A stretch of 63,799 nt of DNA, counting the filler, from Atractiella rhizophila (taxonomy: Eukaryota), in the NCBI GenBank assembly GCA_021432655.1. It is 48 parts of 48 records of this genome, joined end to end, with 100 filler letters (N's around TTAATTAATTAA, not from the genome) between each part and the next. Parts side by side here need not be neighbours in the genome. Positions count along the whole stretch, not along the records: positions 60,041 to 61,231 come from MU273091.1; 47 more parts are not named here. One strand, written 5' to 3'. Both the position numbers and the translations under genes were made by a program. The notes beneath the pieces are model-generated. The model saw only the letters and a program-made list of their open reading frames with translations. It was not told where the DNA came from and searched no databases. How positions within the stretch are numbered: position 1 is the first letter of the stretch; each line of letters begins with the position of its first letter. This document shows positions 1-63,799 of the stretch, piece by piece.

Positions 1-679
1 CTGAGCATCATCCAGCGCTTCTACTCCGTCCTCCTCGTCTTCCAGTTCCTCCTCCTCCAAGGCTCCACCTTCCACACACACGTCATGCTTGTTCGCATCC
101 TCTCCATGCTTCGTCTCGAGCTCTCTTGGTGCGTTGCCCTCCTCATCCATTGCGGTACGGAAAAGGGTGATGGTGTTCTGTTCTTGCTGGGTCGGTAGCC
201 AGAGCTCGACAAAGAGCTTTCGCTTCTTGATGGGTGTCTCAGCTGGCATCACCCTCCTCATTTCATTAATACACCAGTTGGAGCCTCCGAATCCACTCTA
301 TAGCAAGAGATCTATAATAATAGACTTTATCACTCAAGGTGCTCTCCCTTCCGTTATGACTTTTTCATATTTGACCAAAATGACAGTTCCAATGACCAAC
401 CGTCTACACATCCTCCTCTCCGACCTCGCCCTCGGTCTCGTCCAATTAATCTTTATTGTCCTCTGCTGGGACTTTCATCATCATAGAGAAGAGGAGGAGG
501 AAGATGTGGCGAACCCTTTCAAGAAGGAGCTTTTCGTTCTACGAGCTTCCGACGTCTGGGAACGCGTTTCAAATCCCAAAGGTGCTGTCGGGCTGAGCAC
601 GATCCCGTCGATGGAGAGAGGCAGTGGGGATGAGGAGACGCTCCCCTTACATGCTCTACGGATACGGACATCCGAGTAG
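1..679 (+). CDS. DUF1746 / Dsc4-like fungal membrane protein, 5'-partial
   Basis: Exon 1-128, intron 129-198 (GTGCGT..TAG) and exon 199-679 splice in frame. SIIIDFITQG and LLSDLALGLVQL resemble the DUF1746 'IIDFIGQ...LLLDLLILGLQ' pattern. Confidence 0.6.
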
Positions 680-763
680 TGCGGTTGATGACTAGACAAA
701 AGAGGTGCGCTTCGTCAGCTTCACTTTTGCGAATAATTAACATGTTGAATGATGTAGGAACCA

Positions 764-1277
764 TTAATCCTCAAATTGCAGAAATGCCTTCTCCTCCCTC
801 CACGCCTCCTTCACACCTCCAACCTCCTCCGCACACTCCTTCTCGCAAGACAACACGAACACGGTACTCCACTCCCACCTCCCCCTTCCCTTCCTCTTCT
901 CCCCTTCCTCCTCCTCCTCCTCCGTCTCATCAACCTTCGGCCACACCTCCTCGAGCGCGGGCATCAGCTGAAGTTCGAACACGCGCTTCGATCTACACTT
1001 CTCACACCTATCCACCTTGGACGAATCGAACTCCCTCTCGTCCACCTCATCCTCGTCCTCTCCCTCTCCCTCCTTGAGAGGAAAGAGCAAATCGAACGTC
1101 TCCCCCTTCCCAGTGAACGCCAGCGGCACACCCCCGAAATCGTGTCTGACGACTTGGTTGGGAAACGGTCGAACGCGGTCTTGGAACTCGACGAAGATGT
1201 CGTCTACGGAGAGCAGGGATGAGAGGGCGGACGGCCGCTCGTAGGCCTCATTCGTCCATTCCGGACCGCCGGATGAT
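764..1277 (-). CDS. TSR4: PDCD2/PDCD2L C-terminal domain protein (Tsr4-like ribosome assembly chaperone), 5'-partial
   Basis: FQDRVRPFPNQVVRHDFGGVPL...RCEKCRSKRVFELQLMPAL...WEWSTVFVLSCEKEC...WREE is the PDCD2_C signature. Confidence 0.85.
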
Positions 1278-1278
1278 T

Positions 1279-1378
1279 NNNNNNNNNNNNNNNNNNNNNN
1301 NNNNNNNNNNNNNNNNNNNNNNTTAATTAATTAANNNNNNNNNNNNNNNNNNNNNNNNNNNNNNNNNNNNNNNNNNNN
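1279..1378. other. Artificial contig spacer N44-TTAATTAATTAA-N44 (first of 47 in the window)
   Basis: The same 100-bp spacer, with stops in all six frames, recurs every ~1.3 kb. The flanking contigs decrease steadily in length. Confidence 0.99.
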
Positions 1379-2656
1379 AATGGCAAGACCACAAAGACGA
1401 TAACGAGGTTCAAGGACGTGCTCAAAAGTGTGGGGTTGAGGAAGGACGGAAAGCTCGTCGCTGTTGGGGATGAAAAGGGGGCAGTGGGAGTGTGGGAGAC
1501 GGAGAGGGGAAAGAGGGAGATGTTACGGGGAGGAAAGGTTCATGACGGGTGAGTTTCCTTCCTTAAAAAGCTAGTGGGCGAGGCGGGCTGCTCGATTTCT
1601 GGACCGTTATGTGTTCCCTGAGATTTGGGCTTATGCCGTTGCATTTATTCTTTACTCTTTGCTCGAGACTTTGAATGTTTTGGTTCGGTCAGCAAGTCGA
1701 GAATCAAGCTACACTGTCTGCTCCAGAGAACCTCCTCCAGTACTTCCTCTTCTCGAAAACTTGGTGTAGTTGTCTTTAATTGCGGAATCTATGAAGAGCC
1801 TGCGTTCTCGTTTTATTAATGAAGCCATGTTACAGCAGAGACGGAACTCACTCTGTGACTAAAAGGCAATTCGGAAGAGGACGGACAGGTCTGCCCGTCA
1901 ACGTCCGAGAAAGTGTGAAAGAATCGAGGGCGTCCTTTTTGTGCAAAGAATGAGATGACGCCCATTCTGCAAAAGAGCAACCCTCTTCTTGTCTGTGTTA
2001 CGGGTGATTCACAATGGAGTTTCATATCACGTGAAAATATTCAACATGATCAACCTTTTTCTAAAACTTATTCTTTTTTTCTGGGATGAGGCAGAGGCCA
2101 CTGACAAGAAAGTTGCTGTCAGTTCAGTTTCGTTGCGGAGAACCATATTATGAAACAGTTCTGCGTAGTTGCACCGTTTGCTACTGGCCCTCAGATTTGC
2201 TGGACTCTACCTTGAGGACATCAAGGTCGGTCGGACGCGTGTGTGTGCAGCGTTACGTCGACCCAATCTGTGCCACTTTCTCAGCTTTGTATCATGTACG
2301 ATGCAGTGGCAGGATGGTTTCACAACAGAAAACGTTTCAATACCTCGAGAAAGCCATTTTCTTTAGAATATCTCCTGCTCTTCTATTTCCTCGTCTTGCC
2401 TCGTAATCTGGCTTGAAAACAACTGGATGCTCTGCAACATCCAACCTCTGTCGCTTGCTTTCTGCGCCTGCCCCATTTTCACGTTACATATCGCCACTCT
2501 GAGCTAACAAGACTCCGACTTTACTCACAGCCCGATCAACTCGATCTCCTTTTCTCCCGTCCCAACATCAACCACCATCCTAACCGCGTCATCTGACAAC
2601 ACTGCGGCCCTTTTCGACCTGCCTACTGCTGCAAAAATCGCCACCTTCAAAGGGCA
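1379..2656 (+). CDS. UTP15: U3 snoRNP-associated WD40 protein Utp15, internal fragment (exons 1379-1548 and 2531-2656)
   Basis: KTITRFKDVLKSVGLRKDGKLVAVGDEKG splices in phase 2 to PINSISFSP..TILTASSDNTAALFDLP..ATFKGH, which are consecutive Utp15 WD repeats. Donor GTGAGT at 1549, branch GCTAAC at 2503, acceptor CAG at 2530. Confidence 0.8.
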
Positions 2657-5600
2657 NNNNNNNNNNNNNNNNNNNNNNNNNNNNNNNNNNNNNNNNNNNN
2701 TTAATTAATTAANNNNNNNNNNNNNNNNNNNNNNNNNNNNNNNNNNNNNNNNNNNNTTAGTTTCAGGTTGTAGCTCTACACTAGAGATGTAAGTAAACAA
2801 CCTGTTTGTGTTCACGAACCTCATGAGTATCATCCACCACGGAAGCACTCTGTCTCTATCATTCGGCTGAACCTACCACAAACACTGCAAAAAGCATTCC
2901 ATAGGGAGAAATGGATAGCACTTACAATGTGGTCAAGTGGCCACGTTTCAAAGCTGTATTCAATACACCATTGCAAGTTGTTAGCATTTGGATGCTCAGA
3001 TGAATGCATTTCGGTGAGGCAGCACTTGCCCTGTCAGGAAAGGTTGTCGTATTGGTCCAACACGACGGGGCTTAGTGATGCCTTCCACGATCAGACGGCA
3101 AGCTTTATCGCATATGTAGAGCCTGTTGGTATAAGACTGGTGACACAACGTGATGAGCAGTGAGCTTCCCAAATTTCCCAACTGGTGTGAGCATTGGCTG
3201 ACTGATATATTCACAGGGTTTGATTCCTGCCATCTGAATAATTTCTGTAATATACATAAAATAAGTACTATAATAAAAAACCCCTGTCATTGAAAAGCTG
3301 GAAGGTCAGCCAAAGTGGTCAGAAAAGCACAGCGAAATGGGAATGGAATGGGATAAAACAGAATGTTTTTCCCGTTGTAAAATTTCTATCATGGGAACGG
3401 GTACAGCTGCACCAAGATGTGTACAGATACGCCATCAAGTGTATTCATATGAGCCCAGCCCTGGTCGACTGACAATTCAACTGTGCACAGACAAGGGGAA
3501 GGCTGACATCGGATGACGGTCAGTTGGAAACACAGTACACGATCGGATGAATACAAATCTACGTTCCACTAGATCAAATTGCCAACTCATCTGGATCCAG
3601 TTCACCAATGGCGGACCTCATTCAATTATCACAGGTGGATCACACCCCACTAAGGAATGCATACAGATAGACTCTTATCTAGATGCAGATATGTTTTCAC
3701 TTAATGTCAACCGAAGGTCAGAGTTTGACAGATGTACAAAGCTGAATACGGGATGATCACAGGAGGTTTCGGCCGGTGACGCCTGAGTCCTGCTGGTACA
3801 TTCTGAATGCGGGATGGGGATATAGCTGGACAGCTGTATCCAGCTGACTATCAGAATAAATACAGTTGTGATTGTCTGGTTACAGTTTTTAGATTCAACT
3901 GACCACCACCTGAAATTGAATTGGCAGTGTAGGTTGTGTGATGTTGGACACATTTTGCCAAGGGCTAGGCTTCCACTGGCATTGAATCCCTCTTCTGCCA
4001 CAATTAAATTGGTCGAGATGATAAAAANNNNNNNNNNNNNNNNNNNNNNNNNNNNNNNNNNNNNNNNNNNNTTAATTAATTAANNNNNNNNNNNNNNNNN
4101 NNNNNNNNNNNNNNNNNNNNNNNNNNNCTGTATCGTCGACTGTTTGTATCGGGATGGGGACTCACTGCAGGTTTAGAGCAACACACCGTAGCTGCCATCA
4201 GATCTCCACACGGACCATCGACGACCTACTCCCTTCCTGATCCTCTGTCATCCTTCCTTCGTGAAGACGAACGTAGTTTTGGTAGTGTGAAGTGTTACGT
4301 GACAAGAAGGTGAGACCGTTGAAACTGTAGTCACGTCCAGCCAAATATAATACGCCACACGTCAACTTGAGCTACTCAACGTGATGGATTGACATAGCAA
4401 GAAATGACGCAAACTCCTTGACGGATGATAAAAATACATTAATCTGGAATGTGAATCAGTACGGGAGCATAGGATTAGAGCGGTCGAGAACCAGGCTCTT
4501 CATGTTTTCGCCCCGAGTCCTCTGGCGTGATGTTCTTCGTTTGATTGGATCGCTTGACTTCGTCGTCAAAAAATGTGGACCCGGTTACCCAATTGGAGAA
4601 TATGACTTCAGATATACGAGTTAAGAAGAAAGGGAGATGAAGACACTGGAAGGTTCAGAGGAGGATTCTCCATGTTTCCAACAGCGAAAGGTTTTCAGAA
4701 ACCTAGTGCAGAACCCACGCAACCGGCGCTCCGCGGTAGCATCAGCATCGATCTTCACATACTCGATATCCACGTCCTCGTGAAGGAGTTCATCACCAAT
4801 CCAGGGGATTTACGTTGCCGTTGCCTGTGTCGATGTCCAGGAGTCACTCTCGCAGACACATTTGTAGTACGGGGAACTCACTCGCTGAGCCTTACATCTA
4901 CACGGGGGTATTCCGCGCGGATGCTCGCCATTAGCGTTTGTGAAAAGCGAAGACTGATGGTCAACTGTCGCACTGTCGCTTCCTCCTCCGATTCGCAGCC
5001 CAGCCACGGATGGCGCTTCCTCCTTCCTCTTTCCTCTCCGTCCTCAGCTCGCTCTTGAGCCCCTCGATCAACATATTTCACTTCCTCTTGTTCTCTCTTC
5101 ATCCCGTGTACGGCTTCCGCATAGCTGACGTGCTCGACACCACACCGTCCGAATCTATTTCAACATGAGCATCATAGGCTTGCGGTGGGGGAAGGTGATG
5201 GAGCGCAGACAGCGAAAATAACGATTCGCAATGCAGTCCAATTCATAGAGAGGTGTCTAAGGGACCTAGGAGATGGAGAACCTGCCGATGATACTGTGAC
5301 CATGCTCCCAGCACGCCAGCGGCGTAGATTCAGCGTCCCATTCTCGACAATGTACTGCAAGAGTCGCATTGCTGCTAGAGTCACATAGCCCTAGGACCNN
5401 NNNNNNNNNNNNNNNNNNNNNNNNNNNNNNNNNNNNNNNNNNTTAATTAATTAANNNNNNNNNNNNNNNNNNNNNNNNNNNNNNNNNNNNNNNNNNNNGC
5501 GTTACGAATGGACTCTCTTGAATGTTTGGCCTCGCTCCTTTCGTGACTGTATATCATCCGACTGTTTCCGCATTGAATGGAAACATTTGGATGAACGACC

Positions 5601-6876
5601 CTTGACGACGTATTTTTCTTAGTACGTTCCGTGCCTATGCAATGTATGCGTTCCATGCAATTCTGTAAAGCTCAAGGTTTCAACGATCTTGAGGATTCAG
5701 TCGATTGTGATGGGTACAACACGGTAATTTCCATACACGCTTGGTTATCGCCTAAGGCTACACGCTGTAACAGTGAACCTCTGGAATACAAGACTGTCCC
5801 TTGCGAAGGTGATATAATGATATGTTGATGTGGATGTGAGAAAGGGGAGAGGAAGAAAAGAAACGGACAAGCACTCGAAAGATTAATGAATGAGTATATT
5901 TATGTTAAGTTGTTTCCGATGTGTGTCAAGTTGGATGGAAGCAAGAAAAACAAGAGGAGAAAGATTAATGAATGAGTAAGCTTTTTTTGTGTCCATGAAG
6001 TCCATGAAGGAAGGATGTAACTCAAGGAGAAGAGATCGATCTGAAAGAGAGTAACACAAGGAGAAAGTATTAAAAGCGTTAAGGCTAACCCCTTGTCGAT
6101 GACCTGTGAAAAATATAAACAAGAAAGAAATAGGATGATCGTCCATCTTAATCCCAAGAAAAGACAGAAAGGAAGACTTCAAGCTCGAGATCTAATCTCA
6201 ACAGGGACTCTTCTTCTACATCCCAGTGGAGCACCAACGAAAGGCTCGATTCAGTTGGTGCATGGCCAGAGCGGAATCAAGCTTCCTCTTCTTCCTCCTC
6301 CTCAACAAGCACGTCCAGCTTCCTTTGCCTCACATATGTCGTCACCGTGTGGTCCAATGCTTTAGGGAGTCCAATCTTCACTCCTTTCGCGAGCGCAACC
6401 TTGGAGGTCGGTCTGCGAAAGTTCTTTGTGGCCGCGTGAACTTTGCTTTCGAGGCTAGCGAGAGTGGAGGGTGGAGTGCGAGCGTATGCGACATGCGTTG
6501 GAGATGTAGAGGTAGAATTAGAGGCAGACGAAGGTTTGGCGCATTTCGAGTTGGACGGTTTGGCTGTAACATGACATGAAGCGAGTGGATGAGAAAACAT
6601 AGAATGAAAAAGAAAGTAAGACGAACGTTTGGCGAGACGTCCTCTTGAGTCCTTCGACGGCGCGATCAAAAGTGTTTTGTCCTTCGTCGATCGAGTCTTC
6701 GATTTGTGACTCTTGTTGGATGGTCCCTTTTCTGGTTGAACAAGTTTGAAGGAGCCGACGAGAGNNNNNNNNNNNNNNNNNNNNNNNNNNNNNNNNNNNN
6801 NNNNNNNNTTAATTAATTAANNNNNNNNNNNNNNNNNNNNNNNNNNNNNNNNNNNNNNNNNNNNCTGGTATATTAG

Positions 6877-7635
6877 TTATGGAGACTCGTCACAAGTTTC
6901 CTATACTGGGGACCGCCGAGTCTTGATTTCGTCTTTCACCTTTTCTTTTTGTGAGGCGTTCAAATCTTGTGTTGAGTTCAACCTGCTGACACCGTCTGGT
7001 CGCAGCATGCGGTATTCGCGAATGTTAGAAGAAAATTCCTTCGGCGGTCGCCGCGGTGACTACGTGTGGCTACTCGTCATCTCCTCTTCCCTTCTTCTCG
7101 TTTGTCATTTCCTCTATACAGTTTACCTGCTGACTTCAGCACAGCTCCTCTCACCACTCTCACCTACTCCCTTCCTCTCTTCTCCCCTTTCCTTCACCCT
7201 CGTATATCTCTGGTCTCGGCTAAACCCCTCCGTCCGCTTGTCCCTTTTTGGACTCTTTAATATCACAGCCCCCAACCTTCCCTACGCCCTCATCGCGTTC
7301 ACATGGATGGTTTCTCCCAATTCTGGATGGGGAAACGTAGCCGGAGATTTCATGGGAATCGTAGTAGGACACTGGTGGTATTTCTGGACTGAGATATGGA
7401 AGAGGGAGCGAGGAAGTGGAGGGAGGAATTGGTTAGAGACACCACGCATATTGTTCGTATCTCTTCCCACAGGCTTATCGAGTACTGGATGCTGATGTCT
7501 TGCTTGTTTTGCTGGAACAGTATACGGATCTTTGATGGACCTGATCGACTCGCGGAGAGAGACGCTCAAAATGAAGCTCAGGCACTAGCAATCGAAAACC
7601 TAGGGTTGCCTCCTGATCCTGTCCCCATAGGATGA
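6877..7635 (+). CDS. DER1: Derlin (Der1-like ERAD membrane protein), 5'-partial, 4 exons
   Basis: LWRLVTSFLYWG..DFVFHLFFFMRYSRMLEENSF...VYLWSRLNP...APNLPY...GIVVGHWWYF. Introns at about 6951-7005, 7100-7144 and 7453-7520. Confidence 0.92.
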
Positions 7636-7832
7636 TGTGTGGACTGGGGAAACGAGGAGTTGTTGTAGCAGTATTTGACAGTCACAATTTGTTCATACCC
7701 ACGTTGTTTGCACGCATTTCGTTGTCAATCCTCAAAATAATCTACGACACCCTTGTTTGTTAGATGAGTGAAAAGATGGGATAAATTACAAGCAAAGGAA
7801 AGCACTGAGCAGACGAGATTTACACCACCGCT

Positions 7833-8129
7833 TCAACCTGTTGGAGCAGCACCGGACGGCTGTTCAATCGTATTCCTCTGAATCTGTTTCTCTATATCTT
7901 GCTTATATTGACCAGGATCGTTCCCTGTTCCTTCATTTGAGCATGACTTCAAAAAGCGAATGAGTGGATCAGACGAACCTCTGAAACGTTTTCGCATGTC
8001 GAGCTGGTGGAGGCTCAGTGTGACAAAAGTACACGTTGAAGTTGCTACGTACCATTCCTCTTTTGCAATCGTACAAGGCCTGCCGTAAGAGTTTGCACTC
8101 CTCTGGCAGCTCGTCCATGTGGTTTCGTA
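7833..8129 (-). CDS. PET191: Cytochrome c oxidase assembly factor Pet191/COA5, 3' part
   Basis: Spliced minus-strand reading MDELPEECKLLRQALYDCKRGM|LDMRKRFR|G..., the second Cx9C motif plus the DMRKRFRG motif. It is not in the ORF track. Confidence 0.85.
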   Translation of the reverse strand, partial: YETTWTSCQRSANSYGRPCTIAKEEWYVATSTCTFVTLSLHQLDMRKRFRGSSDPLIRFLKSCSNEGTGNDPGQYKQDIEKQIQRNTIEQPSGAAPTG

Positions 8130-8299
8130 NNNNNNNNNNNNNNNNNNNNNNNNNNNNNNNNNNNNNNNNNNNNTTAATTAATTAANNNNNNNNNNNNNNN
8201 NNNNNNNNNNNNNNNNNNNNNNNNNNNNNGCAGCGTGTTCAATACGTGCAATTGGAAGAGTGCATTTCATATTGACATAGAAGGGAGAACGAGCAGTAG

Positions 8300-9492
8300 G
8301 GTAAGGGAAGGATGAATGAAACAATTAGCGCAGATGAGGGATACTGTAATTGCAAAGCTGTTACCTCTTGTACAAGCATTCCTGTGCACAAGGCCTTAAA
8401 TCAGCTCCACCAGCTGGACACTAGTTGTAGCTAGATCTAGTTGAAATGCTGAAACGATCTGAAAGGATGATGCGGAAGCTTTGTCAGCTTCGTCTGCAGG
8501 TGGACTTCCGCCTGAGGGAAAATGGCAACCGCACGTCTTTCCGTTACCGAAGATGGTCGAGGTTCAACGTGTTTGCTCACGGAATAGATAGACTCTTGCT
8601 CGACTTGCAAACGATAGACACGACAACAAGCAGTGTGCTTTCGATCTGGCAATCACCAAAGGTCTGACTTTTCACTGGCAAGGGAGGTCAGATGGGATGC
8701 CGTATGAAATGAAATAATTAGATGGTAGAACTGGAGGCAAGAGGATGAATGTGCTTGCGAATTGGCAGGTGGATTTGACATGGACAGGAGGATGCGTTTC
8801 AACGAAGCGTTCGCTCCAGGGGGACATTTGAGCAGAACGCAAAGAATGCGGAGGCGCAGCTGTTTGCCCAAACGAAAGTGCAAACGAAGGTGCTACAGCG
8901 AGAGCTCTCAATGATTTTACAGGGGACAGATTGGTATCGACTTCATCCATTTGATCCCCAACGACATGCAAGACGACACACGCAGAAGGGCAAGTTTCCT
9001 CATGTCACAGCATAGAATGGAGAGAACAACTGAGCGTCTCTAGGATCCTGCTTGGGTCGTTCTGGTTGATTAAATGGGGCATTACTCTTCCATGATGACA
9101 GCGCAGAAAATTCTGCATACTACGGAGTAAAACCACCCACAGCATCATTCACCGAAAGAGCAAGCAAATGTATTTCCCAATCTCTGTACCTAGCGTAACG
9201 AATATACAAATGGTTCACGCACCTTGGCCACTCCGGCTGCTCTTTCCGTTTACAGTCCAAATGCAGCTTCTGTTCATCAGGGACTTACTACAGTCTATTT
9301 ATCCACAAGCTTTTAGCATCTGGGCAATGGTTGACTTCGGAAGATTAACGTGGCAATCTTTAAGCCACTGTAAACAGACACAAACAAACCAATTTTGTGG
9401 TATATATAGATGGTTCTGCAGTATATTTTACACGATGCACCATTCTGCGTTCTTGGCTCAGTGGTAGACGACTCGGAAGCCGTTCGCCAGTC
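8300..9492 (+). repeat. 1193-bp segment apparently identical to 57456-58648
   Basis: Identical ORF translations at a constant offset of 49156, and the same 3' contig end. Confidence 0.95.
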
Positions 9493-11027
9493 NNNNNNNN
9501 NNNNNNNNNNNNNNNNNNNNNNNNNNNNNNNNNNNNTTAATTAATTAANNNNNNNNNNNNNNNNNNNNNNNNNNNNNNNNNNNNNNNNNNNNGTGTGGGT
9601 GAAGGGGCGGGCGACGGGATGGTACTCAAGGCAGAAAACCGGGTGGTTTTTGCCACGGGATGGTGGGTAACCCGTATGACAAGCCTAATCCCAAATTGTC
9701 GATAAAAGGCATCATGGGTGTTGCTGGCACTACTTTCTCCATCATCAGCATGGTGCCATCAAAGCCAACATGCCAAATCAAGTTGGTGGATATGGTAAAG
9801 AGGAATAATGAAGAAGGAACATCAATTAGCAAGAGAGAAAGAAAAATCAGACCATGAGATGTAAAGCCTTTCATTCTGCACTCATCCCGGATTACTCTCA
9901 TTGGGTCCATATTCGCATTACAGAAACTCTGCCATTCCCAGTTACGACGAGCTTGAAGTCTTGTCTTGAAGAGTATGGTCACAACCATGCGGCAGGACAG
10001 AAACTACATACATTATTTGTCTTACCCTTCCTATTTAATTTTGACTCATTGCTTAGGCTTCTTTTTGGCTTTACAAGACATGTGAGGAGCTGAGGAAACA
10101 GCTCTCTCCTAAGGAAGAAGATACCGATTGCCCCTTCATCGCGCATTCTCTGGATACCGCCCCAATCTTGATCTGATTCTGGTTTTTGACACCGTCTTAG
10201 AAGCCTCAAACTGCTCTGGGACGGTTTATGTGAAAGTGAGAATAAATATGACGTACCATCCTATATTGTGCAAGCTCGGAAAGTTCGTTGTGCACTGAAG
10301 CAGTCCATTTTCCACCCACTGCTCCTGGCAGATCTAGCAGTGGGTGAAACAGGGACGATGGAGGGCTCTTTGCACTGTCTTCAGGAGAAGAGAATGAGAT
10401 GGAAGTAAAGTGATGGTGGAGAGGATGGCGAACAGGTGGAGCAAGATGAAACGGAGGTATCGAACTGGGAGCTAGCCGAGATGCTGCCAGGGAAGATGTT
10501 CTAGAAATCCAAGAAACGAGTCCAGGTTCGTCCTTTATTCCATTCAAACAGCCTTGAAAAATGGGCCATGGTGATAGAATGGTCAACCGACCTCTACAAT
10601 GATAGCCCTTAGTCCAAATAAGCAGCATGTTCAAGAGTATATAGGGGATTGGACAGACTGGAAAGCGATAATCAGAGCTTAACTTATTTTCGCCAAGGTT
10701 TTGCTGCGGAGCCGACGGTTTCGCCCGATCAGTCCGGCCATAACATGGAAAAATCTGTAAGCCCGACATGTCGGTCGGAATCTCGTTGTGCACGCGACCG
10801 CCTGGAGGTATTGGAACAGGACCGCGCTTCCCTTCAACAGCTTCTGATAACNNNNNNNNNNNNNNNNNNNNNNNNNNNNNNNNNNNNNNNNNNNNTTAAT
10901 TAATTAANNNNNNNNNNNNNNNNNNNNNNNNNNNNNNNNNNNNNNNNNNNNCCCGGCGCTTGTAACGTTACTAAATCACGATGGAGAGCTTCATGACCCG
11001 TAGGTCGCAAAAAGCTCGTTAATGGAT

Positions 11028-11054
11028 ATCATCATCATCATCATCATCATCATC
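11028..11054 (+). repeat. (ATC)9 microsatellite
   Basis: Read directly from the sequence. Confidence 0.95.
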
Positions 11055-12088
11055 AGCACTGACCGCTTCGAAAAATTTGGCCCGGAGTTTGTCTGACATC
11101 CCGACTATTGCATCATGGAGACAGTTCGAGTTTGAATTATCCTCTTGATCGTAAAGTGCAAATGAGGGAGATGGGAAGATGCTTTCCTTTAAGATGTGTC
11201 AGTTCTTGGCATCCTTATCCTTATACAGTACTCTTTCGATTGGAGTGGACTGTAACGCATAACGCCAAGCGCATCCCAGTCCACTCTTTTGGGGTATGTA
11301 ACGTGTAACGCGCCACCATTCCATAAAAGGTAAGCAGGTTAACAAAGTTCAGTAACGCTGATCAGCTTTGCAAAGGAGGCATGCTCGCAAATGCGGAATG
11401 CCTACCGAAGGACTTGGTGGCCTCTCTCTTCCGTTTCATCAGCTCGTCTCGAGCCATCCTCTTCCCAACTCCAGCTCGCCCCTATATGTCTTTGCGGGTG
11501 GTCATCAAAACATTATCGGCCACTCACAAGTGTTCTTGGTTCTCTTGGTTCTCGAATAACGTTGCCAGAGTCAATCTCAACGGCCTCCATTGTCCCAACC
11601 TCAACACTCACAGTTATCAGTTCTTTAAAAGGTGTCAAATCCCCTTGTGCTCGGAATGGCACCTCTATCCCCAACGCGCCGGTACATTTCGCCGTTCCGC
11701 TACCACTAGGGACTCGCGTGAATGTGAATAATTCATGAACAGTCACCGTATCATTCACCAAAAAGTCATGAATAGGGCATTCATGAGCTGGTGAACTGGT
11801 GACTGTGACTGTGACATGAACTGTGACCGTCAGGCCTGAGAAATTCTTGAGTCATGACTAGTCATGAATAAATCACCGGGCACAACTCATGTCGGCCGGG
11901 TTACAGAGGAACAGTTTACCAGCAGACAGTTGAGACGGAATATGATGAGATCAGGCGGTACTTAGAAGATGACCTGGAGAAGACACGCAAGGACTTCGGT
12001 TTACTGGCTTGGTGGAATGGGGAACGGCAAGGAAGCAGTTATCCCAATCTCGCGAAGCAAGCAATAGCTGTGCTCTCCTGCCCTGGTG

Positions 12089-12203
12089 TGTGTCAGAGTT
12101 TGGCACCTTTTTAAGCTGCATTCGTGCCACTGTCATTTGTGGCTCTAGTTTTCTTTCCCCTTTGCCGTTTCCCTCATTTTGCCGAGTTCCTTAAGGTATA
12201 AAA
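12089..12203 (+). mobile_element. 5' part of an LTR-like repeat (family C), shared with 40234-40327
   Basis: TGTGTCAGAGTTTGGCACC...CATTTTGC is near-identical in two contigs with different left flanks. It starts with TG and runs to TATAAAA. A diverged relative lies at about 39376-39553. Confidence 0.65.
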
Positions 12204-12722
12204 NNNNNNNNNNNNNNNNNNNNNNNNNNNNNNNNNNNNNNNNNNNNTTAATTAATTAANNNNNNNNNNNNNNNNNNNNNNNNNNNNNNNNNNNNNNNNN
12301 NNNGAAAACAGAAGCAGACCTTTCTTCAGCTACTCTGTGCACCAGTATCACCATGTGAATCCCTCCCAATTGTTATCGAGCATCCTCCTATTTGTCCTTT
12401 CCATGAGATCCAGCTCAATGCACCCTAGTTCGACATCCCATCCCATCCCTCTCCATGACAGCCTGAGATCCACTAGGAACTCTTCATCGCCATATCCCTC
12501 CATTCGTGCTCGAGCCAGGAAGAAAAAGGCGGAGGAGGATGGGCTACGATCAGCAACACGTGCCGCTTTACGCGTTGATTTCATCGCGACTTCCTGCATC
12601 TCATTGAAGCATAGCACCCGCAAGGATCCTGTGCCTTCATGAAGGGTTCCCTATGCATTGAAAGTCCGACTCAAGATACAACAGGCTCCAGTATCTGAGC
12701 CTCAGCATTCCCGGCTTGAAAG

Positions 12723-13555
12723 GATGGATATCTCAACAACAGACCTCCACGCAATTCCAGCAGGCAACATGAACGATGGAAGTGATGTAGAGATGGAAGT
12801 CGATGGCGATGAGATGATTGTTGGAGAGAGCGTAGAGCTGAGAGAGGAGGTGGAAGTTATTGCATCGATTGCTGAAGATGAGCAGACTTATCACAATCCA
12901 AATCTCTATGAAGCCCCCCAACCTATTGGAGCTGTAGAGCTCACACACGCGACCCCGCTATGGTAAGGATTCTCGCTTGTGATGAAAGTAGCATTAATAT
13001 TTGTTTTAGGTTGCAGCAATGTTCGTGATATCCTCATGGTACTTTACGATGACAACTCCGAGAATCTATCATTTGTTCCTCCAACACATCCAGATGATAT
13101 CCCCAGGCTTAGTGACAAGCAGCAACTTACTTTGGACGAGTTCTGAATCTGGCTCTGAAACAACGAGAAAGAGGCAAGCTATGCAGGCGATCGTTAAAAC
13201 TGGACTTTGCGCAAGCATGAAATGCATACCCTTCCTGAGGCAAAAAAGATGCTCGCTGAGCTCAGCGGCTTGGCCAGAGAGTGGTTGCCTATGTGTGGAG
13301 GCTCTTGTAGCTCCTATCTTGACGAGTATGAGAAGTTGGATAGGCAAGTTAGTTGTTTAGCAAAGAAAGAACTAAAGAAAGACTCAGATGTCCACATTCG
13401 CGCAAAATTAACGGCGGCATTGTACCGTGCAACCGACCTCACTTTTCTCATTCCTTTGGACGATCTGCAATACCAGGCGATTCATCAAGAACAAAGAAGA
13501 AGAGTGAAAAGCATTTTCTCTTCTGCAATCCCCTGCATCGAATTAAGGCAATGTT
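12723..13555 (+). pseudogene. Decayed CACTA/EnSpm (Tnp2-like) transposase fragment
   Basis: An acidic N-terminal region is followed by LSGLAREWLPMCGGSCSSYLDEYEKL, which resembles the fungal Tnp2 'MCxxSCxAYxGxY' motif. In-frame TGA/TAA stops at about 13146-13197. Confidence 0.45.
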
Positions 13556-15007
13556 NNNNNNNNNNNNNNNNNNNNNNNNNNNNNNNNNNNNNNNNNNNNT
13601 TAATTAATTAANNNNNNNNNNNNNNNNNNNNNNNNNNNNNNNNNNNNNNNNNNNNCGTAACCAATTGGGCCAAGGATCGAGCATCGAGGATATCAAACTA
13701 CTTATGTTTCGGTTACTAGGGCAAAATGGGCAACAGCCTTCTCCCCTTTTGCTTTGTGTATTCCTTCGACTAGTATCTGTTCCTCTGACGCAATAATTTG
13801 TATCTTCTTTCATCATCTAGCAATGACCTTGCACATTAGGAGAGGTATACTTGACAGAGATCCTAGTTGGCTAATTCAATATGTGCTAGAGAAAAGCGAA
13901 GCTACGTCTGCAGTAAAGTCAAATCCTTACACAAATTTATTTCTGATCTATGATGATCTTACGGAGCGAGGACCTTTGCAACTTTGAGGGTACGCCCATC
14001 ATGAAGTAGAATATGTGAATCAGTGTGCATAGGTTTGGCTACAAATGTCGTAATCGTCGATTCAGCGGCGCTGTTCTCCACGTCAAAAGCCAGCTCTGTT
14101 CGACCACAATATCATAGCATAACGGCTTAGATGTCACTGGCAGCCAACTAGGCACTTCACATCCAACCAAACAGCCCTCCAATGCTATGCTTTCCTCTCG
14201 ACTTTTTTCAGGTTTGTAAATTGCCTATGAGAGACAGGTAATATGATATAAACTGGGAACAGGAGCGGGGACATCATGTCTCGTTTTTTTCCGGTGAGGC
14301 GGGCAGGTTTTGAGTGAAGAGCCTGGGATCACTGATTGTTGAAGCAACTTATAGTTCCGAGTGTATTGTGGAAAGTTGCCACCATCATCAATTTCAGCCA
14401 TCTTCAAGGGCGACCAGAGTTAATCAATCTATGAAAAGCACCTTCCGGGGAGCCTTCCTCTACTTCCCTCCACACAGTTTCTCTCTCACCTCTCACCAGC
14501 GACCCAGGGCGACACTCCCACCTTTCCTTCCTTTACAAGACGTGGTCCAACTAGATAAGTTATAGTTCGTCGACAATGATTCCTGGAGGGATGTGGAATG
14601 GGGAAATGAAGACTTCGGGACGGGATCTTCAGACAAACTGGTTGTGACTTGCCGTAGGCATCTCACCGCCTGCACCAAACCCTTTCTCCATTTTCGAGCT
14701 CCATGGCATCTAGCCCCAATGTTTCAAATGCAGATCTCCTCCTGCTACCCTCCAAATCTCAACTTCGAATCCTCAATCGATATATAGAAGAACTCCATAC
14801 TTCATCAGTTCTCAAGATATCAAGAAATCCATCGTCCGCCCTCCAAAGACTGCACTTCGCCTGCATCTACATTTCTGAAGCCCTCAAATGAGAGAAGTCC
14901 AAAGGGANNNNNNNNNNNNNNNNNNNNNNNNNNNNNNNNNNNNNNNNNNNNTTAATTAATTAANNNNNNNNNNNNNNNNNNNNNNNNNNNNNNNNNNNNN
15001 NNNNNNN

Positions 15008-16163
15008 CAAATAAACAGAAGCAGAAAACTCACCCATTACAAATTGAGGATTCTTTACTTGATCCTTCCTTCTCAGCTCCTTCTGAGAGACTCCAAGCAT
15101 AAACCCCTTCTCATCAACACAATTCACTTGATCAGCATCCACAATCCCATATTCTTTGCAAGCCTTCCCAGCTCCTCCCACCACTTCTCTAACTCTTGAT
15201 ACGAGATGTTGATACGTTCCTTCCCAATCCGTCGGGCTACTTGATCGGCGAATTCTGGATGGCGTTTCATGAACCCCTCGTACCAGCCGCGACTGCTGAG
15301 ACCATCCACTGATTTTTCCGGGTGGGTCTCTATGTAAAGCTCTTTTGCAAAGTTGATGATGTACTGCTTCGTGACAGGGTAAAAGATCCGTTCGCAGAAG
15401 TTGCATATCTCGACAATTGCGCCATCTTGAGCTGGTGTCAGCTTTTGCCGTGACTGCATGTCTTTGTCCTTTGTCCTTTGTTCGATGACCCTGCAGTCGA
15501 TTCACGAGGCTTTGGTGAGGAACGCTAAATGTTCTCGCTATGGCAGTAACATCAATTAGAAACTGCTTTCCCTTGTTCTTGGCCTGTCTCTTGATGTAGG
15601 CAGGGGTGTCTTGAATGAGCTGTTGAGCATAGGTTTTGGATTTGTTGAGAGCTTTAGTCTTCACTTTTCGAGATTTGGGAGGTTGTTTTGGTCTGGTCAT
15701 AACTTAAGAGCTGGTTTTATGATACTGAGGGGCTCCTGAGGGCTGAAGGGATGCTGGATGAGCTATTGTGATGGAGGAGGGAGCAGTGACGCAATGCGCA
15801 TGAGCATGTCACAGTCAGGTGAATCAAGGTTCACCCCTGGAAACTTGCAGGGCCGAGTTAGTGCTGGGGTAGGGAAGGGTTAGTATACTTAGTGGTCGGT
15901 TAGTCCAGTGTGCTAGAGTCGTAAGTGCTGTCAATTTGCTCGAGGATTGTCGAGGGGCCATTGAAATATTGACAAGTACATAGGGGGACACTTGACAAAG
16001 TAACAACTCGGTCTCCCTGTCCCCTCGAAGCACCACTTCTATGGAAAGAATGGAGGAGAGATAGAATTCCGTATGGAAGGGTTGACTCAGTGAGGGAAGG
16101 ACGAGTCTTCAAGCACTCTGTGCATAATTTTGGTGAATAGCTTGCAGAATCTCGGTTAGACTG
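15008..16163 (-). mobile_element. pogo/Fot1-type Tc1-mariner transposon, left part with frameshifted transposase (start codon 15700)
   Basis: HTH (AIARTFSVPHQSLVNRLQG), CENP-B-type HTH (RQKLTPAQD...GWYEGFMKRHP) and the first catalytic Asp (NCVDEKGFMLG), spread over two frameshifts. The terminus reads TA|CAGTCTAACCGAG on the minus strand at 16165-16151. Confidence 0.88.
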
Positions 16164-16358
16164 TATATATCTACCATTATGAAATCCGCATTGGGGAATT
16201 AAAATGACAAACTGAAGTAATATAGTTTGCTAGACGAAGAATACTGCTGCATTGAAGCNNNNNNNNNNNNNNNNNNNNNNNNNNNNNNNNNNNNNNNNNN
16301 NNTTAATTAATTAANNNNNNNNNNNNNNNNNNNNNNNNNNNNNNNNNNNNNNNNNNNN

Positions 16359-17273
16359 TAGAAGCGCTCCTTTCGTTCCTCAAGGACAGTAAAATCCCAG
16401 TTTCTGGCGTCAACATCGGGCCCGTTTATAAGAAGGACGTCATGCGCGCCGCAACCATGTTAGAAAGAGCCAAGGAGTATGCAGTCATGCTGTGTTTCGA
16501 TGTCGTTGTGGATAAAGAAGCCGAGAAGCTGGCGGAAGAGATGGGTGTGACCATTTTCAGCGGTTCGTCTTTCGCCCCTTGAATGTTGTCACTGAACATT
16601 GGTCTGCAGCAAAGATCATATATCACTTATTCGACTCCTTCACGGCGTATATGGCCAAAATTCAAGAGGCAAAGCGTGCCGACGCCGCTCCTAAAGCTGT
16701 TTGGCCCTGCCGGCTGAGGACGATTGCAGTTTTTGCGAAGCGAGATCGTCCGTCTCTGCGTTAACTCACAGACAGATGCTGACTATCGGTTGCAGCTATC
16801 ATCCTGGGCTGCGAGATCCTCGAGGGATCATTGCGCGTAGGAACGCCAATATGCGTTGTGAAGGTCACTGATCTACCTGACGGTACGAAGAAGAAAGAAA
16901 CCGTCTCCCTGGGGAAGGTGTACGCCGCAACACCGATTCCAAGCCTGAGTGCTGATTTGCATTGTGTAGTACATCATTGGAGATCAATCACCGGCCGATG
17001 CAAACTGTCAAGCAATCACAGTCTGGAGCAGGGGTGGCCGTGAAAATAGAGCATGCGAGTTATGAGAGTGCCAAAATGTTCGGAAGGCATTTTGATGACA
17101 AAGATGAATTGCTTTCGATGATCTCGAGGACCTCAATCGACGTCTTGAAGTCAGAATTTAGAGACCAGGTTGATCGAGTACGTTTTCGTATCCCCACTCT
17201 CGTATTCTAACACATGAATTAGGATGACTGGGTCCTGATCAAGAAGTTAAAAATTGCACTGAATATTCCCTGA
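16359..17273 (+). CDS. FUN12: Translation initiation factor eIF5B, C-terminal part, 5 exons
   Basis: [24 protein letters not shown]...IIYHLFDSF...PCRL...GVAVKIE...MFGRHFD...SRTSIDVLK...[10 protein letters not shown], with four ~45-55 nt introns. Confidence 0.97.
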
Positions 17274-19053
17274 ACTGAAACAAAGCTTTATCTTGGTTCC
17301 TTGTTTCTATATGCTTTGAACATGTTCATAACCCTGTCATCTAGTCTATATAAATATACAGATACCGGAACAACTCACTTGCACAGCCTTGCCCACCAAG
17401 AAAGTATGCATTTGCCGCTGCAGGCCTCAAGTCACTCTCCGTCCAAAAGGCTTTCGTCACAATCACAATTCTTAATAAAGGCAGGGGCTGAGGTGAGGGA
17501 TCAAGGGTGAATCGGGGAACTACATGTGGTTACCATTGGATACCTCTTTGCATGTATAATGATTTCCTGGTAGTGAGAGTAAGAGTGAATGGAGTGGCCA
17601 CAAGAGNNNNNNNNNNNNNNNNNNNNNNNNNNNNNNNNNNNNNNNNNNNNTTAATTAATTAANNNNNNNNNNNNNNNNNNNNNNNNNNNNNNNNNNNNNN
17701 NNNNNNAAGGGTGCACTTTCAATCTTAGTTGAACGGCGGTCAGTTCAGCAATGACTCCAACCCAGTCCATCCTTGAAATGTCCCTTTGATTCGGCGCATT
17801 TATCAAACAATTTGATCCTCAGAATAGGCCTTCATCCAGCGGATGCATTAAGAATGATAGTTGTCATCCGGACTTGTTCATGAGAATGGCCGTTCAAATT
17901 GAGGGGTAGTTTCTCATCCACCGAAATGGCCTTATCCATCAGAAATGACCGATCATTTGATCCAACGAATTTCTTCGAATGGCCTAAGTCACAGTTGTCA
18001 ATATTCGTGCGTCTCGTGTGCGACGTGAGAGAAGTTGGCCTTTGAACGCTCCGCTTCCAAGCAGCCTTCTTACTCAACCTCATGCAATTCCACGAGTTTT
18101 GTGAGAGGTCTCACACGTCGTGACAACGTTTGTTACGAGGACTTCTCGCATGCTCTCTTCTGGCACACGGACACCTTACTGGTCATCATAAATACCGACT
18201 TTATCCCTTCTCACACTTTTTCACCGCTGGGCAATCATCAGACAAAGGGTCCTTCGCGACCCGTGACAAATTCCTCCCCATTAATCCCTACAAAAAATTT
18301 CTGATTTTTTAGAGAATATATGTATGCTTCTTCCCCTTGACCAGGTTAACAAGGGTACAGGCTGTCCTGTAAGTTCTCAAGAAAACCGCACAAATCAAAG
18401 TCCCAAAGGCGAAGAAACCAAAAGTGGATACGTGTAATGGCCACTCGCTTTCACCTACGGCAGCTTCCCACGACACGACTGCGTCTTCCAAATACGATGC
18501 CAATCATGGCGATGTCAAGAATCACGTTAGCGGAAAGGCAGTAGCACGTAGTCTGCAAGTTGACGAAGGGGGTCTAGGTCGAAATCGAAGCCCGAATGCA
18601 CTTTGGTATCAGCGCCAGCAATTTGCTCGACCCAAGGAATAGAGCATCTCCCTCCAGATGACGTCCGTCTAACCGCCGATATTAAGCGAGGTGAATTTTT
18701 GACTGGTCCGCCAAAGCGCCTCCTCTCGCCTCAGCCCCCTCTCCCCACCGGTAGTTATTTGTCGGTCTTGAAATTCTCTAATTCTTTTGCGTGCCCATAT
18801 TAAAGGCGGTACTTAAGTATTTGTCATCTACTCGCTGAGATTACGAAACAACATATTCGCATGACCTCCACTCGGATGGCGTTCTGCATCATTTTCATCC
18901 TTGTCTCCGGCGGAAAGTGCGTAAATCCCTTTCTCGATGGATGTTGTGAAAGGNNNNNNNNNNNNNNNNNNNNNNNNNNNNNNNNNNNNNNNNNNNNTTA
19001 ATTAATTAANNNNNNNNNNNNNNNNNNNNNNNNNNNNNNNNNNNNNNNNNNNN

Positions 19054-20300
19054 TGTGTCTCTCGTCGCCCTCACAGCACAGAACTCAATGCTGGCTATTC
19101 TGCTGCACTTGGTAAGTGTGCTTGCTTGCTCGCAGCGACACCTAACATTAGCCCTGCAGTCACGCTCACTTCCAGAATCTCAAGCCTATTCTCCATCATC
19201 CGCCGTGCTTCTCAACGAGATCTTGAAGGGCCTTATATCACTATCTGTAGCGGCGAGGAACTCGTTCGAGTCTCCCTTGGGGAAGGAGAAGCAATCGTCC
19301 CCTACACGTAAAGGGGGAGGCGCAGAGGCCAGGAAAATACTTACATTCGGAAGTTCTTTAGATGAGAAAGAGAGAAGGAAAGGAAGGGAATCTTGGGGCG
19401 AACCTTTGCATAGAAGGGTCTTGAAGCGGTGGGAAGTGGGACGGTGGGACGAGAAGATCTGCCGTTTGAGAGCTGAGATCCTCAGGTGAGTAACCACCTA
19501 CGTCTCTCATCTTGGGTGGCTCAAAGCAATGCCAACGAAGTCAAGACTGCTGGAAACTAGGCGTGCCAGCTATATTATATGTCATACAAAATGTGCGTAG
19601 TATTTTTGGTTCGACTTTCGCTCATAGGTGGCTATAGAATGCATGTGATCATCTATACAGCATTTATGTGCGGCTCATGTTGATATTTTAGCTTCAGTTT
19701 GTTGCGGCTTCAAATCTGGATGTTGCAACTTTCCAGGTAACATACCAACTCAAAGTGTGCCTCACTTGTCGTATCATTTAAAGCCAGAACTAATCTCTGG
19801 CGCAAGATTTTAACCACGGCTCTGTGTTCCGTCTTAATGCTCAAAAAGCAACTGTCGCCCACCAAATGGATATCCCTTTTCTTCCTTTCTATCGGGGTAG
19901 CCATAGTTCAACTTGCCTCCGTCTCCTCCGCCCCAGCAAGCTCCCAACACCAGATGAATCCTCTCATAGGATTCTCTGCCGTTCTCCTCGCCTGTTTTAC
20001 GTCAGGACTAGCGGGCGTATACTTCGAGAAGGTTCTGAAGGGCTCGAAAGTCGACTTGTGGGTTCGGAACGTTCAGCTATCTCTCTTCTCCCTCCTTCCA
20101 GCTATCACGCCGGCCCTTTTGGAGCTGGGTAGCCCAACTCGCCAACCGTTGTTCAAAAACTTTGGCTTTTCAGCCTGGAGCGTGGTTATTTGCCAGGTTC
20201 TGGGAGGACTAATCACCGCTCTCGTCATCAAATACGCCGACAACATCCTGAAAGGTTTTGCAACATCTCTCAGCATCGTCCTGTCCTTCATAGCTGGCGC
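19054..20300 (+). CDS. Golgi nucleotide-sugar (UDP-galactose-type, SLC35A) transporter, partial
   Basis: SSAVLLNEILKG, VPAILYVIQN, ATFQVTYQLK|ILTTA, SGLAGVYFEKVLK, WVRNVQLS and VIKYADNILKGFATS. Confidence 0.95.
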
Positions 20301-21746
20301 NNNNNNNNNNNNNNNNNNNNNNNNNNNNNNNNNNNNNNNNNNNNTTAATTAATTAANNNNNNNNNNNNNNNNNNNNNNNNNNNNNNNNNNNNNNNNNNNN
20401 CTTCTTCCTTCTTTTCCTCATTCCATTCATGCTTTCTTCTGAGAACTCTTCTCTTCTTTCGAAGGAAGATTTGGCCATGTTTGTGGCCTCGGACACGCGG
20501 CGCCGGACATAGACCAGTTTCCCCACAGCACAAAACTGGGCAAACTGGTCGCCCCCGGGGGTTTGCGCAAGCGGCTGGAGGCCGCAAGCAAAAAAATGGC
20601 AAAAAAATGGTTTTGCGCTTCAATTTTAAGAAAATTTGCAGGTCAAAACTGATAGGCCAGTTTTATCGCCGACCAACTCCGACCCCTTGGGCGACGAGTC
20701 TGGTGGATGAGCCATTTTACTGATCTGGGGACATTGTGGGATGACAAGACTAGAATGCAATATTGACGACATCAATAGAGAGATGGGTTATGGAAATGGG
20801 CAACCACAGACTTGATATCTTATGACATTTGAAGCTTGCCTCATTTTTGCATTTGAGGTCTTTGTTTGGGTGAATGCAAGTGGTTACGTCGGCATGCCTC
20901 AAAAGCTGTGATACCCTCTTCCAATCGTTTTAGTATCGGTGCGGTGAGCAGATCGTATCATACGAAACATGCAAGTAGCATTCTGTCCTCTAATACAGAA
21001 CGTGTCTTTACATCAAGTTTCTAAGACCAAACAAGAAAAATTCAAATCCTAATGAGAATTGTTATTGTTGATTGATCTCAACGTGGCTCTGCGAAGCTGA
21101 TGTAGATGACATCTCCAAAAGTCAACATCACTTCCCCTCGCAAAAAAAAATGTGACAGAACAAGTTGCTTAATTGTGAGGGAAGGGACTCTGACTCTGAC
21201 ATCGTGTTGGTTAAAGGAAGGAAGGATAGGTGGGAAATCAATGAAACCGAGAATCAACAAGCACCAAAAAAAGTCAAGCTTCCCAGGCCAATCCGAAATG
21301 GCATGGTGCGAGGTTAATGCGTTAAAGTCAATCGAGTTCATAACCATGGATGAGTTCTTGTGGGGAACATGTTGGACACTGGTGGACACAGTCAATGGAG
21401 GAGAATCGTGGAAATGGAACCCACCTTCAGTGTCCCACTCTATCTCGACACCTGGTCTCTGACACGCTTCTATGAAAGGTTCAAGCTGTTCCTTCGAAAA
21501 CAAGTCACACCGTCGCTCTACAGAAAGTCTGATCAACCTGAGGTGTTTGAAGCTTCCCTTGCTATCCCTTTCATGCGATCAGAGAGGAGGGTGGGGTTAT
21601 GATTATCGAACCTGACGAGTTCCCTTAACTTTGGAGCATGGGCAATNNNNNNNNNNNNNNNNNNNNNNNNNNNNNNNNNNNNNNNNNNNNTTAATTAATT
21701 AANNNNNNNNNNNNNNNNNNNNNNNNNNNNNNNNNNNNNNNNNNNN

Positions 21747-22670
21747 CTCCATCCCGTACAATATCCTCTACCTTCGTTTTATCGAGGATCTCCAGTTCAA
21801 CATTGCCGCTGTTCTCTCTCCCGGAAAGAAAGGACAAAAGTCCACGTTGAAGATTCAAGTTCTCTACTAGTGTGGCCATTGGTTCATTCCCAGAATTAAA
21901 TTCGATGAGAGCGTCGGTAACCCCGTCTGATACCTGAGAAACAATTGGTTAGACCTTCGCGCACGCTTTTTGGAAGCAGAAAACGACTGTGCGCGAATAA
22001 ACCGAATAGATATTTCTTTCAATGGAACATTCTTCATCATATCATGCCAAATGTATGGCTGCTGTTGGGGGTACATCTACCTTAAAGAATGACAGGAGCC
22101 ACTAGACATGGTAAGGAATGCAAAGGCTTGGTCCTTGGTCCTCAAACGAATCATGAAAGAATCAAAAACAGAAATGACAGAAGACAAGAAATTTGAAGAA
22201 AGGAAGAACATACCACCATATCCTTCATCGGCCACGCCCTCTCTCTCCGCACATGATCCCACCCCCCAAACCCCTCCAAAAAAGCCTTCGAGTCCGCCGT
22301 AATACTGCTCACTCGATTCGAATACTCGCCGACTCCCAACCTACTAGGATTGGGGAAAGAACGAATGTGCTCAAAATCCGCGCCGTCGAGGAGAGTGATT
22401 TTCCTAACGTATGAAGAGGTGATGGCCGGGTTGGCCACTAAAGCCCCATATCAGACATCCCGTTCCTTAGGTATCAAAGGGGGGTGGAAGGCGAGAGAAA
22501 TACGAACCCAGAGCAGAAGCCAGTGAAAGGCCAGCCGGACCCCCACCCACGATCACTATGTCATGATTTTCGGGTGTGGTAGCTGCAGTTGCTATCCCAC
22601 GCACACGAAGGCGCCCTGAGCGAAGAAGGAGAGGGAGACAGCGTGGACTGGAGAGGAGACGAGGTTGCAT
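21747..22670 (-). CDS. COQ6: Ubiquinone biosynthesis FAD monooxygenase Coq6, 5' part
   Basis: Mitochondrial-type leader, DIVIVGGGPAGLSLA, YSNRVSSIT and MATLVENLNLQRGLL. The second intron is 21934-22213. Confidence 0.93.
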
Positions 22671-23089
22671 AGTTTGGGGTATCACGTGATTAGAATACTC
22701 AAAGTGTTTACCTTTGAAAATGCTGTTCGATCATCCTGGATCAGGCTCTCGCACAAGGATAGGGATATTACATATAAAAACAAATGACGTTTTCACTATG
22801 GAACATTTTACTGATGTACTATACAAGTTGCCTTGGCGTTAATTGTGTCACCCGAAAATCGAAGTACATTCATTTCCTGCCCAAAACAACCAACGTCAAG
22901 CAGATCGACTCCATGGCTCCAATTACAATAAACAGCAACGGCCAACTCACCTAAATTTGTCTCATTCCTCCATTGTGCTCGCCCACGTCNNNNNNNNNNN
23001 NNNNNNNNNNNNNNNNNNNNNNNNNNNNNNNNNTTAATTAATTAANNNNNNNNNNNNNNNNNNNNNNNNNNNNNNNNNNNNNNNNNNNN

Positions 23090-23781
23090 GCGATCTGTAA
23101 ACCAGGAGTGCCGTATTCACAGCTCGGAAAAGTCATTGAAGGCATCGCTAATCGGGAAGGAATGGGCACCAATCGACGGTATTGTGGACATGGGATAAAT
23201 CAGCTCTTCCATTGCACACCAAACGTCCCAGTACGCTTTTTTTCCATTTACCTCTCCCTCTGAAGATTGCTGAGTTGAGATTATGTAGCATTATGCTGCT
23301 AATAAAGCGCCTTATGTCATGAAACCAGGTGAGGATCTCATCGTCCTTGCTTCATTGTTTGTTAAAATCTTAATTTTCAGGAAATGTGCGCTTGAACTTA
23401 TTATGATTACTTCGCTTCCTCACTCCGTTGCCCTCCAGACGTTCACAATCGAGCCGATGATCACATTGGGCGACCACAGAGACAAACATTGGCCGGACAA
23501 TGTACGCAACCGCTTTCTTCGTCGGGACATTTACTAACAAAACGGCACAGTGGACCGCAGTGACACGGGTGCGTAGAATCTACCTGAATCACTATTGCTC
23601 TGACAATTCGGGGACATAGGACGGAAGTCACTCTGCCCAGTTCGAAGAAACGCTGCTCATTACGGAAGACGGCGTGGAGGTTCTTACGGCGAAGCCTGGG
23701 TGGAAGTTGGGAGACGGCTGGCGAAACACTTCGCAGAAAGCACCGGAAGCAAGCGGGTCAGGGAGTCAGAATGGTGCGTAG
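23090..23781 (+). CDS. MAP1: Methionine aminopeptidase 1, 3' part
   Basis: YCGHGINQLFHCTPNVP|HYA..MKPG|TFTIEPMI..WPDN|WTAVTR|DGSHSAQFEETLLITEDGVEVLT, spread over several small exons. Confidence 0.95.
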
Positions 23782-24202
23782 GCATTCGGCATTCTAGTAA
23801 TAGCTATCTTTTTTCGTTCTTATCTCGTTGGAAGACCTGCCTCCATGATGCATATGCGACCATTGATGTCACGACTTGACAAACTGGATCGTCGTACCCC
23901 ACTTCTTGCTAGGAGACTTCCTGTTTCCCCTTCCACTTTGCCGCTCAAGTGTCCTGTTGTTGTCTCCGACCATCTTCACGCGAATCAAGGCATGGATCAA
24001 ATTGCAGCGAAACGTGACTTGAGACTTGCCTCATGGAAGAGCAGGGGATAGGCGTTGCTCATCGCCTTTGCTTCTCCGTTCAGCTGAGTCATCGGAGGAG
24101 GATAAAAGCTACCGTGAAGAAAAGTTCGAAGCTCCTCAAGCTAGACTTGCCTGAGTGTTCAGATCTTTCCATACCTTCAGTGCCTCGATAGATTTTCCCT
24201 CG

Positions 24203-24330
24203 ATGGATTCCACACCATCCACCCCAACCGTCCTAGCAGACCCGACCTATCGGGTCCTAGATTCACCCTCTGTCGACTCCCTCATCTTCAAACACTGCCT
24301 CGCCATACGGGTCAAAGTGTTCGTAGACGA
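24203..24330 (+). CDS. GNAT acetyltransferase (ElaA/YjcF-like), N-terminus
   Basis: MDST...KHCLAIRVKVFVD(E) resembles the 'xIRxxVFVxEQ' motif. It is truncated by the contig end. Confidence 0.5.
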
Positions 24331-25185
24331 NNNNNNNNNNNNNNNNNNNNNNNNNNNNNNNNNNNNNNNNNNNNTTAATTAATTAANNNNNNNNNNNNNN
24401 NNNNNNNNNNNNNNNNNNNNNNNNNNNNNNCAACGACCACACAACCTGTTTCTGTATTTGACACTCACTCCAGGACTCCAAACCGGCTACTAGCTACCTG
24501 CCAGCCCAGACTTGCCACCAAACTAAACCCTGCTCCCAGACGCGTATTTTGACTCTGTCAATATCAACCTTGAACATTGACCTAACGAAATGCATCATTA
24601 CTGTCACTCTGCACCTTGTTCAAGATATCTCTGCCCCTGCAATTGCAGCGCACTACAGGAAATCTACTCACCCTCCAGACCTATTGATGATCCTTCCAAC
24701 ACTCCCAACCTTAAACCTTTACAGCTTCAGTATCACGATTAGCAGCAGTAGTTCGGGAAGTGGGAAGTGAAGTGCCTGTCTCTTTGACGGAGGAAGAATG
24801 AAAGTGCCTCATTGCGGAGTGAGAGATGCACGGGAAATTTGTCAATGGGAAGTTTAACAGATCAATGTGGACAAGTTTCTGGACATATTAACACGGGTTC
24901 CAACGAAGTGTGAGGCATGTCGAGGTGATCTTTTGAACTAGTACAGGTGGATTGTCATTCAATCCAGCCTGCTATTACCAGCTGAATGATGCCAAGTAGT
25001 ATTTCCCTCGTGTCTGTAAATAAAACAGTACAACCAAACAATCAAATTCAACAACTTATTGCGTATTTTGAAGGTGTTAGGACGGGATGACACAGATATC
25101 CTCACATAGCAAGCCAAACATCATGGTAACCAAGCAACAATCCAAGAGGCTCATCGACGTCGACAGAACGAACCGAGAAAGCAAG

Positions 25186-25670
25186 CTAATCGCCAGCCCG
25201 ACCGTGTACGGTGGCGATCCACCACTCCTCTTTCCCTCCACCATTCACCGGTGTCGGTAACACGTACTCCTGTATCTCTCCCGCCTTGAGGAGAGCCCTT
25301 ATGGCGCGATTGAACATATTCACTATCTTTCGATCCTCCACGTCAGGAAGTGGTGGATCATCCTCCGCTCCTCCGCCGCTAAGTGCTTTGGGTATCGAAT
25401 GAGGAGGGAAGATGGTTGTGCTGGTCGTATTCGGGGAAGCGAAAGAGGGAGGGAGGGGGAAGGTGGTGTTGGTAGCGGCGGAGAGGGAAGTGGAGTTGTA
25501 AATGGCGCCAGAGGGATGATTAGGATCGAGTACCAGATTCTGGGTCCTCCCAACCGCCACCACCGCTTGACTCGGACTGAGGACTGCGCCTCTCTTGTTC
25601 TCCATCTCCCTCTCCCTTCCCTTAACCATCTCCTTCGCGACCAACCGCCTCGCTAAGCCCCAAAGCTCCC
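25186..25670 (-). CDS. Hypothetical protein C-terminus, possibly Stn1-like winged helix
   Basis: The frame is open to the contig end. ELWGLARRLV...KIVNMFNRAIRALLKAGEI recalls basidiomycete Stn1 C-termini, from memory only. Confidence 0.3.
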
Positions 25671-27162
25671 NNNNNNNNNNNNNNNNNNNNNNNNNNNNNN
25701 NNNNNNNNNNNNNNTTAATTAATTAANNNNNNNNNNNNNNNNNNNNNNNNNNNNNNNNNNNNNNNNNNNNGCAGATGACCCCATGACAGCTCATTGACAT
25801 TTTCCTCGAGCCGACCGACCATCTCTGCGCACAGCTGGTGATTCCCAACAAGTTTATTAACGATTGACCCAAGCAGTCTTCTTTGAGATAGTGTCCGTCG
25901 TAATCCGCTGGCTTAACCTTCGCATGGCAGATTTGGCAACTCTGGTCACCCCGTGACAAGATCGCAATTACCTTGACTAGTTCTACTCTTGAACCGTTAC
26001 CACTTATACCTTTTTCCCTAGTACAACTCAGCATTTCGCTGCCCTTTCCAATGTCAGACCAGCTCCAGTTCTCACCAAGCTTCCCTTGGTATATTCAGGC
26101 AATCCAGGATTGACAGCGTTCGGTGCCTTCTCATACGCCTTGTACTCCGTATCCACAGTCTTGACCCAAAGAGTTTGTTGGTCCCTCATGACCTGATTAC
26201 TCGCCTCTACGACTTTGAGAAGTGTGAGGGCTTGGTTGGAGTCCAATGCGAGGTTAACTTGTTGATTTAACATTTCGAAGAAGATGACGGAGCCAGTCAA
26301 AGAGTATTTGCTGTCGCCATCTTTGCTGGGCTCGCTCGGCTTCTCGATCTGTAAAGCCTTTGGTTTCGGTCTTCATCAAGTTATTGTTCCATTCAGTCAT
26401 CTCCTTGACAATCACATTGAGATCTCATGGATGACTATCTCAAGTTTTCTCCGCCCGGAGCGGCGTCGGAGCGGCGCTTTTGGATCAGTTTAAAGTTACC
26501 GTGATCAGTTTTTCGAAACTGATCAGGTAGCCGGTAACCGACTCATGCCGTCAACAGTTTCTTGGAACGAACGACGAGGTTGAGCATCACTGAAATAGGG
26601 ATAGGGAATAAGGGAGAGTATTTTGAGTACGGGGAGATATTGATTTGAGTGATTTCGTGTTGGAGAACGTTTTCGCTTAGGCAGAGCTGAGGTATGTGTT
26701 CCCGATTCTGGTGGATACGGGTGTAAGGCTTCTCTTCTGTTCCTTTCTTCGCTCTACGATGGGAGGAAGTTTGAGGACTTCAACTCGAAATGTGGACTCT
26801 TGCCTCCTATGCTTTTGCATTAACGCACCCATTCCGGAGATCAAAGACAATCCAGATTCGATTGATTGACGAACCGCCGAATACCAATTCGAAATAACTC
26901 GAAATCACCACTGGTCAAGTTACCAATGAAATTGAGCTTCTGGGCTATCACAATGTCTTGATGGATTGTTAATGGTGTCGACTTGAAGTCCCTCCTCTAA
27001 CTATCTCAANNNNNNNNNNNNNNNNNNNNNNNNNNNNNNNNNNNNNNNNNNNNTTAATTAATTAANNNNNNNNNNNNNNNNNNNNNNNNNNNNNNNNNNN
27101 NNNNNNNNNTTATTTGGGTCATGAGACGCCAGTCATGCTCATGAGGCGTTGTGCATGATGTA

Positions 27163-28348
27163 GTGGAGCTACTACTACATCTCACCGACTCCTTGTGGGT
27201 ACAAACACGTCAGGACAAGAGCCAAACTACCTTCAAATCTATAGGCTTAACATGGAGCGGAGTGATGCGGACGGTGCTGAGATGGGGTTCGAAGAATATG
27301 ACCCTGAAAAACAAGGTAGGCGTCTCACAACACATGGAAGATGCTGATTGTTATTTGCTCCGCAGAGCTATCCGGCACAAATAGTCAGCCAAACAAGCTT
27401 CGTCTACTCCAGTCCATCCCTCACCCAACGGAGGTCAATCGCGCCCGTTATATGCCCCAGAATCCAGACCTCATTGCCACCAAAACAGCCGCTCTGGATA
27501 CGCTCCGTGCAGATGTGCTTATTTATGACCGAACAAAGCATCCCAGCCAGCCTCCTCCGGAAGGTTTGTCAGGTGGTGGCATTGGAGCACAGATGAGACT
27601 GAAGGGGCATACTCGAGAAGGGTCCGTCATTCCACGTCCCGTGCGTAAAAAGCAAATTTTAGGGTGCACAGTTACGGTTTGGCATGGAACGCGACGTCTG
27701 CAGGAGAAGGGCATTTGATTAGTGGAGGTGAGGATGCGACAGTGGTTCATTGGTAATGTTCACTCTATTTGAACCTCAGATCTGACCCTGATAAAAGGGA
27801 CATCAAAAATTACAAAACTTCAAATGCTGCGTTGGGTATGGATCCACTCGGCATCTATAAAGGTCACACTGGTTATGTCAACGTGATAACCATCTTCTAA
27901 TTTGTTCTCACGATTAACTGACATGTGCACAAGGACGTTGGATGGCACAACTCTCAGCCGACAATATTCGGTTCCGCTGGTGATGATGGAAAATTTTTTA
28001 TGTACACTTCTCTCTCGAGACCGCAGGAAACATTCTGACTTGTGTGATTAGATGGGATTATCGTGTTCCTCCAGATGCCGCACCTCTAGCTCCAAAACAC
28101 GCTTTACCTCAATCAAACGTTCCTTTCACGTCTCTGTCTTTCTCCCCGCATACCCAACACCACTTCTTGGTTTCCACGGCTGAGTCCATCCTCCTTCACG
28201 ACCTTCGCTTCCTCACCTCCTCTCAAAACTTTAAATCTCTTCACACCTTCACTCCAACCGACAATGTCCCTATGTTCAAGGACGCCACTGCACCAGCAAT
28301 CCAGTCGGTGATTTGGTCTCCAACCGAGGAAACGGTCTTTGCCAGTTC
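27163..28348 (+). CDS. HAT2: WD40 histone-binding protein RBBP4/Hat2/Msi1 family, partial
   Basis: HRLLVGTNTSGQEPNYLQI, EVNRARYMPQNPDLIATK, YDRTKHPS, LKGHTREG|YGLAWN and GHTGYVN|DVGWH. Confidence 0.92.
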
Positions 28349-28448
28349 NNNNNNNNNNNNNNNNNNNNNNNNNNNNNNNNNNNNNNNNNNNNTTAATTAA
28401 TTAANNNNNNNNNNNNNNNNNNNNNNNNNNNNNNNNNNNNNNNNNNNN

Positions 28449-28574
28449 TGGTTCCTTTTTCTTATTACTCAGCTTTTATGCTATAAAATAACTTCCCCTG
28501 CAAGTGTGAGACCCAGAGTTTTGATTGGTCTCGCACCTTGCAGCACCTTGCAGTCCCGCTGGCCCCACCGCTCA
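28449..28574 (+). mobile_element. 3' part of an LTR-like repeat related to family A (no GT-AG insert)
   Basis: TATAAAA (28482), then CCTGCAAGTGTGAGAC as in the 44394-44579 LTR, then TTGGTCTCGCACCTTGCAG as in the 45494-45602 copy. The right boundary is uncertain. Confidence 0.55.
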
Positions 28575-29799
28575 TAATCTTTATCAGAAGGGACAGGTAG
28601 TAATTGACTTTACACATTGCCTCAATTTGCATCATTTTGTTGTGGGATGCCAGTGGTTGTGCAGGTGTCTCCTCATCATGGCTGTTGATATTTTCAAGGG
28701 GGGACAGAAGAGTTATCAACCTCATTCAGCTTGACCCACAGGACTCAGAAAGCTGCAAGTCCTTGTCTTCTTCCTCCGATATCAGCTAGAGTGGGGTGCC
28801 AATGGGAGAAGGCACGATGAATTGGTTTGTCATCATCCTCCAAATCTGAAGCGACTTGACTCGTGAGATTTCAGCAAATGGTAATGAGAGGTGAGTTACC
28901 CTATTTAACTCCGTCTTAGAAAGTAAACACAAGAAGAGCAATGTGCATACACCATTGTAGTCAACCTTTGAGAATAGGATGCTGCATGCAGAATCTTCAA
29001 CTCATCAAACCCAGGGATCTCTTTGTGTCTACAGAGATCAATTCACGTCGGAAGTGGGACACAAAATAGACACACACTCAGACTCCTTGTACCTTCTCCT
29101 TTTCACTCGCTAATAGCTGTACCGTCCTCATTGTTCCTCTTCGCAAGGTCCACGGATGTTCTGATTCTCTTGCGTAAGATTGACATTCTTGAGCAGGGTA
29201 GGGATGGGTGGCGGTTCAGATAAACTGGGAGAAGCATCATTGGGCTGCTGAGATTTATAAGACTGAGGCTGAAGCTGCAAATTAACAAGTTGGAACAAGT
29301 TTGAAGGCAACCCGACGTGATATGATACCGTTGATCTGTCCTTGAAACCTGCCGACATCCATATGAACAGAATCATATATCGAATCGTATCGTAAACAGC
29401 AACTCAAGAGCGCTCGATACGCATTGGGGGTTGAATCGTGGTCGAAAGAAGATTCTTCGCTTCGCTTCAGGTATCGGAGTCGGCGTGGTAAGTACGGTTC
29501 GGGTTCGAGAGCCATCCTTATATATAAAGCACGACGGGTTTTTAGCATGACTCACGCATGTACTTTTGAGCACTTCTCTCACCACCCACAACTACCCTAC
29601 CAGTAGTCTGAGCATACCATCAGAATACGCGTGTCGGCGCCTTTCGAACCGTATACAACAAAGCCTATTTGAAAGACGAAAAAAAAANNNNNNNNNNNNN
29701 NNNNNNNNNNNNNNNNNNNNNNNNNNNNNNNTTAATTAATTAANNNNNNNNNNNNNNNNNNNNNNNNNNNNNNNNNNNNNNNNNNNNGGAAAGACGTAC

Positions 29800-30082
29800 C
29801 TTCGTCAAACCTCCTCCTTTCTTCCTCCACCAATTTCTCATCCTTAATCACGACTTTCGCTTTCGCGACTTTCTTTTTCTGTCCAATCACCCGCGCTGCA
29901 GCAGGGACGGTCAAATCCACCACCTTGTCGCCCCCAATTCGCCGCTCAGGCTCCTCCTCCACCTGCACTTGGGCAGCATCGTCGTTCTCTGAATCTGAAG
30001 TATCGCTCGCTGGGAGAGTCGCCCCCTTCCCTTTCCTATAACGTGTGGCGGCGCGGGTGGGTGCTACTGCTGGTGGAGGCAT
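29800..30082 (-). CDS. MFAP1/Spp381-type splicing factor, first exon
   Basis: MPPP..RAATRYRKGKG..SDTSDSEND matches the MFAP1 N-terminal 'RYxxGKxP..SD' pattern. Donor GTACGT follows. Confidence 0.6.
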
Positions 30083-31126
30083 TCTCAAGTGTGGCTGAAG
30101 AGGATGAGCAGGAGACGTCAAATCTTATCTCTCAAACCTCACCATCACGTGTTATTTTCGCGCTTTCAGCAAAAGGAATGATACCTCTCTAATAAGGATC
30201 TACGGTGAAGCTTTCAAGCTTGTGGAGCGTGTTGCATTTTGCGTAATATGACGTGTCTGGTCTCTCTCTATCTTCTATTCAGCTGTTGGCAATCTTCCTT
30301 TCTGGTCGTCGCTCGCCAATTTCAAGTTACAAAGGGAGTGCGAAACTATGCCAACTGTTCGCGATTATCTAAGTCTGAGCGCTGAGCGCTGAGTTGTTGC
30401 AGATACTCAAGAAATCTCGTGGCCACTTTGGCAGTGGCTGGTGTGTCTCGCTTCCAAACGTCAACGTCCCCACTTCATGTGATAGGAAGGTATGAGCTGG
30501 ACGAATCAAGGAAAGGGAACAAGTTTTGCAACATCGACGGAGGACGGTCATTGACCTTCTTGCGAACAGGTCGCGATTGAGCAGGGGTGCAACCTACTGC
30601 TCTGGATTGAGAAGCGAGAGAGCCCCAAATTCTTCCTCCAAATCCACCCGTTTGGGCGGCCGACCATCTCATTATTCAGCTTCCTCCATATTGAAGAGCA
30701 TCTTATCCAAACAGATCATTTACACGGGAGCAGTCGCGAAGAAGAAAACTCGGGACATCCAACCCGCTCATGAGCCTCAGGTCCCAGTTCCGTGTACGAA
30801 CACCGTACTACCTCCGCGATCAAACCTATCCCCCACGATCCTTTGTGCCCCTGAGTGCGGAAGTAAGTATGTACATTGGTGCTTTCTTGGCTGTTCGTTG
30901 GAGCTTCTGGAGATCTTTCATGCCCATGGACATGGGGAGAATCGAAGTTTTCGGACGGATGGTTTGGCATGGTCATGTTGGTCGTCGATTGCGGGGGAGC
31001 ATCCTCCTCTCCCGAGGACGCCCGCANNNNNNNNNNNNNNNNNNNNNNNNNNNNNNNNNNNNNNNNNNNNTTAATTAATTAANNNNNNNNNNNNNNNNNN
31101 NNNNNNNNNNNNNNNNNNNNNNNNNN

Positions 31127-31514
31127 TAGAGGCTGGTGCTGCGGTTGTATTAGGATGTAAAACAACGAATGAAGGCATGTCATTTCCTCCCTGCACACGA
31201 ACTCATCTTTGATAACCATATTCTCAGGCCATGTATGTCTACCCGATCTCCTCTCCCTCCTCGCAAATCCCCCTCCGCCCCTCTCTCCCATACATTCGAT
31301 AATGGTTGAAGGCGGTTCTCGCGTCATACGATCGTTCCTTCAATCCCGCCTCGTCGATCTTCTCATTATCACTATTGCCCCTGTTCTCGTCGGCGCCAAC
31401 GGAGTCCAGGGTTTTGCGTGGGATGGAAGCGAGGAGACGATACCCAAATTGGAAAGTTTGGGAAACCTCTTGTTGGGCAATGATGTTGTGATGGCTTACA
31501 AGACGACACTATAG
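31127..31514 (+). CDS. RIB7: Rib7 pyrimidine reductase (RibD C-terminal domain), 3' part
   Basis: IHSIMVEGGSRVIRSFL..LVDLLIITIAPVLVG...LGNDVV. Confidence 0.9.
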
Positions 31515-32042
31515 CATGGTCCCAGCCTACTAACTGAGTGTGTCGCTTGGCAACCTGTCTCGTAACCCAAGCGTGGAATCGAAATGGAGTGTCAAGATAT
31601 TTTTCAGCTTCAGGTTCATTAGCTATCCTCAGCTATCAGAAAGACCAGGAACGAACTTTTGATGTGTACATCATGATGCAGACTCTTCTGAGCTGGCTCG
31701 AATGGGAAAAATCACTGGTCTCATCTCTGTATCTTGCCGCCAGTTTGCGCTGGCTTGAAACGGCTTATCGGAATTTTGGTTGAGAAATAGTTTACATACG
31801 ATGTAGCCATTTGCAGCCACCCGAGTTTGACGTCGATTGCGATTGTCCTGCTTCGTTATTATGAGGAGTAGACACATATACGTTCCATAGTTCAAGTACG
31901 AGTTACTGGAAAACGACACCGGAGTAGTAAAGTAAGCGACACTAGGTGTATGAGAAGTCGACATATACTAGTGATGTCATTCTCATTCACACGCCCGCCC
32001 ATAGAAGCAGACAAGAGAGTAGAATGCAATCAGCGCTTCCAT

Positions 32043-32287
32043 TCACACTTTGAGTCCCTCCAAGAATCCTTGCAACCACTTATCCTCCTCTGGCTGCTCA
32101 AAACAAAGGCATTAGCTCCTTCCTTTGAGACACAGTAAAAGAGTGTAATCAGACACACCTTGTAGTACCTCCTCTTCCTCAATCCCGTCGCCTCCAGAAC
32201 CGCCGTTTCCTTCTGTATCGCACGGCCTCCAAGTTCAGTCTCATTCAAACCACGATAAATGAGGGCTCGAGCGGCAGGATGGAGCTG
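32043..32287 (-). CDS. Hypothetical protein, last two exons
   Basis: LHPAARALIYRG...RKRRYYK | GTGTGT..GCTAAT..CAG intron | PEEDKWLQGFLEGLKV*. Confidence 0.5.
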
Positions 32288-34214
32288 TCACAAACGGGAG
32301 ATCAAAAGGCGTCAGTGCTTAAAGTTGAACCTACTTTCACTTCATTCTCCTTCTCCTCGNNNNNNNNNNNNNNNNNNNNNNNNNNNNNNNNNNNNNNNNN
32401 NNNTTAATTAATTAANNNNNNNNNNNNNNNNNNNNNNNNNNNNNNNNNNNNNNNNNNNNTCATCTTGAGATAAAAGACTCGAGCGATGGGTATTCGATGG
32501 CCTACATTCCCGGCGTTCGCATGGAAGCTGTTCAATCCCGTTAGCCACACTCAGCGCTGAACAACTCCACAGCTCGAATCGTGGGCAGGAACTCCATAAC
32601 CCAATGGTAGCATCAGATGAAGAGCAGAAACGATCTCGCAACTCAATCCAAGCAGCAAAACAAAGAGAGAGGCTGACAACTCGAACGTAGCGCCAGAAAC
32701 GAAACTTCAAAACAGCCGAATACTGAACCGCAAGAACAAACAAGTAATCCAGCATGAAAGACGTACAACAAGACCGTCGGATAATTGCGTGCAACTCGAT
32801 TGGCATCCATCTCCCTCTCCCCTGTCGTCCTCCCACCCTGTAAGATAAAGTATGAGTGCAGTTTGACCTTGTCCGGTGTCGTCAGCCTGTCTCGTAACTT
32901 CTTTCAGTCACAGATGCTTGGCGAGGATGAGGGAATGGGGGACAGACCAGATTTCTTCGTATGGGAGGTCAAGGTCGGCTGGCGTGGGGACTTCCGTGCG
33001 GGATCCTGGTGTCGCGTGTTACAACATTCCGCTCTGATGCATCCTACTCTTTGACAAGGAGATCGTACCTTCTGGGATCGAGGCGGGGTATATGAGCGAG
33101 TCTTGCCCTGTTCATCCCACCACGGTATCATATTCACCCTCCTCCCTCCATTGAGAGTAGCGTGAGAGACGCACCGTAGTACAGGGCTCCACCTAACGCC
33201 GCGCCTGGACGAAATATTATTCATGTCACAACTGCGATCACAATGCAATTGGGAAAGCTACCTGAGAGCACAGCGGTGGTCCCTAAACACAAACATCGGA
33301 ATAAGCATCAGGATGAATGAGTATGAGAGCATAAGGAGGGAGAATCGTGCCGATCATCTTCAGATACCTGAGGTAATAATCCATTGTTCCACCCAAACTG
33401 GAACTCTTCTCCTCGGACGGCTCCAGCTTGGCTCCTGATTCTCTGTCGTCTGCTTAAGTGTAATAGTGTCTGATAATCCGTAAGCGCGTTATCAGAGCGT
33501 ATTTACAGTCTGACGTAGAATTGCTGTTCTGCCCTGACGAGATGCTTCCGAATTCGAAAGCTTTGTTTACCCGCAGCAAACGTTATTCTATACCTTTGTT
33601 CCGTTAACCAATGTCGCATGACCAAGTTTAGCCAGGAATTCAAAGGATGGAACAGAGCTAATGTGGCTTGAAGGGGCGATGAAATGAGTAGNNNNNNNNN
33701 NNNNNNNNNNNNNNNNNNNNNNNNNNNNNNNNNNNTTAATTAATTAANNNNNNNNNNNNNNNNNNNNNNNNNNNNNNNNNNNNNNNNNNNNGGTTGAGAC
33801 AAGATCTTAGTAGCCCATGCAAAAAAGGCAATGTCACCACTTCTGATATATCTGATAACCAGTAACGCTCACCGCTGTCCCAAAAACTCCAATTCCCCTC
33901 CAAATCCAGTCCCAAATCTCACCTTTATGATCGAGCCCATCATCGTTTGACGTTTGACGCTGTGGCACGCGCAGCCGCGCGGCTCCTGCGGCGCCTCCCA
34001 GTTGTTCCCTAATAAAGCCAGAATCGTCCCAAATCGTCCAAAATCCCAAACCGAACTTGACAGGGAATAAACCCTCGAAGCTGTGATTCTTGCACGACGT
34101 TGAGGAGTCGACAGCACCGGGACAATTGCGGTTAAATCAGCCAGTGACTGTTCTTCCCCTTGCTCGTTTGTCTCCAGCTCCATTTGGCTAATATAATCTT
34201 ATTCAGTTTGCGAC

Positions 34215-35021
34215 ATGATAGGTCACACGCCGACCAAGAGCACCCTGGAACAAGCCCTTCAGGAACTCGAAAACTTTTGGGTCAAATACCATGCCCTCTG
34301 CTTTCAGGGGTTGGATCAAGACGCCATCGACCTCAGGGAACTGCTCACAACGATCCAACTTTCAGTTTCTGGGCAGCTGAAATTTCGTTTCATGAAAAAT
34401 GAGTGAGTTACTTCTCCCTGTCTCTATCGGGTTCAACCGATCTGGTGTCCCTAGGAAAATCCGGTGCAAATTATACGAAGGAACAAAAGAGGCACTGGAG
34501 AAATCATTCAACACTCAAGAGGAGGCTCCTGATGAACCCTTGGGTGCTGAATGTGCTGTAACCGGAAAATCCGCCACGACCAGCCCAACATTGACTGATT
34601 TATCCCCTTTCGAATGCCTGCCTGATGAGTTGGTTGAGATGGTGTTCGAACAACTGGCATATACTTCGGGGCTGCGGGATCGTGGCCTTCTGCACCCTTA
34701 CCTTTTCTTGTCTCGTCGTCTCTACCGTATCGTAAGTCTCGCCTTCCATTTCACTACGGGCTGAATGAGAGAATATCGTGCAAAGGTCCTTCCACTCCTA
34801 TACCGCTATCCAATCTTCATCAGAGACAGGAACCTCGCGCTGCTAGAGGTCTGGTTGCCTCGCTTTTCTAACATTTCGCCGGAGCTTCGCTGTGCGATCC
34901 GAGAATTAACAATCGAGGTTGATTTAGGTCTTAAATACTTGACGCCCGTTTATCTTGCCATTCTCACGTATTGCCTTCCACACTTACATTCTCTCAGGCT
35001 ATTTCAGTGGGTCGAATCATA
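34215..35021 (+). CDS. F-box-like protein, 3'-partial, 3 exons
   Basis: LSPFECLPDELVEMVFEQL...LFLSRRLYRI|VLPLLYR. Donors GTGAGT and GTAAGT. Confidence 0.65.
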
Positions 35022-35121
35022 NNNNNNNNNNNNNNNNNNNNNNNNNNNNNNNNNNNNNNNNNNNNTTAATTAATTAANNNNNNNNNNNNNNNNNNNNNNN
35101 NNNNNNNNNNNNNNNNNNNNN

Positions 35122-36349
35122 TCATTAAGTACATGTGGTCGGCAGCAGGATACGTACTCATCGCCCTACCCGTCTTCCTCGAAGAGGTAGTAGGCATACC
35201 CATGTCTTCCCATGCCTCCCCCTTCTCTGGGGGAGATGAGAAGGTGGATGGAGGGTCCGAAGCTCGCGTGGCCAAACGAACCGAGAGTGCGTTGTGCCTG
35301 CCTCAATCTCTTTTCAATCTTCTAGAATTACAAGTTAAATCTGATGACGGTGTCTGGTACAGATTATATCTCGAATCGTCGCCTCCTACTCTCCCTCTCC
35401 GACGCCGGAGGTCGTCTCATGTATTCATACAAGGACCTAGCCGAGCTCGCAGGATACACTCAACGCGTCTTCACCTTCCTCGAGACGTTGCATCGGCTCA
35501 GATCGTCGACCTACACCCCCGCCGGGTACAAAATGGAGGAAAGAGGAGCGGAGAGGAGGAGAAAGAACGAGTTCGCGTTGGATACCATAAATGGGACGAT
35601 TGTCGTGGAACAGAGCGGAGAAGACGAGGAAGTCGTGTTTGAGAACGTACCCGTCGTCGCCCCCGCGCCATTGAAGGTAGAGATTGGAAATGGGACGACG
35701 GCGAAGACAGAGACGGGGAAAGCGGCGGATGGGGAAGAGGAAGGTTTGTTGGAGGGGGAAGGAGGGAGGAGGTTTGGAGAGGTCTTGGTGGAGAGTTTGA
35801 GCTTCAAAGTTCGAGAAGGAGAACATCTGCTCATCAGCGGACCGAACGGGAGCGGCAAATCTTCTATCGGTCGTCTCCTAGGAGGATTGTGGCCTGTCTT
35901 CGAGGGAGTGGTGAGGAGGCCGAAGGACGCGAAGGCGACCAGGTTCGCTAAAGGAGAGAAAAAGGAGAATGAGGGTATCATGTTCATCCCACAAAGACCT
36001 TACCTCTCCCTTGGCAGTCTGAGAGATCAGGTTATATATCCAGACAGCTATCCTGAGATGGTGGCCAAGGGACTGACGGATTCGGACCTGATTGGGATAC
36101 TGGAGAAGGTGCATTTGGAGTATCTGGTTGAGAGGGAGGGCGGGTTTGAGACGAGGAAGGAGTGGAAGGACGTCCTCAGGTATATCCTCCCTTCCAATCC
36201 CTATCCACATGCATAAATTGATGATGCCTGGTGGGTGGCCATAGCGGCGGAGAGAAACAGCGGATCAACCTCGCTCGTCTCTTCTACTTTCGTCCCAAAT
36301 TCGCAGTCCTAGACGAAGCCACCTCTGCCGTCTCCTCGGACGTGGAGGG
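35122..36349 (+). CDS. PXA1: Peroxisomal ABCD half-transporter Pxa1, internal fragment
   Basis: [30 protein letters not shown], Walker [10 protein letters not shown], signature L|SGGEKQR and Walker [11 protein letters not shown]. Confidence 0.93.
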
Positions 36350-36449
36350 NNNNNNNNNNNNNNNNNNNNNNNNNNNNNNNNNNNNNNNNNNNNTTAATTA
36401 ATTAANNNNNNNNNNNNNNNNNNNNNNNNNNNNNNNNNNNNNNNNNNNN

Positions 36450-37676
36450 CGAGTGAACCAGAGAGCTCATGCTCTCACACCCCCCCTCACTCGGTGCCCC
36501 AAGAAACCAGCACGAGAAAACTCCGAAAGTAAAGTAGAACAATGGTGAAGTATTAATGAGAAGTAAACACCATGTAATGAAAGTAAACGAAAGACCAATA
36601 CAACCGGATAGCAAAAAATGTCAATACGAAAAGGTAATGAACCAGAACAGTAATGAAATTTAATAAATCCGACAGCACAAATGAGCGTGAATATCTATGT
36701 ATGATGTATGTCAAACCATTCAGGAATCCAGTAATCCTAAGTGAGAGCATAATTTCCAGTGTTGCAAGTGCGATATGCCCTTCGTCATCACATCCGCTAT
36801 CATCTCCTGTGTTGGTATCCATGTCAGTACCACCTCACCTTTACTGACCCTTTCGCGGGTAAAATGGTAGTGAACGTCAACATGTTTCGTTCTGCTGTGG
36901 TTAGAAGGGTGTTTGGCCAAAGTGAGGGCTCCTTGGTTGTCGCCTTTGATCGTCGTAGGTGCATTCTGAGGGAAACCTAGCTCAGTCAGCAACGCCCGTA
37001 ACCAAATAGCCTCCCTGGCTGCCGATGATAGTGCTATGTATTCTGCTTCCATAGATGAGATCGCTACGGTCGGTTGCATCTTGGATATCCAAGATATCGC
37101 AGATCTCCCCAGTCTGAACACAATCCCTGAGATCGATCTCCTGGAATCAACATCAGACGCATGGTCAGAATCAGAAAAGCCTTCTATTGAAGTGGAGCCT
37201 GTACTGTCCCAAATCAGTCTAAAATGCAAAGTCGCAGCAAGATATCTGAAGATCCTCTGCACACATGCCCAATGTCGACGACCAGGATTCGAGTTGAATC
37301 GAGCTGCACGATTGACCGCGAACAGTATGTCCGGTCTGGTGTTTACTGCCGCATATATCAGTGCCCCAACTGCCTCTCTGTACGGTTTCTTCTGCATGTA
37401 CTCACGTTCTTCATCTGAATCGGGTGCCCACTCTTTCGATACCTTCTCATCCACATCGCAGGGAGTCTTGACGTGACTGCAATCAGTCATGCGAAAACGC
37501 TCAAGACACTTCTTGATGTAACTCTCCTGATCTAAAGCTACAATGCTGTTAGTCTCGTCCCAAACTATCCTCATCCCCAAGAAGTTACCAACGGCAGACG
37601 TGGTGATCCTGAACTTTGACCGAAGTAAATCGAACAATGCGTCAATCAAGTTGCGGGACGAAGCAGCAACCAATCC
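36450..37676 (-). mobile_element. Ty1/Copia 3' end: intact RT C-terminus plus RNase H (stop 36720), PPT (36480-36492) and start of the 3' LTR (36479 leftward)
   Basis: PYREAVGAL, TRPDI, GFSDSD, SSMEAEY, DNQGA, RTKHVDVHYHF and ADVMTK. GAGTGAGGGGGGG directly precedes TGTGAGAGC on the minus strand. Confidence 0.97.
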
Positions 37677-39375
37677 NNNNNNNNNNNNNNNNNNNNNNNN
37701 NNNNNNNNNNNNNNNNNNNNTTAATTAATTAANNNNNNNNNNNNNNNNNNNNNNNNNNNNNNNNNNNNNNNNNNNNATCGAGTTTCAAAATGAAGCTGGT
37801 GCGTTCCTACCACGTCTCGCTTGATGATAATACTGATGGACTGAATGCATGCAGGAACAGAATGATCGGATAGACTCGACTTGGTGGAACCCGGTTTGTA
37901 CTTTTGAAGTTCGTGTGCTTCGTGATGATGTTGTATCCTTATACCCATAATGCGCTTGTTCGAATCACATTGTGTCTCAGTTCAGTTGAATGACAGTTGC
38001 ATCCCGTACATCTGATGAACATTCAAATATTCAAACCTTCGACTCGATTCTACAATAAGGAACCTAAGGTAAACGTAAGATCCTCACAACTATTCAACAT
38101 ATGAGTCAGGTACGTTCTTCCATCTCGTACCGCCTAATTGTACTTGCTTTGCTTGAACGTCGAATCACAAATCTTTCTGGAAACGACATGGATTCGTTGG
38201 TAAACTGAACTGTATTATATTCAATCGCTGCCGTCAAAGCTGCATCTAGCAACTCAGTAATCATAATCAAAGCTTGCCACTCTTTCGACATTGAAAGTCC
38301 TCCACATCTCATGGATGTAAACGATCAAAGATCATAATGTTCGAAAGAATCGACAGAATGGCGGACTGGCGAATGGTGCTTGGTGCCTGCACATATGCCG
38401 TCTGGACCACCTAAACGCTGCTAACTCAGGGAGTCTGAACCTCCCATTACTGTCGACTTGTCCCCAAGACGAAAGATGCTAAACTCCAGAAAGCAGACAG
38501 GTCTTGGTCTACGAGGAGGGTAATAATGTAATGGTCGCGATGACACAGCCTTTCCCTATCCCGTATATGGATCAGTGGTAATGCCAAGTTTACGCAAATT
38601 CCAAACTTGTTTATTGTAAACAAGCCCTTCGCAATTCGAACCGCAGATTGATCTCACCTGCTGGAAAAGACCACGCAATCACGGTCTGCTTTAATGGATA
38701 TCAAATGTGAACAGCCTTTGATGTATTGATGGGAAGGAGTCAATGACGACGTTTCAGACTATTCATTCTCCAGCTTCAATGCTGCAATCTTCCACAGCAG
38801 GGCTTAACAAACCGTCGACATTCGCCGCAGGGGCATGCTTGAGGGCAAATGAAGTACGAAGTACTATTCAAATGGAACATTCATCGATTTACAATACTTA
38901 GAGATAGAAATATACAACCTGCACAAGAAACCAGTCAGTCTCATTCTCTCCGTACATCATACCAAGTTACAATAAGGAACGAGAAGGGTTGATCAGAGTA
39001 AGNNNNNNNNNNNNNNNNNNNNNNNNNNNNNNNNNNNNNNNNNNNNTTAATTAATTAANNNNNNNNNNNNNNNNNNNNNNNNNNNNNNNNNNNNNNNNNN
39101 NNAGAATTCCTGGCTAGCTATTGTTTGATATCGGTTGAGAGTAGCACAAGCATCTGATGGATTGGGGAGAGAATGTGTGAGGGTGTGGTGTGAATAGGGG
39201 CTGGAAGACTCGAAGAGGGGAGTGATTCGATAACTTGGTGGGAACTTGGTGGTTTTCGATTGAAAAAATCAAATGAGGTGCATTGATGTAGATGGAAAAT
39301 GGAACGCCGGGGGAGTGCATATCTATTTGAAGAGATATTTCACAGATTTGATAGAGATGCACAGTTCAACATTTA

Positions 39376-39553
39376 TATGAGCCACTTCCATTTGTGGCTC
39401 TTAGTCTTTCACTAGTTTTGTTTCCTTGCAGTTTTTACGCGTCTTGCTGAGTTCCTTCAGGTATAAAAAGCCCATTAATATTTCATTGAAAAGCATTCCT
39501 TTCAGACCCTGGAATTAACACATTCGTCTAGATTTTCTTCATGCAATCTCACA
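39376..39553 (+). mobile_element. Diverged family C LTR-like repeat
   Basis: Shares GCCACT..CATTTGTGGCTCT and GAGTTCCTT.AGGTATAAAA with 12089-12203 and ends CTCACA. The left boundary is uncertain and there is no TSD. Confidence 0.45.
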
Positions 39554-40233
39554 TACAGATCTTTGGATCGGAATGCAGCTGTAGTGCATTCCGTTTTCCT
39601 TGTTTCTTCTTCCTCTTCAGTTTCAAGTATTCTTTGGCAGCTGTTCCTCCTGGGAGCTGTAGTGCAGATCTGACACGCATTTCCTCAGTTTCGTCTCACA
39701 CGTTCAACAGTTCTGTGTCAATCGTCATCCATTTCATCTCATGCTCTAAGCAATGGACGCCTAAGCCTTCGGAAAGATGCCTAAGCCTGCTGCATCACAT
39801 CCCAGCAACCATGAAGACCCTGGGAATTTGTCTGACGACGACCACGCATTCAGCGCCGATTCGCGAGAAGTTCCTCGTTCTAATGAAGGCACCGGAGTTC
39901 AAAGGCTTTCGATATTGCAGCTGTATTCTCAACCTGGCCGTTTTCTCAGCGCCAAACTGACAATTTTGGCCCATAATTTCGCTTCTTATCGCGTACAGCA
40001 TCACCCCTTGCCTGATCTGCTGCCCGAACACCTTTCTCGCCTTCCAGCCCATCCCAAGTCCAAACCGTCAAGATTTTCAAAGTCCCCGACAGAACGAACA
40101 AGGTCTTCGAATCATGGCTATCGACAACGGCGGCATCTGTGCCTTCTCCACGCTTTACATGCTCGCGGCCGGAAATCTTTTTGACGTTTCCGAAGGAGAA
40201 GAGGTCTGACCGTGCAATGTTTTCGATCTCATC

Positions 40234-40327
40234 TGTGTCAGAGTTTGGCACCGTTTTAAGCTGCATTCGTGCCACTGTCATTTGTGGCTCTAGTTTTCTT
40301 TCCCCTTTGCCGTTTCCCTCATTTTGC
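40234..40327 (+). mobile_element. 5' part of family C LTR-like repeat
   Basis: Near-identical to the first ~94 bp of 12089-12203. Confidence 0.65.
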
Positions 40328-40427
40328 NNNNNNNNNNNNNNNNNNNNNNNNNNNNNNNNNNNNNNNNNNNNTTAATTAATTAANNNNNNNNNNNNNNNNN
40401 NNNNNNNNNNNNNNNNNNNNNNNNNNN

Positions 40428-41649
40428 TTTCAAGGCTACATGTATGGCTCTTAGGCTATTAGAAAGTGACGAAGAAGGGGATTATTGCCTCAATGAAGCC
40501 AGCACAGTCAAGAATGGCTTTGCGATGCGATTTCTGTTTCTCTACACCCTGATATTCGGAGTCGCCAGCGAACCCAGAAGATTATGGGACAGCCATCATG
40601 AGCAACTCAGGGGCGATTGTAAACATCTTCTACGGACAAAACATGGTGTACACAATCCAACGAATGAGCAAATTATCAGCCTCTATCTCCTCGAAATTGA
40701 AGATCTCCTCCAGGCTCATGGTAAATCCCTAAGTGACTTCGGACTGCCACAACCCACAGAGCGACTACAAAGATAGGGAGGTGAGATAAGGATTATTGGA
40801 GAAGAACTAGCATATGATTGACCACTACTTCAGGCATGTATTCAGACAGAGTTACCGTTAGTAAATCTGGACCAAGGCCACGCTTATGACAGAGTTGTAG
40901 AAGCATGGCAAAGTGGAAATGGTGGATTATTTTTTATCAATGGGTCAGGATAGACTGGAAAGACTTTTATTGAAAACCCAGGTGCATTTAGTAGGGAAAA
41001 TTGCGCTGGAAGTGGCCTCTTCCGGTATTGCTGCTATTCTGCTGGAAGGTCCACAAACGACCCATACTCGCTTCCAGATCCTATTGGACATTAAAGCTGA
41101 TTCTGCCTGTGGTGTTACAGCTCAAAGTAATGATGGTTGACTTGGTCGAGAGGCAGAATTGATAATTTGGGATGAAGTGGGAATGAGTCATCGATGGTGC
41201 TTTGAAGCAGTCGACCGGATGCTGAGAGATATACGTCAGGTGGACGTGCCTTTCAGTGGAGTTATTTTGGTTCTCGGTGGTACGTGCATCAAGTCAAAGA
41301 GTTCATGTCTGATAAATAATTAGGTGACATGTGACAATGCCTCTCAGTCATCTCCAAAAGCTTCACGTGCACAGATCGTCGATACATATGTCATTAACAG
41401 TCCCTTTTGGCCAGCAGTTTGAGTCCTTCCACTCACAGTAAATATGTGCCTGCTCCGTCGTCAGGCCAAAATGAGTAGTCAAGACTTTGCTATGGCCTCT
41501 GGCTTTGCTAAATGGTTGTTGTCAGTTGATAATGGCACAACAGATAACCCGGAAGACTGTGGCCGTGGTCCATTGACTATGAAGGACCAAACAATAGTCC
41601 GGCGACCCCGTGGTCTGGACGGTCTCCTGACTGACATATACCCTGGACT
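40428..41649 (+). pseudogene. Helitron Rep/Pif1-helicase, decayed, with a spliceosomal intron (41280-41323)
   Basis: GKSLSDFGLPQP, FFINGSG*TGKTF, VASSGIAAILL, LIIWDEVGM, FEAVDRMLRDI and LG|GD..Q, with several stops and frameshifts. Confidence 0.93.
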
Positions 41650-41968
41650 NNNNNNNNNNNNNNNNNNNNNNNNNNNNNNNNNNNNNNNNNNNNTTAATTA
41701 ATTAANNNNNNNNNNNNNNNNNNNNNNNNNNNNNNNNNNNNNNNNNNNNATCCCGCTTGCTTGCCTGTTGAGAATCCGTTTATGATACATACGATATTCC
41801 TGTCATTATGATACCTGCAGTAATGATGATAATGCTTATACCTTTGATGCCTCCAAGACTGGCTCTCCCAATGTAAATGCAGATCTCCAGATGGCCAGAT
41901 GAGTGAATACTTTCCACTCAAATGCGGAAGGTCAGACAGGAGAAGAGATCCAGGCACCGACGACCACC

Positions 41969-42900
41969 ATGTCAACAGGTTATTCCCTCTCCGCCGTTGC
42001 CTACCACAAGGTGCTCCTCCATGCCACCAAGTATGCTCACAGCGACATCTGCGGTCTTCTCCTTGGACCGTCAGGATCGACCAACGTGGTGGATGCCATT
42101 CCGCTCCTGCACCACTGGACCGCGCTCTCTCCCATGATGGAGGCGGGTCTTGAGCTCGTACGCTCTTCTTCTCCCGCTAGCATAAATACTAATCTCTTCT
42201 GTGGCTGGGTGTTGTTGGAATGCATAGGCGGAGGTGTATGTAAAGACGAAGGGATGGGATATTCTGGGCTTTTATGAAGCTCGAAAGGGCATGGATGAGA
42301 ATACGATCAGTGGGACGGGGAAGCAGGCTGCCTTGGCGATTGTGAAGAATAATGGAGGCAAAGGATTGGTGCTTGTGGTGCGTCATTTCGAATTGTTTTG
42401 TGACCATTTAAAAGCAGAAATTTTGCTCATTCTCAAAACACGGTTATCATGAGATACATCTGTCAGAAGAATCTTTGCGTATACTATCTTTTTTTTCTTG
42501 AAATATTTATCGTCCCTACGTGATCTTAGAATACCACATTGTACCCTCTGTTTTACGTTACCAACATCAACGTAATCGAGGTGCCAGCTGACGAGTTTTT
42601 TATAGGTTGACAACACAAACATCGCAGTTGATGATACCCCGTTCATCGTGAGCATCCTCCATACTTAGCTCGAGCTTTCTCTAATGACATCACCAGCCAT
42701 ACCTTCCTGCTGGAAGCAACGCCTTTGAACCCCGAATTTTTTCATCCATCGTCACTCTCGCGGATCCCTCCGCTTGCACAGCCGAACATTACAAGTCGTT
42801 AGTGAAGCGTAAAGAACATGAGAAGCTCTCAGACTTTGATGATCACCTCGAGGGGATATCAAAGGATTGGTTGAGGAATGATTCAGTGCAAATCCTGTGA
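41969..42900 (+). CDS. ER membrane complex subunit 8/9 (UPF0172), complete, 4 exons
   Basis: AYHKVLLHATKY..ICGLLLG..VVDAIPLLH..LSPMMEAGL...VDN...LSDFDDHLE..DWLRN. Confidence 0.92.
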
Positions 42901-43068
42901 TAGTATGATAGCGATACATGATGTTGCATTGCATAGTAGTCACCCATACTCACTACCACACAAGAGACNNNNNNNNNNNNNNNNNNNNNNNNNNNNNNNN
43001 NNNNNNNNNNNNTTAATTAATTAANNNNNNNNNNNNNNNNNNNNNNNNNNNNNNNNNNNNNNNNNNNN

Positions 43069-44286
43069 TGAGAGATATCAAAATCTGAGGCAGAGTACTC
43101 GATGCACATGTCCTGAGTGCCCTTGAGATAGCGCATGAGGTGTTTGGCAGCTTCCCAGTGCCTCTTGCCAGGATTGGAGAGGAATTTTCCGAGGACAGAG
43201 ACAGTGTGGGCAATGTCAGGGCGTGTAGCAACTGCAAGTTACATGAGAGAGCCCACAACATGGCTGTAGGGAATGGTTCGCATCTCTTCTTCGTCTTCCT
43301 TGGTCTGAGGACAGTCTTGCTTCGATAAACTGTGTGTTGGATTAGGTGTTATATTTTGTGGTCTTGTGTTGTGTGGTCAGCCACCTTTGTTGTGTTTGCT
43401 TCACTTCGGAGTTTTAGCCCCCTGGGGGGCAGTTTAGGCGGTCATCATTTTTGACCACCAATCTCTGTCCCCTAGCTCCATCCAGCATCAGATTCTCTCA
43501 GTGGGGGTGTTACTGGCCGCTCTGGGGCTGCCTGTGGCATGTCTGGTGCTTTAACCCTCTCTTGCTCCGCTTCCTGATCGTCTCCTTCATCCCTCGATCC
43601 TTCAAAACGATTTGGGGATTCCACCCTGAGTCTCTCACGTTCTCCTTTATCCTCCAAAGTGTCCTCCTCCTCCTTATCTTCACCAAAATCCAAAAGGACG
43701 GCAGGAGCATCTCTCTTTTCTTCTCCCACCTGATCCTGACGTTCTTTCCATCGTCCAGTGGCCCCTGAGGCGGTTCCAACACGTTTTCCTTCCTCCTGAC
43801 TTTGCAGAGCATCTCCCTCTCATCAAATTTCACAATATCTCTGGTGTAGACCTTCTTAGACACTGGATCCCAGAATCCCAGCCTTTAGCGCTGGTAGAGT
43901 AACCTATAAAGGCACATCTGCATGTATGGGATGCCAGACTGTGCCTTCTTTCGTCCTTCTGAACTTGGACATACGCAGTAGAGCCTAGGACTCTGAAACA
44001 CGAAATATCGACCAGTTGCCCTGTCAATTTCGTGTGGGGAATGGAGTGATTGATGGAGGAAGAGGGGGATCTGTTCCTGATGTGAACCACAGCCGAAGCA
44101 AGATGAGCCAGAGGAATAGTGGCAAACCAGATTCCTCCAGTATCGCCACCATCCCCTCCTGAATCGTCCTATTCGCTCTCTCTGCTCTCCCATTTTGATG
44201 AGGAGAGTTCCTAATCGTTTGCTCACGCTGGATGCCACAATTTCGAAGATATTCATCAAAATCTGTTGAGGAGTAGGCGCCTTCTT
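43069..44286 (-). mobile_element. Rearranged Copia remnant: integrase/SH3 region (43501-44286) and RT C-terminus (43069-43330) separated by an inverted LTR
   Basis: TPHQNGRAERANRTIQE, HIRNRSP, FRVLGSTAYV and CAFIGYS on one side; IPYSHVVGSLM*..RPDIA..SNPGKRHWEAAKHLMRYLKGT on the other. Confidence 0.92.
43335..43500 (+). mobile_element. Family B LTR (166 bp, intron-less form)
   Basis: TGTTGGA...CTCTCA, homologous to 60722-60886(-) and 60450-60594(+). Confidence 0.8.
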
Positions 44287-44393
44287 NNNNNNNNNNNNNN
44301 NNNNNNNNNNNNNNNNNNNNNNNNNNNNNNTTAATTAATTAANNNNNNNNNNNNNNNNNNNNNNNNNNNNNNNNNNNNNNNNNNNNTGGGTAG

Positions 44394-44579
44394 TGACAGA
44401 ATCATACACCTCCTTTCGCCACTTGCGTCCTTGCATGTTTAGTTTCCTTCGAGCACTTTCCGGAACTGTGGCCTATCTTTTGCCACAGGGATCCCTCTGT
44501 TATAAAAGCTTGGAAACCTGCAAGTGTGAGACTTATACTCAGTGTTCTCTTGCACTTCACAGCGCTCATACATTTGTCA
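44394..44579 (+). mobile_element. Family A solo LTR (186 bp, intron-less form)
   Basis: TGACA...TGTCA termini, flanks GGTAG/TGTAG (4 of 5 TSD match), TATAAAA at 44501. Homologous to 54420-54660. Confidence 0.85.
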
Positions 44580-45493
44580 TGTAGAAACCTGAAGAGTGCC
44601 CATTGGCATAAGTAAGATATAAGAAAGTAAAAGGCTACTCACCTCACACAATACAACACTGCGTAACACCGCGAGTAAAAGACAGATGGGTGATTGTGTG
44701 TGAGGGAGAAATGACTGAGACAGATTGGAAATTGGAACAAGGAATCAGGTAAGTACTTCGACACAAACATTGCACATTAACAGTAACTTCTAACCCGCAT
44801 TACAGCTTGCAGGTTAGCTATGCCGACAGTCAATGTGGAGACAGAGACAAGGAGGTCTCTCTTTCGCTCAGCGATTCTTACATTGATTGATGATCTTGAT
44901 GGGCGTAGACTTGAGATTGTGGAAGATGTTTAAGCTAGAGGATACTGTATTGGGAAAGAAGAAATCAATGGCTGTGCTAACCGTGTATAGTTCAGTATAA
45001 TTTCTATCAAAAGTAATAAAGTACTCATCTTGAGTCCTTCAACCCGGGATCATTGGCTGGTGTCTGAATGCAGTCAAGGGGGAGCAGGCGCAGGGTCATT
45101 CTACTTCTTCCTTGCCTAGTCCCCTGATGGACATCCTGGCTAGTTTCCAGGGTTGATCCGCCCTTCATGAAGCTGATGGGACACAGCTCATTTCACAGTA
45201 TAAATTCATCCTACCCATTGGTTCGTCACACCTTTTGCTTCTCAAATTGCACTTGTAAAGGTCTCCCAATCTCGTTCCTTTTGAGCTTGAGGTAGCTTTT
45301 ATTCTAAACCATTCAAAGAGGGTGTGTTCTCTTCTTTCCACCCTCTTTCTTTACTTACAAACCCTCTGCTTCATTGGGCTGTGTAGCTAGCGGTGATGAG
45401 TTCGAAATACAGGGTCTAACACACAATTTGCATAGTAGAAGATATCATAGTATAGAGACATGAGAGGGAATGAAGTAAAGCTTGATGAGTTTA

Positions 45494-45602
45494 TGAGGGC
45501 GACAGGGTGCGAGGCTGCGAGGTGCGAGACCAACCAATAAGGATGTGATTCTAGCTATGTAAAGATGAAATACATTACCTGCGAGGTGCGAGACCAACCA
45601 AT
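45494..45602 (-). mobile_element. 3' part of a family-A-related LTR-like repeat with a 64-nt GT-AG insert (45515-45578)
   Basis: Minus strand reads ATTGGTTGGTCTCGCACCTCGCAG|GTAATGT...ATTGGTTGGTCTCGCACCTCGCAG|CCTC. The insert start resembles the family A insert. Confidence 0.65.
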
Positions 45603-45702
45603 NNNNNNNNNNNNNNNNNNNNNNNNNNNNNNNNNNNNNNNNNNNNTTAATTAATTAANNNNNNNNNNNNNNNNNNNNNNNNNNNNNNNNNNNNNNNNNN
45701 NN

Positions 45703-46918
45703 TCCACCCAATTAAAAGTACAGCACAAGACACTTTGAGACCCAGATGACAACCACCTTGGTGTGCAGCCCAGGTCGTCAACCTTGCAGCTCAAGATGCA
45801 ATTGCTGCCGCTGGAGTTGGAATTTCGTCTGATGAGATTGATGTCTATATGCTTAATAAGCAGTTGGGGTTCTCGACGAAGATTGTGGAGGAAGCAACAG
45901 AAAATCCAAAGGAGAAGGGCAGGGATAAGGATAGCTCTGAGAAGAAATCTTTGGAGAATGTGGCCTTAGCTTGTGATGAGGAAGGCTGGTCTGAAGCTGA
46001 GTCTGAGGCAACTCATATCTCTGCAAATGAGGAAAGTAACTGGGATATAGAACAACCTCAGCCTCTGCTTGTACAGGGAACTGGCATAATCAAGTGGTTG
46101 AAATGGAGTGTACGGGATAAGGTACGCTGTTTCATTTCATCATGCAGCTTGATTAACTAGTAACATAGATTGTCAAATTCTCAAAGGGCCTTTCAGCAGA
46201 CACTTGGACGATGGAAGACATTCCTCAAGGTTTCACAGAAACACTTGAAGCCAAAGGATCAGAATCTTCTCCTGCTCATGATCAATACGACATGCTGGAC
46301 TCTACAAACAAGACCCTTCAACATGCTTTGAGATTGTGAAAGGTATGACATTGAGCTTGAGTATTGATCTGCCCAGTTAACAGGTTATATACTCTCATTA
46401 GGCAATTCACCACTTTTATGATCTACACTGCAGAGCGTTCTACAAGTATTATCCTACTGAAGAGGAATGGAAGGAAACCAGCACTATGTCAGCAGGCCTT
46501 ACTGTTTGTTGTTTTCTTGTTATCATCTTGTCTGCTCACTCATTCTTCCGGCAGCTATTCCAGACAGTAACAGATGACCTTCAGGCAACGACGTCTTCCC
46601 TGGTGACGTCCTGCCAGCTTTTCAATGCCTTAATATCACCCTCTCAGGGTTTTGGAAGGATGAGGCCATATCGTTCTTCCACCCAAGTGTTGAGGCAGCT
46701 CAAAAGAAGCTGCTTAAGTACTATGATGGAATGCAGAAGCGGAGGAACTACATTCTTTCTACTGTTGACCACATTCTTGATCTCTGCAAGAAGCCCTGCT
46801 CATGATATCATAGCCTGTCATTCTGGGCACCATCTTGACTTCTTGTGACAATAATGGTGAATCAGCCTTCAGCGTGCTGAGGGGATCTTGAAGAATGAAC
46901 TCCAGCGTGTTGCCTCCA
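45703..46918 (+). pseudogene. Decayed hAT-family transposase
   Basis: WCAAQVVNLAAQDAI (CxxHxxNL-like), INTTCWT (DxxTRW-like), PTEEEWK and AAQKKLLKYY, with introns and frameshifts. Confidence 0.7.
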
Positions 46919-47018
46919 NNNNNNNNNNNNNNNNNNNNNNNNNNNNNNNNNNNNNNNNNNNNTTAATTAATTAANNNNNNNNNNNNNNNNNNNNNNNNNN
47001 NNNNNNNNNNNNNNNNNN

Positions 47019-48231
47019 TGCGAATGGAATTCCTAGTTGCCAATATTCTTGAGTAGGGGGTGAACCTCATCCAGTTCTTCCACATTGGTCGAATCTTGCG
47101 GCAGGTGCGTTTCAATGCTTCTGCAGAGTAGTGCTCCTAATAGGTGCCTTAGTCAACATCGAATGAGCTGTGGAATTGGGTCGTCCTGGGAGGATTCTTT
47201 GTTTTGGATGTAACGGACCAAATTTTCAAAGGTTCGTCGCCTATTACCAGCTACCAGTGCGCTGCCTATCCGAAGGTGCTGACGACGGTGTTGAAATAGC
47301 CGTTTTCTTCTCCCAAAATATCCGAGGGGTAGCCACTCGAGGCAAGGGGTCCTACTTCTATGAAAAGACCATTCTCTAACTCAATGGCTTCTTAGGACAA
47401 GCTGCTGCTTTCTATCCTGTGAGTAGCTTTGATCGATGGCTAAGTAGTCTCTCACTCATCCATTTGCCTAGTCCCCTCGTTCCATTGTATCATTAGGTGT
47501 ATTCGGGTGTGATTTCCATTAATCATTTGGCAACGAGATGTCTGAGGAAGCTTGTTCTACTTATGCAGTGGCCTGATTCCTTTAGCTGTGCACTGCTTCT
47601 ACATCAAGGTGGGTAGTCTCTTCGTATCCTCAGAGCAAAACTCATGTCCTTCCCACTCGAAAGCGCATCCACCAAATCTCGCGGACATGGAGATATCGCT
47701 ACCTAGTTTGGGTCTTTCTCGCTTTGTGCCTCGCTACGAGCATTGTTGCAGTGAGTAGTCTGCATGATTGTAGAATAATCCTCACTATGGGGATGATACA
47801 GCTAGTATACGGTGTTCTGTCTGGAATCGTCGGGATGCGAAAAGCGATTGACTACTTTCCTGGTATGTACTGTTTCCTTTCCTCTAATCAGAGTAAATGC
47901 TGAGCCAGAACGTAGATATCAAAAAGTATTATCTACTCTCACCGTCTCTAAGCATGAAATATTTACTGACCAGTTTCCTCCAGAATCCCAGTTCCTTGGC
48001 TTGCGGGTATGGTTTCCGTCGCTCTAATCAAGGCGTTCTTAACTCACGTCGCGACTCTTGTAAAGGTGACGCTGCAGTGGATGGCGCTCTATGGTATGCC
48101 TCACATTCCCACTGAAATGAAACCAACTGACTTTCCTCCAAGCTTCATTTTGATAACATACCTGGCAAGTCAACGCACAGAGTTCCAGGATACGAACCGA
48201 TTGCTCGCCCGCTGGATAGCCATAACGTAGG
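47019..48231 (+). CDS. Multi-exon integral membrane protein (DUF6534-like), partial
   Basis: A chain of small exons with GT..AG introns. GLIPLAVHCFYIK|RIHQISRTWRYRYLVWVFLAL resembles 'VQxFYxxRIxxLS'. Confidence 0.4.
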
Positions 48232-49850
48232 NNNNNNNNNNNNNNNNNNNNNNNNNNNNNNNNNNNNNNNNNNNNTTAATTAATTAANNNNNNNNNNNNN
48301 NNNNNNNNNNNNNNNNNNNNNNNNNNNNNNNTAACACTGACTTCATTGTGGTAGACTGCTATCGCATGCTTACAAGACAGGATGATGGTTATAAATCACC
48401 TATTCTGGAACGAACAAATCAAAGGGTTGCATTGCCTGTCACTGTGAGAATTTGTTTACGGATTGTGATCACCAGTACAAGCTGAAGTGTCATACAGGAT
48501 GTCGAATGCATTGTAAATGTCAATCGGCAAGGTGTATTGTCGAAGATGACGGCGCTCCTGTGTGGCAAGAGAGAGAAGCAATCCAGACCAAGCACAAGCC
48601 AAAGGTGCTTCATCGAGACGAAGGTGCCAGAGTCGTTATAAACACTTCCATTACCAGATCATTCTTCCTCCTACTTCACTTCCTGACCCACTTTCACGTC
48701 AAGACATCGCTAGGAGAGCCGTGGAAGCTATGGAAACCAAAGATAAAGCGGAAGCAGAAGCGGAGCTGAACAAGAAAGTGTCAGGCAGGAAGAGGAAGGC
48801 TGATGGAGCGGGTCAGCCTAAGAAGGCTCAGCAAAATGTGACATACAGAGAGGTTCGTCAAATCGTTTCTAATGTAGCATTAATAATCATTGGTAACGGA
48901 CACACAGATAACCCGAAAACGACCTCAAATCTCACATCGAGCATTATCCTCCCCTTCCGGCTTGGCTTTGACCTCAACGGAAGTTATTAATGAGTCAACA
49001 TTGTCGCAAATGGCATCGACTATGCGTCACAATTCAACCTCCTCCAACAACTTCTTCTATCAGGCACAGCTTCTGCAATTCAACATGCAACAAAGACAGT
49101 CTTTGAGTAAATGTCAGATGGACATTATCATCGGGCAACGAACTGCACTGGAAATCGATAGCGAAGAGGAAGAATATGAATTTCAGGACGATTGGGAGGA
49201 TGCTGGTACAGACGGAGGTTGGGAGGATGTCACAGAGACGATGTACCCGGGAACAGAAGGTCTTTAACGTGTATATCCTTACCTCTAAAAGCCATCCATT
49301 CTTGGCATGAGTCATAAAACGCACTTTTGAGCCTTTATACCTCCCTCACCAGGCACATTAAAACGAAATGAAGTACACCATCTTCCTGCATATGCTTGCG
49401 CCTTTCTGAAGCTTCGAGGAAATTTTATTCTGAAGGGGGTAAAAAATAGGTTTCATACTGGACTCGAACCCTCACAAGAGTCACAGTAGGGTTCAAGGGG
49501 CCATGCCCCTTGCGAGTGGGTTGGGGGGCCTGAGGGACGAAGGCNNNNNNNNNNNNNNNNNNNNNNNNNNNNNNNNNNNNNNNNNNNNTTAATTAATTAA
49601 NNNNNNNNNNNNNNNNNNNNNNNNNNNNNNNNNNNNNNNNNNNNTTCTCGTCGGATCCAACCTGTTTCGTGTTTGTTCGAGGTTCCTCCCTGATGCTTCG
49701 TGAGAGAACGTTCTTGGATCCTGTCTTCAAAAATGCGAACACATTGGGCTATAGTTCCGTGACACAAATGCCTTCCATCCGTCAGCCAGCTTAAGCTATA
49801 AAAGGCTTGATTCTTTCACCATCACCAGCATTCACGTTCACATTCCCACA

Positions 49851-50638
49851 ATGGCTCCGAAAGAGCAGCGGCGAGGTCAGAGACAACGGACTTTGAAGAA
49901 CATGTCAAAGTGGAATAACGAGGATGGAACGTCATTAAGCGAGAAGGAGAGGAAGAAGGACTCGGAGGAAGAGTAAGCCTTTGACTGCAATCAGTTGTGG
50001 GTTACACTGACCGGCGACTGAAGGCTCTTCGGAATCCCTGGATATGAGTTTATCAAGGTTTTGGCATCCACTAGCAAAACAGCACCTCAGCACGCAAACG
50101 CAGTGCGTCTTTCCCACTTGGTTTTTCAGTTAAAGACTTCCGGACTGAAAACTGATCGTTCATGCAGAAGAACTCAGCCTTGTACACGAAAGCGGTTGCG
50201 CTCCTTGACCAGCTTGACTCTCAAGCTGACGACAACGATGCGCTCCTTGACCAGCTTGACTCTCAAGCTGACGACAACGATGACCCCTTCCATGCCGCAT
50301 TCTCTGGATGGCGCCCTTCCTCCCCCGTCGATGTTGGATATCAAGACGGGCTCAAAGCATTCACAACTCTATGGAAGCGGCTTCAGCAAGTTTCTTCCGT
50401 TCCCGAAGTCACTCTACGAGCACGCAAAGCATATCTTTGTGCTGCTGCAGAGCACATCCACGCTGTACTCCTTCCCGAAGGTCTCGTTGATTTGATGGGA
50501 CCGGATCAACTCTATATCCCACAGCAAGAAGAAGAGGAGGGCGAAGATGTGACGACCCTAGACCGGAGGAGATTGATGCGGTTGAAATTGCAGATGTTAC
50601 CTCTGAAGGTAGACAGTTCAAAAACAAAGAAAAAATGA
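49851..50638 (+). CDS. Hypothetical multi-exon protein with a 14-aa tandem duplication
   Basis: TATAAAA about 50 nt upstream, ATG at 49851, donors GTAAGC and GTGCGT, and a long exon from ~50168. The 3' end is uncertain. Confidence 0.45.
50198..50281 (+). repeat. Perfect 42-bp tandem duplication (ALLDQLDSQADDND x2)
   Basis: Read directly from the sequence. Confidence 0.95.
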
Positions 50639-53291
50639 CGGAAGGTGGGAAGTTTGCTGTGCAGGTGTAAAGTGACTGACGAGACCTCGATCTTTGACAG
50701 CCCAATACTTGTGAAGATTCAGTTGCAAAGTCAACACTTACGATCAACGTACCTGATCCGCCATCGAGGGGAGACAGTGTATGCACTTTTCAAGCTGAGC
50801 CATTTGATACTGATCCGATGATAGACTCCATCAATTACCTACAAGCCCCGCCNNNNNNNNNNNNNNNNNNNNNNNNNNNNNNNNNNNNNNNNNNNNTTAA
50901 TTAATTAANNNNNNNNNNNNNNNNNNNNNNNNNNNNNNNNNNNNNNNNNNNNAATACCTATTAGGATATAGAAAACTATGTGTTGCAATTTTTGAATTTC
51001 CGAGTCTGAAAAAAGTCAAATTTTGAATTTCCTAACCCTCTCTATTGTCTCGAAACTGCTTTGATTCTCGGGTATCTAGGTTGATTAATAGCTGATGTAA
51101 TTCGGCTGGTAGTTCTTCATAAGCAGGAAGAATAATCTTTCCCAGAGAACAACAGCGATGTTCCGTAGCAGTAAACTTATATATTCAATCATCATCATGT
51201 ATTTCTGCATGAATTTTTCACAGATCCTTGATAACCATCAAGCTATTTACTATTCTCCAAACAATTTATATTTGCTACATCAACATCTTGGTCAATATTC
51301 CTCAAATAATTCATGTTTGTGCAAGGATAGGTGACGTCTATGCACAAACCAACATGCTATACCTGAAGCGACCACCTCTTGTCAGGATTTGAGTGCATCC
51401 GTTGCCAGCATACAGTGCACTTATTCATGAACATTCTAGACTTACTGTGATTACTCATTCTGCCACCTGTCTTGAAGGATATAAAGCTGTTCTTCACCTC
51501 ATTGTAATTTCATTCTGTTCAGCCCTGACAATAGAATCAACACCTCTTGTCAATAATCATCATGCTATTCCTTCAATCATACATAAATTTTCTGTAAAAA
51601 ATCAAGATATCGTTGATGGGTCTCTCTTCCCTAAATAACCGCCTCTGCAACTTTTTCAACCAGAATCCTGTCTAAGTTCTCCTCATCCCACACCTTTACC
51701 TTTCCTTCTACGGTTAGCATCGTCCCTCCTCTATTGACTGAACATAACGTCTCTTCCTTTAGAATGCATCAACTCAACGATATCATACTTTCCAACATCC
51801 AGCTCATGGCTCAATGTAAAGTGATTGCATGTAACACAAATTGCTGTGCTCTGGATCACAGGTCTTTTCAGCACTTTTGTCACGATTATTCGATTGGTTG
51901 GATTCAGAACACTCTTCATTTTTGGGAAGGTCTGCAAATGCATATTATTGGCTGGGATAAACAGAAAGGAGCAGTCATATGGGACAATTCCTCTCGCTGT
52001 TGTTCAGTCACACATGGAAAAATGTCAACAACATCTCTGCCTTCTTGATCGCTCCTCACTTAGGATGATGGGTCATTTCTTGGTCTATGATAATGGGCTG
52101 AGCCTCAGTCAACCTTCTTCTCCAATCAGCATTGAAACTCCAAATCATGCTCCTATCCCNNNNNNNNNNNNNNNNNNNNNNNNNNNNNNNNNNNNNNNNN
52201 NNNTTAATTAATTAANNNNNNNNNNNNNNNNNNNNNNNNNNNNNNNNNNNNNNNNNNNNAGCGGAATGGAAGAGGAAAACACACCAAGCTGTAATATATG
52301 GTTCGTTTCAATGGTTGGTGGACTCGCTCGAAGTACCAAGATATGATGACATCTGGCATCTTTTCCTGTTCTCTTGCTAGGCGTGATATTGTGATATTGA
52401 ACAGTTAATTGTGAGCAGGTTTTTATGCTGGGATCTACTGGAGCGAAGACGTCCAGGACGTGTCACTCTCCTCGGCACGAACAAACATACGAAAATTCGG
52501 AACCGGCAATGGGTTCCACTCGTTGTGGGCGTCTTGCACGTTAAGGAAACCGTCCATTCGTCGTTTTCGTTCCTTAGTAAACGTACAATGTCGCTTACGG
52601 ATCTCGGCATGCATTTTATCGGCCGCCTTTGAATAGAACTTTTTGTGCAGCAAATTCAACCATTCCAAGCCTTTCAAATGCTTTTGCTTTTGCTTTTCAC
52701 AGTCAGTCGAACCGCAGGCACGCTTCTGTCCACTGGTGCACCTTCTCTTATTTCTCTTAGAGTCAGGTTCTCAGAAAGTTGCAAATTCTAGTTACGTTTT
52801 TCTGTTTCAAGGAGAGCTGCACTGCAATGAAATCATTTTGAAAGGAGCGGCCGACAATGGAGACGCCGAAATCCGCATTGAGACAAGGTAGAAAGTTAAT
52901 CCAGTTCCGTTCTGGGACGTTGAAGAAACGAGAAGGGTTCCTTCAATTCTTCAATTGTTTCTACCAATAACAACACGATCGTTGGGGCTTCTGCTAAGCA
53001 CGGCCCCGTCTTTAAGCTTCAACATGTTATGCTGACCTTCTGACAGATCCGATAGTCGTTAGTGATCACCACTCAAGTTGAGCGGCCGACACATCACGTC
53101 CATGTCCCTCAACAGACATGATCGACGGCCGATGAAGTCGAGACCGAAATCCGCCTTGCAGGAAAATCAAGCGACCGACAAAAAGGAAGCCGAAATCCGC
53201 GCTGTGAGTATCCAGTGATAAAGCATCTTTGGAAGGATTCTTGATGCCCCGGTGGACTGTCATCGCCTGAATTCCTTCTTGACGAGGCAGA

Positions 53292-53464
53292 ATGAGATCT
53301 TCCCCCATGCTCCCAACATGGAATGGGACGGTCAGCACCTTCGAGGACGCATGCACACTCATCCTCGCGGTTCGAAAAGGGTTGCTGCCGGAAGTCACGA
53401 GGAAGCTGAACAAGAGGCAGAAGGCGGAATTGATATGCCCTGGCAATGTTTTCGTTTTCGAGGA
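53292..53464 (+). CDS. Gti1/Pac2 (WOPR) family transcription factor, N-terminus
   Basis: PTWNGTVSTFEDACTLILAVRKGLLPEVTRKL...LICPGNVFVFEE. Confidence 0.85.
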
Positions 53465-54419
53465 NNNNNNNNNNNNNNNNNNNNNNNNNNNNNNNNNNNN
53501 NNNNNNNNTTAATTAATTAANNNNNNNNNNNNNNNNNNNNNNNNNNNNNNNNNNNNNNNNNNNNCGGTTACCCTTCGCCTCTGTGTAGACCTAAATAAAC
53601 AAGCACAGCCATACGAATCATTCAGATCTCGAATGGCCGATAAACAGCGGAGAACAAAGCTCTGGAGTCCGCCGCGGTCGGCGAACCACCTTAAAAGCCA
53701 ACAACTTCCTGTTTAAGGACGTGCGTTCTATTACGTACGGGCGCCAAGGAGGTCTCAGCACATGGACGATGCAAGATGAGGGACCAAACGGCGCCAATGG
53801 CGCCAGCCTGCCATGCAATAGCGATAGCACTCACATGGAGAACATGGGCACAGACAACAGCGCGACTTCTGGTGACTACGCTACGGCGCCTCTTCTAACG
53901 ACGATAACCTAACGCTCTGCCAAAAGACCCAAGTATTGCACCGTCTGGCATTTGGTCCAACAGTCAACCCGGAGTAACCCTGCCTTTCTCTTTCCTTCCT
54001 CCCCTCGCCGAGATTTGATGAGCCCATCGGATGCTGCGAGCTGTCAAAAATCGGATCTCGTGGCATGGCCAATGTTCAAAATGAGGTAAAATGACGTTTA
54101 AAAGCACCTTGCCATCCCCAAACACTCTGTAAGACCTGTCGGATCCGGCAAGGTGAAGAAACAAAATATGGAGTGCCTGAATATCCTCCAACCATCGATG
54201 GTGTGGGTAAGGATGTGGAAAAAAAAATCGACTTAGAAATTACCCTCAGGGGTTAATGGATTAGGGTTAACGTGAGTCATGCCGTCACATGGGTTGAAAT
54301 TCACTTGCTTTTTTGCAGTGAGAGAGAAAGAAGTGATATGAAAGTTTCAACGTGGGTTTGAACTTTCGGCTGACGAAACATCCCTTGTTTTCGCTGGAAA
54401 TTATGTTAGATGGGTTGTC

Positions 54420-54660
54420 TGATAGAATCGTGCGCCTCCTCCTCTCGCTGCGCGTTTAGTTTCCTTCGAGCACTTTCTGAAACTGTGGCCAACCTTTTGC
54501 CACAGGGATCTCTCTGTTATAAAAGCTTGTAAACCTGCAAGTGCGAGACTTATACTCATCGTTATCTCGCACTTCACAGGTAATGTAGTTTTCCCTTACA
54601 TACTGAATGCAACTTATACTCATTGTTATCTCGCACTTTGCAGCGCTAATACATTTGTCA
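54420..54660 (+). mobile_element. Family A solo LTR (241 bp) with perfect 5-bp TSD and a 64-nt GT-AG insert (54580-54643)
   Basis: TTGTC|TGATAG...TTTGTCA|TTGTC, with TATAAAA at 54518. Confidence 0.92.
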
Positions 54661-54867
54661 TTGTCGACAACGGGTGAAAACCATCGCTAACCCGCTCTCG
54701 CCACTAAGTCAAACAAAAACCCGGACTGCAGGGAATGCTCAGGGAGTGGAGAGTGTAACAAGTTAGGNNNNNNNNNNNNNNNNNNNNNNNNNNNNNNNNN
54801 NNNNNNNNNNNTTAATTAATTAANNNNNNNNNNNNNNNNNNNNNNNNNNNNNNNNNNNNNNNNNNNN

Positions 54868-55429
54868 TATTGGCCCCAGCTCGTGCTTGGTACGCCTAAA
54901 GTACCTTTCGCGTGATAAATGTTCACCTTTCTTCAGGATTTGCATTTAACTGGGGCGCGTTATTGGGGTCGTCTGCTGTACTTGGAAGTGAGTTCAATTT
55001 GCTCTGGTATCTGCTGCATCTGAAGTCTGTTCAGCTTGTGACTGGGCAGTGGCTCTGCCTTTGTACTTTTCTGGCGTGGCATGGACAATTTTTTACGACA
55101 CCATTTACGCTCATCAAGACAAAACGGACGACCTTAGTTCGGGTGTCAAGTCCACAGCTCTTTTATTTGCCGAACGGTCGCCGCAGATTCTGTCCTTCTT
55201 TGGCGGTTCCTTCGTTTCCCTTCTTGCGCTAGCCGGATACATGAATGGCCAAGGGCTTCCATTTTATCTCATTTCAGTTTTGGGAAGCGCTGCCCATCTC
55301 ACCTGGCAGATGAGAACTGTGAAATGGAATGAGCCTTCTAGCTGTTGGAAGAAATTTGGAAGTAATCGAGATCTGGGCTTATTGGTTTTTGGTGGATTGG
55401 GATTTGATTACTTACTCAGTATCCTCTGA
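54868..55429 (+). CDS. COQ2: 4-hydroxybenzoate polyprenyltransferase Coq2, 3' part
   Basis: YWPQLVLG|FAFNWGALLG...WTIFYDTIYAHQDKTDD..GVKSTALLF. Confidence 0.96.
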
Positions 55430-55460
55430 AGGCGAAATTGCAATAAAAAGACTATGCTCT

Positions 55461-56062
55461 CTACACCCTCGAAAGAATGTACATGCTGAAAATCTGACAG
55501 CCAGCTATCCCGAGAAGAATCGCCATTTTCACTTTACGCTGAGCGTGCCCACCCGAATTGCCGTAGTTGACGGCATCGTTAACGTAAGGAGAAGGAGCAG
55601 AGATGGGAGGTTGACGTCCACCAACATTCGTCGAGCTTGTATCTCGAAGAAAAAGTTTACCCAGCGAACGAAGCTGTTTGCTAATTTAATGAGCGAGAGA
55701 TGGAGAGCAAAATACGAACCAGGAAGAAGGCATTTGCTAGGAAGACGTAGAGAAAAATTGACCAGTAAGTGAAACCTGACAGCCCTAACAGACGCCCGCA
55801 AATACAAATGATCACTCTGTCCCCCACTGTCAACACACAAGTCCTAAAGGTGAAGGCGAGCTCAAGAGAAGTACCCAACAAATTTGTAGCCTTGATAGGC
55901 GAGCAAGTCCACCATAGTTGCCTCGCTTCCGACGTTGAAAAGGTAACAGAAGAACTTGATGAGGAGAATCTCGAGGAAGAGAACTCCAATGGCCGTCGAA
56001 CTTTTCGAGCCCATCATGGAAGGGTTAAACTTGCCTGAAAGGCCGGAGTGTAGACCGGAGAG
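55461..56062 (-). CDS. YIF1: Yif1/Hrf1 ER-Golgi membrane protein, 3' part
   Basis: LEILLIKFFCYLFNV..DLLAYQGYKFVG|...YVFLANAFFL|LRSL...QRKVKMAILLGIAGCQ..*. Confidence 0.9.
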
Positions 56063-57248
56063 NNNNNNNNNNNNNNNNNNNNNNNNNNNNNNNNNNNNNN
56101 NNNNNNTTAATTAATTAANNNNNNNNNNNNNNNNNNNNNNNNNNNNNNNNNNNNNNNNNNNNACAGACACCTTGTTTAGAAGGGAAAACGTACCTGTCTA
56201 TCACATATACACAACACTTTAAACCAGCCTTTCTTCTCCCAAGACTACCCTAGCTAAGAGTCTGCTCCTGTTTGAACCTTTTCGAGCTGAAGTGGAGAAT
56301 GAATGAAATGGAAGAAGTTGCATCCATTTGAGTTTCGGCCTTCCTTTGTTTGCAAGGGACAACTTCACATACCTTGTGCACAATTCAATTCTGGTGATTA
56401 GCTAGGGACACACGACTGTGGTTAGCTTGAAGATATCTGTTATTCTGGCACACTTGCATGCATAAGAGGCCCGGGACCGTCTATGACAAGACTGAGGAGC
56501 TTCTTCTACCTCGCACCAACGTTCCATCATTGCAGGACTTCCATTGAAATGAGAGGAGTTCAGCATTATTTATTTCTTGCGGTTTTGGGACCAGCTCCAC
56601 TGACTGGGGAATTGTTGACTTGGAGCAATCATGGGTTTAATTTTGAGGACGCAGCAAATATACTTTCTCCCAATATTCGCGAACCGGACCGCTATTCTCC
56701 CTGATTACCAGTTCCTTTGAACTTGATAAGAAGCACACTTGCTCAGCTTGAACAGATATTGTCTTGAGCCCTTCTTGGAAGGTTCCTCTTTGCGTCAACT
56801 CGTTCCCCGTTAGCGCCGCACAACTTTGGTCCAGCACTTCGGCTTTCGCGTAGTGTTTTGCTCAAGCGGCCACAACACTGTTTATCCAAGCGATGAACAG
56901 ATGCTATACCGTGCTGTGGGATAGCTCGTTCACAATCGGGTGTTGGGAATACTTACACACATCGAAGCCGAGCTACAACAAGCTGTTTGGAGAAAAATCG
57001 TCATGCTTGACTTTGCCCGATCCATTTGTCGGACAAAAAGCCTTTCCTTCCTCGTATACTCCATGAAAGGGCGGACTCCGCTATTGCCGTTCGCCTCTGT
57101 TTAAGAAGCCTGCCAGCGTCCACATTGTAACGATGGGACACGCAGAGAAAATACATTCTGGCCAAATCAATCAGGTAGGGATCCCAACCTATTCTTTGTG
57201 ACTACGCTCGCATCGATTGGTTACTAAGAAAGGTCACTGACAGTTATA

Positions 57249-57355
57249 CCCTGATGAATCCTTTTGCCCCTGAACTTCTCTCGCATATTCTCAATTACCT
57301 CCCACGCCATTCCTTACTCCAGTGCACGCTCGTATCAAGGTCGTTTTATCAGCTC
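57249..57355 (+). CDS. F-box domain exon, truncated
   Basis: PFAPELLSHILNYLPRHSLLQCTLVSRSFYQL. Confidence 0.7.
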
Positions 57356-57455
57356 NNNNNNNNNNNNNNNNNNNNNNNNNNNNNNNNNNNNNNNNNNNNT
57401 TAATTAATTAANNNNNNNNNNNNNNNNNNNNNNNNNNNNNNNNNNNNNNNNNNNN

Positions 57456-58648
57456 GGTAAGGGAAGGATGAATGAAACAATTAGCGCAGATGAGGGATAC
57501 TGTAATTGCAAAGCTGTTACCTCTTGTACAAGCATTCCTGTGCACAAGGCCTTAAATCAGCTCCACCAGCTGGACACTAGTTGTAGCTAGATCTAGTTGA
57601 AATGCTGAAACGATCTGAAAGGATGATGCGGAAGCTTTGTCAGCTTCGTCTGCAGGTGGACTTCCGCCTGAGGGAAAATGGCAACCGCACGTCTTTCCGT
57701 TACCGAAGATGGTCGAGGTTCAACGTGTTTGCTCACGGAATAGATAGACTCTTGCTCGACTTGCAAACGATAGACACGACAACAAGCAGTGTGCTTTCGA
57801 TCTGGCAATCACCAAAGGTCTGACTTTTCACTGGCAAGGGAGGTCAGATGGGATGCCGTATGAAATGAAATAATTAGATGGTAGAACTGGAGGCAAGAGG
57901 ATGAATGTGCTTGCGAATTGGCAGGTGGATTTGACATGGACAGGAGGATGCGTTTCAACGAAGCGTTCGCTCCAGGGGGACATTTGAGCAGAACGCAAAG
58001 AATGCGGAGGCGCAGCTGTTTGCCCAAACGAAAGTGCAAACGAAGGTGCTACAGCGAGAGCTCTCAATGATTTTACAGGGGACAGATTGGTATCGACTTC
58101 ATCCATTTGATCCCCAACGACATGCAAGACGACACACGCAGAAGGGCAAGTTTCCTCATGTCACAGCATAGAATGGAGAGAACAACTGAGCGTCTCTAGG
58201 ATCCTGCTTGGGTCGTTCTGGTTGATTAAATGGGGCATTACTCTTCCATGATGACAGCGCAGAAAATTCTGCATACTACGGAGTAAAACCACCCACAGCA
58301 TCATTCACCGAAAGAGCAAGCAAATGTATTTCCCAATCTCTGTACCTAGCGTAACGAATATACAAATGGTTCACGCACCTTGGCCACTCCGGCTGCTCTT
58401 TCCGTTTACAGTCCAAATGCAGCTTCTGTTCATCAGGGACTTACTACAGTCTATTTATCCACAAGCTTTTAGCATCTGGGCAATGGTTGACTTCGGAAGA
58501 TTAACGTGGCAATCTTTAAGCCACTGTAAACAGACACAAACAAACCAATTTTGTGGTATATATAGATGGTTCTGCAGTATATTTTACACGATGCACCATT
58601 CTGCGTTCTTGGCTCAGTGGTAGACGACTCGGAAGCCGTTCGCCAGTC
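57456..58648 (+). repeat. Whole contig duplicates 8300-9492
   Basis: Identical ORF translations and the same 3' end. Confidence 0.95.
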
Positions 58649-60121
58649 NNNNNNNNNNNNNNNNNNNNNNNNNNNNNNNNNNNNNNNNNNNNTTAATTAA
58701 TTAANNNNNNNNNNNNNNNNNNNNNNNNNNNNNNNNNNNNNNNNNNNNCATCGTCCGCCCTCCAAAGACTGCACTTCGCCTGCATCTACATTTCTGAAGC
58801 CCTCAAATGAGAGAAGTCCAAAGGGAAAAATCCCTGTGGTTGCTCTCTCTTCCTTCAACAACAGCTTTGAACGTGTCGGACCTTCCAAGAGTACAACTGT
58901 TGAAGTGATACGCCATGGCACGTGCTGAGATGAGAGCAACGAGCTACGGACCAACTGACTGAAGAGAGGAGGACGGATGGAAATTCAGCGGCATCCGTGT
59001 CGCTCCCTTCAGCCTGGGGGTCGTGCAGGGAAAAGCGAGTATAGTGTGGGAGATCAAAGCGCAATTGAGAAAAGTGGAGCTTCAAGCCGGATGAGATAGT
59101 TGTCTCTGCTGGAGGTAGAGGATTGCTTGGGGTATGCCTATGGAACTTGAAGAACCGGATGTCAGGCTTGCCCCTACGCATTACCGAAATACACCATTTG
59201 AAGTCACGTGACCTACTTTCACCATGTCATAGGATCACGTGCCTGCCCATCGCCGCTTTGCTCACGTTCGTGCTGATCGCCGCCTTCCCCTATCTCACAC
59301 GAATTGCCGCTCAGCAAACCTTACACATTTCGCCGGTCTGCACCGTCTCCATCATTGCTTTATTGTCCTTTCTCACTTGTACTGCTCAGTATGTCTTATT
59401 TCCGAGTATTCCCTTTATTGCTTTCCTGATCTAGCTATCTTACATGTTTCAAGAAACGTATGTTACAGTTTATGGCAGTGCTTTTACATATGTATATATA
59501 CATCGAGATGTAGTGGTGGTGACCTCAGAGTATTCTCTTAGGTTTACCTCCACTACAGACACATCGCCCATCGGCGACCGCACATAGTGTTTGCCCTAAC
59601 ACTGGACTGGAGTCATGGTACGCTTCAATTCCTTATTCTGTAGCTGCAGCTGCGACATTCAACCAATAGCAGTGACTGCTGCCTCATAGCGACCACACTG
59701 CACCGACTCCGGCTAGCATAATTGAAGGCCATGATTATTACTGCTTCTTTGGGCACAAAACCCGTCTCGAAATAATGTGTGACATGTTGGTTTACTCACA
59801 AAGGAGGTGTAACAAGCGTAGTAGTTGACAACTCAAGGGTCGTCAATGCGATTGAACACTTCTGGCGGTTCGTATTCCAATCCTCCTGCTATCATAAATA
59901 CAATCACCTGTTGATCATAGATTTAGACGATCATCAAATCNNNNNNNNNNNNNNNNNNNNNNNNNNNNNNNNNNNNNNNNNNNNTTAATTAATTAANNNN
60001 NNNNNNNNNNNNNNNNNNNNNNNNNNNNNNNNNNNNNNNNTGTTGAACCTTGGGTATAAAGGGTTAATCTGCACTGTTGGGAATGACTGGTCACTTTAGT
60101 GCAATTGGCTAAATCCAGCAG

Positions 60122-60984
60122 ATTTTGGTGAAGATGAAGAGGAGGAGGACATTTTGAAAGGTCAGGGAGAGCGGGAGAGACTCAGGGTGGAGTCCCCAGA
60201 TCGTTTTGAAGGATTAAGGGACGAAGGAGAAAATCAGGAAGCGGAGCAAGAGAGGGAAGAAGCACCAGACAGGCCACAGGCTGCTCCAGAGCGGCCAGTA
60301 ACACCCCCACCACGTCTTGTTCCTCAGAGAGACCCTTGGACTGGACTAATGATGGTGGGAAGACAGACAGAATCGCCAGATCCTCTCCAAATGACGCCTC
60401 CTCAAGCTATCCCTGTCCCTGCGGCTCCATCCAGCATCAGATTCTCTCAGTTTTAGCCCCCTAGGGGGCAGTTTAGGCGGTCATCATCTTTGACCACCAA
60501 TCTCTGTCCCCTAGGTATGTGTTTCCCTATCAATGTTATCATCTTTGACCACCAATCTCTGTCCCCTAGCTCCATCCAGCATCAGATTCTCTCAATACTT
60601 CCTTCTCCCTGGTCTCTGCTGACTTGTTGAAGACCCTATGCTGCTTCCCAGCTGGCATGGCTTGCAAATAGGGTCTGGATCATCCTCTAGGTCCAAAATC
60701 GTCCCATTCACAAGTTCCTTCTGAGAGGAATACACGCTGGATGGAGCTAGGGGACAGGAGTTGGTGGTCAAAGATGATGACCACCAAGACTGCCCCCTAG
60801 GGAGAAAAACTATGAAGTGAGTAAACACAGCAAAGGTGGCTGACCACACTAAGACAACACCATGAAATTTAACAGCTGATCCAACACTCCCACCTGGGCA
60901 GCCGCCTCTTGAAGCTCCCACCAAATCCAATAATCGTCGAAGAAAGCTCCCACCGAATATAAACGGCGTCGAATGGTATGACAC
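60122..60984. mobile_element. Mosaic of family B Copia pieces: post-integrase spacer (+, 60122-60420), LTR 3' parts (+, 60424-60449 and 60450-60594), GAG-pre-integrase (-, 60595-60721), full LTR (-, 60722-60886) with PPT-like tract
   Basis: ERERLRVESP..PQAAPERPVTPP is shared with 43503-43690(-). KELVNG..DPICKPCQLG is present. CAGGTGGGAG precedes TGTTGGA on the minus strand. Confidence 0.8.
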
Positions 60985-61331
60985 AAAGAAAACATGTTAA
61001 TTGATTGTCTAAATCCACTAGAGAGATCCTCGTACCGCTTAGAGCGGCGTCTTATAACCCCCAGAAGGAGGACAGAGCTTTATTGCGCCCCATAACTGCC
61101 TCATACACTTGGGTAGGGGCGCAGACCCATCATTTCTCGCAATTTTGAGACTCCAGCAACTGGTAAAGCCTTGGTGAGGAGGTCTGCAGGCATAGACTCG
61201 CCAGGACAGAAGACTGGGGCGATGAGTCCAGNNNNNNNNNNNNNNNNNNNNNNNNNNNNNNNNNNNNNNNNNNNNTTAATTAATTAANNNNNNNNNNNNN
61301 NNNNNNNNNNNNNNNNNNNNNNNNNNNNNNN

Positions 61332-62372
61332 CGCGAAAATGTGTCGGACTATGGACCGCGCACGGAGAAGCTGGAGAGGGAACTAAGTAAAGAGAACGTC
61401 CTCATCGAAGACACGACTCGGATAGGGAAGGATAACGACTACCAGCCTGAACATGACCCGAAAGAAGCGGATTTGGCGGTGGCGCATCTCAAAGCTACCA
61501 TCAACACCATGTTCCTGGGAATGCTAAGGGAGCCATTGCAGAAAACTGGGGAAAAGCTACAGATACGGTGGATCGACGCTTTCTTCCCATTTACTAGCCC
61601 GAGTTACGAGGTCGAGATATTGTACAAAGGAAAATGGATGGAAATGCTAGGGAGTGGGATTATTAAGCAACATACTTTAAATCAAGCTGGTTGGTCATTC
61701 TATTCCTTTCCTCTCGTCCATACGGATCATGAAACTGTATGCTGATAATTACGGTTGAAGGAATGAGCCATAAGATGGGGTGGGCTTTTGGGCTAGGCCT
61801 CGAACGCATAGCCATGCTTCTGTTCAACATCCCCGACATCCGACTTTTCTGGTCCCGAGACGAAAGGTTCCTTTCGCAGTTCCAAGCTGGAAGAATAAAC
61901 GAATTTAAGCCCTACTCTAGTACGTCGTCCCTCCTCTCATACACATTCGTCGTATTTATGCTTCGTTTGAAATAGAATACCCTACCTGCTATAAAGATAC
62001 CTCCTTCTGGGCTCCCACCTCGTTTCACGAAAACGATTTCTGTGAGATTGTGCGAGAGCTATGTGGCGACCTAGTGGAGAGCGTGACTCTCGTAAGTCTT
62101 CGCTTCTCGCCAGCCCATCGATACCAGCACGCAAACATGATGTTGTACAGATCGACAACTTTCTTCATCCAAAAACCAAAAGGACAGGCCTGTGCTACCG
62201 CATCAATTATCGGTCAATGGATCGGTTTGTCTTCCTCTTTTCCCGCATAGAAGCATAGGAGTAATGATGGTGTTGGTGGTGGTTTAGCAATCTAACGAAT
62301 GAGGAGGTGAACGTTATCCATGCACGTGTAGTGCAAGCACTGGAGAAACAGATGGCTCTCGAGATGCGTTAA
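61332..62372 (+). CDS. MSF1: Mitochondrial phenylalanyl-tRNA synthetase, 3' part
   Basis: [62 protein letters not shown] and [10 protein letters not shown]. Confidence 0.97.
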
Positions 62373-62617
62373 CCTCTTGACCACTCAAAAAAGGAAGCCC
62401 CTCCCATCACAGTATTTATTTGCAGTGCAAGTCAATCGCATCATTCTGTCCTCATCCAACCCCAGTCCGAAACATATGGGTGTACTTGCGACACTTTGCG
62501 CCATTTCTTTTGTTCANNNNNNNNNNNNNNNNNNNNNNNNNNNNNNNNNNNNNNNNNNNNTTAATTAATTAANNNNNNNNNNNNNNNNNNNNNNNNNNNN
62601 NNNNNNNNNNNNNNNNG

Positions 62618-62984
62618 CCGTCGCACCTCATGGCTCCTAATCACCCTTCTCACACAGTCCACCTCCACTGCCACCCTCGTTCAGAATCTTCGGAAACCGC
62701 CTTCTCCACTAAACGACTTGCTTTCCTCCCTCTCTCCTTCCACCTCGATACCTACCGGTCCCGATGGCGATTCAGAAGGTGTGGATGCGATTTATCGCGA
62801 GAATGCTTTGAAGGCCATTTTAATGATTGTGGGAAGTGAAGGAGAGGGAAATGAGGAGGCATTAAATGAGGAGGAAAAGAAGAAGGTTAGTCAAGCGTTG
62901 AAGGAGATGAGGGAGACAGAGAAAGTGAAGTGGGAGGACTTAGGCTTGGCGAGTAGTGAGGGTGAGAAGTTGCTGCGTTTGTAG
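62618..62984 (+). CDS. Probable Hsp70 nucleotide-exchange factor Fes1/HspBP1, C-terminus
   Basis: RRTSWLLITLL...IPTGPDGDSEGVDAIYRENALKAIL...LGL resembles basidiomycete Fes1 C-termini, from memory. Confidence 0.45.
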
Positions 62985-63799
62985 CGAGCTCCGTACCATA
63001 TGTGGAAATAGAAAATGTAATATGTACGTGTTGCAGTGACATCGGACATCGAGTCATTCCAAAGGTGAGCTTATCAGTCTACAGCTTGAATACATGGCGA
63101 ATAATGATACATTGTTTGGCTATTTACTTTGTTCAAGAACAAGGCCCCTATTCCCTACTTAGACCTGCCTCTCTCCTCCACCTAACGCATCCTTTACTGA
63201 ATCAATTGCTCCTCCCGCCTTCTGTCTCGCATCATCCTTCAGCTCTTCAGCCTTATCGACCGCGGTATAGCCCATCTCTTTCGTTTCGGCTCCTGATGGG
63301 ACGATTTCATTGGGATTGTGATATTCAGCCTACAAAAATCAACCCAAAGCTTTAAGACGACAACGAACACGCAGAGGTGGGGGAGTACAAACCCTTCCAG
63401 CTTCTTTCTGCACACGCCCACGGTCCTCCATGTCTTTGTTCCCAGCTAAATAACCGCCGAACTCTTTCACTGATCCAAAAGAACTGCGTCCAGCCTTTCT
63501 CAACCATAGCTTGGATGGAAGGACAAGAGCAGACTCACGCTTTGCTGTTTGCTTGCGCCTCTGTTGGAAGGTCTCCAGCATTCGGTTGCTCAAGGTAAGG
63601 GAATTCGTTGCCAGTGGAGGGAAGAGTGTTCGACATGCTGATTGTTCAATGAGTTGAGCTTGAGTGCTTGGGCTTCGTGTTACTTGAAATGATTGGGTTT
63701 GATGAAGGAAGGCCCTTGCAGGTATGCGCTTTTATATCTGCAGTGTCCAACCTCAGATGCACTGACGAAATTGACGACAGGGGAGTAATGACGTCACAG

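Follow-up and report, generated by a model that had tools for sequence, protein, structure and literature searches.

Reverse transcription of spliced RNA erases introns and, given this erasure, how retroelements keep introns is a real question. Retroviral LTRs contain splice signals, with the donor located in R (HTLV-1-type and foamy viruses) or a small intron located in R-U5 (SIV and HIV-2), and reverse transcriptase is known from retroviral vector work to switch templates and delete sequence between direct repeats. The solo LTR described here, from a draft fungal assembly, carries a GT..AG intron-like segment whose 3' half (block A2) repeats the sequence immediately before the segment (block A1), and a sister LTR is without exactly this segment. 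Retroviral R/U5 splicing is alike in that splice sites or a small intron fall in R/U5, the genome RNA is unspliced there, and an effect on translation of the leader has been proposed; the retroviral introns belong to animal viruses, however, and have neither a copy of R within them nor an intron-less LTR lineage. Deletion between direct repeats is alike in its geometry, a pair of 32-nt repeats set 64 nt apart where the element is reverse-transcribed, with one unit lost, but would be expected to give spread breakpoints or an A2-type end, whereas only the A1-type end was seen among the joints listed.

Arabidopsis Ty1/copia retrotransposons produce a spliced subgenomic gag RNA (PMC5580714). As would hold here, the RNA of an LTR element is a spliceosome substrate and unspliced RNA stays the copying template; there, however, the intron reportedly lies in the coding body and not in the LTR, with no R repeat in it. 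Transposon transcripts of Cryptococcus contain poorly spliced introns (SCANR; PMC5851062), and weak introns in the transposon transcripts of a basidiomycete would fit the off-consensus 5' site reported below, although Cryptococcus belongs to another subphylum and its introns are not described as lying in LTRs.

Loss of introns mediated by reverse transcriptase, and gain of introns by tandem duplication or by break repair with flanking repeats, are also described (PMC3443670). Shared with these processes are the occurrence of exact intron-less copies beside intron-bearing ones and an intron 3' end that repeats the end of the upstream exon. Gain by tandem duplication of AGGT differs, since it needs the 5' end of the intron to repeat the start of the downstream exon; this origin was rejected for the segment, in which A2 does repeat A1 but is followed by CGCTAAT, unlike the GTAATGT at the start of the segment. 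Break-repair gain differs in the repeats, which are short in that account and not 24-35 nt. Phrase and term searches of the open-access literature turned up no account of LTR retrotransposons with an intron inside the LTR, or with one repeating the presumed R, and no paper on Atractiella transposons.

The window and the long LTR

The window, meaning the whole stretch of 63,799 bases that was analysed, is not one locus. It comprises 48 draft-assembly contigs of 1183-1278 bp, unplaced and ordered by size, with linkers of the form N44+TTAATTAATTAA+N44 between them, and the long LTR and its sister are on different contigs. Unmerged draft-assembly pieces occur among them: contig 57456-58648 is 100% identical to contig 8300-9492, the contig ends 14830-14907 and 58749-58826 overlap by 78 nt at 100% identity, and the ends 12089-12182 and 40234-40327 overlap at 98.9%. 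The gene fragment at 19741-20298 shares 99% identity with a protein that NCBI lists under Atractiella rhizophila, and a second gene fragment has its nearest proteins in Sporobolomyces and Rhodotorula (60-66%). These matches make the fungus a member of Pucciniomycotina near Atractiella rhizophila, and the premise that the preliminary description took from Cryptococcus is thus misplaced. Part of the stretch is contained in 12 public runs, of which four were aligned as Logan contigs at 85% likeness, with variant rows in the contig alignments called at a 5% threshold. Run X1 is DNA-type, with 0.78 of the words present and 191 contig pieces aligned.

The solo LTR of the preliminary description is borne out by TG..CA termini, a perfect target-site duplication, a TATA box and many dispersed copies, and the coordinates given there for the LTR, the TATA box, A1, the GTAATG start, A2 and the tail all hold (Table 1).

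Table 1. Coordinates of the LTR features and of a second, unrelated repeat, as positions in the window
Feature	Position	Strand	Basis or remark
Left target-site duplication, TTGTC	54415..54419	+	identical to 54661-54665
Solo LTR, long form, family 1, 241 bp, TG..CA	54420..54660	+	sequence; high-copy in X1
TATAAAA, putative TATA box of the promoter, 30 nt ahead of A1	54518..54524	+	presumed function
Block A1, 32 nt with TTCACAG end; all or part of the presumed R	54548..54579	+	R presumed from spacing
64-nt GT..AG intron-like segment, GTAATG...TTTGCAG	54580..54643	+	exactly absent from sister LTR and short-form contigs
Block A2, 3' half of the segment, ends TTTGCAG	54612..54643	+	29/32 match to A1
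17-nt tail up to terminal CA, U5-like	54644..54660	+	sequence
Right target-site duplication, TTGTC	54661..54665	+	sequence
Sister solo LTR, short form, 186 bp, separate contig	44394..44579	+	sequence alignment
Family 2 block B1, 24 nt visible, cut by contig end	45579..45602	-	repeat search
Family 2 64-nt GT..AG segment, starts GTAATGTA; last 24 nt (45515-45538) identical to B1	45515..45578	-	repeat search and alignment
Second repeat, 35-nt block	60480-60514		contig 60041-61231; repeat search
Second repeat, 55-nt segment, GTATGT start, ends in 34/35 block copy	60515-60569		contig 60041-61231; repeat search

The termini form short inverted ends, TGATA../..TGTCA in the long LTR and TGACA../..TGTCA in the sister. 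A1 and A2 constitute one of eight spaced direct repeats detected in the 63.8 kb, and their likeness is far beyond chance. The identity of A1 as R is a guess from the 30-nt spacing to the TATA box. No complete element was found in the window, nor a primer-binding site or a polypurine tract, and a search of it found no tRNA genes; one loose end in X2 has a TGG-type motif two letters past the LTR, a motif that is not above chance in the window. On the minus strand at 36723-37676, a 318-aa open frame has a weak match to copia-type reverse transcriptase (RVT_2, E 1.7e-4, below the curated cut-off) and is not linked to the LTR.

Short forms and dispersed copies

Alignment of the two LTRs confirmed the claim that the sister is without exactly the 64 nt at 54580-54643 and retains the TTCACAG end, reading TTCACAG/CGCT (the slash marks the boundary, here and below). 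Elsewhere the sister is 91% identical to the long LTR over 126 nt with a 9-nt indel in U3, and its flanks (GGTAG and TGTAG) match at 4/5 positions. Depth summed over X1 contigs, which is not equal to copy number, is 49,297-67,087 in the LTR core, ~745 in the flank and 18,266-22,676 over the segment, the last being about one third of the core value; the corresponding X2 depths, likewise not equal to copy number, are 19.8-31.6 over the segment and 391-838 in the core. Past the end of the LTR, thirteen X1 contigs run on into flanks that do not resemble one another (agreement 0.42), which shows that the copies are dispersed.

The long form has variants of its own, 2 nt being deleted at 54589 in 4 contigs and at 54592 in 2 contigs; in diverged copies, too, a block end CAG is followed by GT. 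Long copies read TG in A2 where A1 reads CA, with no variant rows at 54575/76 or 54639/40 (X1, 5% threshold). Short forms lose the match at 54579 and resume with the tail in at least three contigs of X1, at least three of X2 and at least one of X6, among the loose ends listed. All short forms among the joints listed keep the A1-type end, with no variant rows at 54575/76 at the 5% threshold, and this end is what exact removal of GT..AG gives. Breakpoints scattered through the 32-nt repeat, which the preliminary description had associated with simple recombination, were not seen among these joints.

Two further contigs concern the flanks. An X1 contig of depth 148 (vs 597) joins 54358 to 54669 and differs by ~10% in the flank (window 54300-54767); it is a diverged paralogue or a second haplotype that lacks both the LTR and 61 nt of the left flank. 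In the soil metatranscriptome X6, a contig spans the left junction of flank and LTR (54305-54436) with one mismatch and one gap, which shows that the fungus or a near relative was present in that soil sample and does not imply transcription.

A second family of the same build

The contig of the sister LTR ends in a second LTR family on the minus strand (45602-45515), which has the same arrangement of block, GT..AG segment and block copy and a tail that differs from the family 1 tail. The junction motif TCTCGCAC..CAG/GTAATGTA occurs at two places only in the window, and none of 100 shuffles gave even one match. The fillers, the parts of the segments that precede the block copy, are alike at 26/31 positions between the families (a score reached by 0/5000 shuffles). 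The family 2 blocks are identical to each other (24/24), whereas they agree with the family 1 blocks at only 24-25 of 30 aligned positions with 3 gaps. The filler is thus more conserved between families than the blocks are, and the length of 64 nt is held despite indels. At the position where family 1 has CA (A1) or TG (A2), family 2 has CG in both blocks. A derivation of CA and TG as two decays of an ancestral CG was considered and is not relied on, one diverged copy reading CT.

The common 64-nt build in diverged families indicates that it predates their split, and since the B blocks are identical yet unlike the A blocks, either one block has been copied over its partner or both have been made anew. 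The two blocks therefore evolve together within a family and not independently. The short sister resembles the long form (91%) far more than family 2 does, and the short form is therefore most simply a derived, exact loss; this comparison, an argument from one truncated family 2 copy, makes the long build the apparent ancestor.

This co-variation bears directly on the reading that takes the route of the preliminary description for the normal cycle of the element, in which the intron of the 5' LTR would always be spliced and strong-stop DNA would land on A2, rebuilding the intron, or on A1, giving the short LTR. Overwriting of A2 predicts blocks that are identical within family 2 and unlike those of family 1, as found; the A1-type end of the short forms and a block start 30 nt past the TATA box agree with it as well. 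The same route, however, predicts that A2 equals A1 in each new copy, the last five letters included, and family 1 keeps TG against CA in a form whose segment has about one third of the X1 depth; in the copy in the window the two blocks differ at 3 of 32 positions, and the RNA-type runs gave two pieces each, with none over the junction. As the normal cycle, this route is the least probable of the readings weighed here. Self-regeneration as a claim is accordingly divided: the blocks do co-vary between families, but the long copies of family 1 retain TG in A2 and CA in A1, and these private differences show that long copies do not usually arise by overwriting of A2. As the main route, strict self-regeneration is improbable; acting occasionally, overwriting of A2 may account for the co-variation of the blocks.

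A related proposal is that A2 is a working copy of R inside an LTR intron, with strong-stop DNA made from spliced RNA landing in the unspliced 3' LTR and rebuilding the intron there; in its wider form, the fungus would build introns in transcribed repeats as a block followed by a GT-filler-block unit ending in AG. This we hold to be doubtful. If true, the segment would be an intron surviving its own removal, long kept in at least two LTR families, and it could keep the pool of spliced messengers apart from that of unspliced genomes.

Splice signals and the proposed leader intron

Five genuine introns were read in two genes of the window by guidance from homologous proteins, with an uncertain 114-nt alignment gap in the sugar-transporter gene excluded. 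They measure 48, ~55, 99 and ~52 nt (sugar-transporter) and 47 nt (UbiA), and the 64 nt of the segment lie within this range of ~47-99 nt, in keeping with the ordinary intron length that had been claimed for it. Protein-guided introns were used in place of guessing from pairs of open frames, which was too noisy, and a strict intron-consensus pattern was of no use (24 matches over the window vs a shuffle mean of 48.6).

The exon-side CAG and positions +1 to +4 of the 5' site of the segment fit the splice consensus, CAG/GTAA being seven letters in agreement with it. Position +5 is T (GTAATG), where all five genuine introns have G, and this counts against an intron. A branch-like CTGAAT resembles the CTGAAG of the genuine 47-nt intron but, at 37-38 nt from the 3' end, is more distant from it than its counterparts in the genuine introns seen; AG is absent from 54589 up to the final CAG. 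The segment includes ATG at 54583 and 54607, and A1 and the tail include none, a distribution which hints that spliced RNA might be the translatable form and unspliced RNA the genome. Runs X4 and X6, both RNA-type, contributed two pieces each, none of which bridges the 54579/54644 junction.

GT..AG falls exactly at the terminal register in 3/8 of the spaced direct repeats of the window, two of them independent, against a chance by our own arithmetic of ~2 in 256 per repeat. GT..AG in any register is not rare in the repeats, and on the plus strand family 2, too, shows one by chance. Four folds revealed no special RNA structure (z = +0.61, +0.97, +1.01, -0.34), and a hairpin of 5-6 bp at the 5' site is common to both families and shows no variation, which makes it uninformative. 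In metagenome scans, a 30-nt pattern from the LTR core gave 0 matches, and the junction pattern gave 2 chance matches that are bacterial-looking and have no repeat behind them.

These signals can be set against a reading without any splicing, in which a strand-transfer or template-switch error near R duplicated the block with its filler and the result is copied as plain LTR, with transcription starting at either block, the two forms being lineages or the products of template jumps, and GT..AG a coincidence. Reverse transcriptases do jump at direct repeats near R. Long copies that breed true with private A1/A2 differences are as this reading expects, a start at A2 as well as A1 would restore the long form without loss of TG, and the departure from consensus at +5 and the lack of special structure in the folds agree with it. 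On the other hand, GT and AG stand exactly at the segment ends in both families, with CAG/GTAATGTA conserved; a minus-strand jump would give A2-type ends or scattered breakpoints, and at the 5% threshold neither was seen; no three-block form is among the joints listed; and the filler (26/31) outlasts the blocks (24-25/30 plus gaps), with the 64-nt length kept despite indels. We consider this reading possible but unlikely. If the segment is unspliced, the small fungal LTR simply carries an ordinary duplication close to R.

That the segment is spliced in one version or another is plausible and, though unproven, on the whole probable. The version we tentatively prefer, at somewhat short of even confidence, makes the segment an old, conserved LTR part, in a small retrotransposon lineage of many copies, that would act as a weak spliceosomal intron in the 5' leader, on the R/U5 side, with unspliced RNA copied and spliced RNA leading to its loss. 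Transcription would begin near A1, and reverse transcription would usually use unspliced RNA, so that long LTRs would breed true and the private differences between A1 and A2 would persist. The spliced RNA, A1 joined to the 17-nt tail, would be free of the two upstream ATGs of the segment and might make a better messenger; if itself reverse-transcribed, it would give an intron-less LTR with the exact deletion and the A1-type end. The spliced product would match the DNA of the short form letter for letter, so the short forms could also be an independent old lineage. The second block would put the same 32 nt beside U5 in both RNA forms, and occasional copying of block onto block at strand transfer might keep the blocks alike within a family, this being the only step at which the route of the preliminary description may act.

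The conserved length and junction in two families, together with the co-evolving blocks, point to a mechanism that links splicing with strand transfer. If confirmed, the LTRs would offer a natural system in which to study how RNA pools are divided between translation and copying, what decides strand transfer where two R-like targets are present, and how introns are kept or born in reverse-transcribed elements.

The build also occurs in a repeat unrelated to the two LTR families. The second repeat of Table 1 has two other copies, at 43361-43526 and, inverted, at 60716-60850, which are without exactly the 55 nt of its segment, and this hints that the build may come from a general genome process not tied to R. 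On such a reading, the genome makes or tolerates insertions, each composed of GT-filler and a block copy ending in AG after the original block, in transcribed repeats, where they would survive by being spliced; the LTR segment would then be an intron that arose from a duplication with filler and reached an LTR by chance. The unrelated repeat has just this construction, and intron gain by duplication or with flanking repeats is a described class (PMC3443670). The likeness of blocks within the LTR families and their divergence between them would be left unexplained, the fillers of the LTR and of the second repeat are not significantly alike (112/5000 shuffles, and 309/5000 with the first six letters fixed), and the sample is one window; we find this slightly more doubtful than a working copy of R within the intron. 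The segment does not qualify as an introner, a mobile intron present at many unrelated host sites, since within the window its filler is limited to the two LTR families.

Two other repeats were noted in passing. At 50197-50280 a 42-nt unit is perfectly duplicated in tandem, without a spacer or a GT..AG register, and perfect direct repeats of 26 nt (60424-60449 and 60569-60594) flank the long copy of the second repeat.

Follow-up and report, generated by a model that had tools for sequence, protein, structure and literature searches.

An optional insert with intron-like ends and a duplicated acceptor block in very short Ty1/Copia LTRs: a candidate leader mini-intron

The nearest functional analogue of the structure described here is the leader intron of the Penelope element of Drosophila virilis, a 75-bp intron located 46 bp downstream of the start in the pseudo-LTR; spliced and unspliced Penelope RNAs both occur, and deletion of the intron abolishes reporter expression (PMC2377424). 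The candidate that we describe, in an LTR family here called family B, likewise appears short and of spliceosomal type, lies tens of bases past the start within a terminal repeat and exists in forms with and without the insert. Penelope does not belong to the LTR retrotransposons, however, and reverse transcription is not the source of its pseudo-LTRs. The part of the Penelope report drawn on here describes no duplication of upstream sequence serving as acceptor, and splicing was demonstrated there by RT-PCR, whereas in family B it is predicted from DNA. Introns within LTRs have been reported from maize, in what was called the first such evidence (bioRxiv 10.64898/2026.05.08.723830). The maize introns and the family B candidate are both of the GT-AG type and lie wholly inside LTRs of LTR retrotransposons; as far as that preprint is drawn on here, long LTRs host the maize introns, whose mean length is about 1.3 kb and whose products are described as non-coding RNAs, whereas the family B LTR comprises about 166 nt and its unit 55 nt. 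The family B insert further differs in being optional, in sitting beside the primer-binding site and in having as its 3′ part a copy of the preceding sequence.

A flanking direct repeat that restores the original sequence on removal, as in family B, is also a feature of introners and of the tandem duplication of AGGT (PMC3265369, PMC4974935). Introners, in these accounts, come with short duplications, reach lengths of hundreds of bases and are scattered through genes, whereas the present design has a 24–35-nt repeat and LTR hosts; in the AGGT model it is the downstream exon that is duplicated at the intron start, where family B instead has a unique spacer. Retroviral reverse transcriptase generates length polymorphisms as well as deletions and duplications at direct repeats. 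Such duplications resemble the present design in that the stretch is bounded by RNA hairpins or ends in R-U5 and in that both forms interconvert easily, but we know of none that combine, in two unrelated families, a donor-like start with an acceptor-like end. In the restricted collection of literature that was searched, LTR introns whose acceptor is duplicated are not described, and the design would be a variation on known retroelement leader introns.

The window, meaning the whole stretch of 63,799 bases that was analysed, consists of 48 contigs of 1183–1278 bp each, placed in order of length with N44-TTAATTAATTAA-N44 between them. The ends of two contigs overlap by 78 identical bases, and one contig lies wholly inside another; the source is therefore a short-read assembly in fragments, its final word size (k) being about 79. 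A PXA-type peroxisomal ABC transporter ORF (35326–36213) has its best named matches in Pucciniomycotina at about 53% identity, which indicates that the host is a basidiomycete fungus with no close sequenced relative in the collection compared. The insert-bearing locus lies within a contig of 1191 bp (60041–61231), which we compared with Logan contigs of the runs X1 (the likely source run) and X3 (labelled with a different organism), both with k=31, and of X4 and X6 (RNA only by guess). As the depth of Logan contigs does not equal copy number, we give no proportions. The features of the locus, together with the insert-less LTR used as reference, are as follows.

60100–60404, plus strand: Copia internal region, acidic linker after the integrase (ORF; 88% over 190 nt to 43501–43690, other strand).
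60405–60449, plus strand: first LTR 3′-end fragment, ending CTCTCA, about LTR positions 122–166 (60409–60449 equals positions 127–166, 88%).
60450–60479, plus strand: LTR positions 76–106, ascending strand of the hairpin (LTR homology and fold).
60480–60514, plus strand: block copy 1, 35 nt, ending CCCCTAG; apical loop and descending strand of the hairpin, end of the 5′ exon if spliced.
60515–60534, plus strand: candidate donor module or spacer, GTATGTGTTTCCCTATCAAT; unique in the window, with variants at 60527, 60535 and 60537.
60535–60569, plus strand: block copy 2, 34 of 35 nt identical to copy 1, with TTGAC, pyrimidine run and TAG; candidate branch and acceptor region.
60570–60594, plus strand: U5-like final 25 nt of the LTR, closing in CA (LTR homology).
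60595–60721, minus strand: Copia gag/pre-integrase fragment, 127 nt (ORF, CxxC..G motif); target DNA between two facing LTR ends.
60722–60886, minus strand: complete insert-less LTR of a second subfamily, 165 nt (84% to 43335–43500); 3′ LTR of the minus-strand element.
60887–61231, minus strand: 3′ untranslated region, purine tract (..GGTGGGAG) and last 42 pol codons, which match the C-terminus of the 36723–37676 RT/RNase H ORF with E 0.002.
43335–43500, plus strand: insert-less LTR of the insert-bearing copy's subfamily, 166 nt, TG..CA; antisense within a degenerate Copia copy.

An earlier note on this DNA had pointed to a perfect 32-nt block present twice around a spacer opening GTATGT, and exactly this is found (60483–60514 and 60538–60569); allowing a single mismatch, the direct repeat extends to 35 nt (60480–60514 and 60535–60569), with a start-to-start distance of 55. 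The spacer has 23 nt if taken as 60515–60537 and 20 nt if counted to 60534, and a search of the window with up to three mismatches returned one match, the spacer itself, against none expected. Searched by 10-mers, the window yielded no source for the spacers apart from single chance words. The GU-rich start of the family B spacer, right after the block, could serve 3′-end formation rather than splicing. The second block closes in TAG at 60569, from where 25 nt lead to the LTR-terminal CA at 60594, and the 55-nt GT..AG segment with TTGAC and a pyrimidine run is as the note had described it. The candidate splice signals read AG/GTATGT...TAG, with TTGAC located 21 nt before the AG. Excision of 60515–60569 gives back the insert-less family B LTR exactly: in the copies at 43335–43500 (plus strand) and 60722–60886 (minus strand), which the note had already read as lacking the insert, ...CCCCTAG is directly followed by CTCCATCC.

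The surroundings of the insert are less orderly than the note assumed when it treated the plus-strand copy as an LTR. Aligned to the 166-nt LTR at 43335–43500, 60449–60514 corresponds to positions 76–141 and 60535–60594 to positions 107–166 (97% each), and positions 1–75 are missing. The homology of the preceding internal region to other copies stops at about 60404, where the first X1 record, covering 60161–60404, diverges as well; the last 26 nt of the LTR fragment that follows are identical to 60569–60594. On the other side, the sequence of 60595–60721 continues in both directions without any LTR in X3. The insert-bearing copy is a rearranged, truncated array of LTR 3′ fragments in a dead nested element and, as such, is uninformative on the activity of the element.

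The association with Copia elements was upheld. Besides the pol C-terminus, the LTRs at 43335–43500 and 60886–60722 start with TGT and end with CTCTCA, in agreement with the TG..CA of Ty1/Copia, and the purine run ..GGTGGGAG stands immediately before the minus-strand LTR (60722–60886) in the sense of the element. The contig at 43069–44286 contains, in minus-strand order, an integrase core, an SH3_retrovirus domain, the acidic linker and an RT/RNase H-like fragment, which is the Copia gene order; the SH3_retrovirus domain is found with E 1.7e-10 and the RT/RNase H-like fragment matches the ORF at 36723–37676 with E 5e-13, whereas the integrase core is a trace below cutoff (rve_3, E 0.025). That ORF itself matches the end of the RVT_2 profile only, with 21.7 bits under a cutoff of 31.6. 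A primer-binding-like sequence starting with TGG after the LTR end is seen at one loose X3 contig end only, and the window contains no tRNA genes for comparison. As 985 X1 Logan contigs align to this 1.2-kb stretch (60041–61231), the Ty1/Copia family whose very short LTR (about 166 nt) hosts the insert is very high-copy.

The X1 contigs contain several variants of the spacer: C>T at 60527 in six contigs, G>C at 60535 in four and T>C at 60537 in ten, the last of which turns the family B repeat into a perfect 35-nt one. The insert-less form is also present in X1, where one contig jumps from 60500 to 60558, skipping 57. Furthermore, one X1 contig belongs to the second LTR subfamily (84%) and contains the block at 60747–60778 twice around a 23-nt spacer that opens, on the LTR strand, with GTATGTGTTTCC. 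This spacer and that of the window share a 20-nt local alignment with three mismatches, a score reached by 0 of 2000 shuffles, and over the full length they are identical at 17 of 23 positions as counted by eye. In X3, an 85-nt contig runs across block, spacer and block with nine differences. X4 and X6 each have one contig on 60041–61231, the X6 contig covering 60736–60887 with 20 differences and no insert, which says nothing about splicing. The collection of genome contigs gave 0 matches to the family B block. A metagenome scan, for which we estimate that a few chance matches are expected at that database size, returned a sole match to the block–spacer junction (L001), which shares a 19-mer only, resembles an unrelated exon–intron border and was discarded.

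According to these data, the insert is old and multi-copy, and it is neither a one-off nor an assembly artefact, since independent X1 and X3 Logan contigs contain it. Confinement to the one copy, which the earlier note had named as the outcome that would speak against its proposal, is not what we see: the insert occurs in several variants, in a second subfamily and in a second organism. That the structure arose by a single tandem duplication in a dead copy, or in assembly, is scarcely credible, even though the element is rearranged, nested and truncated, sits in a 1.2-kb contig of a fragmented assembly and has a 32-nt repeat near common k-mer sizes; a k of about 79, implied by the overlapping contig ends, exceeds the repeat.

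The note had also claimed that the design is shared with an unrelated family, A. This holds (54548–54643), and a third case, family C, can be added (45515–45602).

54548–54643, plus strand: family A, 32-nt block, 32-nt spacer opening GTAATG and block again (blocks 29/32 identical); GT..AG unit of 64 nt.
44531–44562, plus strand: insert-less family A block, with CGCTCATAC... directly after it.
45515–45602, minus strand: family C, block running into the contig end (24 nt or more), 40-nt GTAATG spacer and block again (24/24); GT..AG unit of 64 nt.
28520–28543, plus strand: insert-less C-like block, 21/24 identical to C, in an LTR-like repeat at 28449–28590, with a TATA box 29–30 nt before the homologous start of the block.

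Families A and C are connected by a common junction of block end and spacer (38 nt, 82%) and by homologous spacers (0/500 shuffles), and their blocks differ in the 5′ half. The blocks of A and B are unrelated, so far in agreement with the note, which saw no similarity between these families; their spacers are weakly alike, but not significantly so (131/2000 shuffles for B1, the window spacer, and 623/2000 for B2, that of the second subfamily). Spacer similarity thereby tracks LTR kinship (B1 with B2, A with C) and is not genome-wide, and within the family pairs the first 8–12 nt are the best-conserved part of the spacer. Compared with their own LTRs, spacers show no significant similarity except for B2 (12/13 to the B2 LTR, 6/2000 shuffles), which also matches pol coding sequence at 43176–43190 (14/15, 0/500 shuffles); as about 20 comparisons were made, both matches may be due to chance. 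In each lineage the blocks are near-identical within one copy and divergent between lineages, and insert-bearing and insert-less forms coexist in all four lineages, each of which has insert-less relatives in the window.

To what extent do these units look like introns of this genome? Two introns of the ABC transporter gene, fixed by aligning three homologues, serve as a local sample of two: one of 76 nt (35287–35362, GTGCGT..CTGAT..CAG) and one of 65 nt (36180–36244, GTATAT..TTGAT..TAG). The candidate units have 55 (B), 64 (A) and 64 nt (C). In family B the GT..AG ends come with a consensus-like donor, and TTGAC is comparable to the TTGAT and CTGAT of the local introns. Families A and C, with AG/GTAATG...CAG, have a weaker donor and weak branch motifs; their donors lack the usual G at intron position 5, as does the verified intron starting with GTATAT. 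A heuristic intron finder gave 41 noisy candidates that were kept out of the statistics. A relaxed scan of the whole window detected seven spaced direct repeats, of which three (B, A and C) have a block ending in AG, GT directly after it and a second block ending in AG; two window-wide scans of spaced repeats found no design beyond these three, the other four repeats being without it. Counting A and C as one event, two independent loci have the design among six spaced repeats, and with about 1/128 expected for each repeat on either strand, our own arithmetic gives P ~1e-3. As far as sequence features can tell, the spliceosome is indicated by what the two unrelated families have in common: a donor-like start, an acceptor-like end, unit lengths of 55 and 64 nt and exact restorability.

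The edges of the blocks, in turn, coincide with landmarks of the RNA. The family B leader is predicted to fold into a hairpin (z −3.3 with and −3.8 without the insert), in which 18 pairs are kept in three of three copies and the internal loops vary. The block comprises the apical loop and the descending strand, and as its last 11 nt pair with the upstream CTAGGGGGCAG, GTATGT stands exactly at the hairpin base; the acceptor-like end of copy 1 is buried in the predicted stem, that of copy 2 is free. Rfam contains no family reaching the gathering score for this leader, and a low match to MIR7533 (50 bits versus 230) was rejected because it reflects the inverted LTR arms only. A TATA box precedes the block start by 29–30 nt in each of the three copies of families A and C in which it is visible (A+, A- and C-), and from this spacing the A and C blocks probably begin at the RNA 5′ end. 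Hairpin apex and base as well as the RNA 5′ end are sites of pausing or run-off of reverse transcriptase. The duplicated block, its edges at RNA landmarks and the near-identity of the blocks within a copy, despite their divergence between lineages, point to reverse transcription.

This second set of features can be read without any splicing, as a by-product of replication in which pausing of reverse transcriptase and mis-registered strand transfer duplicate part of the R-U5 leader and reshuffle it time and again, the GT..AG look is incidental and the spacer is filler or a GU-rich U5 start that aids 3′-end formation. We consider this main rival doubtful, though by no means far-fetched; the landmarks at the block edges fit it as well as they fit a spliced insert. 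The family B block spans the hairpin from apex to base, the A and C blocks start where the RNA 5′ end is predicted, about 30 nt past the TATA box, and the near-identity of blocks within a copy fits replication-linked homogenisation. Moreover, further jumps are seen nearby, from the LTR end at 60449 to position 76 and from the internal region to LTR position ~122 near 60405, and in one X1 contig the LTR end at 60594 runs on into an opposite-strand LTR start. An incidental resemblance, however, would have to produce pyrimidines and AG at the block end and GTA at the spacer start in two unrelated families, at the P estimated above for two design loci, with units of 55 and 64 nt that match local introns and with spacers best conserved over their first 8–12 nt. 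An insert of 55–64 nt that stayed in the RNA near the primer-binding site would also be expected to disturb priming. A related proposal, in which the block equals R exactly and strand transfer occurs end to end, fits the TATA spacing of A and C, but the poly(A)/U5 that it predicts in place of the spacer is not seen, and it was rejected. The argument of the earlier note that recurrence in two families speaks for function rather than chance does not follow, because replication-linked template switching would recur too.

Very unlikely, in our judgement, is an origin from a small mobile, introner-like spacer that inserts after a pyrimidine-AG, duplicates 24–35 nt of upstream target and was gained independently in each lineage. 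Excision of the spacer with one repeat would restore the target, comparable to the target-site duplications of introners in the parts of that work drawn on here (PMC11282704, 10.1101/2022.06.06.494994). The two blocks are identical within a copy though different between lineages, and A and C combine homologous spacers with blocks that are unlike in the 5′ half, both as expected for such a unit. The distribution of the spacers speaks against it: no spacer-like sequence was found at any other AG/GT site in about 57 kb of the window, and spacer similarity follows the LTR families, those of A and B not being significantly alike. Introners are recognised by many near-identical copies in unrelated genes; in the ~57 kb searched, all three instances lie in LTR-like repeats. 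A unit of 20–40 nt is without transposon features, no terminal inverted repeats were seen, and we know of no transposase that makes target duplications of 24–35 nt. The direct repeat, which supplies the candidate acceptor, has 24–35 nt, and its edges agree with RNA landmarks and not with the stagger of a transposase.

The reading that we tentatively prefer, at somewhat less than an even chance, combines both sets of features: the insert would be an optional mini-intron of the leader (R/U5) that arose by template switching, whose removal restores a plain LTR and which is kept because it is spliceable. Template switching with retention by splicing accounts for the intron-like as well as the reverse transcription-like features. 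Ordinary introns are not expected to close with a duplicate of the exon before them, and the design thus calls for a special origin, which we infer as follows. Reverse transcriptase copying the leader from the primer-binding site would come off its template where a natural stop occurs (for family B the hairpin apex, for A and C the RNA 5′ end), would then copy a short foreign stretch and re-enter at the hairpin base, leaving the block duplicated. In active lineages the insert could persist if the spliceosome removes it, so that it would act as a short leader intron. The LTR end and the primer-binding site are only 17–25 nt away from it, and at such a place 55–64 nt that cannot be removed would be expected to harm priming. 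Insert-less LTRs would arise recurrently, from spliced RNA or from jumps of reverse transcriptase between the identical blocks, and this proposed recurrence would explain why both states occur in all four lineages. Lariat read-through and intron-circle models of the block/GT junction were set aside; each would need extra assumptions to account for the upstream copy of the block.

A more general proposition goes beyond the mini-intron reading, and we regard it as unlikely: that reverse transcription of leaders gives birth to spliceosomal introns in a repeatable manner, in at least two unrelated LTR families, a jump at an RNA end or hairpin adding a donor stretch and re-copying 24–35 nt that then provide branch, pyrimidine tract and acceptor.

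The origin of new spliceosomal introns is a long-standing question, and their birth at the RNA level, by reverse splicing and reverse transcription, is hard to observe according to the part of the literature drawn on here, as mRNAs are rarely copied to DNA (PMC10996645). The RNAs of LTR retrotransposons are copied to DNA in every generation and can therefore record events of intron birth. If the inserts are not spliced, they would constitute a clear case of template switching bounded by hairpins or RNA ends in R-U5, and a warning that GT..AG-shaped duplications arise without the spliceosome. If they are spliced, they would offer copies with and without the intron that form a dated series, a defined signature of intron creation and a simple reporter test of the effect of a leader intron on a retroelement. 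Finally, if the route of intron birth through leaders is true, these LTR families would have recorded natural, RNA-level intron birth in DNA, in the form of introns that are optional and self-restoring.

The design of the optional GT..AG insert of the Copia LTR, in which a block is followed by a spacer and a second block, has a third instance in the window:

45515-45602, minus strand, at a contig end: third block-spacer-block locus with GT..AG design

The initial note does not list this locus. Its spacer is homologous to that of family A, the other LTR family with this architecture. For the second LTR subfamily, represented by the minus-strand copy at 60722-60886, the 3' part of the spacer matches a pol coding sequence (..FLSNPG..) at 14 of 15 positions (43176-43190, minus strand). 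This sequence lies in a contig (43069-44286) that holds a degenerate Copia copy with frameshifts in its integrase region, in which the N-terminal part of the reverse transcriptase (RT) is replaced by an antisense solo LTR (43335-43500), flanked by integrase and linker on one side and by the RT C-terminus on the other. The pol segment could be the template of the second-subfamily spacer, or the match could be due to chance.

Elsewhere in the window, a fragment of a PXA-type peroxisomal ABC transporter gene (35122-36349) is interrupted by two introns, 76 and 65 nt in length, and its best named relatives are from Pucciniomycotina (~53% identity). A separate ORF carries a perfect 42-nt tandem duplication (50197-50282, 2.0 copies; repeated peptide ..ALLDQLDSQADDND..). 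One contig is entirely contained in another at 100% identity (57456-58648 and 8300-9492), and the ends of two other contigs have 78 identical bases in common (14830-14907 and 58749-58826); these cases represent assembly redundancy and k-mer overlaps.

The Copia LTR copies have a conserved leader hairpin, whose stems are invariant in all three copies while the internal loops vary:

60450-60514: leader hairpin
43418-43475: leader hairpin
60747-60806, minus strand: leader hairpin

It is similar to an R-region hairpin of the type assisting strand transfer. At 60449/60450, position 76 of the LTR (numbered along the 166-nt copy at 43335-43500) directly abuts an LTR end (CTCTCA). One Logan contig of X1, the likely source sequencing run, breaks at the same point, and in another the LTR end at 60594 is linked to the beginning of an LTR on the opposite strand. 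Transcription may start at position 76, and the LTR array around the junction may consist of concatenated strong-stop-like units.

The facing LTR 3' parts at 60535-60594 and 60722-60781 form a 60-nt inverted repeat (83% complementary) enclosing a 127-nt Copia fragment, and read-through RNA across this arrangement would form a long hairpin.
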